From: Dictyostelium discoideum
Taxonomy: Eukaryota
Assembly (NCBI GenBank): GCA_000004695.1
Contig: CM000152.2
Coordinates: forward strand, 4,576,001-4,640,000
Length of the DNA: 64,000 bases
Direction of reading: 5' to 3'
Part shown: in pieces, positions 1 through 64,000 of the stretch
How positions within the stretch are numbered: the stretch's first letter is position 1
How the letters are laid out: every line of letters starts with the position of its first letter
Made by a program: the position numbers and the translations under genes
The notes under the pieces: model-generated
Told to the model about the DNA's origin: nothing
Database searches by the model: none
Seen by the model: only the letters and a program-made list of their open reading frames with translations

Positions 1-1120
1 TCCCGTTAATCATTTCAATTCATTAACAAAGACTCGTATACCAATGAGCAACATCAAAAAGATTGTCCGTGATAATATACTAGATGCTCAAATCAATGCT
101 CAAAAGTATTACAACCGAGGTCGTGGTGATGTTATCTTCGTAGTCGGAGAAAAGGTGATGGTTAAAAGAAAATTCTTCCAAACTAATCTTTCAAAAGATC
201 TAATCTCTCACAAACTTGAATCCAAGAATTGTGGACCATTCATAATCACTGCCGTTCATGGTAATAATGTAACACTCGATTTAGTAGGTTATCCAAAGAA
301 ACACAATGTGTTCAACAAAGATCAAATCGTAAAACTATACGAGGACAGTGAGTGGTTAAGAGAAGAGATATCGATGCCGGAACCTGAGGAGATGGACGAA
401 GCAAGTTACGAAGTTGAAAGTATTCTCAATCACGATAAAGTCAAAAAGATGTACCTAGTGAAGTTCAAAGGTTACCCAGAACCTGAATGGATCAAAGAAG
501 TCGATACAGACTGTGAAGAGTTAGTCAGAGAGTATTGGAATAACGTGCAGAAGAAACAATTGAACTCAAGAAGAGAAAGAGAGAATGTAACTACAGAAGC
601 CGTTGAGCCAATTGTGTCACCTCCACTCTCCCAAGAAGTTCAAAGTTCTCAAACATTGCAACCAATTACTCCAAGACAACAAAACTCCATCTCAAATCAA
701 AGAAACCAATCAAAGAAAAGAAAATCAAGAAATCAAAATACTTCAAGTGATGATGATGAACTTGATCTTAGTTTACAAATTAAAACAACTAGATCAGGAA
801 GAAAAGTTACACCCAAGAGTTTATAGTCCACCTCTGAGCCATAGCTAGCCTAAAGAAGGAAGGGGAAGGTGTTAGAGACTCAAAACTAAATTAATTTAAA
901 GTTAGTATGAGCTCAACAACGTAACAAATTCGCGCATCTCCATGTAAAAATATTTCATTTAATTTTTATTTTTATTTTTTAATTTTTTAATTTTTTATTT
1001 TTTCAGTCAAAAAATAAAAAATTAAATTAAAAAAAATTAAATTAAATTAAAATTTAAAAAAATAATAAAAATTCTGATTTTTCGGTTTAGTTGGAATAAC
1101 GCCCTTACTTTTAATTATCT
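1..1120 (+). mobile_element. 3' portion of an LTR retrotransposon (pol 3' end plus presumptive 3' UTR/LTR; LTR boundary not determinable)
   Basis: Chromodomain-integrase ORF ends at 826. It is followed by about 300 bp of non-coding sequence with mixed composition before the AT-rich minisatellite begins. No second LTR copy lies in the window for comparison. Confidence 0.35.
2..826 (+). CDS. Partial (window-truncated) pol ORF of a Ty3/gypsy-type LTR retrotransposon: integrase C-terminal module + chromodomain (Skipper/DGLT-like)
   Basis: Frame is open from nt 2 (no stop before the ATG at 44). 'GPFIITAVHGNNVTLDLVGYPKKHNVFNKDQIV' resembles the C-terminal GPY/F module of retroviral-type integrases. 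It is followed by a clear chromodomain ('YEVESILNHDKVKKMYLVKFKGYPEPEWIKEVD..ELVREYW') and a basic S/Q-rich tail. Stop at 824-826. Confidence 0.7.
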   Translation, partial: PVNHFNSLTKTRIPMSNIKKIVRDNILDAQINAQKYYNRGRGDVIFVVGEKVMVKRKFFQTNLSKDLISHKLESKNCGPFIITAVHGNNVTLDLVGYPKKHNVFNKDQIVKLYEDSEWLREEISMPEPEEMDEASYEVESILNHDKVKKMYLVKFKGYPEPEWIKEVDTDCEELVREYWNNVQKKQLNSRRERENVTTEAVEPIVSPPLSQEVQSSQTLQPITPRQQNSISNQRNQSKKRKSRNQNTSSDDDELDLSLQIKTTRSGRKVTPKSL

Positions 1121-1326
1121 CTTTTATGTATGTTTACTTTTATGATATTAGTCTTTCACTCTTTCTATCCTTCATATTAAAAAACATTACTTTAAAGATT
1201 GGACTGTTTGATAAAAGATTGAACAAATGTGACAATGGATTGAAGATTAGTGTGAGTGACTTTTACAGACAGAATCAACAGAAACATTGGCAGATAAAAT
1301 CACACAGCAAAGAAAAATGCACCTTT

Positions 1327-2045
1327 AAAGCAAATTTAAAGAAAAGTTGATTTAAATTGGATTTAAATTGAATTTAAAGCCGCGTTTAAAAAATTCATTT
1401 TTAAGGTAATTTTTAAGGTAATTTTTAAGATATTTAAAAATGCCTTTAAAATTTGCTTTAAAATAATTTTTTAAGCAATTTTAAAGGTGATTTTAAAGGT
1501 GATTTTAAAGGTGATTTTTAAGGTAATTTTTAAGATAATTTTTAAGATATTTAAAAATACCTTTAAAATTTATTTTAAATTAATTTTAAATAGGATTTAA
1601 AGTAGATTTAAAGTAGATTTAAAGTGAATTTAAATTTCCTTTAAACATAAATTTAAGGTTTTTAATAAAAAAGATCTAATTTTAGAACAAAAAAATGGGG
1701 ATAAAATATTCTATCATTTTTAAATTTTCATCAAAGCAATCAAATGGTGTAATGGTTGATGAGACTACCCTTTAATAGAGGGTCGGGGGATCGAATCCCT
1801 TTTGGTAATTTTTGAAAAATTAAAAAAAAAAATTTTAAAAAATTTATCCGTTAAATAACGGCTTCGAACTCAGGACCTCGCTTTTAAAGCGATTAAAAAG
1901 GTAATTTTAAAGGTAATTTTAAAGGTAATTTTTAAGGTGATTTTAAAGTAACCTTAAAAATTACCTTTAAAATTACCTTTAAAATTGCTTTAATTCAGGA
2001 CTTTAAAGCAAATTTAAATTTAATTTAAAGCGAATTTAAAGGTGG
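1327..2045. repeat. Minisatellite-like array of 11-13 bp TTTAAA-core units (ggtaatttttaa / ggtgattttaaa / tagatttaaag), flanked by direct 'aaagcaaatttaaa' repeats, with a local palindrome centred near 1955
   Basis: Direct reading. Triplicated units occur at 1400-1440, 1485-1535, 1595-1625 and 1895-1945. An inverted arrangement sits at 1921-1985 (…ggtgattttaaagtaaccttaaaaattacc…). 'aaagcaaatttaaa' appears at 1327-1340 and 2004-2017. Confidence 0.6.
1741..1815 (+). other. Degenerate tRNA-like / B-box-like remnant (GGGGGATCGAATCCC). A second, oppositely oriented B-box-like motif lies at 1861-1876 (minus: CCTGAGTTCGAAGCC)
   Basis: T-loop-like 'ATCGAATCC' and an anticodon-arm-like hairpin 'accct ttaatag agggt' are present. 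No full cloverleaf with a 7-bp acceptor stem could be folded by eye. Confidence 0.2.
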
Positions 2046-2730
2046 TTTTTTCTTCGCTGTGATGACATAAAGAAACTGGAGAACGTTAATGCCAACATGT
2101 TATTCAAAGGGGACAGGTGGGCTATCTCAAAAGAAAGGAGCAGAAGAGACTATGAAATTGGAGGCCTGGAACTCTGGAATAGGGACTTAGCATGGAGATA
2201 TCTACTCAAGGCACTTCCAAAACACCATGGGGAGAATTGCCACTCATGTAAAGAAGAAGAATCGTCTATGCACATCTTCTTCGAATGCAAATCAATAAAA
2301 CAGAATATCGACTCAATCTATCAAAAGGTCTGTAAAGACTCCAACAACACTTACCACGGTCCATGGAGCGAAAAAGTTCTCGGAAAACTACTCACACCAT
2401 TCTCATCAAATCTGATAGGAGCCATTATGGAATCGATATGGTACAGAAGAAATCAAATAAAATTCAACGATAACACTACAATAATAACAGAGAACCAAAT
2501 AATTCATAAAATCAAAAAAGCGAGAGATGCCGAATGGGATAGAACAAGAAAGATAGTAGAAAAACAACTACGTCAAGAACTAAGATGCACTGATAACCGA
2601 GAGTCAATCAATCGGACCGCATCAATAAAAAGAAGACTCGAAAAATTCAGCCACAACTGGAACTCGAAACTCATGACCATAAACATCCCGGAACACTTCA
2701 TACCATACTGCTCATATAACACCAACTACT

Positions 2731-2735
<5 letters not shown>
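2040..2735 (+). CDS. Partial ORF2 (C-terminal zinc-finger-like domain) of the truncated TRE-type retrotransposon
   Basis: Same frame as listed ORF 2097..2735, open upstream to 2040. CxxC…H…C motif shared with the intact ORF2 downstream in the window. Confidence 0.55.
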
Positions 2736-2764
<29 letters not shown>

Positions 2765-2856
2765 ATAACAATAATAATAATAATAATAATAATATAATAA
2801 TATAATAATAATAATATAATAATAATAATAATAATAATAAAAATAAGAATAACAAG

Positions 2857-2897
<41 letters not shown>
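2040..2897 (+). mobile_element. 5'-truncated copy of a TRE-type (tRNA-gene-targeted) non-LTR retrotransposon: ORF2 C-terminal Cys-rich region plus an A/AAT-rich tail
   Basis: ORF frame opens at 2040 exactly where the minisatellite ends. The motif 'HGENCHSCKEE…HIFFECKSIKQ' parallels the C-terminal 'CPLCKED…HLFFSCKKTKQ' motif of the full-length element ORF2 at 31943-35647. The stop at 2735 is immediately followed by A27, (AAT)n and A41 through 2897. Confidence 0.6.
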
Positions 2898-2904
<7 letters not shown>

Positions 2905-3211
2905 AAACTCTCCTAGAACACACTCAAATTGAGTGATGTTATTAAAAAAAAAAAAAACTACTTATTTGAAAATATTTAAATATTTAAAAATAAAAGATTA
3001 ATTATAAAATATTAAGATAAATTAAAATAAAAAATATAAATTACAATAACTTGTGTACAAATACTCATTACGTTAGTCCACTTTCGTTACAGGCTAATTA
3101 AACCAATAATTATGTGCATAAAATACTTTTCAATAAGTACCAAAAAGAATCTTAATACAAAGGACCTTTTGAAAAATGTTTTTTTATTGTTTATTTTTTT
3201 AAAAATTTAAT

Positions 3212-4831
<1,620 letters not shown>

Positions 4832-5014
4832 TTTTTTTTTTGATTAAAATTGAAAAAAAAAATTTTTAATTAAAAAAAAATAAAAAAAAAAAAAAAAACA
4901 AAATTTACCAGAATTCCAAATTTCTTTGAAAGAAAAATTTTAAATGCCCAAAGAAAAATATTGTTTCTAATTTTATTTTTTTTTTTTTTTTTTATTTTTT
5001 TTTATTTTTTTTTT

Positions 5015-6873
5015 TTAATCAAAAACAACATTTAAATGAATATATTTAATATAATTTGAAAATTCTTTAATAACTGGATTAATAAAATTAATAATTGAAT
5101 ATTGAACTAATAATTTTGAAGTTTCATCTAATGGTATTGATTGATGTTGTTGTAATTTATCATTAATTTCCTTTTGATGTTTAAATTTTGATATTAAAAT
5201 ATTTGAAATAATATTTGAAATATTTTTATCAAAATTAATAATTTTATCTTTATTTTTAAAAATTTCCAAACAATTAATAATTGGATTTACAATTTCACCC
5301 AAAACATTTTTATCAATGATATGATTTAAATTTAAATTTTGTTTTGATAATGGATCAATATCATCCATTTGAAAATCAAAATTTAAATTTAAATCATTAT
5401 CCATATAACGTGTTACTGATGGATTAAATAATAATTTGAAATCAATTTGGCTTTCAAATCTTTCAATTAACTCATTAATAAATATGATTAAAAAGTTATT
5501 TGGAATTCCTTTATTTTCAAATTCATCAATTGATTTTGCTAATAATGAATATTTTAAAAAGAAACTTTTAACCAATGAATTAATTTTTAATTGAGGTTTT
5601 GGAATTGGTAATTCACCACCATGGTTATGATTATCATTCAAATTGGAATTTTTTTTCTCTTCAATTTCATCAATATCTTCATCTTGCATAAAGGTCTTTT
5701 TCTTTAATTTTGAAATTTTAAATGGTTTAATTATTGTAATATTTGGTTGATAATTACTTTGTTTTAATTTCTTTATTAAATCTAATGTTGAGGCTGCATT
5801 TCTAATTGGATTAGCACCACCACCACCAGATTCTTTATCATCTTTTGAAGAATTTAATAATGAAGAATTTTTTAAAAGTGGTGATATTGGTGGTGAAGAT
5901 GGCATTTTAACTATTGGTGGAAGTAATAATGATGATTTTGTTTCAATAAATTGTTGTTGAGATGGTGATGATGATGATGAAGCTCCATTTAACTGTGATG
6001 GTGATGATGGAATACTATTAGAATTTGTGAAAATTTTGGGAAGAATTGGTGATAAATTTTTAATATTTCTTTTATCTTGATCATCATTTAATGAAATTGA
6101 ATTTTCAAAAATTGAATTCATCATAGTTTGTAAATTAAAAGAATTATCTGATCGGTTTTGAGCTAAATCTAAATTATTAACTAAAATATCCAAAATCTTT
6201 TGGAATCTAACACCATTTGAATCCAATTCAATATATTGAAATATGACAACATCTTTTTGAAGCTCAGAATTTTGTTCTCTTCTTTTTGAATTTGTCTCAT
6301 AAATCGATTTAAATATTGAAGAATCATATGGATTTAAACCTTTTAATAATAGGTAAATTTGACTGATAACAATCTCTTCAATATAACTCTTTGTTTCAAC
6401 TGCTTTTTTTCTTGACCAACCATTTGTAATCGATGGGAAGAACGTTTTCACATAGGTATCACCAACTCTATCCTTTAGAATGGTTGTGTAGGTTTTTAAA
6501 TTTTCAATTATACCATTATCATTTAGATAAGTTGATAAATCTTTTGACATTTGAACAAATCCCATAACATATCTATAGGCTCTTGTATCTTTTCCTGATG
6601 TACCAACTTTATAACCAACCTCTAATAATAATGCATATTTAAATTCATTATTTTCATTTATTAAATTTCTATATTTTTCAATTAATCCTGTTTTTTTATA
6701 TTTTTTTTTTTCTTCCATTTTATCTAAAATCTTTGAAATTTTCTTAACTGAAACAATACTAAAAAATGAAAAAACATGACTAATAATTCTATTTTTAATA
6801 ATATCATTACGTATTTTTACTCCCATATCATATCCAGTACTTAAATTAAAAAAAATTATTATTAATATTAATT

Positions 6874-6910
<37 letters not shown>

Positions 6911-7017
6911 AATAAAAAAAATAAATAAATAAATAATAAAAAAAATAATCCTTACTTGATAGCCTGGAATGAACTATTGATAAAATCAATTCCACCTTTT
7001 GCTGCTACCTGTGCCAT
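5015..7017 (-). CDS. Hypothetical protein (~628 aa), 2 exons: complement(join(5015..6839,6956..7017)). S/P-rich central region. Unassigned
   Basis: Exon 1 is 'ATGGCACAGGTAGCAGCAAAAGGTGGAATTGATTTTATCAATAGTTCATTCCAGGCTATCAA' followed by GTAAGG. A 116-nt AT-rich intron ends …TTAAG, then 'T ACT GGA TAT GAT ATG GGA…' continues in frame into listed ORF 5015..6826. Phase 2 is consistent across the junction. Confidence 0.5.
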
Positions 7018-7081
7018 TTTTTTTTATTTATTTTTTATTAAAAAAATAATAGTGTTATTAAAAATAAAATTAGTGTGATAA

Positions 7082-7115
<34 letters not shown>

Positions 7116-7387
7116 AGTAAAAATTAAATTTTTTTAATTTTTAAAATAAAAAAAAACAGTCCAAAGATATTTATAGAACAAACAACCAACCAAAAAAATT
7201 TTTTAAAAAAAAAAATTAAATTAAAAACACAGTCCAAAGATATTTATAGAAAAAACAACCAACCATAAAAAAATTTTTAAAAAAAAAAAAAATCTAATCA
7301 AAATCCAAGAATATTATTGGGTCGATATTTAATACAATATTTTTTATTATTATTTATTTATTTTATATATTATAAATATTATTTTTA

Positions 7388-7457
7388 TTATTCTGTCGTT
7401 AAAACTTCAGTATTATTATTATTATTATTAAAATTATTATTATCTTCTATATTATTT

Positions 7458-7539
<82 letters not shown>

Positions 7540-8991
7540 CATCATTAAAATCACTATTATTATTTAAAACATTACTATTATTATCATCATTATTATTATT
7601 ATTATTTAATTTACTGAAATATAAAACATCATTATCTTGATCAGTTTGAAGTACTTCAATTGCAGAAGCAACATCTTGATTATTTGCAAAGTGTTGATTA
7701 GAGTGAATTTTACATAAGATTTCAGCAGTAACTAATCTAACATTTGGTACTGGATCGTGAACCAATTTTAATAGAGTTGGTAAAAAGGTTTGTTCAAAGT
7801 AAATTGGATCTAATTGCTCAACGAGATAACCACAAATCTTTGTAAAAACCTGTCTATTTGAAAATGAAATATCAGTTCCTAAACATTGAATACTTTCAAT
7901 GGTAGAATTCTTTAATTGATTAATTTCTTCTAATGTTAATTCTGCTTCAGCTGTATTTGTTCCATTGCTGCTGCTGTTGCTACTATTATTACTATTATTT
8001 ACATCTGTATTTGTTCCATTGCTGCTGCTGTTATTACCGCTATAATTAACTTCACTATTTAAAATCTTTAAAATTAAATGACCAACGCTAGAAGCGGCAT
8101 ATGATCTAACCTTTGCAACAGAGTCATTTAATAAAGTAATTAAAATTGGTGTTAATTGAGTTAAATTTGTCTTTAAATTAAATAAGTCGCACATTTCTCC
8201 AATTTGTCTAAAAATAAAAATAAAAAAATAAATTAATATTATTCTATTATTGATGGTGGTGGTGGTTTATGTGTAGTTTTAAAAAAAAAATACAAACTTT
8301 GAAATTAATTTTCTAAATCTCCATTTACTTGGATCATTAACAAAACTATGAATGATTAATATGTAAGATTCTCTTTGAGCAGGTTCTAATGAAGCAAGGA
8401 AACCAGAGAAATGTCTAACAACACCAACTCTAACTTCATCTAAATCTTGTAAGAATAAATTGAAACATTGTACCAATGATGCTTTAGTTTCAGCTGGTCC
8501 TAAAATCTTTGCAATCTCATGAATTGAATGAGATAAAGTTCTTCTTACTTTCCACTTTAAAGAGTAATAATAATAAAAAAAAATAAAAAAAAAGGTAAGT
8601 ATTTGTATATTAAAAAAAGTTATTATTATTAAAAAGTTTTAATTAAAAAAAAGAGTAATAATATACAAACATTTGTATCTTTAACTAAAGTTAAATAAGT
8701 TTCTTTTAATTCAGGCCATCTTGAACTACCAACAGTGTATAATACAGCAGGGAAATTAAAAGCACAATGAGTAACCAAATCACTATCAGGGAATCTAATA
8801 GTTGATGGATTGATCATATTGGTATAGAGATTTAATAATTTTGGGGTAATTTGAGAACCTTCAAATGTTGCAATGAATGGTCCTAAATTTTGAAATGCTG
8901 TATTATTTACCCATCTTGATGACTATTATATATATATAATTAATATAAAATATATTAATATAAATATAAATATTTATTTTTACTACCAATA

Positions 8992-9043
<52 letters not shown>

Positions 9044-10436
9044 ATATATAGATATATTTACATCGTCACCGACAAACTCTTCAAATACAGGGATAAGTAT
9101 TGAATATCTTTCAATTGGAGAAATATTTTGACTAATGAAAATTAATACTTCAGCACAACCCTTTCTAACAGCCCACATTTCATCTCTTGATAATTGAACG
9201 AAAATTGGTAACTATATATAAATAAAAAATAAAAAAAAAATAAAAAAAATTAATAAAAAAAATTAATAAAAAATATTCACTATCATATGTGACATATGTG
9301 TTTATAGAATATAGTTACCAATAATTCAGTTGTATCTTTAACACCAATAGTTTGGCAAATACCACCTAAATTTAATGCGATTGATTTTCTAACTCTAAAA
9401 GAAAGATCATTTGATAATTTAACAATGAAAGGTAAAATTATTGATTTTGTTAATTGTTCTCCTAAAATTGGTGCTAAATTATGGCAAAGCTAAAAAGATA
9501 AAGAAAATAAAAATAAAATATATATATAATATGAATTAATAAAAGAACTGTATATTGTGGAGTGATACTATTTATATATAAGCATATATATATATATATA
9601 TTATTTACATTTGCAGCTTGAACTCTATGCTCTTCATCAGTTGAATCATTAACTAAACTTTTAATAAAAGGTATTAAATGAACTTCAATGTCTTCATGTC
9701 TAATGATTCTAGCCATATCTTGTAATGATTCAACGGCTGACATTCTAACTTGTGGATTTCTGTCAGTGGTTAATTGAGCTACAATTGGTAATAGATTTTT
9801 CAATACTTTTTGATAACCATCCTCTCTACCAAATTGAATATAACATTCACTAATTGATGGAATTTGTTCTACTAATGCTTGTCTAATCACTGGTTCATTA
9901 TCTGTTACTGCTTCCTCTATAAATGTTATTAATATTTCATTTGCTTGTTCAAATTGAATTCTAATTAAATCAGAAAATTCTCTAATAACATATAATCTAT
10001 ATAATAAATAATAAATAATAAAAAAAAAAATAATAAAAAATAGTGATGTTCAAAAAAAAAAAAAAAAAAAAAAAAAATTTATTAATACAATAAAAAATTG
10101 AATAATTAAAGGGATGAATGATTAATTGATAAATACCTATGAAGAACTAATTCACTTTTAACATATTTTTTAATTTTTTCAATTAACGGTAAACTGTCAT
10201 CAATAACGTATTCATTTCCATTTGATTCTTCTTTATTTAAATAAATTATTAAAAGATAAAATAAAAATAAAATAAAATGTAATAATAATATAAAAAAAAA
10301 TAAAAAAATAAAAAATAAAAAAAAAAATAAAAAAAAAAAAGTTAGTATGAATTATTTAAAATTAATGAATGTATATTATAACCATACCAATATTATCATA
10401 ATTATCTGCATCTGATAAACCAATAAAATCTGACAT
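7388..10436 (-). CDS. HEAT-repeat protein related to PP2A 65-kDa scaffold subunit A / PP4R1 (~727 aa), 8 exons: complement(join(7388..8207,8298..8553,8667..8922,9062..9211,9319..9489,9609..9996,10137..10230,10388..10436))
   Basis: Exon translations align along their length with PR65. Examples: 'QVRMSAVESLQDMA' ~ 'VVRDKAVESLRAIS'; 'MWAVRKGCAEVLIFISQ' ~ 'SWRVRYMVADKFTEL'; 'LVHDPVPNVRLVTAEILCKI…LQTDQDNDVLYFS' ~ '[20 protein letters not shown]…LTQDQDVDVKYFA'. Splice phases checked exon by exon. Donors are GTATGG, GTATTT, GTAAAT, GTAACT, GTAAAT, GTATAT, GTTTGT. Asn-rich C-terminal extension. Confidence 0.65.
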
Positions 10437-10991
10437 TTTATTATTACTTTTATTACTATTATTTTCCTTTAATAATAATATGATAATAAAAATGGTCTGT
10501 TGTGTGTTAGAAAAAAAAATTTGAAAAAAAAAGAAAAAAAAAAAAAAAATTCAATTTTTTTTTTTTTTTTTATTTTTTTTTTTTATATTTTATTTTTTAC
10601 TTTTCTTTTTTGATGGCCATGCAAGATCTTTTTTTTTTTTTCCTTTTTTTATTTTTTTTTGGGGTATTGGTTTTATTTTTTTTTTTTGAGTGGTGTCAAA
10701 TTTGAATGTCTTTTTTTTAATTTGTTTTGCATTAAAAATAGTTAAGAAAAAAAAAAGAATGTTACTAGTAACTTTAAAAGATAATTTTTTTAAAAAAAAA
10801 AATATGAATAGATATTTTCTAAGACCCATGGACTAAGGGCAGATATAGATAATTTCGAACACTAATTTTCTATTTCCAATTTTTTTTATTTATTTTTTTT
10901 TATTTTAATCTTTTTTTTTATTTCTTTTTTTTTTTATTTTTTTTTTTTTTATTTTTTATTTTTTTTTTTGAATATATTTAATTTGAGATGA

Positions 10992-13900
10992 TTAACGATT
11001 GAGCCATCTAACTTTTTTGAAACCCCAGAAACTTAAACCAACAAAAATGAAAATGTAACCAAAGATAGCAGCAATATCGATATATCTCATGAATTTATGG
11101 AAACCATAAGTTAACATGAAATCATCACCATTTGTAATTGGACAATAATATTTAATCGCTATTTGAACACCATTTTCAATGATTGGAATTGGTACAGCAC
11201 CTTTATTATTTGTACAAACAAATGTTAAACCTGTGAATTCATTGGTACAAGATGCTTCCAAAGGATACCTGAGCCAGTCTAAATAATGACACCAATAATA
11301 TGCAGATGGATAATTTGGTCTTGCAATGACGAAACCACCAAATAATGTTGCCAATGATAAACCAATACCACATATTGTTGATGCCATAACTTCATTTGGT
11401 AAGCAAACCGCCAGACATAATGCAAACGCATCATACATAATATAGGTGATAATGAAAATGAATAGACAATACCAAAATTTAGATGAATGTCGACCGGAAT
11501 CCAGACCAGCAATCCAAAATGTTGGAATAATATAAAGAATACCAGTTGATAGAATAAATGGATACGATGTTAATACATATGATATCATATATGCCGTTGA
11601 ATGATAGAAACCTGCGGTAACTTCACGATAGAATACACCTCTTTCTAATACTGTTGTTGGAATATTACCAATTGCGACCATACCGGCAAAAAGGAACGAA
11701 AAGAAGAGTAATGAAACACGAGATCTTGCATCCTTTTGTTCATAGTCCATACGAACAAATAGTGTACCTAATAGGACTGCCAACAATATTGAACGAAGAC
11801 AATTTGAAACGAATATTGCTGGACGCCTCAACCGAGATAACCAACTTCTCATACAAAGTGCGCGGAATTGTGTCATCCATGATGAAGCAAACCTTGAATC
11901 ATACGTTTTAACTACAAAGTCATCAGGTATTAATTGTCCTTCCATAATTTCATATTCTTTTTTACAAATATTAGATTCAAAATATGCCTTCTTTGCATCA
12001 AGATGTTCTTGTTCACCATTTGGACCTTCAACCATTTTACCTTCATCAGCTAATGTCATTACGAAATCAGCAGGATTAATATGTGGTTTAATATGCATAC
12101 CTAATTTATCACAATAATCTAAAATCACACTTGACTGATTACCCAATGGCCCAAAATAAATTGTTTCACCACCTTTTTTTAGTAATAATAATTGGTCAAA
12201 GAATTCGAAAATTGCAGCAGATGGTTGATGTACTGTACAAATTACAGTTCTATTCATTACTTTGGCAATTTTATTAACTACATCAATTACTTTAAATGCG
12301 TCACCAGAGTCTAAACCACTTGTTGGTTCATCAAGGAAAAGAATTTCTGGATTTGAAGCTAATTCAACACCAATATTTACTCTTTTTCTTTGCGATACTG
12401 ATAAACCATTTCCAAGTACACCAATCTTTAAATCTTTAATACTTGATAGACTTAAAACTTCAACGATCTTATCAACAAAGATCTCTCTTTCTTCTTTAGT
12501 AACTTCAGGTGGTAGTCTACATCTTGCACTGAATGCAATCGCTTCTCTAACTGTTTGTGTTGGTGGTAAAACATCCATTTGTTCAACATATGCTCTTATT
12601 CTATTTGTAAATTCAGAAGGTGGTTTACCATTAATTAAAATTTCACCAGTGATATGGCCACCAGTTTTTCTTTGAGCTAAAACATCTAATAATGTTGATT
12701 TACCTGCACCTGATGGTCCCATTAATGCTAACATCTATAATAAAAAAATAAAATTAATAATTAGTAATAAATAAATTAAACAAAAGAATATTTTTAAAAA
12801 ACATACTTGACCAGGTTTAACATAACCATCAATATCAGTTAATAGTTGTAATCTTTGACTTTTCTTTTTCTTTGGATTGTCTGGATCATCAGCTTTTACA
12901 TCAACAGCATAACAAAGTTTTTTAAATTGTAAATAACTACCAGTTTCTGAACTTATATCTTTTTGAGAGGTACTTATTGGTTTTTGTTTTGAATGATTAC
13001 CATTTTTTGAAGGAGTATTAACCATTGGTGATAAATTTGTTAATGGGGAATTAACCATTGGTGATAGAGTCGAAGGTGTTTTAACTTTTCTTCTTTTTAT
13101 ATTATTACCGGATCCTGATAAATTATTATTATTATTGTAATTGGGAGATGTTAATGGTGATTTCATATCAATTACAGTATCATCGTCATAGTTTGAAATA
13201 TCAGCATTATCATCATTATCATCACTAACTCTTTCTAATGCTTCAGTAGTAACTTTACAATTTGGCTCTTCATCTTCTTTACAAACAATAACTTTTTTCT
13301 TTTTCTTTAATTTCTTTACTGCTAATTTGGATTTTTTATCTTCAAAATTTAAATATTTCAAAGCAAAGAAACAAACTGAATAAAAGAATACAATATAAGC
13401 ACCTAAAATTGCATAAACAATCCATTTGAAATAATCTGGGTTATTAATACCAAATGCATCCATAATTTGTTCACCAGATGTATATTGACAAACTTGATTA
13501 CCACCGAAACCTTCTGGATATGGTAATAGATTTTGAGGAGTTCTTGGTGGTATTAATTCAGAATCTTTACAACCATACGCTTGATATGTAAATTCATTAA
13601 TTGATAAACCTTGGAAAATCCATGTATAGGGTGATATATAATATAACCAAATCCACCAACCTCCAATATCATTCTTTGGTGCCGTGAAACCTGAAAATAA
13701 TAACCAAATTGAAAGTATTACTGATGCTGTTACATTTGCAATTTCAATTGTTGGTGAAATTGCTGCACACATTTTAGCAAATGATAATGATAAATTATCA
13801 GTTCTAAAAAAAAAAAAAAAAAATTAGGATTTATAAAAATAAATACTTGAATAAATTAATTAAAATAAAAATACATACATAAATAATAAAATCATAAAAT

Positions 13901-14532
13901 AAACAAACCTAATGAAAACTGGCCTAAGATTTGCTAGCCAATAAACAATTGGACCAAAGAATGCGACTTCAATTAAACCAGCGGGAATATCACAAATGAT
14001 ACTTGAAATAAAGTATGCACCAGTTTTATAATAATGTAATGCTTTTTGAGAATAAAATACTTTTCTTTCACCAAAGAATGAATTAACAGCGGCAAATGAA
14101 GAGAAAATAATTGTTGTCATAATAAAGAATAAAAGACCAAATCTTTCCATACCACCACTTTGATTATGACCAATTCTCCAATAGAGTGTACCTAATAATA
14201 ATCCAAAGAAAATTCCTTTAAAAACACGAGTTGCAAAATTATAATAATTTCTACTAATCATAATGAAACCCCTCTTTAAACAAATTTTAGTTTGATAACC
14301 AATACCATGTGGATACATTCCTAATTCTTTAGCTGTACTATCTACTAAGACTTTTGGTTTATTATCATCAACAATACCATCTTTATTTGCATCCATCTTT
14401 TCCATTAATTCAAGATAAATATCTGATTCTCTATATGCTTTAACAAAATCATCACTAGTTTTACATTTTGGTGGATGAATAAATGAATATCTTTCTGGTG
14501 CATCTACAACTTCCTCTATTTTACATTTTTTT

Positions 14533-14566
<34 letters not shown>

Positions 14567-15572
14567 ATTAAAATTTAAAATTAAATGTTATTAAAACTTA
14601 CGAAAGAATTCAGCAGGATTATTATGAGATGGACATGCAAAACCTAATTTTTTAAAATAGCCTAATGCTCTATTCATTGGACCAAAATAACAAATTTTAC
14701 CTTTACTCATAATCATTAAATTATCAAATAATGAAGTTAATTGAACACTTGGTTGTAGTAAAGTGATGAGTGCAGGTGAATAACCATATGTTACAAACTT
14801 TTTAACATCACTTAAAATTTCGAAACTTGTTGAAGAATCTAAACCTGATGTTGGTTCATCCATTAATAATAGATTACTACCTTTAATAACACCAACACCA
14901 ATTGTAACTCTTTTCTTTTGACCACCTGATATACCTCTAATGAAATTATCACCAACCAATGTATTTTCTGCATGTTTTAAACCTAATAGTTTCATACAAT
15001 TATCAACGCTTACTTGTTTTTCTTCACGGGTGAGTTCTTTTTTACCTAAACAATCCAATGCGAATCTAAATGTTTCTTTTACAGTTAATGTCGGTACATG
15101 AATATCATCTTGAGTTACATATGAAATATCACGATGGTGATTTTTATGATTGATTGGATGACCATTAAATAATAATTCACCTTCAAAATGTTTATCTTTT
15201 AATTGACCTGCTAACATTTGGAAAATGGTTGATTTACCACAACCAGGAGTACCTAAAATTAATGTCATTTGTTTTGGTCTTAAAAAAAATGAAACATCAT
15301 CTAATAATTTAATTTTAACTTTTTTATTTTCTCTATGTTTTACTGTATATGTTGCATTTCTACAATAAACATATAAACCTGTTTTATCCTCTGGTCTAGT
15401 TTGTTTAATCTTTTTTGTTAATTCATCATTTTCATGATTTGGCATTAATTCATCTAATGGAATTGGGAAATATTCATCATCTTCTTCTCCTTCATGCTCT
15501 TTTGCAATTTGATAAATACTATCTTCAAAATCATTTTCTTCATCTTTATGTTTTATATTATTATTATTATTG

Positions 15573-15652
<80 letters not shown>

Positions 15653-15754
15653 GTTATTATTATTATTATTTAGGGTTGGTTCTTCTTGATTATTTATTGG
15701 TATTGATAGATTCGGAGAATATGAAGATTTATCTCTTGGATCTTGTTTTACCAT
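10992..15754 (-). CDS. ABC transporter, G family, full-size PDR-type (NBD-TMD-NBD-TMD, ~1499 aa), copy A; 4 exons: complement(join(10992..12734,12807..13803,13909..14515,14602..15754))
   Basis: N-terminal NBD has Walker A 'LILGTPGCGKST' and signature 'ISGGQKKRVTIG'. Second NBD has 'LMGPSGAGKSTLLDVLA', 'LSVSQRKRVNIG' and Walker B 'ILFLDEPTSGLD'. Hydrophobic TMD segments follow each NBD. Introns GTAAGT…ATAG (86 nt), GTTTGT…TTAG (105 nt) and GTATGT…ATAG (72 nt) restore one continuous frame across listed ORFs 14591..15754, 13860..14405, 12735..13772 and 10992..12734. Confidence 0.8.
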
Positions 15755-16280
15755 TTTTTAGATTTTAAAATTTTTTTTTATTTTAAATTATAATTTATTA
15801 TTATAAATAAAAAAATTTTAAAAAATCACTTTTAAATTGAGGTAAGAAATATATTTTTTTTTTTTTTTTTTACCTTAATTTCTATTATTTTTTTTTTTTT
15901 TTTAATAAAATTTAATTCAACCCAACAAAGATTATTAAAAAAAACATATATATAATTATATTATTGATTGGATGCAATACATTTAAAAAAGTATTTACAA
16001 ACAAAGCATTTATTTTTGAAAATTTGTAGATTCTATTGCGTATTTACATTGAACGAGCAAATATATAAAAATTCGAATAATTACCACACAACAGAAATAA
16101 ACACACAAACAAATAATTAAAAAATTTGGTGTGGTAAGAAAAAAAAAAAAAAATAATAATTTAAATGAAATTATACATTCATAAACATTTTAATAATTTT
16201 CTTAAATTTTACATTTAATTTGTTTTTAATAAAAAATGATTCAAAAAAAAAAAAAAAAAATAAAAAACTAGGTTTTTAAT

Positions 16281-16383
<103 letters not shown>

Positions 16384-16821
16384 GGAGAGACCTTTTTTTT
16401 TTTATTTTTTAATTTTTTTTTTAATTTAAAATAATGATTTGGTTTATTTAAATTATTATGAATTTAGATAGATAAATAGAGCACTATAAAATACACAAAA
16501 TTTTATAAAATATAAGAAAAATGAATGTCATCATTCTGGTTTTTTTTTTCTTTTTAACCAAAAAAATGTTTATTTTTTTAAAAATTTAAGTTTTATAATA
16601 AATTTATTTATATATATTTTGAAAAATTATTTATTATATTAAATAAATATTCTAATTTTTTTTTTTAAAAAAGTGAGAACACTTCTTTTATAAATAATTT
16701 AATAATCAACCCTTAATTTTTTGACAAATATTAAAAGATTATTACTTTTTTTTTTTTAATTATTTTTTTTTATTTTTTATTTTTCTTTTTTATTTTTTGA
16801 ATATATTTAATTTTGAGATGA

Positions 16822-18565
16822 TTAACGATTGAACCATCTAATTTTTTTGAAACCCCAGAAACTTAAACCAACAAAAATGAAAATGTAACCAAAGATAGCA
16901 GCAATATCAATATATCTCATGAATTTATGGAAACCATATGTTAACATGAAATCATCACCATTTGTAATTGGACAATAATATTTAATCGCTATTTGAACAC
17001 CATTTTCAATGATTGGAATTGGTACAGCACCTTTATTATTTGTACAAACAAATGTTAAACCTGTGAATTCATTGGTACAAGATGCTTCCAAAGGATACCT
17101 GAGCCAGTCTAAATAATGACACCAATAATATGCAGATGGATAATTTGGTCTTGCAATGACGAAACCACCAAATAATGTTGAGAGTGATAAACCAATACCA
17201 CATATTGTTGATGCCATAACTTCATTTGGTAAGCAAACCGCCAGACATAAACCAAACGCATCATACATAACATAGGTGATAATGAAAATGAATAGACAAT
17301 ACCAAAATTTAGATGAATGTCGACCAGAATCCAGACCAGCAATCCAAAATGTTGGAATAATATAAAGAATACCAGTGGATAAAGTAAATGGATATGATGT
17401 TAATACATATGATGTCATATATGCCGTTGAATGATAGAAACCTGCAGTGACCTCACGATAGAATACACCTCTTTCTAATACTGTTGTTGGAATATTACCA
17501 ATTGCGACCATACCGGCAAAAAGGAACGAAAAGAAGAGTAATGAAACACGAGATCTTGCATCCTTTTGTTCATAATCCATACGAACAAATAGTGTACCTA
17601 ATAGGACTGCCAACAAAATTGATCGTATACAATTTGAAACGAATATTGCTGGACGCCTCAACCGAGATAACCAACTTCTCATACAAAGCGCACGGAATTG
17701 TGTCATCCATGATGAAGCAAACCTTGAATCATACGTTTTAATTACAAAGTCATCAGGTATTAATTGTCCTTCCATAATTTCATATTCTTTTTTACAAATA
17801 TCAGATTCAAAATACGCCTTCTTTGCATCTAGGGGTACTTGTTCACCATTTGGACCTTCAACCATTTTACCTTGGTCAGCTAATGTCATTACGAAATCAG
17901 CAGGATTAATATGTGGTTTAATATGCATACCTAATTTATCACAATAATCTAAAATCACACTTGACTGATTACCCAATGGCCCAAAATAAATAGTTTCACC
18001 ACCTTGTTTTAGTAATAATAATTGGTCAAAGAATTCGAAAATTGCAGCAGATGGTTGATGTACTGTACAAATTACAGTTCTATTCATTACTTTGGCAATT
18101 TTATTAACTACATCAATTACTTTAAATGCGTCACCAGAGTCTAAACCACTTGTTGGTTCATCAAGGAAAAGAATTTCTGGATTTGAAGCTAATTCAACAC
18201 CAATATTTACTCTTTTTCTTTGCGATACTGATAAACCATCACCAAGTACACCAATCTTTAAATCTTTAATACTTGATAAACTTAAAACTTCAACGATCTT
18301 ATCAACATAGCTCTCTCTTTCTTCTTTAGTAACTTCAGGTGGTAGTCTACATCTTGCACTGAATGCAATCGCTTCTCTAACTGTTTGTGTTGGTGGTAAA
18401 ACATCCATTTGTTCAACATATGCTCTTATTCTATTTGTAAATTCAGAAGGTGGTTTACCATTAATTAAAATTTCACCAGTGATATGGCCACCAGTTTTTC
18501 TTTGAGCTAAAACATCTAATAATGTTGATTTACCTGCACCTGATGGTCCCATTAATGCTAACATC

Positions 18566-18597
<32 letters not shown>

Positions 18598-21500
18598 TTT
18601 ATTAATAAATTAATTAACAAAAGAGTATTATTAATTTTTAAAAAACATACTTGACCAGGTTTAACATAACCATCAATATCAGTTAATAGTTGTAATCTTT
18701 GACTTTTCTTTTTCTTTGGATTGTCTGGATCATCAACTTTTACATCAACAGCATAACAAAGTTTTTTAAATTGTAAATAACTACCAGTTTCTGAACCAAT
18801 ATCTTTTCCATTTTTAGATTTTTCATTTGAATTATTATTATTATTATTATTGCTTGGAGATGTTGGCATTGGTGAATTTATAGTAATTGGTGAATTAACT
18901 GAAGGTGATAAATTTGAAGGTGTTTTAACTTTTCTTTTCTTTATATTATTACCAGATCCTGATAAATTATTATTATTATTATTAATATTATAATAAGGTG
19001 AACCAGTTGTTAAACTTGATGGTGATTTTACATCGATTACAGTATCTTCTTTTTGTTTCTTATGAGATTTCTTTTTCTTTATTTCAGTTTCATAATCAGC
19101 ATCATCATCATTATCATCATCAATTCTTTCTAATGCTTCAGATGAAATAGCAGCTGATTCTTCATCTTGTTTCGTTGTTTTTACTTTTTTCTTTTTCTTT
19201 AATTTCTTTACTGCTAGTTTTGATTTTTTATCTTCGAAATTAAAGTATTTCAAAGCAAAAAAACAAACCACATAAAAGAATACAATATAAGCACTTAAAA
19301 TTCCAAAAACAACCCATTTGAAATAATTTGGATTAGTAATACCAAATGCATCCATAATTTGTTCACCAGATGTAAATTGACAAACTTGATTACCCCCAAA
19401 ACCTTCTGGATATGGTAATAGATTTTGAGGAGTTCTTGGTGGTATTAATTCAGAAGTTTTGCAACCATACTCTTGATATGTAAATTCATTAATTGATAAA
19501 CCTTGGAAAATCCATGTATAGGGTGATATATAATATAACCAAATCCACCAGCCTCCAATATCATTCTTTGGTGCCGTGAAGCCTGAAAATAATAACCAAA
19601 TTGAAAGTATTACTGATGCAATAACATTAGCAATTTCAATTGTTGGTGAAATTGCTGCACACATTTTTGCGAATGATAATGATAAATTATCAGTCCTAAC
19701 AATGTAGATATATGGCAGGGGTAGTGGACATGGAGGAGGAGACAGAGAGAGACAGGGCGAAATAAGGGAGGGAGACAGAGAGACAGGGCAGAGACACGGG
19801 AGGAGACAGGGAGAGATAAGGGAGGGGAGATAGGAAGAGACAGGGAGAGACAAGGAAGGAGAATAAGGGTGAAGAAAATAAAAAAATAAAATTAGTATAT
19901 ATGAAATTAAATACTTAAATAAATTAATAAATTAAAATAAAAATACATACATAATTAATAAAAGCATAAAATAAACAAACCTAATGAAAACTGGCCTAAG
20001 ATTTGCTAACCAATAAACTATAGGACCAAAGAAAGCAACTTCTAAAATACCAGCAGGAATATCACAAATGATACTTGAAATAAAATATGCACCAGTTTTA
20101 TAATAATATAATGCTTTTTGAGAGTAAAATACTTTTCTTTCACCAAAGAATGAATTAACAGCGGCAAATGAAGAAAAGATAATAGTTACCATAATAAAGA
20201 ATAAAAGACCAAATCTTTCCATACCACCACTTTGATTATGACCAATTCTCCAATAGAGTGTACCTAATAATAATCCAAAGAAAATTCCTTTAGCAACACG
20301 AGTTAAAAAATTATAATAATTTCTTCTAATCATTGTAAAACCTCTTTTCATACATATTTTAGTTTGATAACCAATACCATGTGGATACATTCCTAATTCT
20401 TTAGCTGTACTATCCACTAAGACTTTTGGTTTATTATCATCAACAATACCATCTTTATTTGCATCCATCTTTTCCATTAAATCTTTATAAAATTCTGATT
20501 CTCTATAGGCTCTAACAAAATCTTTACTGGTTTTACATTTTGGTGGATGAATAAATGAATATCTTTCTGGTGCATCTACAACTTCCTCTATTATTTTACA
20601 TTTTAAATAATTAATAAAAATTAATAAATAAAATTTTAAATTTTAAAAATTAAAATTAAATATTTTTTAAAAAAACTTACGAAAGAATTCAGCAGGATTA
20701 TTATGAGATGGACATGCAAAACCTAATTTTTTAAAATAACCTAATGCTTTGTTCATTGGACCAAAATAACAAATTCTACCTTTATTTAAAATCATTAAAT
20801 TATCAAATAATGAAGTTAATTGAACACTTGGTTGTAGTAAAGTGATGAGTGCAGGTGAATAACCATATGTTACAAACTTTTTAACATCACTTAAAATTTC
20901 GAAACTTGTTGAAGAATCTAAACCTGATGTTGGTTCATCCATTAATAATAGATTACTACCTTTAATAACACCAACACCAATTGTAACTCTTTTCTTTTGA
21001 CCACCTGATATACCTCTAACGAAATTATCACCAACTACTGTATTTTCAGATTCTTTTAAACCTAATAAATTCATACAATTATCAACAGTTTCTTTCTTTT
21101 CTTCATTTGTTAATTCTTTTCTACCTAAACAATCTAATGCGAATCTAAATGTTTCTTTTACAGTTAATGTCGGTACATGAATATCATCTTGAGTTACATA
21201 TGAAATATCACGATGGTGATTTTTATGATTGATTGGATGACCATTAAATAATAATTCACCTTTAAAATGTTTATCTTTTAATTGACCTGCTAACATTTGA
21301 AAAATGGTTGATTTACCACAACCAGGAGTACCCAAAATTAATGTCATTTCTTTTGGTTTTAAATAAAATGAAATATCATCAATTAATTTAATTTTAACTT
21401 TTTTATTTTCTCTATGTTTTACTGTATATGTTGCATTTCTACAATAAACATATAAACCTGTTTTATCCTCTGGTCTAGTTTGTTTAATCTTTTTTGTTAA

Positions 21501-21668
21501 TTCATCATTTTCATGATTTGGCATTAATTCATCTAATGGAATTGGGAAATATTCATCATCACCATCATCTTCACCCTCATGCTCTTTTGCAATTTGATAT
21601 ACACTCTTTTCATCATCACTATCATAATTACTTTCTTCATCCTTATGTTTTCTACTACTACTAATTAA

Positions 21669-21755
<87 letters not shown>

Positions 21756-21860
21756 TAATAGTTCTTGATCATTATCTAAATTTTCATTATTATTATTATT
21801 TATAGGTATTGATAAATTGGGAGAATCTGAATTTTTATCTTTTGGATCCTGTTTTGCCAT
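16822..21860 (-). CDS. ABC transporter, G family, full-size PDR-type (~1524 aa), copy B (tandem paralog of copy A); 4 exons: complement(join(16822..18564,18651..19695,19981..20587,20681..21860))
   Basis: Same motifs and the same three intron positions and phases as copy A. Exons are about 90-95% identical at nucleotide level. The 3' flank ('gaatatatttaatttgagatgattaacgattga(g/a)ccatctaa') is also shared. Intron 2 is expanded to 285 nt by a GA/CT-rich insert. Confidence 0.8.
19715..19875. repeat. GA-rich (sense-strand CT-rich) imperfect minisatellite, roughly (GGGAGAGACAG)n, inside intron 2 of ABCG copy B. Absent from copy A
   Basis: Stretch 'ggaggaggagacagagagagacagggcgaaataagggagggagacagagagacagggcagagacacgggaggagacagggagagataagggaggggagataggaagagacagggagagacaaggaaggag' is about 55-60% GC in a genome that is about 20% GC. 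The copy A intron is plain A/T-rich at this position. Confidence 0.8.
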
Positions 21861-22296
21861 CTATTGGCAATTAATTTTAAAAATAAAATCTATTTTATTT
21901 TATTTTTAATATTTTTAACCAGAAATTTTTATTTTAATGTATTAGTTTTATTTTGATTTTTTTAAAATAAATAATTTTACTATGCAATGATTAATGAATA
22001 TATAATAAATATTTTTTTGAAATAGATATCTACTTTTTTAAAGATTTAATAATTGTTTTTTTTTTTTATTTTTTTTTTTTTTTTTTTTTTTTTTTATTTT
22101 TGGGGTTAGGGTGTTTTTTTCATACTCAATAAAAATAAACTACATGTGTAAATTATGGACACATTGCATTGATTATTATAAAAATAATTATATAATTTAT
22201 TTTGTATTTACAAATAATATTATTTATTAATTATCCAAATAATTTGTAAATTATCAAAAATTCTTGGAAAGTTCAAATTCCAACACACCCACACAC

Positions 22297-22331
<35 letters not shown>

Positions 22332-23040
22332 TATTGTATATTGTCATACTAATAATATTTTTAGGTGAGGAAACAAAAAAACAAAAAAACAAAAAAAAAA
22401 AATAAAAAAAAAAAATAAAAATAAAAATAAAAATAAAAATGTGTTTGGTAATGTGCTAGATTAGATGATTTATTTTAAATTTATATTTTTTCAACTAAAG
22501 TTGAGAAAAAAAAAAAAAAAAAATTCTTTTCTAAAAATAGAATTTATTACCTAAATTGATCACTAAAAAAAAAAAAGAAAAAATTTTTATGGATACACAC
22601 ACAATTGTTTTTTTATTATTGAATACATGATTTTAAATTATCATCACCAAAAAATAGGTGGTAATTTTTTTTTTTTATTTTATTTTATTTTCATGTATTA
22701 TTTTTTTTTATTTTTTATTTTTTTTTATTTTTGATGATTATAAATAAATACACACTTCATAAACCTTTTCTATATTTTTTATTACATATCAGAAATTAAT
22801 AAATATATATATATGTGTGTGTATCTCTTTTTGTTTGTGTGTGTTTGTGTGTAATTTAAAAATAAAAAATTTTATTTATTTTTTATTTTAAAAATTATTT
22901 ATTATTTTTTTTTTTATTTGTTTAATATATTTTAAAACACAAAGATAAATAAAGATTTATTTTTATTTTTTTTTTCTTTCTTTTTTTAGTGAAAAAATAA
23001 TATTTATGTGTTAATAAAAAAAAATAAAAAAAAAAGGAAA

Positions 23041-23045
23041 ATGGA

Positions 23046-23076
<31 letters not shown>

Positions 23077-23100
23077 AATAGTAATAATAATAATATTGAA

Positions 23101-23181
<81 letters not shown>

Positions 23182-25437
23182 TTTGAAAATAAAAAATCAT
23201 TAAATGATAGTGGTGGAGCACAAAGTAAATCATATCAATTATATTCAAGTTTAGATTCAGCATTAAATTCTGGATCACAAGATGATAGTGAAAATAATGA
23301 AATTGATCAAGATTTATTAGATGGTATTGATGATCTATCATCATTTGATGAGAATGATCCAGCAATTTTAAAAGATATCGGTGACTATGATTTAAAATCT
23401 TTGGAATCCTATGAACTTTCATTGGAACAAAAATTTACATCAGAATTGGATGAATCATTCCGATCAGAATTAGAAGAAGCTGAAAAGAAATATGAACAAT
23501 CATTAAGAAAAACTTTAACATTAAAACAACATCATAATTTTAATAATTATCATAATCTAAAAAATCAATTCCCCTCATCACCACCAGTATCTTCCCCATC
23601 ATCAATCCCAATTGGTACACCATCCTCTTCCTCGTTCTCATCATCACCTCTATCATCATCAACATCATCATTTGTTTCTGATGATGACGATGATGACGAT
23701 GACGATGAGAATGAAGAAGATGAAGAGCATGATCACAGAGAAGGCGATGAAAAAGAAGATGATAAAAGTAATATTATTACAGGTAGTGGAAAAATAATAA
23801 ATAATAAATTTAAAAATAAAATTAAAAATAATCAAGATAATAATGATAATGAAAATGAAAATAGTGATCAAATTAATATTGAAGATGAATTAAAAGAGAA
23901 TAGAGAAACATTAAAGAATGCAAAGAAAACAATTGCATCATTGATTGAACAAATATCAGATTACCAAACATTAATTGAAGAAGAGAAAGAGAGAGAAAAA
24001 GAAGAACTAATTCAACAATTCAATCAAGAGATTCAAGAAATGTCTGAAATTATTGATTATTTAAAATTAGAAAAACAATCAATAACTCAAACCAATATTA
24101 AAAATTTAGAAACTTTAATGAAAGAAATTGAAATCATTGAAGAAACAAATACAAATTTAAAAGAATCTTTAGAAAAAGAAAAACTTGAAAATTTAAGATC
24201 AATGGAAACTATATTCAATTTAAAACAAGAAATTTTAAAAAATCAATTTAATAATGATCAACAACAAATAATATCTGATGGTGCAAATCAAATTAATGCT
24301 AATACCCCACCACCATCATTCCTTTCACAAGCATTATTAGAATTTAAAATTGAAAATGGTACAATTTCAAATATTAAATTAATTCCTAATAATAATAATA
24401 GTAGTATCAGCAACAATACAATTAATAATAATTCATCGTCAATATTTGAAATTGAAAATGAGAATAATCAATTAATGAAGAAATTAATTGAAGAAAAGGA
24501 ATTTAGAAATGGAATTGAAAAGGAATTAAAAGAAGAGAAGCAAAGGAATGAAACTTCAAAGAATAGTATTGAAGAATTGGTTAAAAATATAAAAAGATTA
24601 ATTAAAGATCATACTGGTGTATTAAAGGAATTAGAAGAAGAGAAATCAAAATTACAACAAAAAACTGATGAATTTAATAAATTAAAAATTCAATTATCAA
24701 ATCAATCAAATAGTAATAATAATAGTAATTCAAATTCACCAACAACTCAATCTTCTAGACATAAACTTTTACATAGAACTAGTACATCTTTTGATATTGG
24801 TAGACAAAAACATAATAGATCTGGTACATTTGGTGGTGACCTTATTCAAAAATCAACAATTGTTGATAATGAAAATGATAAAAAATCAACTACAACCACC
24901 ACTACTACTTCTACTACATCGACATCATTTGTTGCATCAAGTAGTCCATCAACAACATCAGTTCAATCACCATTACCATCAAGTCCAAGTTCAAATGGTT
25001 TATTAACATCACCACCAAGAAAAGTATCACTTTCATTACCTCCTAAACCAATTTTAAAAGTGTCAACACCTGTTAAAGATAATAATAATTCAACAACCCC
25101 TACCCCAACAACAAACAAACAAAATAATGTACAAATTAAAACACCACCAGTATCACCAATTCCATCATTATCTTCATCAGCTGAAGATGAAAATTCTAAA
25201 CAAAAAAATGAATCTTCATCACCATTAACATCTCCAACATCATTATCATCTTCATTATCAGTTAGTACTGGTAGTAATAATAATGAAGAAAATAATAAAA
25301 AACCCCAAGGATCATTAAGTTCATCTACAGGTGGTGATGCATGTAGATTATTAAGAAGAGGTTCCGCAATTTTAGATTTAAGAAATGATACAGTTGGTAG
25401 ATCAAGTAGTAATAAAATACCATTATCTGTATCTTCA

Positions 25438-25503
<66 letters not shown>

Positions 25504-27561
25504 TTTAATAATAATAATAATTATAATAATAATAATAATAATAACAATAGTAATAGTAGTAGTAATAATAATAGTAATAATATTATTAATAATAGTAGTA
25601 ATAATAGTAGTGGTAATAATAATAATGGTACACTCTCTTCATTATCTTCAGTATCAACTACATCTTCTTCTTCTTCAATTTCAAAATCAAATTCTATATC
25701 AAATAATAATAAAAATAATAATACTAATAATAATAATAATTATAATAATAATAATATAAATAATAATAGTTGTTATAATACAATGACAATTAATAATATT
25801 AATGATTATATGATTAAATGGTTAAATGAAGATCACATTTCACCATCACCAATTCAATGTATGATTGAAGTTAATAAAAACGTTTGGATTGGTTGTAGTG
25901 ATGGTTCAATTAGAATAATTGATAAAATCACCCATTTACCAGTTTCATGTAAAATGTCTCAAAATCGTCAACATAATGGTGGAATTTATCAAATGATTTT
26001 AGTTGGTAAAACAGTTTGGAGTTGCAGTCGTGATTCAAAAATTAGAGTTTGGTCTTCAAAATCTGGTAAATTATTAAAAGAATTAGATGGTCATTCAAGT
26101 CATGTAACTGCACTATTATTAGTATCAAATAATAATAATAATAATAATAACAATAATAATAACAGTATTAATAATAATGCAACAGTACAAGGTAGTACAA
26201 TAATACAACCAACAGTTTGGAGTGTTTCAGCTGATATGACAATTAGGATTTGGAGTTTATCATCATATAAATGTATTAAGAAAATTGAAACTAAAAATTA
26301 TTTAGTATCAATGGTTTGTTTTGGTAATGAAGTTTGGATTGGTACTGAATCGACTATATTGAGATGGAACTGTTCAACTTTTGAACAAATTGGTATATTA
26401 AGTGGTCATAAGAAAATGATACATTGTTTAATTGTGGTCAAACAATATGTTTGGTCATGTAGTAGTGATAATTTAATTTGTGTTTGGGATCCTGTAAATG
26501 GGAAATGTATAAAACAATTTAAAGATCATTCATCTCGAGTTTTCTATTTATTAAATGTTGGTTCACATGTTTGGTCTTGTGATTGGGGTAAAAATATTAT
26601 AATTCATGATGTAAATGATTTGGAATTGGTTAAAGAAATTGACCCAATTCATAGAGATGCTCTAAGTTGTCTAATCACTATTAAACTACCAGATGGTACT
26701 CGTCAAATTTGGAGTGGTTCTTGGGATAATTCAATCATAATTTGGAAACCATCCTCATTATCAAAACAAGAACAACAACAATTAATTGAAAAACAATATG
26801 CTGAACTTCAAGCACAGCAATTACAACAACAATTACAACAACAATTATTATTAAATCAATCACAAGATAATTATTTAGCATCAGATTATCCATTAATTGA
26901 TGAAATGGAGAATAATAATAATATAAATTCAAATAATAGACATAGAAAATCAAATAGTAGTCATTCATTACAAACCACACCAAAAACATCAACACCTAAT
27001 CTTCATAATACATTAGCAGCAGTTGGTGGTAGTAATAATAATAATAATAACAATGGTGAAAAACAACATAAAAGAAGTACTGTTCGTTTATCATCTCTAT
27101 TTAAAAAAGAATCATCTTCACCAAATGTTATTCATAATTTAGCATCTAGTAGTGGTATGGTTGGTAGTAAAAGTGATCCTGGTATTATAAATATAAATAA
27201 TAATCATAATAATCATAATCATAATAATGAATCTGACGAATATTTAATTTATTTAAATAATCATAAACATCAACTCGAAAAAATTATTTCAAATCAATTA
27301 AATCCAGTTTGTTCAATATGTCAATTGTAAGTTATTTATTTATTATTTATTATTTATTATTATTATTATTATTATTATTTTGTTTTTTTTATAAAATATA
27401 TATATTAATATATTTATGATAATAGAAAAATAAAAGCAAAAAAGACAATATATCAATGTCGTTTATGTGCAAATTGTATTCATTTGGAATGTGGTGATAA
27501 AAGTAGTCAAGAAACTGGTGGTAGGGGTGGTCTTATTTGTTCTGCGACTTTAAACAGATAA
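23041..27561 (+). CDS. Large WD40-repeat / coiled-coil protein (~1473 aa) with a C-terminal Cys-rich zinc-finger (C1/PHD-like) exon; join(23041..27326,27426..27561)
   Basis: Long ORF has poly-N/S-rich and coiled-coil (E/K-rich) regions, then WD40 blades ('WSCSRDSKIRVWS', 'VWSVSADMTIRIWS', 'WSCSSDNLICVWD', 'IWSGSWDNSIIIWK'). The ORF stop TAA at 27328-30 lies inside a consensus donor 'caattGTAAGT'. A 99-nt AT-rich intron ends 'aatag', and the exon continues in phase as 'LKIKAKKTIYQCRLCANCIHLECGDKSSQETGGRGGLICSATLNR*'. Probable initiator is the ATG at 23041 (aaaATGg). The listed ORF start at 23008 is a GTG. Confidence 0.6.
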
Positions 27562-27816
27562 AATATATATATATATAAATAAAATATAAAAAAAAAAAAT
27601 AAAATAAATATTTATTTTTAATCAAAAAGAAAAAAAATGGCTGCACACCCATGAAGATATTTTATTTTTTTTTAATTTAATTTTATTTTATTTATTTTTT
27701 TTTTTTTTTTTTTAAAAAACGATCAAAAAAAAAAAAAAAAAAAAAATGATGATTTCCTGTGATTGGTTTTTTTTTATTTTTTTTTTAATCAACCTTTTTA
27801 ATAAAATTAAAATTAA

Positions 27817-37869: not shown

Positions 37870-39132
37870 ATGAACAAATTATTTATTTGTATAATTTTAA
37901 TAATAAATTTAAATTTAATTAAATCAAATGAATTAAAATTTAAAATTTCTGAAAATCAATACACAATTTCAATGGAAAGATTAAATAATGGTAATGATAA
38001 TTCACCATTATTAGATTCATTTAAATTACAAGCAAATAATCCATCAGATGAATCACCATGGCTATATAATTATAATGTTGCCTATTGTCCATTCGTACCA
38101 CCAGAAATTGTAAAACAATATAATAATCCAACAAATAGAAATTTAATTATTGGAGCAGCAGTTAGAGTTCAAAATTTAACAAATAATCCAACAAATATTT
38201 ATTCAGTTGGTCCAAGTTCAATTGTATTTACATTTGGAGTATGCGAAAATCAAGATATAAATAATTGTAAATTTAATGCAACCAATTTATCAGATCCAGA
38301 TTACCTAATTACAGGTCCACAATCATCAGATTTCCAATATATTGGTGCAGAAGATCCAAGAATTGTAATGGTAAATCAAACAATTTACATGTATTACACT
38401 GCAGTCAATATGAATGGTACAAATACTCGTGCTCAATTAGCATTGGCAACATGTGATACTAGTTTAGTTTTAACAATTCAAGATTTTAAACAATGTTGGC
38501 AATTACATGGTCCAATAATTGAAGAATCTATATTTTGGTCAAAATCAGCTGGTTTACTCTATAGAGAAAATCAAGAAACTCAATATTTATTCTATGGTGA
38601 TACTGATATCTTTATTGCAACTACTAAAGATTTAATAAATTATTCAACTCTCTTCAATAGCCAATCATCGTCATCATCATCATCATCGAGTTTACAAAGG
38701 GAAACTTTAATAACAACTAGAGATTCAAGTAATTATTTTGATTCAGTTTTAGTTGAATCTGGTCCTGAACCATTACAATTATCAGATGGAAATTGGTTAT
38801 ATCTTTATAATAGTGCTCAACAAGTTACAATACCAAATCAAAAACCAAATTGGGATATTCAATATAATTTAGGTTTTGTAATTTTAAATGGTACAAATCA
38901 AGAATTCAATTCAAATTCAATTCTATATCGAAGTCCAACTCCATTATTTTCACCAACTTTAGATTGGGAATTATGTGATGATTCTTCACCATTTTGGTCA
39001 ACTCATGGTTTAACACCATTAGTTGTCTTTATTGAAGGTTGGATGCCATTAGGTAATGATCAATTTTTAGTATTATATCAAGGTTGTGATTCTGTAATTG
39101 GTACAAGCTTAATCACTGTAAAAATGAATTAA
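37870..39132 (+). CDS. Secreted protein (420 aa) with N-terminal signal peptide. Possible beta-propeller glycoside-hydrolase-like fold (GH43/GH130-like). Function unassigned
   Basis: 'MNKLFICIILIINLNLIKS' is a signal peptide. 'YIGAEDPRIVMVNQTIYMYYTAV', 'LFYGDTDIFIATTKDL' and 'NWLYLYNSAQ' are reminiscent of propeller-blade motifs. Many N-x-S/T sites and a poly-Ser linker. Confidence 0.35.
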   Translation: MNKLFICIILIINLNLIKSNELKFKISENQYTISMERLNNGNDNSPLLDSFKLQANNPSDESPWLYNYNVAYCPFVPPEIVKQYNNPTNRNLIIGAAVRVQNLTNNPTNIYSVGPSSIVFTFGVCENQDINNCKFNATNLSDPDYLITGPQSSDFQYIGAEDPRIVMVNQTIYMYYTAVNMNGTNTRAQLALATCDTSLVLTIQDFKQCWQLHGPIIEESIFWSKSAGLLYRENQETQYLFYGDTDIFIATTKDLINYSTLFNSQSSSSSSSSSLQRETLITTRDSSNYFDSVLVESGPEPLQLSDGNWLYLYNSAQQVTIPNQKPNWDIQYNLGFVILNGTNQEFNSNSILYRSPTPLFSPTLDWELCDDSSPFWSTHGLTPLVVFIEGWMPLGNDQFLVLYQGCDSVIGTSLITVKMN

Positions 39133-39337
39133 TAATACTATTAAATAAATACAAATAATTTTTTTAATTTAAATTTAAAAAAAAAATGAACAAGTATTTT
39201 TATTTATTTTATAAAACATTATAATATTATATAATTAAAAAAAATCTTTAACAAATGAATCTATATACATTTAGAAGTTATTTTTATAGTATTTTTACTA
39301 TTGTTGATATTAAACTATTATTATTATTATTATTAAA

Positions 39338-39376
<39 letters not shown>

Positions 39377-39389
39377 GTTATTATTATTA

Positions 39390-39459
<70 letters not shown>

Positions 39460-39480
39460 TTGTTAAGTGGGAAGGATTAT

Positions 39481-40006
39481 TTAACAATCCTCGAATTCAC
39501 TATTATCATTATCGGAATCATTTTTCATTGAATTGATTATATCATCAATTTCAGAAAGTGTTTCAATAACTTTCTCTCTAATTACCTGGAATTTTTCCAA
39601 GTGTTTTGAATCATAGGATCTAATTTTTCTTTTTTTTGAATGATGTTGATGATTGTGATTTTGATGGTGATGATTTTGGTGGTGATTATTGTGGTGATTA
39701 TTATTATTATTATTAAGTTGTGAAATTGGTGGTTGAATTGATTGTAATGATTGTAATGGTGGTGATACAACATGTAATTTTTTAGAAGGTTGTTGATCAG
39801 AAATTGATGAAAAGAATTGATTACTATTGTTGTTGTTGTTGTTGTTATTGCTGCTATTGTTACTACTAGAGGTAGTAGGACTTGATAAACTAAATCCAAA
39901 ACTACCAGTATTATTACTATGAGATTTTGAAATTGATGGCAATGATAATGATAAATGATTTTCAGATAATGGTGGTGATGGATAATTTGATGAACAATTT
40001 CCATTG

Positions 40007-40039
<33 letters not shown>

Positions 40040-41145
40040 TTTTTTGAATTTCCACTATTACTACCATTTGGATATATACTATGGGCATTATTGGAATTAT
40101 TAATACTATTACTATTGTTATTATTATTATTATTATTGTTATTATTATTATTATTATTACTTAATGAAGACAATGATGAAGATGATGAAGCAGGTGAAGA
40201 AGCAGATGAAGTTGAAGGAGTTGAAGTTGAAGATGATGCACCAGAAGCATTATTATGATTATTATTATTTGTTGGAAATGAACCACCACCAATTGAATAA
40301 TAATTTGGACTTGATTTAATTTCGGTAATTAAATTTTTACAACTTTCCCAGATTTGCTTCTCTCTAAGATTATGAGAATTTATTAAAGATTTTGGGATAC
40401 CAGGTTTTGATTTAATTTCTCTATAGGGATGTTTAAAAAACTTTGAATTTTTACCCAAGAGATTTGTCATTTGAGAACGAACCAATTTTTCAGAGATTGG
40501 ACGGCCGACCATTTCTTCAAGCTTCTTGGCGATATTATGATAATAATAGGGGTTCTTTGTAGTGGATAGTGCAATCTTTAACATTAATTCAATATTTGGA
40601 TTGATCCAAATCTCTCTATTTCTACTACCAGCCTTTGATCCATTCAAAGAATCATTAAATTCTGAATCACCACCAATTCCACTACTACTCTCTTCATCTC
40701 CGATCTCTTCATATTCTTCATCATCTTCAATTTCTCTTTCATAATCTTCATCATAATCTTCATCATCATTATAATTTATTAAATTTGTTTGATTATTTAA
40801 ATTTGAATTTATATTATTATTATTATTATCACGATTATTTGAAATATTTTGGTTATTATTATTTTGTATATTGCGATTTTTATTATTATTATTTGTACTA
40901 TTTGAATTTATTGTCGAGTCATCAACATCATCATAATTATAATTATAATTTGAATTTGAAAAATGATGAATTTGACTTTCATTGGTTGGTGATGAAGATG
41001 AAGTAGGATCACTATTATGATGATCTATCATTGTCCTAGATGATGATAACTGATGTATATTATTATTATTGTTATTATTATTATTATTATTAATATTATT
41101 ACTACTACTATTACTACTACTTCTAACTCTATGATGTGTAGTCAT
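39481..41145 (-). CDS. Hypothetical Asn/Ser/His-rich (probably nuclear) protein (554 aa) with one ordered central domain ('IWINPNIELMLKIALSTTKNPYYYHNIAKKLEEMVGRPISEKLVRSQMTNLLGK…')
   Basis: Single ORF, ATG at 41145. Acidic D/E/Y stretch and HHQNHHH tracts. Low-complexity flanks. Confidence 0.5.
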
Positions 41146-41517
41146 TTTATAATTTTATAATTTTATATTTTATTAATAATTGTTCAATTAAATATAATTT
41201 TGGTTTTTATTTTTTTTTTTTTTTTTTATTTTTTATTTTAAAATTTAAATTATAATTTATTTTATTTTATTTATTTTTTTTTTTATTATATTTTATTTAA
41301 TTTTTTATTTTTATATTTTTAAACATAAAATAAAATATATATATATATATTAATTTTTAAAATAAAATTAAAATTTTAAATTTTTAAAAATAAAATTAAT
41401 AATAAAAAAAAAAAAAAAACTTATTAAAAGAAGGAAAAAATGGATTTTATTTTGAAATATTAAAGTATTTAATGTTTTTATTTTTATTTTTTTGTTCCAA
41501 TTTTATATATTTTTTTG

Positions 41518-41548
<31 letters not shown>

Positions 41549-41820
41549 TTTTTTTTTTTTTAAATTAATAATATATAATAAAAATGGATCAGTTGGCAAT
41601 AAAAAAAAAAATATAAAAAAAAAAAAGTTGATTGGACACACACAATGATTAATTTTTATAAAAAGTAGTGTTTTTTTTTTTTTTTATATTTTTTGAAATA
41701 AAAAAAAAAAAATTTTTATTAAAAATTTAATTTAAAATAAAAATTTTAAAAAATGGTTTTTACTATTATTGGTACTTTTTTTGAAACAAACTACAAAATT
41801 AATTTTTTTTTTTTTTTTTT

Positions 41821-41855
<35 letters not shown>

Positions 41856-41999
41856 TTTTTATTTTTTTTTATAAAATGGAAATTTTATAATTTTTGAAAA
41901 AAATTAAAAAAATAAAAAACCCTTTTGTTTGCACAATATAATTTGAATTTATATAAATAAGGATAAACTCTAAAGGTTTTTTTTTTTTTTTTTGTTGTT

Positions 42000-42044
<45 letters not shown>

Positions 42045-43594
42045 CAAAATTTATTTTTATTTTTTTTTTTTTTTTTTGTTTTGTTTTTTTTTATTTTATT
42101 TTTTTTTTTCTATTTTTATTATTAAAATATTATTTTAAAATAATTACCAATAACAGCAACACCCCCAATAAAATAAAAACTTTAAAAATTCAAACAAAAA
42201 CAGTTGAAAAAATTGAGATAAAAATGAATTTTTATATGAGACAATCAAAAAATTAGATTTTACCACAATAATGAACATAAACTATTGGGTAAAAGTGGTG
42301 GTTGTGGTGGTGTTGTTTTTGTTGTTGTTGTTTGAGTTATTTGTTTTTTATGATGGCTTGGTTTTTATTTATTTTTTATTTTTTTAAAAAAAAAAAATAA
42401 TAATTTATGTAATGAATATGTAAAAAACAAAAAAAATAAAAAAAAATAAAAAAAATAAAAAAAAAAAACTTTGAAAAGGAAAATTCTAAAAATAAATTTT
42501 TAAGATTTAAAAATAAAAAATAAAAAAAAAATAAAAAAAAAATAAATAAAAATAATAAAAAAACAATTAAAAAATAATAATAAAATAAATAAATAAATAT
42601 ATAAATAAAATGATTTCTATGTTTTTTTTGGATGTAAAAAGTTAAAAAAAAAAAAAATAGAAAAAAATTTAAGTAATTATAAAAAATAAAAAAATAAAAA
42701 AAAAAAAAAATAGTAAAAAAAAATTAAAATAATAAATAAAATACTTACTAAAAAAAAAAAAGTAAATTTATTATTTATAAGAATATAAATATTTTATTTT
42801 TATGATAATTATTGATTTAAAATATCAATAACATTAATAAAAATAAAAATATAAAAATTAAAAAAAAAAAAAAAAAAATAATAAAATAATAAAAAAAATA
42901 AAAATAAATATATAAAATTTAAAATTCATCTTCTTCAAAACACACTCTCACTCACTTATATCTCTTTCTCTCTCAACTATATATGTATTTTTTTTACCTT
43001 CAAAAATAACAGCAAAAGTGGCAACAACAATTAAAACGTTTAAATTTTAATTTCTTTTTTTTTTTTTTTTTTTTTAATATATATATATTTATTTATTTAA
43101 TTATTTTATTTTAATTGTTTTTTTTTTTCTCTCTTGAGTAATTTATTTATTTTTTGCCACTTTGCTGTTTTTGTTGTTGTTGTTGTGTTAAAATTAAATT
43201 AAGCTAAATTAAATTAAATTAAAATTAAATTAAATAAAATAAATAAAATAAAATAATAATTATATTTTTTATATTTATTTTTTATTTTTTATTTTTTATT
43301 TTTATTATATCAGCCAGTGCTTGCAATAATTTACTCTATCACCACATAATAAGTAAAGTTAAAATAGTTTTTTCCAAATATCAATAAATAATTTTATATC
43401 ATAAATAAATGAGATTTAGAAGAGTAATAGTGACAGCAGTAAAATTGTAGTTATAGCAGGGGGTATATATTTGGTGTGTGTATATGTGTGTGAGTGTTTG
43501 TGGGTTTATTGTTGAAAATAATTTGATACTATATAGTACAATTTAGATAGAAATGTGGTGTGTTGAGTTTGCATACCAAAAAACCATTTTGGTT

Positions 43595-43632
<38 letters not shown>

Positions 43633-43729
43633 GATTTTTTTTTCCAAAGCTTTTGAGTGTGTGAGTGTGTTTAATAAAATTATTTTTTTTTATTGGCAAA
43701 TTTTAAAGGATTTGATTGGTCATTACATT

Positions 43730-43766
<37 letters not shown>

Positions 43767-43889
43767 AAGATTAAAATAAATAAAAAATAAAATTTAATAA
43801 AAATAAAAAGTATCAAAATTGAATACAAGATTCAATCAAAATTATTTATTGGGTTATTGGGTTTTTATTATTATTATTATTATTATTAA

Positions 43890-43953
<64 letters not shown>

Positions 43954-45317
43954 TTATATTTTAAGTTTGCTATTTTTGTTGTTGTTGTTTGTTGTTTTAT
44001 TGCAGTAAAAAGTTCACATATTATTTTAATATTAATATAAATTTTTAAAATCCTTTTTTATTTTTATTTTTTTTTTTATCTATCATTGTTTGCAAATACA
44101 ATTAAAAATTTATATTATAAATCTGAATCTTTCAATGTATGAACTCAATATTATTAATTTTATTAAATAATAAAATTTAATTTTAAAATTATAATTAAAT
44201 AAAAAAATTATTTGAAAAAAAAAAAAAACAAATAAAAAAAAAAAATTCTATAAATAAAGAATATTTTATTTAATTTTATTTAAAATTTTTTTTTTTTTTT
44301 TTTTTAATTTTAATTTTAATTTTATTTTTTTTATTTTATAATAATTTAAATGGTTTTCTTTTTTTTCTTTTTTTTTTTTTATTTGGTTAAAAATTGATGT
44401 TTTTTTTTATTAAAAAAATTATATTTTTAGTTATACTTTTAAAATAAAAATTGATATTGCCTTAAATATCATTGGTTGAGAATAAAATTTTAAAAGGTCA
44501 AAAACAGCATGATCAATCAAATTTGGTTTTTTTTTTTTTTCAAAAAAAATATATTTTTTTTTAATTTTGGAGAAAAAACAATTTTTTTTTGAATTATTTT
44601 TCTTTTTTTTTTTTTTTTTTTTTTAATTTTTTTTTTTTCAAAATCAGTTCCTTTTTTTATTTTTATTTTTTTTTATTTTTTTTTTATTTAATAATCCACC
44701 AAATAAATAACATTATCCGTTATATACTTTTTTTTTTTAAAATTTTTTTTTTTTTATTGTCTGTTGTTGTATTTTTATATTTATTAAGTAATTTTTGTAT
44801 TTTTAACAACACCACTTTTCATCACGACACGCTCTCCCCATCAAATCTCATTTTCCAAGATCTAGATTAAATATAACATTGTGGTAAGATTTCAAAAAAA
44901 AATTTTTTTTTTTTCCTCTTTTTTTTTTTTTTTTAAAAATAATAATATTATATTTTTGTCAATATTAACAAACTAACCCTACCCACACTCTCTAATCAAA
45001 AAAATAAAAAAATAAAAAAATAAAAAAATAAAAAATAAAAAATAATAATAAAAAAAATAAATAATAAAAATAATAAATAATAAAAAAAATAAATAATAAA
45101 AATAATAAATAAAAAAAAAAAAAAATAAAAATAAAAATACATATTTATTAATTGACAATTAAAAGTAATATTAAAATAAATTATTATTATTTTAATAATA
45201 ATAAATAAATAAAGAAGAGAAGAGAAGAAAAAAGAAAAAAAAAAAATAAAAATTTAAAAAAAAAGAAAAATAATAATAATAAAATAATAATAAAGTAATA
45301 ATAATAATAATAATAAA

Positions 45318-48300
45318 ATGGAACAATTATTAGAAGCAATTAGTGATGCAGTATCATCAATGGTATTATATTCAGTTGAAGCAGATGAAAGTAATGCAGC
45401 AATTCCAAATATTTTACCAGGAGCACAAGGTGTAAAATCAACGGTTGATTATTTAGTTGATTTAGCTTCAAAGAGTGCAGCATTATGGGACAACTTTAAT
45501 CAACCAGATATGAAAGTGAAAATGATTGACACATGTGATAAAATTAAAGAATCAACAGGATTCTTATTGGAATCAGCAACGATTCTCTCAAATATGCCAT
45601 TCAATAAACCAGCTAAAAAGATTCTATTAAAGGGTGCAAAGGGTATTATGGAGCATATGGTAGTACTATTGCAACAAGCCGATCTCTATGAGGTCACTCG
45701 TTTAATTAGATATTGCAGACGTTGCGAGAGTAAATTAAAGATTTTCATTGGTTTAGATCCTGGTGAAACCTTTTTCGCTACAGCTGCTCAAGATTTTGTT
45801 ACATCCACAGTTGAAGTTGGTAAAATCGTTACCAAACGTATTGGTGAAATCGATGACTACGCTCTAAAGAAACGTTTCGAAGAAGCAAATAGTTCTCTTA
45901 AAGTTGAAGTCCCAGTTGTCCTCCAACATTTTGCCTACTACCAAAGAGATGCTAACGATAGACATTCCTTTGATCAAGGTCATATCGTTGCTAAAACTAT
46001 CTTTTCAATCATTGATGAAATTATTACAGTCGCTCGTTTATCTGCAAAATCACCATTTGATTTATCAATGATTCAAGGTCTTGATCTTCGTGATGATGAT
46101 GATCTTAAAGATGTTAATATTTTAATTTCTCAAGAGAAATCAAGATTATTATCTGCAATTGAAGGTTAGTAATAATAATAATAATAATAATTAATAATTA
46201 ATGATTTTTTTTTATATATTAATTTTTATTTTTTTTTTTTTTTATTTTTTTAAAAAACATTTAGCTGGTGATGGTAAAGAAGCATCAAGAGCATTAAAAG
46301 CAATTAAAAAAGGATTAACAGATCAAATTGTTATATCAAAAGCATTAGCAAAATCAACAGATAATCCAATTGAAAAGAAGAGATTAGAAGATGCAGCAAG
46401 AAATGCAGAATTTATATTGGATAGTATTGTTGCACAATTTGGTCAAGCAGTTGAAGAATTATTATCAAGACCAGATAATTCAATACTTTTCAATAGATTA
46501 AAAGCAAATTTAGATACTATTATGGAGGCATCTGACCAAATGGTAACAAGTTCAGCACGTTTATCATCGAATGATGTTTCAGAGGCAACAAAGAATTTAG
46601 AAGAATTAATTGAAAAGGTTAGAGGTAATATATCAAAGAGTGAATTTGAAAAACTTGCAGTAAACATACCATTACTTCAACCAACATTTAATGATATTTT
46701 AGATATTGTCGATGGAATTGCAATGGGTACTCAAGACGCAACCATTAAACAAAGTCTCGAATTTGCAAGTAAGGAAGGTAGAAACAGAGGCTCAGAGATC
46801 ATTGGTAGATTGGAACAATTATCAAAACAACTCGAAAAGAATCCAAATAATAAACGTGAAATCGAATTGGAAATGAATCAATTATTGACTCAATTGAATC
46901 AAATTGGTAGAGATCTTTTGAAAGCCGTTTCATTGGGTACTTCGAATCAAATCTATGAAACTCATAAATCCATTGAAGAGAATTTAGCAAAACTTAAACA
47001 AGCCGTACTTTCAAATGACCAAAAAGAAGTCACCACTGCTTTACGTGCAATTAGAAAAGGTATGAATGATCAATTGAATATCGCCAAATCAATTGAACGT
47101 ATCACAGAGGACCAACAAATGAAAGATGCCCTACAAGCTGCAATCTTAAAGGCTGATGAAGAATTGAATGATTTAATTAAGAATCTTTACACTTCAACTC
47201 AAGAGGCAATGTTAGATTCATCAAATCCAAAAGCAATCGCTAAATTGGATGAATCAATTCGTGGTATCGATGAAATGAATCAAAGTTTTTTAGGTGCAGT
47301 TTCTCGTGATATCATGACTGAAAACACTAAACAAATGGAATTGAAATTGGCTCAATTGGTTCATTCATTGAAATCTGGTGATCAACAATTGACCGTTCAA
47401 GTTTTAAAAGGTGTCATTGAAGATATAAAGAAACAAGGTTTAGTAGCTGAATTGGCTTCAAATTCAATCAAAGACTCTGATGAACATCGTGCAAATCGTA
47501 TTAAAGAGAGAGCTGTCGATTTAACAAATACCGGTCCAAATTTGGTTAAATCAGTTAAAGCAAATCTAATTGAAATGAATTCTGATAATTTATCAGCATT
47601 GGTTCAAAATATTGGTCAAATTCGTGAAACAAATAAAGATTTAAATAATGCTGTTTTCATGAGTACCGAAGAGGAACTCTTGGAAAATTCAGCAAAGATT
47701 GATCAAGAGATGAGAAGAATTCAAACCGCTTTAGCCAATGGTAAACCAATTACAGAACAAGAGATAAACTCATTAATGAAGAAAATGAATAACCAAATTC
47801 GTTTGGCTCATCAACATGCTAAATCAATGAAAGATCCAAATTCAAAGAAAATCCTATTGGATACAACTGATAATTTAAATAAATTGGTATCATTATTGGT
47901 TGATGCTTGTAAACAATCAATTGATAATCCATCCGATGAGAAAGCAAAACAAAAAGTTAAAGATCTTTTGAATGAAGCAATCAAGGCCAACTTGGATTTA
48001 ATTGGTAATAGTTTCTCAACTGCTGAAGAATTGGTTTATGGTACTCCAAATCTTTTGAAATTAATTTCAAAACTTGAAGAGGCAATGGCAAATGGTGATC
48101 TCGATGAGATTAAACGTTGTTTCAAAGAATTGAATGAGGAACTTTCAAAACAACTATTCTTGGCTAGAATTGCTGAAGCTTCAATCACTGATCCAGAGAG
48201 AAAGAAACAATTATTAGAAGCAATTGCTGATTTAGAAAGATTACAAACTGATCTTTATCCATCGGTTATGGAATTCATTTCAAATCCAAACTCTAAGGAA

Positions 48301-50772
48301 GCTCGTGAGAATTTACAACAACTTTTAAGAAAATTAAAGAATGATGTTGAACGTGTTTCTTCAATCTCTTCAACCTCTCCTTCTGAACATCTTGAAAGTA
48401 AATCATATGCTGTCGCCAATGAATTGAATAAGGTTGAACGTGGTTTACATTCAAATAATCAAGCTGAAGTTAATGATGGTGCAAATAAAGCAATCGCTGG
48501 TATTAAACAACAAATTCAACTCTCTAAACATATCGCTGAACATACTGATAATATTGCTCAAAAGAGAGAAATCATCGATTTATCTGATCGTCTTGAAAAA
48601 CAAGCATTGGTTTTACAACAAGCTATCAAAGAATCATTGGCAAATCCATCATCTGCCGCTCATAAAGAAAAAGTTTATCAAGCTTCATGTGCTACTCGTA
48701 CTTTAATGGCTCAATTAATTGCTGCATCATCTTCAAAAGTACCAGAGGAACAAATTATTACCACTGCTCAATCAATTAAAAGAGATCTTGATAATTTATC
48801 CATTGCATTGGCAAAGGGTGGTAAAGATGCTGAAAAAGCAATTAAAGAATTTAAATCTGGCGAAACTAAACAAAAGATTGAATTATTGAAAGCCTATGCT
48901 TCAAAAGTTCAAAATCCACATCAAAAGAAACAAATCAATCAAGCAATTGCACAATTAGAGGAAAATGTTAAACAATCAATTGATTTCGTTGAGAAAACTA
49001 TTGGTACTACTACTGATAAGCCATCAACTGTTGAACAACAAAAGAAATTAAAAGAATTGATTGATAATAGTTCAGTTGCTGCTAATCAAGTGATTTCAGT
49101 TTCAACAGGTTCAAATGAAGATCGTTTACTTTCAAAAGCTGTTAAAATCAATGAAACCCTCGATAGAATTTCAAAATCTGCACATGGTGGTAATAAGGCT
49201 GATGTAGATTCAAATGTTAAAGAGTTGAGAGAAGAATTGGGTGATACCATTCAATTGATTAAACAAGCATCAGAGAATGTTAAAGATCCACATAAAAAAG
49301 TTGCCCTCAATGAAATTGCAGAAAAATTAAAATTAGTTTCACAACCAATTTCAAATGCTGCAAATAATACTATTTCAAAACCATCTGATAACGCTTCAAA
49401 GACTGAATTAAATAATCTCATCAATCAAACTAAAGAACTTTTGGGTAAAGCAGTTGTAAACTCTACAAACAATGATAATCCAACCCAACAATTGGATCAA
49501 GTACTTTATAAAGCAAGTAATGATATCAATCGTTTAAATAATGCAGTTGAAAGTGGTGATCAAAAATCAATTGGTGATTCATTAACTAATCTTAAAGACA
49601 CTGAAAATAGATTGAAAATACTTGGTAATTCATTACCATCCAATTCTGTAGAGAGTGAAAAAGTTAAGAAATCAATTCAAGAAATTAGTAATCAAGTTTT
49701 ACCAAGTATCATTAATAATGCAACCGTGATTTTAACTCAACCAAAAGATTCAAATAATTCTAAATCCATTGTTAATAAGGAATCAAAGAAAGCTTTATCA
49801 GATTTATCAAATGTTATCTCTATCACTAATAAATCACCAGAAGAGAAAATCATTGCAAATGGTACCGTTCTTCATCGTGATACTGATCAATTGAATACTT
49901 CCACTAAACAATCAAAAATTGATCCAACTCAAGTTCAAAATAATGTTGATACAATCTATAAAACTGTTGCTGAACAAACTTTATTAGCACGTGCTTTAGC
50001 TAATCAAACTTCAAATACATCAAGAAAACAATCTTTACAAGATAAATCTGATCAATTAGAGAAACTTTTACCAGAATTAGAAAAAGCCAATAAAGATATT
50101 CAATCATCCGCTTCAAGTGGTAAACCAGTTGATAAGCAAATGGTTGATAGACTTGATAAAATTACCAATGATATTAAATCAATCAATCAATCAATTGTTA
50201 GTGAAGCAATTAATGAAAAATTAGAGAAAGAACATAAAGAGAGAGAAATTCGTGAAGCCGCCTATAGAGAGGAACAAGAAAGATTAAGACGTGAAAAGGA
50301 AGAAAGAGAAAAAGCTCAACAAGATGAAGTTTTAGCTGCTGCTCAAAAAATCGCTGAAAGAACTAAAAATCTCAATAAAGATCAAACTCCAGAAGGTAAA
50401 CTTTATAGTACCGCTCAAGGTATCGCTGGTATCATGAGAGATCTTTCAATTGCTGCCACTACTAATGATAAGAAGGGTATGATCACTTGTTCGAAACTCT
50501 TGGCTGAACAAGTAGCTCTTTACCTTCAACAAGCTAAAGAAACCGCTTCTAAATGTACTGATCCAAAATTAAAAGAACAAATTATTACTGCTGCTCAAGC
50601 CGCTAAAAATTTCACTGTTCAACTTAAAATTATTGCTGCTGTTAAAGCCGCTAGCGATGATGATGATCCAAGTTCAAATAAACAACAATTGGTTAAATGT
50701 GCTAAAGGTTTAGCAAAAGCTATCGTTGGTACTATTAATGCTGTAGAAATTGGTCAAATTAGAGTAAAATAA
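45318..50772 (+). CDS. Vinculin / alpha-catenin family protein, unusually long (~1784 aa, extended helical-bundle rod); join(45318..46164,46265..50772)
   Basis: N-terminus 'AIPNILPGAQGVKSTVDYLVDLASKS…KKILLKGAKGIMEHMVVLLQQADLYEVTRLIRYCRRCESKL' aligns with the vinculin head ('[25 protein letters not shown]…[38 protein letters not shown]'). C-terminus 'IITAAQAAKNFTVQLKIIAAVKAASDDDDPSSNKQQLVKCAKGLAKAIVGTINAV' resembles the vinculin/alpha-catenin tail. Intron G|GTTAGT…TTTAG| (100 nt), phase 1. Confidence 0.65.
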
Positions 50773-51036
50773 AAAAATAAAAATTAAAATTAAAATAATA
50801 TATAAAAAAAAAAAAAAATGGATTATAAATAGAATTTCTGGATTTGGAAAATGTCCTAATTTTTTTTTTTTTTTTTTTTAACTAAAAGATATTAATTGGT
50901 TTAAAATAACTGATTGGTCACTAATTTTAAATATAAAAGTTGGTTGTATATAATTAAAAAAAAAAAAAAATTAAATTTTTAATTCAAAAAATCATGATAT
51001 TTTTCTTTTTTTTTTTTAATTATGACTCCCATAAAT

Positions 51037-51044
51037 TAATATTT
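51037..51044 (+). promoter_or_regulatory. DUSE-like upstream element 'TCCCATAA' (Dictyostelium ncRNA promoter box), ~60 nt upstream of the candidate ncRNA
   Basis: Matches the [A/T]CCCA[C/T]AA consensus. Spacing to the start of the GC-rich island (51101) is about 57 nt. Confidence 0.45.
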
Positions 51045-51100
51045 TTATTAAAACAAATACAACAAAAATTTTTAAAACATTATTATTAATTTGAGGAGAG

Positions 51101-51320
51101 ATTAAAGGTGCAGGGCGGTCAGCTACTTCGTTCATTAATTTAATTAAAATTTGCCGTAACTTGAAATTACCGTAATCATTTGATAACTTCTGTGTATAAA
51201 ATTGGAGTTCATATGAGGAGAATCAGATTCTGATTGATCTTTCGTGAACAATCCAAAAACTGACCCCGCAAACACTTAATAATAACTCCTTTTGGCAATT
51301 TGAATTTTAATCTTTAAGAC
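51101..51320 (+). ncRNA. Candidate structured small ncRNA (~220 nt), possibly SRP/7SL-like or snRNA-like. Ends approximate
   Basis: A locally GC-richer island in otherwise very AT-rich DNA, with no ORF. Its 5' end 'GAGGAGAGATTAAAGG' is complementary to its 3' end 'CTCC…TTTAATCT'. Internal hairpins: 'CCGTAActtgaaaTTACCG' and the perfect palindrome 'AATCAGattCTGATT'. 'GGTGCAGGGCGGTCAGCTACTTCG' is reminiscent of the SRP Alu-domain 'CCCAGCUACUCGGG'. 'GGCAATTTGAATTTT' is Sm-site-like. It ends at a T9 run (51318-51327), a Pol III-type terminator. Confidence 0.4.
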
Positions 51321-51624
51321 AAGTTTTTTTTTACTTTTTTTATTTATTTTTTTTTTTAACATTTATTAACTAAACGGATAAAGTAAATAAGTAATTAATA
51401 GGTTTATTTATGAATCTTTAATTTTTTAAAATAAAATTTTTATTTTGGTTTAGACAGAATTTTGATTATAGAGTTGTTTTTTAAAAAAAAATAATAATAG
51501 TATAAATAAAATATAAATTTAAAAAATAAAAAATAAAAAATAAATCAAATAAAAAAACAACTAAATTAAAATTTTAATTTTAGTTTATTTTATTTTTTTA
51601 ATTTTTAAAAAGTTATTTTATTTA

Positions 51625-53268
51625 TTATTTATTTCCAACACTAACAAGAGTATTTGGTCTAGATATTGATAAATGTTCAATTGATTTATCAAAATCACCA
51701 ACATAAATTGGTTCCCATTGACCAAAATAATCAATTTGTTGTTGATTTGTTAAATTTTTAATCCAATTTTGATTATGATCATCTTTATTATTTTGATTAT
51801 ACCATAGATTTTGATTATCTAAAACCACTTTAAATAAATCATCAACAGCTATTTTATGATGAACCTTAACATTATCAGTTAATAAATGTAAACCAGGATT
51901 TGTATTTACCTCCAATAGCATTGGTTCCATTTGATCATTCAATAAAATATCGAAACCTAATAATTCAAAAGAACCTTTATTATGACCATTTCTTGGCCAA
52001 CTTTTAATGGTTGTAATCACTAATTTCTTAATTTTTTCATTTAATTCATTTTCCCATTGAACTTTGTTTTCACTATCAGCTGATAAATAATCTTTAAATT
52101 GTGACAATGACCATTGATTACTAACTTTTGACCATTTATTTTTATCTTTTGAAAAATCTTTTTGAACTTGATAATTACTAAGATGGACGAATCTATCATT
52201 TAAATCATCATTTGAATACTCTATTGAACAGAATCTAAGATAACATTCTCTAAATTTAAAAATTATTAACGGATTTAAACTCTTTACCAAAACAAATTGT
52301 CTAATATCAAACTTTGTATTTTCAATGGTATATGGTGATTCAATATATTTTTGTACAATAAATTCATCATTTCCTTGTGCTGAATATTCAAGTAATAAAT
52401 TTAAATCATCAAAAATTCTAATACCAACTCCTCTTGCATTTGCACTTGGTTTACAAATCCAAATATTTTTATTACCATCAATATGATTTTGAATTGGATA
52501 AATTATTAATTCTTCTTTATCATTTTCTAATATTATTTCTTTTTCATTGGTTGTTGTTGTTGTTGTTGTTGAAATTATATTTTCACCATAATGATTATTA
52601 AAATTTAATAATTCATCATTTGAAATTCCAACTAATTTTTCATTATTATTTTTAATTTTATTATTATTATTATTATTATTTTTTAATCTATTGAAATCCT
52701 TTATAAATGCTTTCTTTTCTAATGGGTTTGATAAAATATATGATCTTGGGAATATTTTAGAAATTTCATCTTTTAATTCTTTATCTCCATTTTGATATAA
52801 TTTATTCATATTTTTTGTTAAACCTGATTTTGATCCAATTTCATCATGATTTATAAAATGATTTACAATTTGATCTTTATTTCTTACTCCTAACATTTCC
52901 CAACACCAACTCCATTTAATATCAAATCCTCTTTTTTTAATTATTATTAATATTAATTTTTATTTTATCTTTATATATTATAATAATTAATATATTTACC
53001 TTGATATTGATTTACTTTCAGCATAACCTCTTTGAATTAAAGCCTCTCTAATTAATGTATGATTTGACGAAATTTGATCAATTTTAAATATCTTTTTTCT
53101 ATTCCTAATTGACTCTTTAATCTTTTCAAGATCAAAAGAATTTTGTGAATCCGGTTGTTTGGTGGTAGCAGTTAAAGTTTCAACCACATCTTCATTGATA
53201 TCAGTTGAACTATTAATAAAAGTACAAATAAATAATATAAAAACAATTAACACCACTAATTTCATCAT
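51625..53268 (-). CDS. Tubulin-tyrosine-ligase-like (TTL/TTLL family) protein (~524 aa) with hydrophobic N-terminus; complement(join(51625..52930,53000..53268))
   Basis: TTL core 'KNIWICKPSANARGVGIRIF…FIVQKYIESPYTIENTKFDIRQFVLV…FKFRECYLRFCSIEYS' and 'FELLGFDILLNDQMEPMLLEVNTNPG'. Exon 1 'MMKLVVLIVFILFIC…LIREALIQRGYAESKSIS' is followed by the donor AG|GTAAAT, then a 69-nt intron ending …AAAAAAAG. Exon 2 continues in phase as 'A GGA TTT GAT ATT AAA TGG…'. Confidence 0.65.
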
Positions 53269-53487
53269 TGTCGGCTTTTAATAAAATAATATCTTTTTTT
53301 TTTTAAAAATAATTTTAATTTTTTTTTTTTTTGATTTGTATTGGGATTTTTTTTTTTTTTCACCACCAACCACCATTTTTCATGAATAAAAAAAAAAAAA
53401 AAAGATATTTTTATAAATAAATAAATAAATAAAAAAAAAAAAGATATTTGTATAATATTTTATTTTTATTATTTTTTTTTTATATAA

Positions 53488-53965
53488 TTAATTAGTTTCA
53501 TCATCATTTGTATCGCTAAAATATTCTTCAGAAGATGAAGATTGTTCTTCAAATGGTTGATTATCGAAATCATCTTGATCATTTTCATAATCAGTAAAAG
53601 TTGATTCTGGTGATTGAGGTGGTTCAATACCAACATCACTCATTAATTGTACAACCTTTTCTATTGTTGAAACTAAAATTTGTTTTTGTTCAATTCTATA
53701 TTGTAATACCATTTTCATTTGTTCTGATGATTGAAGATCAATTTCACTATTTGATGAATTATCATTTTCATCATCACTATCATTAGTATTATTTTTATTA
53801 TTATCATTATCATTACCACTACAACTATCATTTCTTTGTTTCTTTTTCTTTTGTTCATTATTACTAGTATTATTAAAATCTTTATTACTATTATTTTCGG
53901 TATTATTATTATTATTATCTAATGATAAATTATCAATATCATTTTCATTGTTATTTTCACCACCT

Positions 53966-54026
<61 letters not shown>

Positions 54027-57000
54027 TACTATTACTATTACTACTACTATTATTATTCATTGAATCTAATAAATGTTGATCTTCAATAAAAGTTGAAGAG
54101 AAATTTTTTAAAAGTGATAAACCTAATTGATATAAAGTTTGTAATACTGTTGATTCATTTCTTAGATTAATTGGATTCCAAATATCAATGAATGGATTAA
54201 ATTCTTTTTGAGTTAAAAGGATTACACGTAAACATGCGAAATTCTTTGAAGGTATTCTATCTTTTCTAAGGAAATGAGAATCTGCAACTAAATTATTTTT
54301 TTCTAATAATCTATCTTTTGCATCTTTTAATTGTTTTTTCTCTCTTTTACTTAAAATTTCTTCACCATTTTCATCATATTGTTTAATTTCATCATATTCC
54401 TCTTCTTGTTCTTCTTTTTCTTTTTCTTCATCTTCTTCTTCTTGATCTTCTTCTAATTCATAACCAATATGAAGACTATCATAAATATTATTTGGTATAA
54501 TGAAACCATAATAAAGTGCTAATTCCCAATTTTGAAGTGCACCATAATGTAAAAATATTTGATTATTTGCAGGAATATTACATGAGGAGATCATTTTAAA
54601 AGATTGACTATCATGATCAAAGAATCTTTCAGAGATTTGAGCATTTGTATGATGATTAATCATATCAGCCATTGGTACTAAACAACTTTTAATTGAACCA
54701 TCAATTTTTAATTGAATAGCTCTACTATCCAATAAAGAACGTGCCCATAAGAAATTCTCCCAAGAGAATTGTGACTCTGGGAAAATATCAGGATATTGTT
54801 TTGATAACTCTGGGAATAAATAATCTCTAAATGAATTCAATTGTTGTTTAGTATGTAATGTCTCTTCAAACAAATTGGTACCTTCTAATTCCAACAACTC
54901 GGTTGCAGAGTAATGAATCGATGTTGTGAAATATGATGGCAATGTGTCATAGAATGGTCTCCAAAATGAGTTTGCATTCCCTTTTTCATAGATCACAAAT
55001 AGGAATAGTATAGTATCATCATTTAAATGAAGTTCTTCAAAGATTGGACCTAAAATTGGATGAGCTTTAGCCACATCAACATTGATTAAATATTTCTTTG
55101 GTACTACAACAACCGCTTCATTTTCATCGACTTTTTTCGTTGTAACAACACCTCTACCAGTTGAATCAGTGAAATTTGCAATTTGTAACTTTGGGAATTG
55201 AACACCACCTGCTTTCAGCCAATTTTCAAATCTTTTATAAACTTCATCTGAAGGTTTAATAAATGGTACTGATTTAATTGTTGGTTTTGAAAATTGATTC
55301 TTTAAATTTGATAATTGAATTAATGATCTTTCAATTATTGATAAATGAAATTTATAATATTTTTCAATTTCATTTAATAAATTATTATTAATTTTAAAAT
55401 TATTATTATTATTATTATTAATATTTAATGTATTTGAAATTTGATTTAATTTTTTAGTGATTTTAATTAAAATCATTGTAAATTCTTTTGATAAATAAAC
55501 CAAAGATTCCATTTCATTACGTAAATTAATCATTGTTGATAATTGATCATCTTCATAAAAATAACCTTCAGTTTCTCTTAATTTTGATAATCTTGTTAAT
55601 TCTAATAAATTAATACCTAAAATATTCTCTTGTGATAAATAATCTAAATAATAACCTTCTTTATTATTATTATTATTATTACTATTACTATTGTTATTAT
55701 TGTTATTGGTTTGTGATTTTTTAAAACTACTTGTACTATTATGAATTAATGTTGATGAATTTATTTCATTCTTTTGTTGTTGTTGTTGTTGTTGTTGTTG
55801 TTTTTGTAATTGTTGTTGTTGTTGTTTACCTAAATGATTATCTAAAATTGATTTTTTAACTTTCATTAATTTAATTTCTCTTTGTAATTCATCTTTATCA
55901 GTAAATAATTGTTCTAATTGATTAATTGGTTTAAATACTTGAATTTCAAATTTAATTGAACTCATTTCTTCTTCATCTAAAATTGTATAACCATAAAATA
56001 ATAATAACTCTTCATTACTATATAAATCGAATTGATAATCATCAATTAATGATTGAGAATCATCAAAACTATTACTACTTAAATATCTTAATAAACTATT
56101 TGAACTATTTTGTTTTGTTTTAGCTAAAACACTACTTTGTTGTTGTTGTTCAGTTTGTTGATTTTGTTTTATTCTTTTATTAAATTCAGAGATTGTAATG
56201 ATTTCAATATTTTCTAATTGAATTGGTGAATCTTTAAATAAAGCTGTATTTAAAACTGCAACTAATTCACTAAATGATTCATCATCATTCTCTAATGATG
56301 AAAGGAATAAATTTGAATGATTTCTAGGTGATGATAATAATGATGACGTTGTAGTGGTAGTAGTAGTAGTGGTGGTGGTGGTTGGTGAATCAGTTGATAT
56401 TGATATTGGTGATGTTTTATTATTTAATAAAGTTTTAATTTGTTTATAAATATTTGATTGAATTATATAATGTGGTAATGGTAAGAATGATTTAAAAGAA
56501 ATATTTGGTAATGTTACATTTACAATTGAAGCAACTCTAATATAATTATAAGATCTATATAAACATGATTCTAATTTATTATAGATTTTATCTGATTGTT
56601 CATTCTCTGATGTTTTAAATCCAATAAATGTAATAATCCATTTAAATACAACATCTAAATCTAATTTAATCTTATTAAATTCAAAATTTAAATCTAAATA
56701 ATTACATGTTGAACTATTATTATTATTATTATCATCATTATTATTATTATTTAAAACTATATTTTGAAATTCATTAAAATTTGTTATTGGAGTTGAAATG
56801 TTTATTAAATTTTGAATGATTTCAAAATAAGATAAAGTTGAAACTTTTGATGATGAAAAGTTTAAATTTGAAGATTTCTTTAAACTTGATCTTGTGGTAT
56901 TTGTTAATGATGGTTCAATGATTGAAGTTTGATAATATTCTGAAACCAAGAATAATAACATTACGAAATCATCAATTGATAATGATAGATTTGAGAATGT

Positions 57001-57507
57001 ATTTCTATTTTGATTAATAAATTCAATTATAACTTTAGTTAATTGCTCTGTAATTAATAATTTATGGTCGATTAAATCATTTAATGATGTAACTATTGGA
57101 TTAATGGTAGTGGTAGTGGTAGTGGTATTATTATTATTTAATGAATCTGGATAAAATGTTGATACTTTAAAGAATTGTAATAAAATATTTAATGATTGAT
57201 AAGATGCAAATGGGTGAAGTGGCATTAAATAACTTGGAATAATTGCTAATTCATCATCTTTTAACATATCTTCACGTGCATATCCTAATATAAATGGTGA
57301 AATTTGTGGAATAAAAATATTATTATTATTATTTGATGTTGTTAAAATATTTGTTTGATGTTGTTCAAAATATGATTGCATAGGTGGTGAAGAATCTAAT
57401 GGTGTATTAACTAAACTACTACTATTTGATAATGAAATTCTTTTTGAATTTAATTTCATTCCTTCTTTTTCTAATTCTCTTACAAGACAATCATCTGAAG
57501 AGTTCAT
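53488..57507 (-). CDS. SET-domain protein of the SETD3/SETD6/Rubisco-LSMT class (1339 aa), with a long low-complexity N-terminal extension and an acidic/Asn-rich C-terminus
   Basis: 'RFENWLKAGGVQFPKLQIANFTDSTGRGVVTTKKVDENEAVVVVPKKYLI…SCLVPMADMINHHTNAQI…IFLHYGALQNWELALYYGFIIPNN' matches the LSMT-type SET core followed by a substrate-binding-like region. Single uninterrupted ORF. Confidence 0.6.
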
Positions 57508-58452
57508 TTTTTTAAATTTTTTTGTTTTTTTTTTGTTTTTATTATTATTTATTTGTTAAATTTTTTTTTTTTTTTTGATATTTTTTTATTTTTTAAAATT
57601 ATTATTATTATTATTTTATTTAATTAGGATAAAATTGTTTTGAAAATAAAAAAATATAAAAAAAAAAATAATAATAATAAAAATAAATAAATAAATAAAT
57701 TATAATAAAAAAGAAAAGTAAAAACTAATAAGATAAAAAAAAAAAAAATATAAATAAAAAAAAATTATGACCACACAAAAAGCGAAAAATTTTTATTTTT
57801 TTTTTTGTTTTTTTTTATTTTTTTTTTTTATTTTTTTTTATTTTCAAAAAAAATTGTTTTTTTTTTTTTTTTTATGATTTACACCCCATCTCCCAAAAAC
57901 TATTTATAGATTTTTTTAAAAAAAAAAAAAAAAAAAAAGTATGAAATTGTATGGATTATTTATTCATTAACAAGATTCATTTAAAAATATTTTCAAACCA
58001 AAATAATAAAATAATCAAATAATTATTATGATTAATATAAAATCAAAAAAAAAAAAAAAAAAAAAGATATTGTTTTTTTTTTTTTTTTTTTTTTAATTTT
58101 TTCTTTATTTCTTTTTTTTTTTATTTTTTTCTTTATTTCTTTTTTTTTTTTTTTAATTTTTCTTTTATTTCTTGGGTAATTTCTTTGAAATAATTAAAAT
58201 ATATTATTTATTTTATCCTTTTTTTTTTTATTTTTTTATATTTTTTTTTTTTTTCCCTCGTTTAAATTTTAAAAAAAAAAAAATAAAAAAAAAAAAAAAA
58301 AAATGAAAATGAAAATTTTTTTTTTTATTTTCATTTTATTTTCTTTTTAGTTCACACATATATCGCACACACACACAATACACACCGAGAAGTATTTGTG
58401 CATATGAAATTAATAAGTTGCATAGTGATAGATATATGATTATCGTACGAAA

Positions 58453-59041
58453 ATGAACACATCAATATCATCACCTTATCAAAGACATATTCTTACATCA
58501 TCCAGTACTGGTAGTGGAAGTAATAAAAAACCAATGATGGTCAACGATTTAATGGATAATGATAATAATAATAATATAACCTCAAACTCTACCAATAAGA
58601 ATAATATTAATAATAAAAATATAAATAATAAAACAACAACAACAACAACACCACCAACATCATCATCAACAACAACATCAAATACACCATTATCAACAAC
58701 ACCAATAAAAAATATTGGTTTCAGTAGTGGTAGTGGTAGTGGTATTGGTAGTTTAAATAATATTAATAACAATAGTATCAATAATAATAATAATAATAAC
58801 AATAACAATAATAAAAATGTAGTAACATCAAATAGAAATACATTAAAGAGTGATACATTCCCAATGATATCAAGTAATTGGGAAAGTAATAAATATTTCG
58901 ATTATATTTATTTTAGGACATATTATACAAATCTTAAATCTAGACATTTCATATTAGTTAATCTCTTCATCTTATCATTATTATTATCTGCTTATTATTA
59001 TCTTTATTTATATTTTGATTCTATTAAACAATGTAAGTTTT

Positions 59042-59073
<32 letters not shown>

Positions 59074-59104
59074 TTTATAATTTAAACCTGTACTAATTTT
59101 AAAT

Positions 59105-59141
<37 letters not shown>

Positions 59142-59349
59142 TGACAATATGTTTTTTTATTATTATTTACCATTATCATGTTTAACATTTTTGATGGGAT
59201 ATACAATCTATAATATTCACCTTCATTTTAAACAAGTACCAGAGATTCAATTAACAGAAGATGAAAGAGTTTTATATGATTGGCCAAATAATTTCCCAAC
59301 TTCACCATTCTCACCATTATCACCTATTAAGCCATCGTCATCATCATTG

Positions 59350-59420
<71 letters not shown>

Positions 59421-60939
59421 TAATATTACAACACCATTAAAGAATAATACAGAGGATTTATCTTTTATTTCACCAATTCAAAAACAACAACAACAACAAC
59501 CAAATGATCAATATATATCATCATATAGTTCAATTAATCAATTTAAAAGTCAACAACAGCAATCACCAACATCATCACCAATGAATTCATCTAGATTTAA
59601 TAATAGTTTTAGTTATCAACAAGGTGAAGATAAATCATTTGAAGAATTAGAAAGAGATAGATTAAATTTTAATTTTAAAGGAAGATTACAATCAAATTTA
59701 ACAGATTTTAGTTTTGAACAACATCCATTTAAAGAAGATGATAAAAAGAAAAAGAAACAACAACAATCACAACAAATACAACAACAACAACAACAACAAG
59801 AACAAGAAGAATTTGGATATATTAGACAAAGTTTAACAAATGAATATCAATCAATGTCATCATTGAATAATACAACTGAACCAATTCATTATAATATTGT
59901 ACAAAAACCAATTACAACCAATGTTGATAATAATAGTTTGATTAATGTAAACAAACCAAAAACATTTCAACAAACTGTTGAACATAAAGTTTTACTTTGG
60001 AATCGATTCATTGAGGATAATCATTTCTATGCTATATCAGATTGTTCAACAAAATGCAAACGTTGGTTCACTTTGAATATCCTTTCACAATTGGTTGAAC
60101 CTGCTCAATTGTTTTTATCATTGAAGGAGGACACTCAACAACAACTTCAAGAGGAACATTCTAAACCATTCTCAAAACAATTACAACAATTACAATTACA
60201 ACAACAACTACAACAATCTCAATTATATCAACAACAATTACAACAATCACAATTCCAACAACAACCACAATTCCAACAATTACTTCAACAACAACCATTA
60301 TTACAATTTAGTCAAGATGAAATCATAAAATTAGATGAGATTAAAAATCTTTTAAAAAATATAACCTACAATTTAAATTTAATCAATGATGTTCATCATA
60401 AGAAAGAATCGATTTATATTTGTCAAAGAATCATTGAATTGTCACGTGATAAACATGTGTTTCATGATTTCAATAAAGGTGGTGAAAATTGGATTCCAAA
60501 CGAGTTGCCAACTGATGAGCAATTGTTGTTTTGTCTATTCTTGGCTTACATGGATTCAAAGTTGTATCGTGATGTCACTGCTCCCAATCCTGATATTCCT
60601 TTCTCTTCAAAGTATATCAAGCATGAACATAGCAAATATATCAATTACTACTCTGCTATGATAAGTGTAGTCTATAAAAGACCACTTCATTGTGATCTCT
60701 TAATACCAACAGCTTCTTCTCCATCTGCTCCACTTCAAATTTGTGATATCTCTCCTGGTTTCGATAATATTTTCTTTGCAATCGTTTTATTCTTTTATAA
60801 TGTCATTCAATATCAAAATGGTTATTTAGAAGATTATGATGTTAATTTATTAAATATTAAAAGTTTTGTTCAACCATTAATTAATAGTACTTTAAATAGT
60901 GAAAATAGTGATGATGATGATGATTATGAAAATTATTAA
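58453..60939 (+). CDS. Hypothetical protein (~792 aa): N/S/T-rich N-terminus, one predicted TM helix, Q-rich central region, conserved C-terminal domain of unknown function; join(58453..59032,59141..60939)
   Basis: Exon 1 ends '…TCT ATT AAA CAA T' followed by the GTAAGT donor. A 108-nt intron ends A29-G, then 'AT GAC AAT ATG TTT…' continues in phase 1 into listed ORF 59149..60939. TM candidate 'HFILVNLFILSLLLSAYYYLYLYF'. C-terminal block 'CQRIIELSRDKHVFHDFNKGGENWIPNELPTDEQLLFCLFLAYMDSKLY'. Confidence 0.5.
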
Positions 60940-61368
60940 ATAAAAAAAAACAAATAAAAAAAATAAAAAAAAAATAAAAAAATAAAAAACTAAAATTAAA
61001 AAATATCTTGAAAATAATAAAAAAATATCTTTTTTTTTTTTTTTCCCCCAATTTAACACATTTTTAAACAAATCAAAATTAAACTCGAAAAAAAAAAAAA
61101 CTCAAAAAAATAAAAATTTATTTTTCAAATAAAATTCTTCTTAAGATTCCTTCTCAGTGCATTTTTTTTTTTTTTTGTTTTGTTTTTTATTTTTTTATTT
61201 TTTTTTATTTTTTTATTTTTTTTTTTTTCAGTCCACATAGTTAATATTTGTTTAATTAGTTTTAAATAAATAATTAATTAAATTTGTAATATAGTAAAGT
61301 TTATAATTTTTTTTTTTTTTTAAAAAAAAATAAAAATAAAAATTATCTTTTTAAACAGATAGATCTAA

Positions 61369-61407
<39 letters not shown>

Positions 61408-61436
61408 AATATAACACATTAAAATTGAAAACAAAT

Positions 61437-61467
<31 letters not shown>

Positions 61468-61513
61468 TAAAAATAAAAATAAAAATAAATAATAAAATAA
61501 AATAAATAATAAA

Positions 61514-64000
<2,487 letters not shown>

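Follow-up and report, generated by a model that had tools for sequence, protein, structure and literature searches.

Results

The analysed stretch of Dictyostelium discoideum DNA (64,000 nucleotides, positions 4,576,001 to 4,640,000 of contig CM000152.2; hereafter the window, with its coordinates marked w) begins with the 3' end of an LTR retrotransposon, followed by a short inverted-repeat DNA transposon that we call X and by the 3' part of a non-LTR retrotransposon. These first 3 kb are an ordinary mobile-element stack and belong to known biology. Everything upstream of w1, namely a tRNA-Arg gene, the 5' end of the non-LTR element and an X-bearing 5' LTR, was taken from GCA_054883475.1, another assembly of the locus (L005), which is identical to the window over w1–2755 and first differs from it at w2756 by a 20-nt gap. 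Paralogues of the non-LTR element at two further loci, L003 and L004, were used for comparison. The features of the window are as follows:

1–826, plus strand: 3' end of Skipper-1-type ORF2 with the integrase C-terminal extension (GPF motif, SH3_Tf2-1) and chromodomain (Pfam, paralogues)
853–869, plus strand: polypurine tract AAAGAAGGAAGGGGAAGG, abutting the TG of the 3' LTR (direct reading; boundary from the comparison of the two LTRs)
870–1267, plus strand: Skipper 3' LTR, 398 bp, with TG...CA ends (comparison with the split 5' LTR)
1268–1272, plus strand: 5-bp target-site duplication of Skipper, GACAG (partner at L005 1393–1397, directly before the 5' LTR)
1268–1302, plus strand: TRE5 ORF1, roughly codons 10–20 (...TESTETLADKI), continuing the 5' UTR and ATG upstream of the Skipper insertion
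1303–2061, no strand: element X, a 759-bp non-autonomous DNA transposon with TIRs CACAGCAAAGAAAAATGCACCTTTAAA / CACAGCGAAGAAAAAACCACCTTTAAA and no ORF (inverted repeats, second copy, relative X2)
1738–1808, plus strand: tRNA-gene-like module in X, a degenerate cloverleaf (A box, B box and T4)
1860–1874, minus strand: second B-box-like motif, GGTC-CTGAG-TTCGAAGCC, whose core GTTCGAAGC fits GTTCRANNC
1898–1991, no strand: near-perfect palindrome of GGTAATTTTAAA units in the right arm of X (arms of 47 nt in inverted repeat I4, 91% complementary)
2062–2735, plus strand: C-terminal region of TRE5-type ORF2, zinc-binding domain of the RT protein (Pfam zf-RVT, E=0.0085; paralogues P0044–P0049)
2736–2897, plus strand: A-rich/(AAT)n simple-repeat tract from the ORF2 stop to the terminal module (direct reading; length differs between assemblies)
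2898–2956, plus strand: conserved TRE5 3' terminal module TACAAATAAACTCTCCTAGAACACACTCAAATTGAGTGATGTTATT plus oligo(A), the true 3' end (it also ends the paralogues in L004, 100%, and L003, 96%)
2957–2969, plus strand: 13-bp target-site duplication of TRE5, ACTACTTATTTGA (partner at L005 365–377, directly before the TRE5 5' terminus)

A full-length Skipper-1-type chromovirus ends with the region w1–1267, and its ORF2 has the stop codon at w824–826. A chromodomain-integrase end of a Ty3/gypsy element had been noticed here before, and it is present in the ORF at w2–826, where Pfam reports SH3_Tf2-1 and Chromo (E=1e-4, with a score of 22.4 bits that is slightly under the cut-off of 25.1) and for which 43 integrase paralogues exist in D. 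discoideum, the best being 99% identical (DDB_G0294358). The chromodomain cage Y/F/Y aligns with Y24/W45/Y48 of HP1 (1KNA), and with the first and third aromatic residues kept the domain is a canonical group I chromodomain. Both Skipper ORFs are intact at the locus, ORF1 with 382 aa and ORF2 with 1376 aa including RVT_1, RNaseH and rve. The 3' LTR covers w870–1267 and not 830–1330 as once proposed, and its halves are 100% identical to the 5' LTR that is split by X (w869–1035 corresponds to Lrc 302–468 and w1034–1267 to Lrc 1228–1461). Directly after the 5' LTR a polypyrimidine run, CTTTTTTTTTTCT, stands in place of a primer-binding site. With its inserted X the element measures 7,774 bp, which leaves 7,013 bp after subtraction of X and a 2-bp duplication.

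Skipper-1 has a consensus of 6,998 bp with an LTR of 390 bp and is the family without tRNA-gene targeting (PMC5006619), and the element found here agrees with it in LTR size, a length of ~7.0 kb, two ORFs and the polypyrimidine tract. Skipper-2 and DGLT-A are described with LTRs of 208 or 265 bp, a position 8–23 bp downstream or 13–33 bp upstream of a tRNA gene and a chromodomain that is diverged or absent (PMC5006619). This identity was rejected on account of the 398-bp LTR, the canonical cage and the nearest tRNA gene, which is separated from the 5' LTR by ~1.07 kb that includes TRE5 sequence.

Once Skipper is taken out, the TRE5 sequence reads MNKLANTIMTESTETLADKI and aligns with the ORF1 start of the L003 paralogue, MKSMDTEISGAIIESMAQKI, and the upstream UTR is likewise shared. 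On the right of X the ORF2 homology begins at w2063, at most 1 nt from the X end, and runs to the stop codon at w2733–2735; as a weak 3-residue match (I-N-D) extends across the X site, a few bases left of X could also belong to ORF2. Compared with L004 and P0047, ORF2 has lost ~318 bp near w2185. One of the paralogues P0044–P0049 carries RVT_1. The database names of these paralogues are all 'hypothetical protein'.

The same piece had been described as a 5'-truncated TRE-type element with an A/AAT tail. It does belong to a TRE-family non-LTR element, but this element is internally deleted and not simply truncated, having a genuine 5' end upstream, and its real 3' end is w2956, after a 46-bp module common to three copies (window, L003, L004) and the oligo(A). 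The 13-mer ACTACTTATTTGA occurs only twice in the window and all loci retrieved, at L005 365–377 and w2957–2969. The 5' terminus AGTAAGAG... is located ~10.5 kb upstream of the 3' end, with the element starting at L005 378/379, and faces head to head, at a distance of 47–48 bp, an intact tRNA-Arg(UCU) gene (anticodon TCT in DNA; L005 259–331, minus strand, outside the window). The 5' UTR holds 4.5 tandem 199-bp units. The L003 paralogue has the same AGTAAGA start terminus, its own duplication TTCATTACAAA and the same arrangement of unit(1–91), A-run and UTR with the ORF1 ATG, while the L004 paralogue, which is 5'-truncated and again has its own duplication, faces tRNA-Ile(AAT) head to head and begins ~50 bp upstream of it.

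TRE5 elements point their 5' end at that of a tRNA gene and integrate upstream of it at a distance of 34–95 bp (~50 bp) (PMC5006619, PMC5391098), and this geometry was found for the window copy as well as for the L004 paralogue. By its position the non-LTR piece is TRE5-type and not TRE3, which was rejected because it needs a position ~100 bp downstream of a tRNA gene and the informative copies have the tRNA upstream of their 5' end on the opposite strand. TRE5-A was also rejected, as the 5' UTR/ORF1-start sequence is not repeated near the 3' end and the ORF2 stop is followed by nothing but simple repeats and the 46-bp module; lacking a duplicated B-module, the element is assigned to a non-A TRE5 subfamily.

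Element X has subterminal arrays of 11–12-bp TTTAAA-containing repeats in inverted orientation (inverted repeat I11, 12-bp arrays), and its terminal motif occurs exactly twice in the window. The TTTAAA-rich repeat itself (~w1320–2040) had correctly been recognised. Its classification as a minisatellite was rejected, since a unique core is surrounded by 12-bp arrays of either orientation and the unit (w1303–2061) is bounded by inverted termini, mobile and present in a second copy. This second copy is 98% identical, lies within 8 kb of the first inside the 5' LTR of the same Skipper and is precisely bounded by LTR sequence with a 2-bp AA duplication, being flanked by 10 A's versus 8 in the intact LTR. 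A 2,016-bp relative, X2, with the same ends and a TA duplication was found in L003 (another strain, another contig), inserted into TRE5 ORF2 at KAL|PK, where the TRE5 copies of the window and of L004 are uninterrupted. The 3' LTR, which is intact, and these ORF2 copies without interruption serve as empty sites for the family. The window X is flanked by CA and AT, hence has no duplication, and sits at a deletion junction, so that among the three X-family insertions seen (X twice, X2 once) the 2-bp duplication is AA in one and TA in another. With TIRs, target-site duplication and independent sites for which empty sites exist, the family has the properties of a non-autonomous, MITE-like DNA transposon. 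Nine of the 14 positions at which the two X copies differ fall within a 158-bp core (p=4.6e-4), and such differences despite identical LTRs argue for a different donor copy. The palindrome in X folds as DNA with -36.6 kcal/mol (z = -10.9) and gives sub-threshold Rfam matches to hairpin miRNA families, e.g. mir-548.

Two oppositely oriented B-box-like motifs, reported to start at 1786 and 1861, are indeed present within X and start at w1785 (GGGGGATCGAATCCC, w1785–1799, plus strand) and w1860 (CCTGAGTTCGAAGCC, w1860–1874, minus strand). With at most one mismatch GGTTCGAANCC occurs four times in 64 kb versus 0.62 expected, which is more than chance, and two of the four are located here. As criterion for an internal Pol III promoter we used an A box TRRYNNARYNG at +8, a B box 30–60 bp downstream and a T-run terminator. 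The module at w1738–1808 agrees with it at the level of sequence and is a candidate for such a promoter, having the A box TGGTGTAATGG (w1745–1755, fitting TRRYNNARYNG), the B box GGATCGAATCC (w1788–1798) and T4 at w1800–1803. No fitting A box or T-stem partner was found for the motif at w1860–1874. A regular expression of A box, 19–49 nt and GWTCRANNC retrieved 7 real tRNA genes, the X copies and one other site in 182 kb, and the T-arm half of the module resembles tRNA-Lys and tRNA-Arg. Rfam gave no tRNA match (RF00005) at E<=10 over w1200–2200 and ARAGORN none at default or -ps settings over the module; w1738–1808 is called by ARAGORN only at the 80% threshold, which yields 36 spurious calls per 64 kb. 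The module recurs in the X copy that splits the Skipper 5' LTR and is not the site-unique sequence of a resident tRNA locus, and neither X copy shows a TRE insertion at the predicted -48 site. X carries both B-box-like motifs as internal cargo, and the A-box/B-box/T4 module has probably been captured from or is descended from a tRNA gene. The motifs diverge faster than the X ends and have no demonstrable role in building the pile-up.

Discussion

With a probability of roughly 0.87 the whole region is an old TRE5-family non-LTR retrotransposon that was afterwards struck by a Skipper-1-type element and X. In the history that we propose a TRE5 of a non-A subfamily integrated by tRNA-Arg, generating the 13-bp target-site duplication. 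Integration of TRE5-A is directed by Pol III factors, with TFIIIC on the A and B boxes and the ORF1 protein contacting TFIIIB, and by analogy the same mechanism may hold for the TRE5 subfamily found here; such Pol III-directed targeting would explain the presence of the non-LTR element at the locus. X then came to occupy exactly the place of ~3.7 kb of missing TRE5, from ORF1 codon ~20 to the last ~230 ORF2 codons, and this loss might go back to two X insertions that recombined with each other or to an adjacent deletion associated with X, as suggested only by the non-matching flanks. Subsequently the full-length Skipper-1-type chromovirus entered TRE5 ORF1, with identical LTRs and the GACAG duplication, before another X copy entered its 5' LTR with a 2-bp duplication. 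Skipper and X came later than the TRE5 into which they inserted, and the non-autonomous X evidently moved later than the arrival of Skipper. The pile-up is seeded by a tRNA gene, but this is a live tRNA-Arg elsewhere and not a dead one.

The least probable explanation is the one given in the earlier note, in which a decayed resident tRNA gene, left as the two B-box motifs, had drawn both the LTR and the non-LTR element via Pol III factors. The motifs are real and above the chance number (4 versus 0.62 expected), one of them has a stringent A box at tRNA-like spacing and a T4, and TRE elements do target tRNA genes (PMC5006619). However, the motifs are located inside the TIR-bounded X, of which a 98% identical copy sits in the Skipper 5' LTR, and as they travel with mobile X they cannot be what remains of a tRNA gene resident at this site. 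Both the 13-bp duplication and the 5' terminus of TRE5 point to the intact tRNA-Arg(UCU) as its target, ~10.5 kb upstream of the 3' end. This duplication and the second X copy already refute the explanation. In addition, the distance from the motifs to the non-LTR junction, ~265 bp (plus strand) or ~141 bp (minus strand, from the notional +1), is neither ~48 nor ~100 bp. Targeting by Pol III factors would hold for the non-LTR element; the LTR element is Skipper-1-type and has its own duplication within TRE5 ORF1. The earlier note had itself stated that its tRNA hotspot would become unnecessary if no tRNA model matched and the pol fragment belonged to a family that does not target tRNA genes; the first is what Rfam (w1200–2200, E<=10) and ARAGORN at default settings returned, and the second follows from the 398-bp LTR, the ~7,013 bp length and the canonical cage.

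Only slightly more probable is that w2062–2956 is a separate 5'-truncated TRE5, drawn to X because its A/B-box module mimics a tRNA gene, and that the 5' part of TRE5 farther upstream is another element. This would fit the ORF2 homology beginning within 1 nt of the X end, but the 13-bp duplication pairs w2957 with the 5' terminus by tRNA-Arg and not with X-end sequence, no duplication of X-terminal sequence was found after w2956, and the 5' and 3' parts share orientation and family as in the L003 paralogue. The plus-strand module moreover predicts a TRE5 near w1690 on the opposite strand, and the minus-strand B box is without an A box and ~141 bp off. We also consider it very unlikely that X is a satellite-like block copied between two sites by gene conversion or segmental duplication, even if the copies are <8 kb apart and the interior consists largely of tandem 12-bp repeats. 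Against this speak the inverted termini, which are exactly alike at the ends of both copies, the 2 bp of LTR sequence duplicated around one copy, for which the intact 3' LTR provides the empty site, the 14 differences between the copies although the LTRs that host one of them are identical, and X2, which has like termini but another interior and is flanked by a TA duplication on a different contig, its site being uninterrupted elsewhere.

The sequence of events starting from TRE5 therefore remains our preferred reading. A further-reaching proposal, that the X family represents uncharacterised TIR transposons with a TA-type 2-bp duplication, recently active and equipped with a portable tRNA-gene-like Pol III promoter module, appears improbable. 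If TFIIIC and TFIIIB did assemble on the module, each copy of X would provide an ectopic site for Pol III and could give small transcripts, and X copies could be decoy landing pads for TRE5, TRE3, DGLT-A and Skipper-2. A/B-box loci in the rDNA palindrome do act as landing pads for TRE5-A (PMC5391098). Stacks of TRE5, Skipper and a DNA transposon adjoining tRNA genes are textbook for the D. discoideum genome, where 61% of the tRNA genes carry a TRE (PMC5006619), and the importance of the locus is accordingly small. An apparently intact Skipper-1 with identical LTRs on a chromosome arm and the movement of X after its arrival might be of interest to Dictyostelium transposon specialists, and as a correction for this organism B-box-like motifs can be transposon cargo and are not to be taken as relics of tRNA genes.

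Comparison with known elements

Like Skipper-1, the LTR element here has ~7,013 bp without X, a 398-bp LTR, a gag-like ORF1 and an ORF2 of the order PR-RT-RNH-IN-chromodomain, but it has inserted into a TRE5 that neighbours a tRNA gene on a chromosome arm, instead of lying in a centromeric cluster, and has a DNA transposon within its 5' LTR. Its chromodomain differs from HP1 in the middle cage residue, F instead of W.

The non-LTR element resembles TRE5 (TRE5-A/B/C; PMC5006619, PMC5391098) in lying head to head with a tRNA gene, 47–48 bp upstream of it, in the 13-bp target duplication, the two ORFs, the zinc-binding domain at the end of ORF2 and the oligo(A) end, and its paralogues are also found ~50 bp upstream of tRNA genes. 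In contrast to TRE5-A it has neither the duplicated B-module nor a long C-module after ORF2, only the 46-bp terminal module, and this copy is distinguished from TRE5 by the 4.5x tandem 199-bp 5' unit, the ~3.7-kb internal deletion filled by X and the second deletion of ~318 bp.

X, compared by description, resembles the thug/DDT-S elements and MITE/foldback-type elements in being short, with TIRs, subterminal short-repeat arrays, no ORF and a hairpin-forming interior, and in inserting into other transposons, and it resembles Tc1/mariner-derived MITEs in its 2-bp (TA/AA) duplication. The source for thug-S/-T and DDT-S is reportedly Gloeckner et al. 2001. These small D. discoideum DNA transposons are named in PMC5633606, according to which nothing is known about the activity of DNA transposons in this species. 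X has no intron-bearing gene as reported for thug-S (PMC4894637), and X2 differs from X in being without the A/B-box tRNA-gene-like module. This module, with a stringent A box 33 bp before the B box, a T-run and no cloverleaf, is similar to the non-tRNA A/B-box loci of the rDNA palindrome (PMC5391098), and the X motifs show the extended GGTC-N5-TTCGA form of the ex-B boxes downstream of tRNA genes (L005 160–230, w37393–37403). It differs from both in the A54 of its plus-strand B box (GATCGAATC), which is shared only with some tRNAs, e.g. the neighbouring tRNA-Arg.

Results and Discussion

The non-LTR element and its tRNA gene

Two loci of the GCA_054883475.1 chromosome record (L001 and L005) span the start of the window and 7.9 kb upstream of it. 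Window and L005 are completely identical over w1–2755 (w, position in the window), the first difference being a length change of an A-tract that shifts the coordinates by 20 nt (BLAST). Because of this identity L005 was used for all sequence upstream of w1, and the features described there come from this other assembly rather than from the window sequence.

The reading frame at w2062–2735 is the zinc-binding C-terminus of a non-LTR ORF2, and its paralogues, its 3' end and its target-site duplication with the matching 5' end show it to be TRE5-type and one part of a much larger insertion:

L005 259–331, strand opposite TRE5: intact tRNA-Arg(UCU) gene
TRE5, segment 1: 4.5 tandem 199-bp units
TRE5, segment 2: A-run
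TRE5, segment 3: 5' UTR and ORF1 start MNKLANTIMTESTETLADKI, aligning with the copy in L003
TRE5, segments 4–5: Skipper insertion, then 30 further ORF1 bases
TRE5, segments 6–7: X (the 759-bp unit described below), then the last ~230 codons of ORF2
w2898–2956: TRE5 3' end, formed by a 46-bp module with oligo(A) that follows the A/AAT tract
w2957–2969: target-site duplication ACTACTTATTTGA directly beyond the TRE5 3' end

In a search of the window and all comparison loci ACTACTTATTTGA was found elsewhere only at L005 365–377, where it immediately precedes the 5' terminus AGTAAGAG..., a terminus common to the L003 copy, whose own duplication is TTCATTACAAA. The 46-bp module also ends the copies in L004 (100%) and L003 (96%). 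[quoted passage not shown] The L004 paralogue (98% identity to the window copy, 5'-truncated, with its own duplication) starts in head-to-head orientation ~50 bp upstream of tRNA-Ile(AAT). Beside the homologous elements in L002 and L003, too, tRNA genes of the opposite strand are found on the 5' side. A TRE3 identity is excluded by position, and TRE5-A by the lack of a second 5' UTR/ORF1-start segment behind ORF2, with TRE5-B and TRE5-C as the candidates. Look-ups of gene IDs and cluster names returned 'hypothetical protein' alone. The tRNA gene that seeded the locus, assumed by the earlier note to have been degraded in place, is thus intact and lies outside the window.

Two other readings of the TRE5 segments were discarded. 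A continuation of ORF2 in the 35 bp left of X amounted to a 3-residue match, and this stretch is the TRE5 ORF1 start. The A-run at L005 1247–1284 could have ended another element further upstream, but the L003 copy keeps the order of unit, A-run and UTR, and the 13-bp duplication likewise argues against it. At L005 379–1264 the 199-bp unit is present 4.5 times with 99% identity; the L003 paralogue contains just 91 bp of one unit. Such an amplified 5' unit may be comparable to the A-module of TRE5-A. Downstream of tRNA-Arg(UCU), at L005 150–240, we observed a pair of ex-B-box-like sequences, GGTCATGGGTTCGAT and GGTCATGGGTTCTAAC as reverse complements, with a T29 run between them; they agree with what has been described as external B boxes of tRNA genes in D. 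discoideum.

The LTR element

The ORF at w2–826 has Pfam matches to SH3_Tf2-1 and Chromo, 99% identity to DDB_G0294358 and 43 D. discoideum paralogues. L005 shows the complete ORF2 of which it is the terminus, 1376 aa long and containing RT, RNase H and integrase domains; a 382-aa ORF1 lies upstream of it. Its 3' end is composed as follows:

w853–869: polypurine tract, abutting the LTR
w870–1267: 3' LTR, 398 bp with TG...CA ends, from comparison of both element ends

The 3' LTR shows 100% identity to both halves of the 5' LTR, which is followed by a polypyrimidine run, and GACAG on both flanks marks the target-site duplication. Once the X insertion in the 5' LTR is subtracted the element measures ~7,013 bp. 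At the positions of the aromatic cage (Y24, W45 and Y48 of Drosophila HP1, 1KNA) its chromodomain carries Y, F and Y. Skipper-1 has been described as measuring 6,998 bp, with an LTR of 390 bp, a canonical cage and no preference for tRNA genes; Skipper-2 (6,178 bp, LTR 208 bp) has lost cage residues one and three and lies 8–23 bp downstream of tRNA genes, and DGLT-A lacks a chromodomain (PMC5006619). Position, LTR length and chromodomain exclude Skipper-2 and DGLT-A, and the LTR element that ends in w1–1267 is Skipper-1-type, of the family without tRNA targeting, contrary to what had been proposed for it.

The Skipper-1 copy (L005 1398–9171, its 3' end being w1–1267) has both ORFs uninterrupted (382 and 1376 aa) and lies in a chromosome arm despite this, not in a centromeric cluster. 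In AX4 only two Skipper copies have intact ORFs (PMC5006619).

Element X and its relatives

The TTTAAA block consists of 11–12-bp repeat units in both orientations and belongs to a 759-bp unit with terminal inverted repeats, called X:

w1303: left terminus of X, CACAGCAAAGAAAAATGCACCTTTAAA (inverted-repeat analysis)
w2061: end of the right terminus of X, reverse complement CACAGCGAAGAAAAAACCACCTTTAAA (inverted-repeat analysis)

A second copy, with 98% identity over 759 bp, was found at L005 1564–2322 within the 5' LTR of the Skipper-1 element above, with LTR sequence abutting base for base. It is surrounded by 7 A and 3 A, compared with 8 A in the intact 3' LTR, and therefore has a 2-bp duplication. 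It postdates the Skipper integration, because the LTRs are otherwise identical and reverse transcription cannot pass an insertion to one LTR alone. The 14 differences from the copy at w1303–2061 argue for a different donor of the LTR copy. A larger relative, X2 (2,016 bp, L003 11105–13120, another strain), shares the X termini and subterminal TTTAAA repeats around an unrelated interior that is AT-rich, ORF-less and without B-box motifs; it lies within a TRE5 ORF2, which it splits at ...KAL|PK..., and its flanking TA duplication is clean. By these features X is a non-autonomous, MITE/foldback-like DNA transposon. It may correspond to a catalogued small D. discoideum DNA transposon, thug or DDT-S, for which a literature search gave mentions without sequence for comparison. 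No X copies were present in two centromere-type Skipper clusters (L006 and L007).

The insertion point of X2 (~w2224) is ~40 bp from the ~318-bp deletion of the window copy (near w2185). X also contains a near-perfect palindrome of 94 nt (w1898–1991, -36.6 kcal/mol, z = -10.9) with sub-threshold Rfam matches to hairpin miRNA families, e.g. mir-548. As thug-S-derived small RNAs have been reported in D. discoideum (PMC4894637), X hairpins could likewise enter the small-RNA machinery.

B-box-like motifs inside X

Both B-box-like motifs, which the earlier note had read as remnants of a tRNA gene, lie within X and are carried by both X copies, so that they are mobile cargo. They are not chance matches: the 64 kb contain 4 matches to GGTTCGAANCC with up to 1 mismatch (0.62 expected), and across 118 kb from further D. 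discoideum loci these matches are limited to real tRNA genes and their ex-B boxes, X copies and a small array at L006 1–150.

w1745–1755: A box TGGTGTAATGG, fitting TRRYNNARYNG

This pattern is the stringent A-box pattern of D. discoideum (PMC5391098). On the plus strand the B box follows 33 bp beyond the A box, with TTTT at w1800–1803, and the motif is part of a tRNA-gene-like promoter module. In 182 kb the combined A/B-box pattern was matched only by 7 real tRNA genes, by the X copies and at a single further site. The minus-strand motif has a perfect GTTCRANNC core; neither an A box nor a T-stem partner was found for it. The motifs form no cloverleaf: Rfam had no tRNA match at E<=10, ARAGORN called nothing at normal settings, and the one call it made at an 80% threshold is at noise level, since the window then gives 36 spurious ones. 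None of eight tRNA genes compared qualified as donor of the two motifs, whose T-arm halves alone resemble tRNA-Lys, tRNA-Arg and tRNA-Pro. Nine of the 14 differences between the X copies fall into the 158-bp core (Fisher p=4.6e-4), so that constraint on the core is, if anything, weaker than on the ends of the transposon; in a genome biased towards AT, the higher G+C of the core may add to this divergence.

Further B-box-like sequence outside tRNA genes was observed at L006 1–150, where three tandem ~57-bp units, each with a GGTCAC(G/A)GGTTCGATTC-type motif, border a Skipper-rich, centromere-type locus; ARAGORN made no tRNA call there. In the window itself two identical, inverted tRNA-Leu(UAA) genes lie 7 kb apart (w30291–30373, plus strand; w37433–37515, minus strand), each followed ~30–45 bp downstream by a GTTCRANNC motif (w30407–30415 and w37394–37402) that is likely an ex-B box.

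Assembly of the locus

The integration of TRE5 beside a live tRNA gene came first. Skipper-1 later entered TRE5 ORF1 (duplication GACAG), the first X event preceding or following it, and a further X copy entered the Skipper 5' LTR. Where X now sits ~3.7 kb of TRE5 are missing and the flanking dinucleotides, CA and AT, do not match, as would be expected if the loss arose by recombination between two inserted copies of X or by an adjacent deletion associated with X. A separate deletion of ~318 bp affects the ORF2 remnant near w2185. The A/B-box module of X could instead have drawn in the ORF2 fragment as a target of its own, but the duplication, the orientation common to the TRE5 5' part and the ORF2 fragment, and the distances all speak against this attractor. 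Pol III targeting holds as a kernel, namely TRE5 at a tRNA gene, and the causal story built on it by the earlier note does not.

Surroundings

The neighbouring gene lies at the following position:

w3212–4831, minus strand: ORF of 539 aa that includes a long poly-Asn stretch as well as a (GGN)n run

A Pfam search of this protein gave no match. It has a single exact occurrence in the public protein collection, encoded on the 6.43-Mb chromosome of GCA_054883475.1 at ~4.65 Mb; the locus is a chromosome arm. Elsewhere in the window a direct segmental duplication of ~5 kb (w10915–15754 and w16739–21860, 90–94% identity, spacing ~5.8–6.1 kb) was seen, as well as long internal repeats at w62215–63859 (self-matches of 75–84% over 0.3–1.2 kb, offsets in multiples of ~66 bp), probably a repeat-rich coding region.

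Conclusion

The tRNA-gene-like promoter module and the apparently recent movement of X are leads of mild interest rather than findings, and the splitting of the 5' LTR by X may affect the Skipper promoter. The kinds of element had been well identified beforehand, with the TRE family correctly named and TRE5, not TRE3, as its member. All components are of kinds already catalogued in D. discoideum, in which tRNA genes typically carry nested insertions.

Follow-up and report, generated by a model that had tools for sequence, protein, structure and literature searches.

A repeat-rich 759-bp segment beside a tRNA gene in Dictyostelium discoideum is very probably a non-autonomous DNA transposon

We analyzed a 64-kb stretch of Dictyostelium discoideum DNA (the window) and found that the segment at positions 1303 to 2061 is very probably a non-autonomous DNA transposon bounded by terminal inverted repeats (TIRs). 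An earlier note had described this region as a structured minisatellite whose architecture suggested a small non-autonomous element, a SINE or an LTR/terminal-repeat region, rather than replication slippage alone. Its view that the array is a discrete mobile unit of MITE-like type stands, and the SINE and LTR/terminal-repeat options do not. Recurrence with conserved termini, the test that the note had proposed, was found: a second copy lies in a different flank with its termini kept. The features of the element and its surroundings are as follows.

1 to 826, forward strand: C-terminal part of the Skipper-1 pol gene, with the integrase SH3-like domain and chromodomain (Pfam SH3_Tf2-1 and Chromo, both below the cutoff)
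870 to 1267, forward strand: 3' LTR of a full-length Skipper-1, TG...CA, 398 bp, matching both LTRs of another Skipper (in L001)
1268 to 1302, forward strand: nucleotides 26 to 60 of a TRE5-A-type ORF1, the left flank of the element, identical to the ORF1 start of the TRE copy in L005
1303 to 2061, forward strand: complete non-autonomous TIR DNA transposon (very probably), MITE-like, 759 bp, with a same-ended second copy and no ORF longer than 37 amino acids
1303 to 1329, forward strand: left TIR, CACAGCAAAGAAAAATGCACCTTTAAA, matching the reverse complement of 2035 to 2061 at 24 of 27 positions
1324 to 1660, no strand assigned: left subterminal array of 11- to 12-bp TTTAAA-centered units in both orientations (repeat search and TRF)
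1738 to 1808, forward strand: decayed tRNA-like segment, aligned with the Rfam tRNA model over its full length (1 to 71) at 12.6 bits (gathering score, 29)
1860 to 1892, reverse strand: second partial tRNA-like fragment, recognized by eye from the sequence, with no model-based support
1883 to 2045, no strand assigned: right subterminal array of 11- to 12-bp TTTAAA units, including the palindrome with arms at 1898 to 1944 and 1945 to 1991
2035 to 2061, reverse strand: right TIR, reverse complement CACAGCGAAGAAAAAACCACCTTTAAA, from the repeat search and its pairing with the left TIR
2062 to 2956, forward strand: TRE5-A-type ORF2 tail, 3' untranslated region and poly(A), the right flank of the element, by comparison with P0045 and TRE copies

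The strongest evidence for mobility comes from the second copy, which lies 7.6 kb upstream of the window copy (L003, positions 1564 to 2322; the L003 assembly and the window are 99.66% identical). The two copies are 98.2% identical across exactly 759 bp, and the homology between them stops at the ends of the TIRs. The second copy interrupts the 5' LTR (from L003 position 1398) of the same Skipper-1 retrotransposon whose 3' LTR lies at 870 to 1267 in the window, and it is present in only one of these two LTRs, so that the 3' LTR is a paralogous "empty site." When the 759 bp and 2 additional bp were removed from the 5' LTR, the two LTRs were identical at 397 of 397 positions; removal of 0, 1, 3, or 4 extra bases instead left 142 to 152 mismatches. 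The copy in the LTR is a precise insertion that postdates the insertion of Skipper and is accompanied by a 2-bp target duplication, AA. The earlier argument against slippage alone is borne out by this precise insertion and by the recurrence of the unit, with its termini conserved, in another flank. Within the 64-kb window itself there was no second copy, and a self-BLAST of 830 to 2060 returned only low-complexity A/T matches. Of the 14 positions at which the two copies differed, the core (222 bp) contained 10 and the arms (537 bp) contained 4 (Fisher P = 0.0012), with the left array accounting for 2 of the 14. The core diverges faster than the arms, and the arms are conserved.

The window copy sits in a pile of retrotransposons. 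To its left, the Skipper-1 pol fragment (99% identical to D. discoideum DDB_G0294358) is followed by a polypurine tract at 852 to 869, the 3' LTR, and the 5-bp Skipper target duplication GACAG at 1268 to 1272. The element itself coincides exactly with the junction of a deletion in a TRE5-A copy: the left flank corresponds to the ORF1 start, which in the TRE copy of L005 reads MNKLANTIMTESTETLADKI, and the ORF2 tail on the right begins at amino acid 707 of P0045, with amino acids 746 to 872 deleted at 2180/2181. A 212-amino-acid ORF at 2097 to 2735 in this tail is DDB_G0281479 of strain AX4, and the flanking proteins match those of D. discoideum AX4 at 99 to 100% identity. At 2957 to 2969 lies the target duplication of the TRE, ACTACTTATTTGA, and a genuine tRNA-Arg gene adjoins, 48 bp from the TRE insertion. 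We rejected the idea that TRE5-A had been aimed at the B boxes of the element, because the retrotransposon's own target duplication, together with the spacing of 48 bp, links it to the tRNA-Arg gene. The window copy is flanked by CA and AT and has no target duplication, which needs an extra event as its explanation; the origin of the TRE deletion there is inferential.

The repeats of the element are dense and regularly spaced, and they greatly exceed chance expectation. TTTAAA occurs 33 times in the 759 bp (8.9 ± 2.5, maximum 18, in 500 dinucleotide shuffles), and its start-to-start spacing is 11 bp in 12 cases and 12 bp in 9. There are 31 occurrences in the kilobase from 1001 to 2000 and at most 10 in every other kilobase of the window. 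TRF identified arrays with a period of 11 or 12 bp at 1349 to 1378, 1397 to 1546, 1585 to 1635, 1897 to 1948, 1942 to 1986, and 2002 to 2041. GGTRATTTTWAA has 12 exact matches in the 64-kb window, and every one of them falls within the element, 10 on the forward strand and 2 on the reverse strand. Further, the left array contains a duplication (1397 to 1437 and 1514 to 1554) with a start-to-start spacing of 117 bp. The three unit types that the earlier note had reported as each triplicated do exist, with copy numbers that vary: ggtaatttttaa is found four times in the array, ggtgattttaaa three times together with a single ggtgatttttaa, and (t)agatttaaag two to three times. The 14-mer AAAGCAAATTTAAA likewise occurs at two sites, as had been claimed, at 1327 to 1340 and, rather than from 2004, at 2005 to 2018. 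These 14-mers had been taken as the outer bounds of a roughly 700-bp unit; they are internal subterminal motifs, and the unit is delimited by inverted repeats whose outer ends are 1303 and 2061, a length of 759 bp.

The right half is indeed mirrored, about a center at 1944/1945 instead of near 1955, by a near-perfect, spacer-free palindrome of two 47-nucleotide arms that are 91% complementary. As single-stranded DNA it has a predicted fold of −36.6 kcal/mol (z = −11.4). On both strands it aligns over its full length with mir-548, one of the miRNA hairpins derived from MITEs (in this case Made1), and with other hairpin models. The mir-548 score was only 42.6 bits, however (gathering score, 90), and the similarity is that of any perfect hairpin rich in AT; the other miRNA hairpin models that matched the right array were also below threshold.

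Between the arrays lies the core of the element, a passenger whose decayed tRNA-like segment carries an A-box-like and a B-box-like motif. The first of these (TGGTGTAATGG) lies at 1745 to 1755 and the second (GGATCGAATCC) at 1788 to 1798, in agreement with the B-box-bearing core described earlier, and a T run (TTTTT) begins two bases past 1808. We rejected an actual tRNA gene at 1738 to 1808, since the Rfam score is below threshold, ARAGORN found no tRNA gene in the core, and the core folds no better than shuffled sequences (z = −0.19). The segment begins ∼435 bp inside the 5' end of the element. The partial fragment on the opposite strand carries a B-box-like motif (GAGTTCGAAGCC, the reverse complement of 1860 to 1871) and a small hairpin (TCGCTTTTAAAGCGA) at 1878 to 1892.

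We examined ∼190 kb of D. discoideum DNA for other family members and found the two 759-bp copies and one relative, which looks like a low copy number by the standard of classical MITEs. The relative, 2.1 kb long and from another strain (L001, positions 10878 to 12977), has perfect 26-bp TIRs (CACAGCGAAGAAAATCACACCTTAAA) and shares the terminus CACAGCGAAGAAAA, present at both of its ends, with the 759-bp element. It also has TTTAAA-type subterminal repeats and is flanked by TT on both sides, and its interior is unrelated to that of the 759-bp element. It is important to note that the AA and TT duplications sit in A/T-rich DNA, where either one alone could be due to chance. Six other D. discoideum loci (L004 to L007, L023, and L024; ∼99 kb together) contained no family member; two of them are Skipper/DIRS-rich contigs, and two are nearby regions of chromosome 3. 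When metagenome and prokaryote genome collections were scanned for CACAGCRAAGAAAANNNCACCTT, there were 14 matches and no real family member; these matches cover the search pattern alone and come from unrelated, GC-richer DNA, so we regard them as chance.

The superfamily is an even call: we give CACTA/EnSpm-Mirage (CMC) affinity about the same chance of being right as wrong. The assignment is suggested by the sequence of the termini, by the shortness of the target duplication, and by the way in which the subterminal repeats are arranged. In En/Spm, TNPA-binding motifs are arranged as short subterminal repeats in direct and inverted orientation. The element likewise has several hundred bp of ∼12-bp subterminal motifs, direct and inverted, a CMC-type feature. 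The EnSpm/Mirage/Chapaev/Transib clade is characterized by 5'-CA..TG-3' termini and target duplications of 2 to 5 bp (PMC12730594). The termini of the element, CAC...GTG (CACAG...CTGTG), fit this pattern, and its 2-bp duplication falls inside the range of the clade, as in Mirage, but classical CACTA elements have 3 bp. Similarly, the terminal pentamer is CACAG and not CACTA. When the left TIR was scored against nine published CACTA TIRs (PMC3193017), the best score, 12, was obtained with the Tpn1 TIR CACTACAAGAAAAATGCAC, aligned from base 1; 3 of 20,000 random 27-mers from the window scored as high. An alignment from base 1 was also obtained with En1 CACTACAAGAAAA (PMC3193017). The element resembles non-autonomous CACTA/En-Spm elements such as dSpm/I and the derivatives of Tpn1. 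Family members with unrelated interiors are a further likeness to CACTA/En-Spm and the CMC(T) clade. In contrast to CACTA/En-Spm, the host of the element is an amoebozoan, and membership is putative, no transposase having been found in the DNA inspected.

These features suggest how the element may move. A transposase supplied in trans would recognize the 27-bp TIRs (5'-CACAGC...GCTGTG-3') and would also bind the phased 11- to 12-bp TTTAAA-centered motifs, which occur in both orientations and fill ∼340 bp of the left arm and ∼160 bp of the right arm. The element would then be excised and reinserted through a 2-bp staggered cut, by cut-and-paste. On this model, the "minisatellite" and the palindrome would be subterminal binding-site arrays enlarged by local tandem duplication, and the left array (1324 to 1660) is the proposed transposase-binding region. 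That a transposase acts in trans, that the repeats serve as its binding sites, and that the superfamily is CMC are all inferences. Inside 1303 to 2061 the ORF listing held nothing resembling a transposase, the longest ORF being a low-complexity one of 37 amino acids, and no transposase gene with matching termini was present in the ∼190 kb of D. discoideum DNA inspected.

Several other explanations account for parts of these observations. The repeat units are truly tandemly multiplied inside the element, as the 12-mer triplets and the 117-bp-spaced duplication indicate, but a unique, locally expanded slippage minisatellite without mobility is extremely unlikely: the whole 759-bp block recurs, nonrepetitive core included, with the same ends inside an LTR whose sister LTR lacks it, and another strain has a relative that shares its termini. 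A tRNA-derived SINE, or some other retroposed element mobilized by TRE retrotransposons, would account for the A-box-like and B-box-like motifs, the weak full-length alignment with the tRNA model, the T run, and the position within a TRE5-A copy, yet we give it hardly any credence. The tRNA-like part is internal, decayed, and the fastest-diverging part of the element, whereas the ends are inverted repeats with no poly(A), A-rich, or LINE-derived tail; the LTR insertion carries a fixed 2-bp duplication and is not close to a tRNA gene; and 5' truncations, A-rich 3' ends, and duplications of 10 to 16 bp were not seen among the copies. The location between the Skipper pol gene and the TRE ORF2 tail might suggest a piece of a retrotransposon terminal region, either a Skipper LTR or a TRE5-A module. 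The chance of this is close to nil, as the Skipper LTR maps to 870 to 1267 on the evidence of both LTRs of two Skipper copies, with TG...CA ends and a 5-bp duplication, and leaves the array outside; the other copy of the element breaks just one of two LTRs; and intact TRE copies (L004 and L005) contain nothing similar to it.

There are two further alternatives. An origin of the second copy by ectopic recombination, or by gene conversion from a neighboring sequence, would fit the proximity of the copies, just 7.6 kb apart within a repeat nest, but it is very unlikely, because the LTR target has no homology to the TRE flanks of the element and the junctions are the TIR ends with a 2-bp duplication. 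Moreover, the copies differ at 14 positions and the LTRs at none, so the LTR copy was probably not copied from its neighbor. A mobile TIR element of another superfamily, either Foldback/Mutator-like (and mobilized by a SWIM and Ulp1-protease gene) or a Dictyostelium-specific orphan family, is unlikely but carries some weight. Foldback elements have arms made of short tandem repeats in inverted orientation, which the arms of our element recall. A Mutator-like affiliation is also suggested by a multiexon gene of Mutator-like appearance, with a SWIM finger and a Peptidase_C48 (Ulp1-protease) domain, that lies 150 bp from the left TIR of the relative. Against this, that gene is outside the TIRs of the relative, with no matching TIR on its far side within 4.5 kb (L001 extended to L022), and Mutator and Foldback target duplications are 8 to 11 bp, not 2. 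Large protein searches with the SWIM ORF and with the neighboring 539-amino-acid gene returned no matches, and the next gene, DDB_G0281537, falls in a single-member cluster for which the cluster look-up gave no orthologues. An orphan family would agree with the report that D. discoideum transposases are unlike any known (PMC5633606), but the TIR sequence of the element matches CACTA-type ends.

A non-autonomous TIR transposon, the reading that we prefer, can be compared with known small elements. Like MITEs of the Tourist and Stowaway types, it is short, noncoding, TIR-bounded, and AT-rich, forms strong hairpins, is inserted in other repeats, and must be mobilized in trans. Unlike them, it is 759 bp rather than the usual 100 to 600 bp, its duplication is AA/TT and not TA or TAA, a high copy number is not evident, and it carries long structured subterminal arrays and a tRNA-like passenger. 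The DNA transposons of D. discoideum comprise DDT (A, B, and S), thug (S and T), and Tdd-4/5 (Glockner et al. 2001, as summarized in PMC5633606), which that summary describes as having orphan transposases and a preference for inserting into other elements. By their published descriptions alone, DDT-S and the thug elements resemble ours in host and in small size. For thug-S, published accounts describe a hairpin that yields miRNAs (PMC4894637, PMC6161686) and a reported gene model with an intron, whereas our element has no ORF. DDT makes up ∼20% of the centromeres (PMC2665215), and no CACAGC terminus was found in 41 kb of Skipper/DIRS-rich contigs (L006 and L007), which argues weakly against DDT.

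On this reading, what looked like a structured minisatellite is nothing more unusual than a non-autonomous DNA transposon within a pile of retrotransposons beside a tRNA gene. The repeat catalogue of D. discoideum is considered complete, so the family is probably already listed under another name and its novelty is limited. The insertion of one copy in just one of two otherwise identical Skipper-1 LTRs nevertheless documents very recent movement of a DNA transposon in the AX4 lineage, and the window copy, at a deletion junction in TRE5-A, offers an example of a transposon-associated deletion. According to a 2017 review, how the DNA transposons of Dictyostelium are expressed and how the cell controls them had not been studied in detail (PMC5633606). 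A CACTA-like terminus combined with a 2-bp duplication provides a testable superfamily assignment in a setting where the transposases reportedly resemble none known. A bolder reading, which we think quite improbable, is that this is a recently active CACTA/Mirage-type family whose tRNA-like core still binds TFIIIC/TFIIIB and so spreads portable Pol III sites. If it were true, at least one "orphan" group of D. discoideum DNA transposons would gain a superfamily assignment, and the Pol III sites could serve as new landing pads for the tRNA-gene-targeting retrotransposons TRE, DGLT-A, and Skipper-2, or as chromatin boundaries.

The sequence at 1303-2061 is a real and discrete DNA transposon, non-autonomous and recently mobile, whose ends are CACTA/Mirage-like and which carries a decayed tRNA-like segment as a passenger. 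We mapped the Skipper LTR at 870-1267 onto the upstream portion of the locus, and the 5' LTR of the same Skipper was interrupted by a 759-bp insert. The inserted sequence is another copy of the element (98.2% identity), and the similarity between the two copies starts and stops at the CACAGC and GCTGTG termini. Upon removal of 759 bp plus exactly 2 bp, the 5' LTR matched the 3' LTR at 397/397 positions, whereas removing other numbers of bases gave more than 140 mismatches; thus, the 3' LTR at 870-1267 provides a paralogous empty site. Insertion into the 5' LTR was precise, with a 2-bp target duplication (AA), and postdates the Skipper insertion, which is itself recent because its two LTRs (398 bp each) are identical save for the 759-bp insertion. 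An earlier note had argued for a mobile unit rather than slippage alone, which this copy with the same ends supports. Since 14 positions distinguish the two copies of the element and none distinguishes the LTRs, the LTR copy was probably not derived from its neighbor in the window, which would imply at least one further source copy.

The outer edges of the element are an inverted pair detected by the repeat finder (1303-1353 versus 2011-2061), with 24 matching positions in the outermost 27 bases (CACAGCAAAGAAAAATGCACCTTTAAA versus the reverse complement, CACAGCGAAGAAAAAACCACCTTTAAA). Two 14-mers previously proposed as bounds are present (1327-1340 and 2005-2018), but the bounding role belongs to the inverted pair. 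Two arms carry the repeats:

1324-1660, both orientations: left arm, 11-12-bp units centered on TTTAAA
1883-2045, both orientations: right arm, 11-12-bp units centered on TTTAAA

The interval 1303-2061 contains 33 TTTAAA motifs (8.9 ± 2.5 after dinucleotide shuffling), nearly always spaced by 11 or 12 bp, and both TRF and the repeat finder recovered period-11/12 arrays, so that the repeat array and unit types named in the earlier note do exist. GGTRATTTTWAA has 12 exact copies in the 64-kb window, all of them inside the element and with both strands represented. The arms form local palindromes because their TTTAAA-centered units lie in both orientations. The mirror centered by the note at about 1955 is a palindrome of 47 + 47 nt, with its center at 1944/1945 (fold z-score, -11.4). 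Tandem duplication has enlarged the arrays of the arms, including one with a 117-bp start-to-start spacing.

The differences between the two copies are concentrated in the 222-bp core (10/14), with 4/14 in the 537 bp of the arms (Fisher p = 0.0012). This distribution fits a model in which the arms would be needed in cis for transposition and the core would be a passenger. The B box suggested for the core corresponds to a B-box-like motif (1788-1798), which is accompanied by an A-box-like motif (1745-1755); a further fragment, also with a B-box-like motif, lies on the opposite strand of the core. The tRNA-like segment at 1738-1808 aligned with the full-length Rfam tRNA model at 12.6 bits (gathering score, 29), ARAGORN found no tRNA in the core, and the fold of the segment was no better than shuffles. 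The decay of the core is plain from the genuine tRNA-Leu genes of the window, which show a normal gene and an external B box. These tRNA-Leu(UAA) genes are identical and inverted, ∼7 kb apart (30291-30373, plus strand; 37433-37515, minus strand), each with its external B box ∼30 bp downstream. Downstream of the first, at 31949-35098, lies a different non-LTR ORF2, ∼34% identical to that of TRE5-A and presumably of a TRE3-type element.

The element is placed in a retroelement nest built on a tRNA gene in L003, a D. discoideum locus:

L003 259-331, minus strand: tRNA-Arg(UCU) gene

A TRE5-A-type non-LTR element (L003 259-1397 and window 1268-2969) begins exactly 48 bp upstream of this gene, at the spacing described for TRE5 elements (PMC5633606). 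It has a 5' module of 199 bp in 4.5 tandem copies (99% identical), and its 13-bp target duplication, ACTACTTATTTGA, is seen again at 2957-2969. We rejected the idea that the TRE targeted the B boxes of the element, since this duplication ties the TRE to the real tRNA gene. At about codon 10 of TRE ORF1, with the duplication GACAG, is a full-length Skipper-1 (L003 1398 to window 1267; gag, 382 aa; pol, 1376 aa with a chromodomain), of which window 1-1267 is the 3' part. The window copy of the element is flanked by ORF1 nucleotide 60 on the left and ORF2 codon 707 on the right and therefore lies exactly at the junction of a deletion that took out most of the TRE coding sequence. This position would account for its lack of a target duplication (flanks, CA and AT). 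Either recombination between two copies in one TRE or an adjacent deletion caused by a single copy may have produced the junction. A second internal TRE5-A deletion (aa 746-872) lies at 2180/2181.

Translation of the flanks gave 99-100% identity to D. discoideum AX4 proteins: DDB_G0294358 for the integrase/chromodomain tail (2-826) and DDB_G0281479, which is the 212-aa ORF at 2097-2735. A public assembly covering the locus, GCA_054883475.1 (L002 and L003), reaches 7.9 kb further left and has 99.66% identity to the window across 12.7 kb, with differences only in the lengths of homopolymers and microsatellites. The window has a G+C content of ∼22% and contains long runs of homopolymers and trinucleotides. 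Between 11 and 20 kb, where G+C is raised, 15-mers shared by 12383/18213 and by 12865/18709 (spacing, ∼5.83 kb) suggest either a segmental duplication in tandem or a repeat present in two copies. A 539-aa ORF on the minus strand contains long in-frame GGTAAT/GGTGGT and AAT repeats (3480-3600 and 3900-4000) encoding poly-(GGN) and poly-Asn tracts, which are typical of Dictyostelium coding sequence; a word-based large protein search with this ORF gave no match, the repeat tracts probably having swamped the query. At 1192-1212, the Skipper LTR contains TTAAAGATTGGACT, 14 nt that also occur in the antisense of the reported small RNA "miRNA-like_D4" (UCGAACUAGUCCAAUCUUUAAU; PMC4894637); the latter may derive from Skipper-LTR-like sequence.

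A 2.1-kb relative from another strain, at 10878-12977 of L001 (GCA_054859385.1), is bounded by perfect inverted termini of 26 bp (CACAGCGAAGAAAATCACACCTTAAA) and has subterminal repeats of the TTTAAA type, with TT on both flanks. Its interior is unrelated to the 759-bp element. It is therefore the ends that define the family, as would be the case for deletion derivatives of a DNA transposon or for its other non-autonomous forms. Three members were found in the ∼190 kb of D. discoideum DNA inspected (protein-anchored loci); searches by pattern in metagenome and prokaryote collections returned chance matches only. Between a Skipper and the relative lies a multi-exon minus-strand gene that encodes a SWIM zinc finger and, at the C terminus, an Ulp1/Peptidase_C48 domain (L001 7405-10728, equivalent to 11405-14728 of locus L022). 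It is the only candidate gene nearby, lies outside the TIRs of the relative, and has no matching TIR beyond its far side in L001/L022; its SWIM ORF had no match in a large protein collection. The layout looks Mutator-like, and the gene may encode a transposase of another Dictyostelium DNA transposon family.

Readings of the element as a SINE, an LTR, or a pure minisatellite each fail a tested defining feature. With CACTA/En-Spm and the wider EnSpm-Mirage-Chapaev-Transib clade, it shares CAC...GTG termini, a 2-bp duplication, and long subterminal arrays in which a 12-bp motif lies in both orientations. This duplication is closer to Mirage than to classical CACTA elements, whose target duplication is 3 bp. 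Termini of the form 5'-CA..TG-3' and duplications of 2-5 bp are attributed to the clade in a recent survey (PMC12730594). Starting at its first base, the left TIR aligned with CACTA TIRs from the literature (PMC3193017), best with Tpn1 (CACTACAAGAAAAATGCAC...) and likewise with En1 (CACTACAAGAAAA); only 3 of 20,000 random 27-mers from the window scored equally against the nine listed TIRs. No transposase of the element was found in the ∼190 kb of loci inspected. The ends would indicate a CACTA/Mirage-like affinity, and membership of the clade would need the transposase.

DNA transposons cataloged in D. discoideum comprise the Tdd, DDT, and thug families (PMC5633606), and thug-S carries a hairpin producing a miRNA (PMC4894637, PMC6161686). 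DDT makes up ∼20% of centromeres (PMC2665215), but no CACAGC terminus was present in 41 kb of Skipper/DIRS-rich contigs, which is weak evidence against DDT identity. One such contig of a D. discoideum assembly, L007, bears Skipper and DIRS-like genes along with gene calls with bacterial-type domains (1-890, DNA_pol3_alpha/PHP; 20204-20598, LpxC), possibly because the contig is chimeric or through symbiont DNA or gene transfer. On balance, the family of the element is probably one already listed under a Tdd, DDT, or thug name. The element is an ordinary kind of transposon within a well-studied genome, and this Skipper-1 would bear a transposon within its 5' LTR.

Follow-up and report, generated by a model that had tools for sequence, protein, structure and literature searches.

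Introns of Dictyostelium discoideum have a median length of 103 nt and an AT content of 89%, and ACTAAT is their most frequent branch hexamer (PMC2483917). G-quadruplex (G4)-prone motifs were reported by Saad et al. 2019 (NAR 47:4363) in 62–157 of 18,192 D. discoideum introns, in all cases on the non-coding strand (PMC6511855), on which such intronic motifs are enriched 2–3.4-fold; all 14 of the D. discoideum G4Hunter candidates that were assayed in vitro, the lowest of which scored 1.41, folded into G4 (PMC6511855). In human introns with distant branch points, regulatory elements are often found in the long AG-free regions between branch point and acceptor, which are frequently also a mark of alternative splicing of the exon (Gooding et al. 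2006, PMC1431707). The telomeric repeats of Dictyostelium are pure A(G)n with G runs of up to 8 (PMC6759168).

The tract described here is located in the second intron of copy B, one member of a tandem pair of ABC-transporter genes, within a 64-kb stretch of D. discoideum DNA that is referred to below as the window. Judged by its sequence, the tract fits the published rare class of intronic non-coding-strand G4-prone motifs, with a propensity that is borderline. It is probably best understood as a tolerated captured insertion of a rare, already described kind, and not as a new functional element.

Host genes and intronic position of the block

The features of the two genes and of the block are listed in Table 1. 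Copy A and copy B are about 93% identical over most exons (87–98% by exon), with a dS of 0.13 and a dN/dS of 0.41, and the reading frame of copy B is intact across its 1534 codons. Homology searches with peptides from exons 2 and 3 gave distant matches only, at 25–28% identity, and none of them was to a dictyostelid protein. A protein-guided metagenome scan yielded no confirmed loci, and exact sequence look-ups of both full-length ABCG models and of three ORFs of the window returned no match.

Table 1. Coordinates of the ABCG genes, their second introns and the elements of the copy B block (positions in the window).
Feature	Position	Strand	Details
ABCG copy B (PDR-type, full-size)	16822–21860	−	exons 21860–20681, 20587–19951, 19695–18651, 18564–16822; 1534 aa
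ABCG copy A	10992–15754	−	exons 15754–14602, 14515–13879, 13803–12807, 12734–10992; 1509 aa
Intron 2, copy B	19696–19950 (255 nt, 39% GC)	−	GTATGT...TTAG; predicted gene model
Intron 2, copy A	13804–13878 (75 nt, 9% GC)	−	CTAAT + T18 + AG; uninterrupted reference state
Copy-B-only block	19700–19874 (175 bp)	−	defined by intron alignment, composition and AG counts
Degenerate tandem array	19735–19862	.	GAGACAGGGA-like subunits of ~10 bp nested in units of ~54 bp; TRF
Non-repeated block end	19700–19734 (35 nt)	−	sense ccatgtccactacccctgccatatatctacattg; adjoins the 'ttag' acceptor; outside every TRF array
Ancestral T-rich tract	19875–19891	−	ttttatttttttatttt; homologous to copy A T18; block now parts acceptor from tract
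ACTAAT branch-point motif	19891–19896	−	sole CTRAY-type motif in copy B intron 2; putative branch A 19892, 196 nt from intron 3' end
G4Hunter windows ≥1.5	19803–19834	+ (template strand)	scores 1.52–1.58

Apart from copy B intron 2, the introns of both genes (five, copy A intron 2 included) are 72–93 nt long and contain 4–9% GC, in agreement with the published D. discoideum norms. Copy A intron 2 shows the complete canonical architecture CTAAT-T18-AG. Alignment of the second introns showed that copy B intron 2 differs from that of copy A by a single contiguous block of 175 nt, which lies between the conserved T-run and the 'ttag'; over the 75 positions that could be aligned, the two introns share 89% identity. 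The tract is absent from copy A intron 2, and its restriction to one of the two ABCG paralogs, as claimed in an earlier sequence-only reading, was thus borne out by the alignment.

The product of spliced exons 2 and 3 gave one gap-free ABC2_membrane match that covers positions 1–211 of the 211 of the profile (E 8.7e-55). Read-through from exon 2, as in intron retention, reaches a stop at 19932–19934, and the single other intronic AG, located upstream in copy B intron 2, leads to an immediate stop. The tract itself is open in the frame of exon 3 (ORF 18558–19853). A coding exon or retained coding insert was ruled out by the read-through stop, by the stop that follows the upstream AG and by the Pfam domain, which is gap-free without the tract. 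To judge from these reading frames, the tract must be spliced from the mRNA. As the codons of copy B are intact and its dN/dS against copy A is that given above, intron 2 is presumably removed; that its splicing is correct and efficient is likewise presumed, from ORF integrity only.

Composition, repeat structure and origin of the block

The 175-bp block, first measured as 19703–19878, contains about 52% GC and is 85% purine on the plus strand, and the corresponding values for 19715–19875 are 55.3% and 87%. Its plus strand is GA-rich; its sense (minus) strand is C/T-rich and AG-free. The GC content of the whole window is 24.6%, and the GC maximum of the window was found in the 150-bp windows starting at 19701–19731 (0.56, versus a 99.9th percentile of 0.48). 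The codon composition of the block differs from the rest of the window in every frame. The tract is therefore GC-rich, as the sequence-only reading had stated, but at a measured 52–55% and not at 55–60%.

In the tandem array TRF found a period of 10 with 11 copies of GAGACAGGGA (68% matches), nested periods of 21 (5.7 copies) and 31 (2.5 copies), and a period of 54 with 2.1 copies (85% matches, score 163). A blastn comparison of the tract with itself gave internal matches of 83.6% over 73 bp, and three units of the tract begin with TTAT. When a 22-nt degenerate unit was searched for with up to 3 mismatches, 3 matches were obtained in the tract, none elsewhere in the window and none in shuffled sequences (0/100). 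The tract thus contains head-to-tail copies above chance of a unit within the ~10–100 bp of minisatellites, and its description as a GC-rich GA/CT minisatellite was upheld by the TRF arrays and the composition. The repeat unit GGGAGAGACAG and the acceptor context, ccatatatctacattgttag followed by GACTGATAAT, had also been read correctly from the sequence. The repeats had been put at about 160 bp; they are present, but the block is longer, and its last 35 sense nucleotides are non-repetitive, with an irregular spacing of pyrimidines.

No similarity of the tract to the rest of the 64-kb window was detected by blastn, the non-LTR retrotransposon present there included. The occurrence of the same tract at many loci, which had been proposed as the test of an ordinary transposable-element fragment, was looked for in the 64-kb window only, and the tract is unique there. 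Exact searches with the 22-nt unit gave no matches in metagenome, viral and prokaryote genome collections, and neither did a 20-nt probe from the unique end in viral and prokaryote genome collections. A literature string search with a 13-mer of the tract returned human IgG Fc matches only, which were regarded as coincidence. No terminal inverted repeats joining the ends of the block were found, and MITE-like ends were ruled out by this lack of an inverted repeat. No convincing target-site duplication was seen either, the flanking A/T run being ancestral and present in copy A too.

From these data, non-native GC-rich DNA, consisting of a degenerate minisatellite and 35 nt of unique sequence, would have been captured. 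The insertion most likely took place after the ABCG tandem duplication, into the T-run of copy B intron 2, two bases upstream of the acceptor AG. The non-repeated 35-nt end together with the non-native composition favours capture over growth in place or slippage from the T-run. For the same two reasons the block is best explained as a fragment that was captured or inserted, and the earlier suggestion of a remnant of an inserted element stands to this extent.

The captured DNA could itself have come, as a fragment, from a family of dispersed repeats or transposable elements, or have arisen by retro-copying of an RNA; this concerns only the origin of the block and is compatible with capture. In the retro-copy version, the sense-strand T-run would have served as the primer when a polyadenylated, GA-rich RNA was reverse-transcribed, leaving the CT-rich complement where it is found. 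The position of the block at the 3' end of the sense T-run is the geometry expected of target-primed reverse transcription, and the block forms one contiguous piece of non-native composition with a unique 35-nt end; the non-LTR retrotransposon 11 kb distant would also be in line with this origin. Set against it are the uniqueness of the tract in the window (also with respect to that retrotransposon), the lack of terminal inverted repeats and of a convincing target-site duplication, and the absence of exact probe matches in the metagenome, viral and prokaryote genome collections, so that an origin of this kind is considered rather doubtful. The retrotransposon appears to be intact (ORF2 with RVT_1).

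Insertion is also the polarity that we infer for the difference between the paralogs, as an ancestral tract lost from copy A by precise deletion after the duplication is improbable. The polarity was judged from the two paralogs. The deletion would have had to excise exactly the GC-rich block and to leave a canonical CTAAT-T18-AG; moreover, it is the copy A intron that is typical of the genome in length and composition, and not that of copy B (PMC2483917).

Capture of an interstitial telomeric A(G)1-8 repeat at a chromosome break was considered as another source of the block and is highly improbable. The plus strand is indeed 85% A+G, and A(G)n strings of at least 3 units cover 34% of the block versus 12% in shuffles, a coverage of 34% being reached by 0.15% of the shuffles. 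In contrast to a telomeric array, the block is broken by a C or T at intervals of about 10 nt, following a regular GAGACAG pattern, and 27 pyrimidines are found in 175 nt; pure A(G)n strings extend to 11 nt at most, G runs do not exceed 4 and AA dinucleotides are common. Telomere-repeat capture was rejected, as the block is not an uninterrupted A(G)1-8 array.

Branch site, acceptor and splicing of intron 2

The distance from the only good branch motif (TACTAAT) to the acceptor is 196 nt in copy B versus 20 nt in copy A. In copy B this motif is followed by a 17-nt T-rich run, and the 20 nt before the AG are 65% pyrimidine, as compared with the T18 that directly precedes the AG in copy A. From ACTAAT to the acceptor of copy B, a distance of 193 nt, no AG occurs. 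The block is AG-free in the sense orientation, and in the opposite orientation it would contain 39 AG, 11 of them YAG. Mononucleotide shuffles of the block were AG-free in 32% of cases, and any selection would therefore act on orientation or composition and not on individual AGs; the absence of AG as a sign of selection on single dinucleotides was discarded, being not significant once composition was allowed for.

RNA of the tract was predicted to be fully unpaired for both strands (z −0.81 and +0.76 versus shuffles), and an Rfam search gave no match overlapping the tract, even at E values of up to 10. A structured ncRNA gene was ruled out by these two results. A 20-nt hairpin of 80% complementarity spans the acceptor (19661–19680/19686–19705); its z of −0.96 is no better than that of shuffles, and its core is also found in copy A.

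In the pre-mRNA, the tract would form an unstructured C/U stretch of about 175 nt without AG, which in this orientation would be compatible with splicing. Because the sense-orientation tract has no AG, the first AG past the ancestral UACUAAU would be the authentic acceptor and the frame would be kept; the tract may have persisted because its orientation is compatible with splicing. The main mechanistic effect of the insertion would be a cost or neutral, and not a gain, as the branch site was displaced and T18 gave way to the 65%-pyrimidine stretch, and neutrality is taken here as the default assumption. The branch point used in copy B intron 2 is placed from motifs, and two routes may be envisaged. 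Splicing could proceed from a branch point that is distant and followed by a long AG-exclusion zone, in agreement with an AG-free stretch of more than 100 nt that is preceded by a branch consensus and a pyrimidine tract, or it could make use of one of the weak internal CUUAU sites at −67, −121 or −168.

The tract had been suggested to be a strong polypyrimidine-tract splice enhancer. This proposal was not sustained by the comparison with copy A, which already has T18, since the more distant branch motif and the replacement of T18 next to the AG by a weaker tract are not enhancer-like. In a broader form, the C/U tract would recruit U2AF65-, PTB- or PCBP-type proteins, enhance or repress the exon 3 acceptor and make the splicing of copy B differ from that of copy A. 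Such a regulator would agree with the pyrimidine content of 80–95% in each 20-nt window from −23 to −182, with 9 UCUCU and 3 CUCUCU motifs, with the fully single-stranded prediction and with the regulatory elements of human AG-free regions (PMC1431707). It is nonetheless unlikely, given that the T18 of copy A was already ideal and that the insertion weakened the 20 nt adjacent to the AG and moved the branch motif 176 nt farther away; furthermore, polypyrimidine signals in Dictyostelium are T-rich and not C-rich (PMC2483917), and skipping or mis-splicing of exon 3 would destroy a transmembrane domain. As the next AG downstream of the acceptor is out of frame (41 nt in) and loss of exon 3 would be destructive, no in-frame alternative product is apparent.

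Non-B DNA propensity and comparison with known systems

The class criterion of Saad et al., a G4Hunter score of at least 1.5 in a 25-nt window, was applied to the tract, and the windows given in Table 1 were obtained. The tract shares the location of that class as well, being intronic in a gene of the minus strand with its G-rich strand on the plus strand, and it is not contained in Tables S1a and S1b of Saad et al. 2019 (PMC6511855). With G4Hunter scores of 1.56–1.58 it fails the thresholds of 1.75 and 2.0. The plus strand contains 11 runs of G3–4; quadparser found no motifs with loops of up to 7 nt and one with loops of up to 12 nt (19786–19827). The view that the tract is foreign to Dictyostelium intron composition was correct in that the tract is unusual for an AT-rich genome, but it was overstated in view of the introns with G4-prone motifs already reported (PMC6511855).

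An H-DNA motif, also put forward by the sequence-only reading together with an in silico check, is defined as a homopurine–homopyrimidine mirror repeat whose arms, about 10 nt or longer, are separated by a short spacer. The check was run, and in the tract no mirror repeats were found with arms of at least 10 nt, up to 1 mismatch and a spacer of up to 10; purine runs without interruption do not exceed 13 nt. The H-DNA suggestion was therefore abandoned.

As a functional non-B DNA element, the tract would modulate transcription or replication of copy B by G-quadruplexes of the template strand (or by H-DNA), and the expression of the paralogs would differ. The scores at 19803–19834 and the G3–4 runs speak for such an element, as do the in vitro G4 formation of all candidates assayed and the non-coding-strand enrichment (PMC6511855). 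Against it stand the failure at the higher thresholds, a quadparser motif that needs loops of up to 12 nt, the negative H-DNA result and the absence of the tract from the paralog, and what has been observed for the class is a statistical enrichment and not a demonstrated function. The probability of a functional element of this type is considered low. On the favoured account, that of a tolerated captured insertion, the G-rich template strand and its borderline G4 propensity would be a by-product.

By itself this GC-rich island, rare in an intron landscape of 89% AT, is no more than a modest curiosity. The locus also represents a natural experiment, in which two paralogs of ~93% identity differ by one 175-nt block that increases the branch-to-acceptor distance tenfold; a comparison of intron 2 splicing between copy A and copy B would reveal how far the Dictyostelium spliceosome scans for an acceptor. 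A wider meaning can be put forward tentatively. Copy B intron 2 may be a natural and recent distant-branch-point intron, with a paralog as control, in a short-intron protist, and GC-rich insertions with purine/pyrimidine asymmetry may survive in introns only when they are AG-free pyrimidine on the pre-mRNA. The published strand bias of G4-prone motifs would then reflect a filter for splicing compatibility and not G4 biology, because in the opposite orientation the stretch between branch site and acceptor would be crowded with cryptic acceptor AGs (39 in the present case). If true, this would be a simple, testable non-G4 account of the so far unexplained strand bias of Dictyostelium intronic G4-prone motifs.

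Four described systems can be compared with this locus. Like the G4-prone introns of Saad et al. (PMC6511855), the tract is intronic, with a G-rich template strand, a C-rich intron RNA and a G4Hunter score of at least 1.5 in a very AT-rich intron. Unlike those motifs, it reaches the lowest threshold only, has G3 runs with long loops, extends over 175 bp of which tandem repeats form a part, and is placed relative to a branch site and an acceptor, with a tract-free paralog at hand.

The telomeric and rDNA-terminal A(G)1-8 repeats (Emery and Weiner 1981; Rodriguez-Centeno et al. 2019, PMC6759168) are similar to the tract in having one A+G-rich strand and an irregular sequence, and differ from it in that the tract is regularly interrupted by pyrimidines, has short G runs and is gene-internal. 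With ordinary eukaryotic intronic minisatellites and GA–CT tandem repeats the tract shares degenerate units arranged head to tail, higher-order periods that vary, a location outside coding sequence and lineage specificity. It is set apart from them by the extreme contrast with its host (52% GC versus 4–9% GC in the sister introns) and by its position between branch site and acceptor, where spacing is normally tightly constrained.

As in the human distant-branch-point introns with AG exclusion zones (Gooding et al. 2006, PMC1431707), copy B intron 2 has a long AG-free pyrimidine-rich stretch, which here measures 193 nt from the branch motif to the acceptor and about 217 nt when counted from the preceding AG, and whose upstream end carries a consensus branch motif with a T-rich tract behind it. 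In contrast to the human introns (PMC1431707), that of copy B belongs to another kingdom with short-intron genes, its branch point is predicted from the motif, and its architecture would stem from a recent insertion and not from a conserved, regulated design.

The ABCG gene pair and its second intron

Both tandem ABCG paralogs (copies A and B) were modelled as four-exon genes from their ORFs, GT...AG boundaries and copy-to-copy alignment, and contained the Pfam domains ABC_tran, ABC2_membrane and PDR-associated. DNA identity between the copies was 87–98% by exon, with an overall dS of 0.13 and a dN/dS of 0.41, and the reading frames were intact in both; from these values both copies look functional. 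Exon 4 was 97.6% identical (dS 0.066), exon 3 (86.7%, dS 0.25) and the introns (77–89%) being less alike. This likeness of exon 4 points to gene conversion in the 3' half of the genes, or to stronger constraint there.

Features of the ABCG pair and of the remainder of the window
Feature	Position	Strand	Remarks
ABCG copy A, full-size PDR-type	10992-15754	-	four exons, 1509 aa
Exon 4, copy A	10992-12734	-	
Intron 2, copy A	13804-13878	-	75 nt, GTATGT...CCTAAT-T18-AG
Branch motif, copy A	13824-13830	-	TCCTAAT
ABCG copy B, full-size PDR-type	16822-21860	-	four exons, 1534 aa
Exon 4, copy B	16822-18564	-	
Intron 2, copy B	19696-19950	-	255 nt, GC 39%
Branch motif, copy B	19891-19897	-	TACTAAT
(TG)n-like microsatellite tgtgtgtgtatctctttttgtttgtgtgtgtttgtgtgt	22816-22860		intergenic, between ABCG copy B and the WD40-repeat gene
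Divergent WD40-repeat gene (ORF)	23008-27330		
tRNA-Leu(UAA)	30291-30373	+	
Non-LTR retrotransposon	30400-35780		apparently intact
Direct repeats	30468-30511, 30524-30567		44 nt each, 56 bp apart, identity 98%; in the presumed 5' UTR of the retrotransposon
ORF1	30693-31943		416 aa
C-rich segments	31561-31589, 31798-31826, 32016-32049	+	G4Hunter about -1.2 to -1.4
ORF2	31943-35647		1234 aa, RVT_1
Poly(A) of the retrotransposon	35750-35778		A29
Duplicate of the retrotransposon 3' end	36823-36880		GTTAATCAATATTAAAA...
tRNA-Leu(UAA), second	37433-37515	-	inverted
Purine-rich coding repeat	62300-64000, past window end	+	units of about 15, 66-96 and 177 bp

The first 76 nt of copy B intron 2 aligned to the copy A intron (75 alignable positions, 89% identical overall) and were followed by an unbroken block of 175 nt (19874 down to 19700), 'ttag' and exon 3. 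The remaining five introns of the pair were 72–93 nt long with a GC content of 4–9%. The block is by chance open in the frame of exon 3 (ORF 18558-19853). Its use as coding sequence was rejected, as read-through from exon 2 hits a stop codon at 19932-19934 and the sole other AG of the intron runs directly into a stop. The peptide from spliced exons 2 and 3 gave a single gap-free match to ABC2_membrane (1-211/211 on 211 residues, E 8.7e-55).

Composition and origin of the tract

The plus strand at about 19700-19875 showed a purine-rich and G-rich tract (...GGAGGAGGAGACAGAGAGAGACAGGGCGAAATAAGGGAGGGAGACAGAGAGACAGGG...), with 87% purine and 55% GC at 19715-19875 vs 24.6% GC across the whole window. 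The 150-bp windows of the tract had the highest GC of all 64 kb (maximum 0.56, 99.9th percentile 0.48), and GC skew and AT skew each reached about +0.68 locally. Tandem Repeats Finder detected nested periods at 19735-19862, of 10 bp x 11 (GAGACAGGGA), 21 x 5.7, 31 x 2.5 and 54 x 2.1, the last with 85% matches and a score of 163. A degenerate 22-nt unit had three matches, all inside the tract and none elsewhere in the window, and did not match in any of 100 shuffles. Composition, repeat detection and the 22-nt unit thus agree that the GC-rich repeat tract described in the sequence-only reading is real; its size and GC content are amended to 175 bp and 52–55%. Of the block, about 140 nt form a degenerate array, and its final 35 nt on the sense strand are a non-repeated end.

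Using G4Hunter (a G-quadruplex propensity score) with a 25-nt window and thresholds of 1.5, 1.75 and 2.0, a peak of 1.52–1.58 was found at 19803-19834 on the plus strand, the template strand of the gene, which is above the first threshold and below the other two. A classical G3+ motif was present only with loops allowed up to 12 nt. The proposed H-DNA motif was not borne out in silico: the tract, whose longest pure purine run was 13 nt, lacks homopurine mirror repeats with arms of 10 nt or longer. No Rfam family matched the tract, and no RNA structure was predicted for either strand. The likeness to the Dictyostelium telomeric repeat A(G)1-8 (PMC6759168) is superficial only. A telomeric origin was rejected, with only 34% of the block parsing as at least three consecutive A(G)n and a pyrimidine break about every 10 nt.

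Copy A intron 2 has the full canonical 3' layout (branch motif, T18 and AG) and fits the published norms of D. discoideum introns, which are 89% AT with a median of 103 nt and a poly-T peak 15–40 nt from the acceptor (Irimia and Roy 2008, PMC2483917). Copy B likewise has a branch motif, plus a 17-nt T-rich run broken two bases before the AG. As copy A is canonical and typical and the T-run of copy B is interrupted, an insertion into copy B would be more parsimonious than an exact deletion in copy A, a polarity inferred from the two copies. The array with its non-repeated end, and a codon composition differing from that of the host in every frame, argue for a captured pre-existing fragment, in line with the inserted remnant suggested earlier, and against slippage from the T-run. 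In the BLAST comparison that had been proposed, made here by blastn within the 64-kb window, the block showed no similarity to the retrotransposon or any other sequence, matching only itself and its internal repeats. No terminal inverted repeats and no clear target-site duplication were found at the block, and exact-match scans with block probes yielded nothing in the metagenome, viral and prokaryotic genome collections. The position of the block, at the 3' end of the sense-strand T-run, is the outcome that would be expected if this run had primed reverse transcription, a candidate route.

The retrotransposon resembles the TRE-type elements that target tRNA genes. Its start lies some 100 bp downstream from a tRNA-Leu(UAA) gene; the second, inverted copy of this gene lies 7 kb off (135-nt arms, 94% complementary). 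The three C-rich segments, about 220–235 bp apart around the ORF1/ORF2 junction, were, the tract aside, the only segments of the window to come to |1.5| with the 25-nt window. The coding repeat at the window end is unrelated to the tract; it encodes coiled-coil units of the LEKERLEKE...RIADELAAQ type, the source of the extreme GC and AT skew there. Poly-Asn tracts in the window are encoded by (AAT)n. Together with the base composition, the style of the introns and the tRNA-associated non-LTR retrotransposon, these tracts point to a dictyostelid, most likely Dictyostelium discoideum.

Consequences for splicing

The sole CTRAY-type motif in copy B intron 2 was (T)ACTAAT at 19896-19891, ACTAAT being the commonest D. 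discoideum branch hexamer (18.7% of introns; PMC2483917). The putative branch adenosine (19892) lies 196 nt from the intron end, compared with 20 nt for the CTAAT of copy A. Matches to yUnAy within the block were limited to three CUUAU (−67, −121 and −168), with none in the last 60 nt. In the 20 nt preceding the AG, copy B has 65% pyrimidine and copy A 90% T; farther upstream in copy B (−23 to −182) the pyrimidine content is 80–95%. With this pyrimidine content before the AG and the branch motif moved from 20 to 196 nt, the tract did not improve the site as the suggested polypyrimidine splice enhancer; we conclude that it would give no better splice site and, if anything, a weaker one. The TACTAAT of copy B is nearer the ideal U2-pairing consensus than the TCCTAAT of copy A, which could be compensatory strengthening following insertion, or chance.

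Yeast introns whose branch point lies far off shorten the distance by folding (PMC3239191). Since the tract is predicted to be wholly unpaired in the pre-mRNA, folding would be unable to do so in copy B. The 193 nt from branch motif to acceptor contain no AG, a layout known from human introns that combine distant branch points with AG-exclusion zones (Gooding et al. 2006, PMC1431707). Given the composition, this absence is unsurprising, 32% of shuffles of the block being AG-free; just 11% of the 175-nt AT-poor-GC windows within the window were AG-free. The inverted tract would bring 39 AGs, 11 of them YAG. On these counts, the conclusion is that the block would have been tolerated thanks to its orientation and composition.

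Relation to known intronic motifs

The tract is genuine: a captured GC-rich minisatellite, specific to one paralog, that sits between branch site and acceptor in an ABCG intron and is most probably tolerated by selection without serving any function. It is mildly interesting in that a consensus branch site was shifted tenfold farther from its acceptor, with the unchanged adjoining paralog as a control. It belongs to known kinds, as an intronic minisatellite and as an intronic G4-prone motif of the non-coding strand. In a G4Hunter survey of the AX4 genome, G4-prone motifs were enriched 2.0–3.35-fold in introns, yet of 18,192 introns just 157 contained one at a threshold of 1.5, and 62 at 2.0 (Saad et al. 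2019, PMC6511855). The tract is absent from the sequences in Tables S1a and S1b of that survey. The enrichment was on the non-coding strand alone, corresponding to C-rich regions in intron RNA, and no explanation of this bias was offered by its authors (PMC6511855). The tract shares this arrangement exactly, its G-rich strand being the non-coding one, and is therefore a member of a rare described class. The difference between no AG and 39 by orientation provides a simple candidate account, a splicing filter, of the published G4 strand bias.

Follow-up and report, generated by a model that had tools for sequence, protein, structure and literature searches.

A conserved, structured candidate RNA gene with a DUSE promoter element in Dictyostelium discoideum

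A GC-richer island in the spacer between a vinculin-family gene and a tubulin-tyrosine-ligase-family (TTL) gene of Dictyostelium discoideum is conserved in four species as one unit that comprises a promoter element, its spacing, an RNA body, and a T-run, and the unit has evolved in a manner compatible with a common RNA structure. We consider it likely that this unit is an independent plus-strand gene for a small noncoding RNA (ncRNA) of about 201 nt, which would be driven by a DUSE, would most likely be terminated as a Pol III transcript, and would fold into a panhandle that serves as an RNP scaffold. The RNA belongs to no Rfam family. An earlier note on this DNA had proposed a DUSE-driven structured ncRNA with a T-run terminator; that core idea stands, now with a conserved unit and structure-preserving changes behind it, whereas the SRP, snRNA, and Class I identities suggested in the note, and its 3′ end, do not.

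The window analyzed here is the whole 64-kb stretch of D. discoideum DNA, which is AT-rich. The vinculin-family gene lies 5′ of the island on the plus strand, with its stop codon at 50772, and the TTL gene lies beyond the island on the minus strand, with its stop codon at 51625. Over about 51050–51300 the GC content is 0.26–0.36, compared with 0.05–0.17 on either side, and no ORF longer than 43 amino acids crosses the island. These data are in agreement with the earlier description of a GC-rich island that lacks an ORF and sits between these two genes in an otherwise gene-free spacer. The possibility of a coding micro-ORF was considered and rejected; in addition to the short length of the ORFs, the four-species alignment carries indels of 1, 2, 8, and 20 nt, making a coding function unlikely. 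A covariance model (CM) of the RNA matched at full length only once in the window, and no paralogues turned up.

The putative promoter element, TCCCATAA, starts 66 nt 5′ of position 51093, the putative first transcribed base. In Dictyostelium ncRNA genes, the DUSE is found about 60–63 nt upstream (PMC3188802, PMC7919456). The pattern [AT]CCCA[CT]AA at about this distance 5′ of the RNA start was the one sought, and the match with its start at −66 confirms the element that had been placed at about −60. The DUSE pattern as such shows no enrichment, with 5 matches in the window against 9.6 expected. Nevertheless, TCCCATAA alone among the five has a GC island 3′ of it, across an AT-rich spacer of about 60 nt, the other four lying in coding or otherwise unremarkable surroundings. 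Conservation among the four species starts at this element, and from the DUSE onward all four sequences could be aligned, with an invariant CCCATAA, a AAAACAAA...AAAA-TTTT block, and TTGAGGAGA. The A/T-rich block within the spacer may be a proximal or TATA-like promoter element.

Orthologous loci were fetched via the TTL protein from D. cf. discoideum, D. citrinum, D. dimigraforme, D. firmibasis, and D. purpureum. Using nhmmer, we detected orthologues of the element in D. cf. discoideum, D. citrinum, and D. dimigraforme (E = 1e-46, 5e-23, and 5e-22, respectively). In all four species, the element is located 300–420 bp 3′ of the vinculin-family stop codon, on the same strand. In D. dimigraforme, the element and the TTL gene are separated by an inserted Ras gene, and the element has stayed with the vinculin-family gene. 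Pairwise identity among the four RNAs is 68–89%. The unit retains 68–78% identity in D. citrinum and D. dimigraforme, whereas the adjoining spacer has diverged beyond alignment; upstream of the DUSE, only the closest species pair can be aligned, and the alignment of this pair, D. discoideum and D. cf. discoideum, is unbroken from the vinculin-family stop codon to 51293. The features of the locus are listed in Table 1.

In D. firmibasis, the syntenic spacer between the vinculin-family and TTL genes is 182 bp long and lacks the element, which was also not found in 31 kb of D. firmibasis and D. purpureum sequence searched with nhmmer --max and with the CM with filters off. Because of this absence, the RNA gene may be young or mobile. 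When deeper orthologues were sought with the vinculin-family protein, the search yielded only contig pieces of about 1 kb, whose 20–260 nt of 3′ flank did not contain the RNA. Likewise, a metagenome scan for TACTTCG-N(12–42)-GTAANTTGNAATTAC produced 32 loci that matched in pattern only (GC 0.30–0.55), none of them a homologue.

Table 1. Features of the candidate RNA gene, in coordinates of the window
Feature	Position	Strand	Basis
DUSE promoter element TCCCATAA	51027..51034	+	Pattern match; (A/T)CCCATAA invariant and at equal distance in 4/4 species
Conserved A/T-rich spacer block, AAAACAAAnAnAAyAAAA-TTTT-AAA	51050..51078	+	Nearly invariant in four-species alignments
Putative mature or primary transcript, 201 nt, GAGGAGAG to CTCC-UUUU	51093..51293	+	CM and blastn limits
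Terminal helix, 5′ strand: GAGGAG, AUUA, GGUG, GG, bulged C, GGUCAG	51093..51122	+	Alifold consensus; in 4/4 MFE folds
Unpaired motif YUACUUCG, adjoining the helix on its 3′ side (CAGCTACTTCG)	51123..51130	+	UACUUCG invariant in 4/4 species, unpaired in the consensus
Hairpin 1, 17-nt block CGUAAcUUGaAAUUACC	51155..51171	+	Stem GUAA/UUAC, 51156–51159 with 51167–51170; 7-nt loop
Conserved motif CUGyGUAUAAAAUUGG, mostly unpaired, running into hairpin 2	51190..51205	+	Four-species alignment and consensus
Hairpin 2, long and irregular: UUGGA-GUUCAU...GUGAAC-AA-UCCAA	51202..51256	+	Tip AAUCAG-auu-CUGAUU at 51221–51235
Terminal helix, 3′ strand: CUGACC-CC, GCAAA internal loop, CACUU, UAAU, CUCCUU	51260..51291	+	Alifold consensus, pair counts, MFE folds
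T4 run, likely Pol III terminator and source of a 3′ oligo-U	51290..51293	+	T-run after CTCC/CTCTC in 4/4 species
Non-conserved 3′ flank with TTTAATCT, AATTTGA, and T9	51294..51332	+	No alignable counterpart in relatives

The RNA most likely runs from GAGGAGAG to the CTCC followed by TTTT, as judged from the limits of similarity. In blastn, the matches with D. cf. discoideum and D. dimigraforme stop at 51293, and the D. citrinum match stops earlier, at 51223. The CM built from the four orthologues matches exactly 51093–51293 with 201 bits, a result that is consistent by construction, as the model was built from these sequences. A T-run follows immediately after the CTCC/CTCTC of the terminal stem in each species, with T4 in D. 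discoideum and D. cf. discoideum, T10 in D. citrinum, and T17 in D. dimigraforme. We looked for at least four T directly at the RNA 3′ end as the sign of Pol III termination, and the T4 at 51290–51293 provides it. Pol III canonically terminates at such a run (PMC7919456). A run of T4 is the minimal form of this terminator. In Dictyostelium, a DUSE precedes Pol II as well as Pol III ncRNA genes (PMC7919456), and for this reason it is only the T-run that speaks to the choice of polymerase; since each of the four species has it immediately next to the terminal stem, Pol III is better supported than Pol II, and the gene is probably transcribed by it.

These limits place the 3′ end about 35 nt upstream of where it had previously been set, and several features described in the earlier note fall outside the RNA. 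The T9 run that it had taken as the Pol III terminator is present (51324–51332) but lies 3′ of 51293, outside the conserved transcript, and could at most be a fail-safe terminator in D. discoideum. The proposed outer pairing of the two ends, AGATTAAA with TTTAATCT, was not upheld, as it reaches into the non-conserved flank, where similarity to the relatives has ended and D. citrinum and D. dimigraforme have long T-runs at the aligned position. Similarly, the Sm-like AATTTGA (51299–51305) is located beyond 51293 and is not conserved. When folded with the first-proposed boundaries, the sequence gave z of about −1 on either strand, no better than shuffles.

With the corrected boundaries, the MFE z-scores in the four species were −2.4, −2.0, −4.1, and −1.0, the last and weak value being that of D. 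dimigraforme. The RNAalifold consensus of the four orthologues contains 41 pairs and describes a fold common to the four RNAs, in which a long terminal helix with bulges is combined with two hairpins, one small and invariant, the other long and variable at its tip. The MFE folds of the single sequences all have this architecture. In the terminal helix, GAGGAG pairs with CUCCUU, AUUA with UAAU, GGUG with CAC, GG with CC, and, beyond a bulged C, GGUCAG with CUGACC. The end pairing of GGAG with CTCC noted previously is part of this helix (51095–51098 with 51286–51289) and is conserved. In helices 1–3, 94–100% of the alignment cells are paired, including a double change from G-C to A-U at columns 8/226.

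All four stem pairs of hairpin 1 are invariant, and its loop is nearly so. The hairpin had been described as a perfect CCGTAA/TTACCG stem; its 4-bp GTAA/TTAC core holds, but the extension does not, consisting of a C·C mismatch followed by one C-G pair. The perfect palindromic hairpin AATCAG-att-CTGATT, on the other hand, was recovered as described and forms the tip of hairpin 2. Hairpin 2 (helices 5–8) is paired in 86–88% of cells, with double changes at three pairs. Its tip has been swapped between species: D. citrinum carries a hairpin extended by 20 nt, and D. dimigraforme carries an unrelated GGCC...GGCC hairpin.

Across the consensus, standard pairs occupy 92.7% of the alignment cells, compared with 44–49% when the pairing partners were slid by 1–3 columns. 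Four pairs show double changes, and the observed covariation score was reached by 6 of 500 shuffles, a control that relatedness alone can exceed in a comparison whose base of four closely related species is thin. Helices 2 and 4 never vary and are uninformative either way. The comparison with orthologous regions, which the note had put forward as a check, thus supports a structure. Apart from this fold, an alternative vtRNA-like pairing of UUCG(U/A) with CGAAC was noticed; some species can form it only with register shifts, and it competes with the base of hairpin 2.

Conservation is not limited to the paired regions. The YUACUUCG motif next to the terminal helix, the 17-nt block of hairpin 1, and the CUGyGUAUAAAAUUGG motif that leads into hairpin 2 contain conserved unpaired stretches, and their conservation suggests that they are binding sites. 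Hairpin 1 can be viewed in this way because its sequence, and not its structure alone, has been kept.

We then compared the RNA with known families. Rfam 15 was scanned with the whole window at gathering thresholds and with 1001-, 211-, and 216-nt inputs at E ≤ 10. The only genes identified in the window with Rfam and ARAGORN were two tRNA-Leu genes. At the permissive threshold, only noise was obtained (STnc410, CRISPR-DR51, snoR77Y, SNORD58, and MIR1031), including with the D. dimigraforme orthologue. No covariance model for SRP, snRNA, Class I, vault, Y, or MRP/P RNA matched, and the Rfam check put forward for the SRP, U-snRNA, and Class I assignments was therefore negative, even at E ≤ 10 on the 211-nt input. 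An SRP RNA was rejected on the basis of zero matches to the SRP models at E ≤ 10 with the 1001- and 211-nt inputs; the CAGCTACTTCG motif, which had been likened to the SRP Alu domain, is a conserved single-stranded motif but has no family match. A spliceosomal snRNA was likewise rejected, with zero Rfam matches to U1, U2, U4, U5, or U6 and no conserved Sm site. As snoRNA signatures we took a C box (RUGAUGA) and a D box (CUGA) flanking a terminal stem, or an H box (ANANNA) and an ACA 3 nt from the 3′ end. Conserved C/D boxes are lacking, and the snoRNA matches of 12–15 bits, against thresholds of 42–52, are noise. The sole ACA three nt before a T-run (51319–51321) is in the non-conserved flank, which argues against an H/ACA snoRNA.

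The locus shares with the DUSE-dependent genes (U1–U6, Class I/II) the [AT]CCCA[CT]AA element about 60 nt upstream and the compact GC-richer island in an AT-rich spacer, and it shares with many Class I and other Pol III genes a T-run 3′ of the gene. Unlike the DUSE-driven snRNAs, it produces no Rfam snRNA match and has no Sm site. Class I RNAs are about 50–60 nt long and have a short terminal stem (5′ GTTGA) with CCTTACAGCAA beside the 5′ stem (PMC3188802, PMC7919456). The present RNA differs from them in all these respects, with a length of 201 nt and neither the 5′ GTTGA stem nor the CCTTACAGCAA motif, and it was not assigned to this class. The type-3 Pol III genes (U6 and 7SK) likewise combine an upstream promoter and a T-run terminator with the lack of recognizable internal boxes, but the RNA has no sequence or structural match to either of them. 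Y RNAs, which are ligands of the TROVE protein Ro60, are also Pol III panhandles with a bulged terminal stem, a 3′ oligo-U, and a variable internal loop. They are roughly half as long as the 201-nt RNA, which has no Rfam Y_RNA match and in which the bulged-C helix is not in the Ro-binding position.

One further coincidence was found at the putative 5′ end. The sequence GAGGAGAGA occurs once in the 64 kb, compared with 0.07 expected, and exactly at this end. For D. firmibasis, the putative telomeric repeats GAGGAGAGAGTCCCTTTTTTT (21 nt) and GGGGAGAGACA have been reported, and GAGGAGAGA corresponds to the first 9 nt of GAGGAGAGAGTCCCTTTTTTT. The RNA has the sense of the G-rich telomeric strand, and it contains no single-stranded complement to either repeat, its only C-rich stretches being strands of the terminal helix. 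For these two reasons the RNA is not a conventional telomerase template, and a telomerase RNA was rejected.

Four other explanations of the element have to be weighed against an independent small ncRNA gene. It could be a conserved cis-acting element of the upstream vinculin-family gene, working in its 3′ UTR, as a downstream regulatory sequence, or at the DNA level. The constant distance and strand relative to the vinculin-family stop codon, the persistence of this arrangement despite the Ras insertion, and the continuous alignment of the closest species pair from the stop codon to the end of the RNA would all be accounted for. However, between the stop codon and the DUSE the two more distant species show no conservation, which sets in at the DUSE; an AATAAA follows immediately 3′ of the stop codon; the unit has the canonical ncRNA promoter motif with its canonical spacing and a T-run at its end; and the changes preserve RNA helices. 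We regard a cis-acting element as improbable. We give even less credence to the idea that the element is a relic, such as a compositional island or an ncRNA pseudogene in decay, that has no function and is similar among the species solely through recent common ancestry. The species are close, there are only four orthologues, the D. firmibasis locus is empty, and paralogues were not found, but in D. citrinum and D. dimigraforme the retained identity drops off sharply at the DUSE and at the T-run, next to unalignable spacer, the hairpin replacements keep pairing, and several motifs of 7–17 nt are invariant or nearly so. The least credible proposal, to our mind, places the RNA, highly diverged, in a universal family, as an SRP RNA, spliceosomal snRNA, RNase MRP/P RNA, snoRNA, or telomerase RNA. 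A DUSE promoter as in Dictyostelium snRNA genes, the 8-mer CAGCUACU, which is present also in human 7SL, and the 5′-terminal start of the D. firmibasis telomeric repeat might be cited in its favor; against it are the lack of any Rfam family above noise, the position of AATTTGA outside the conserved RNA, and the absence of the snoRNA signatures and of a single-stranded telomeric complement described above.

The remaining explanation is that the RNA is the vault RNA of Dictyostelium, or a vtRNA/Y-RNA-like ligand of a TROVE protein, that is, a Pol III panhandle that would be bound by TEP1 and partly packaged into vaults. D. discoideum encodes MVPA, MVPB, a PARP annotated as PARP4/vault PARP, and the TEP1 orthologue Q54CB5, which is labeled by MVPA-TurboID in this organism; no vault RNA for D. 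discoideum is named in the vault literature searched. The architecture resembles that reported for vtRNAs, with an end-to-end bulged terminal helix, an open central region, and a 3′ oligo-U, although the bulged helix and the oligo-U are common to Y RNAs and others and are unspecific for vault RNA. A length of about 200 nt has a parallel in trypanosomatid vtRNAs, which reach about 190 nt and were recognized by short similarities in the terminal helix together with TEP1 co-IP, but it is about twice that of vertebrate vtRNAs. For sequence comparison, human vtRNA1-1, 1-2, and 1-3 were taken from PMC10087102. In the Dictyostelium RNA, the GCGG that tops the 5′ strand of the helix is followed closely by UACUUCG, an arrangement also seen in human vtRNA1 (GCGGUUACUUCGA), and the 3′ strand has ACCCCGC where human vtRNA has ACCCGC. 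Vault RNAs (RF00006), which like this RNA appear to be Pol III transcripts, have UACUUCG at the equivalent place next to GCGG...CCGC in addition to the bulged terminal helix, the open central domain, and the 3′ UUUU. The D. dimigraforme RNA also has the 10-mer GTTACTTCGA in common with human vtRNA1-1.

Statistical support for this relationship was not obtained. The Rfam Vault model gave zero matches at E ≤ 10 with the 211-nt D. discoideum and 216-nt D. dimigraforme inputs, and the local-alignment scores against the three human vtRNAs were reached by 2–29% of dinucleotide shuffles, the sharing of GTTACTTCGA being insignificant. Unlike vault RNA genes, which have box A and box B, the locus has an external DUSE; the best matches to box A (TRGCNNAGYGG) and box B (GGTTCGANTCC) have 2–3 and 4–5 mismatches, respectively, and are in non-homologous positions, whereas the same scan of human vtRNA1-1 found 0 mismatches for box A and 2 for box B. 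The look-elsewhere effect is large, as comparably short matches exist to hY1 and 7SL. We therefore consider a vault RNA or related TROVE-protein ligand a doubtful identity. The specific proposal of an amoebozoan vtRNA of about 200 nt, in which a DUSE would have been swapped in for box A/B while the panhandle and the UACUUCG beside the helix were kept, is equally tentative.

The reading that we prefer remains an independent, DUSE-driven small ncRNA gene, and the RNA is presumably expressed. The DUSE and the conserved A/T-rich spacer would direct initiation near 51093, and transcription would stop at the T-run, most likely through Pol III termination, leaving a 3′ oligo-U. The transcript is predicted to form a panhandle in which the bulged end-to-end helix closes a junction that carries the invariant small hairpin, the variable-tipped long hairpin, and the single-stranded motifs. 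A panhandle with a 3′ oligo-U is typical of stable Pol III RNP RNAs. The terminal helix and the oligo-U could accordingly stabilize the RNA, by end binding of the La type, and the conserved loops may act as docking sites for a protein or RNA partner; the RNA would then be the scaffold of a small RNP.

The 2008 screen by Larsson reportedly covered exactly such GC islands with a DUSE, and the locus may already be listed there as a candidate. Our searches with sequence strings and keywords, whose coverage lay outside the catalogues of Aspegren 2004, Hinas 2006, and Larsson 2008, returned no published description of the RNA.

Among Dictyostelium small RNAs longer than the Class I RNAs, universal housekeeping species predominate. 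The candidate described here, about 200 nt long, conserved, structured, equipped with a promoter, and not assigned to any family, offers a knock-out target in a genetic model organism. If the RNA were the partner of TEP1 and the vault, it would supply the missing RNA component in an organism in which vault genetics and in-situ structural work are currently being pursued, and vault-RNA evolution would then include the Amoebozoa. Should it be a young, clade-specific RNA instead, its presence at this locus in D. discoideum, D. citrinum, and D. dimigraforme, combined with its absence from the syntenic D. firmibasis spacer, would be a record of Pol III-type genes arising or moving among species that are very close.

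The vinculin-family and TTL genes flank the putative 201-nt small non-coding RNA gene (51093–51293, plus strand), and the spacer between the two is rearranged among very close species. The D. firmibasis spacer comprises only 182 bp (L004 7660–7842), and the RNA gene is absent from it. In D. dimigraforme (L003 7873–9629), a Ras-family gene has been inserted, with the TTL gene on one side and the RNA gene on the other. D. purpureum has lost this side-by-side arrangement of the vinculin-family and TTL genes.

Short blocks located 5' of the DUSE, among them GATTATAAATAGAATTTCTGG and ATTAATTGGTTTAAAATAACTGAT, are common to the spacers of D. discoideum (50773–50900) and D. cf. discoideum (L001 8560–8692) and are not conserved in the two more distant species. 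The vinculin-family gene probably carries these blocks in its 3' UTR. This gene is visible as a single ORF containing a C-terminal vinculin/talin-type domain (PF01044). Annotated orthologues have ~1780 residues compared with the 1523 of the ORF, and the gene therefore starts further upstream than 46201, beyond at least one intron.

Features of the window
Feature	Position	Strand	Remark
tRNA-Leu(UAA)	30291–30373	+	
tRNA-Leu(UAA)	37433–37515	−	
ORF of the vinculin-family gene	46201–50772	+	1523 aa

Elsewhere in the window, the two tRNA-Leu(UAA) genes form an inverted pair (30246–30380/37426–37560), whose 135-nt arms are 94% complementary and lie 7 kb apart. Together with a second inverted pair of 62 nt (29822–29883/37734–37795), this suggests a larger inverted duplication.

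The sequence GAGGAGAGA (51093–51101), with which the RNA would begin, occurs once in the whole window against 0.07 occurrences expected, and is identical to the first 9 nt of GAGGAGAGAGTCCCTTTTTTT, the putative telomeric repeat reported for D. firmibasis. GAGGAGAGA reads in the sense of the G-rich strand and is therefore not a telomerase template.

Within the RNA, GUUCAU is found twice (51131–51136 and 51207–51212), and the single GUGAAC (51244–51249) is complementary to either copy. Pairing with one copy forms the base of hairpin 2, whereas pairing with the other would connect the conserved UACUUCG region with the 3' domain. This second pairing could give the RNA an alternative fold, or act as a switch resembling a pseudoknot.
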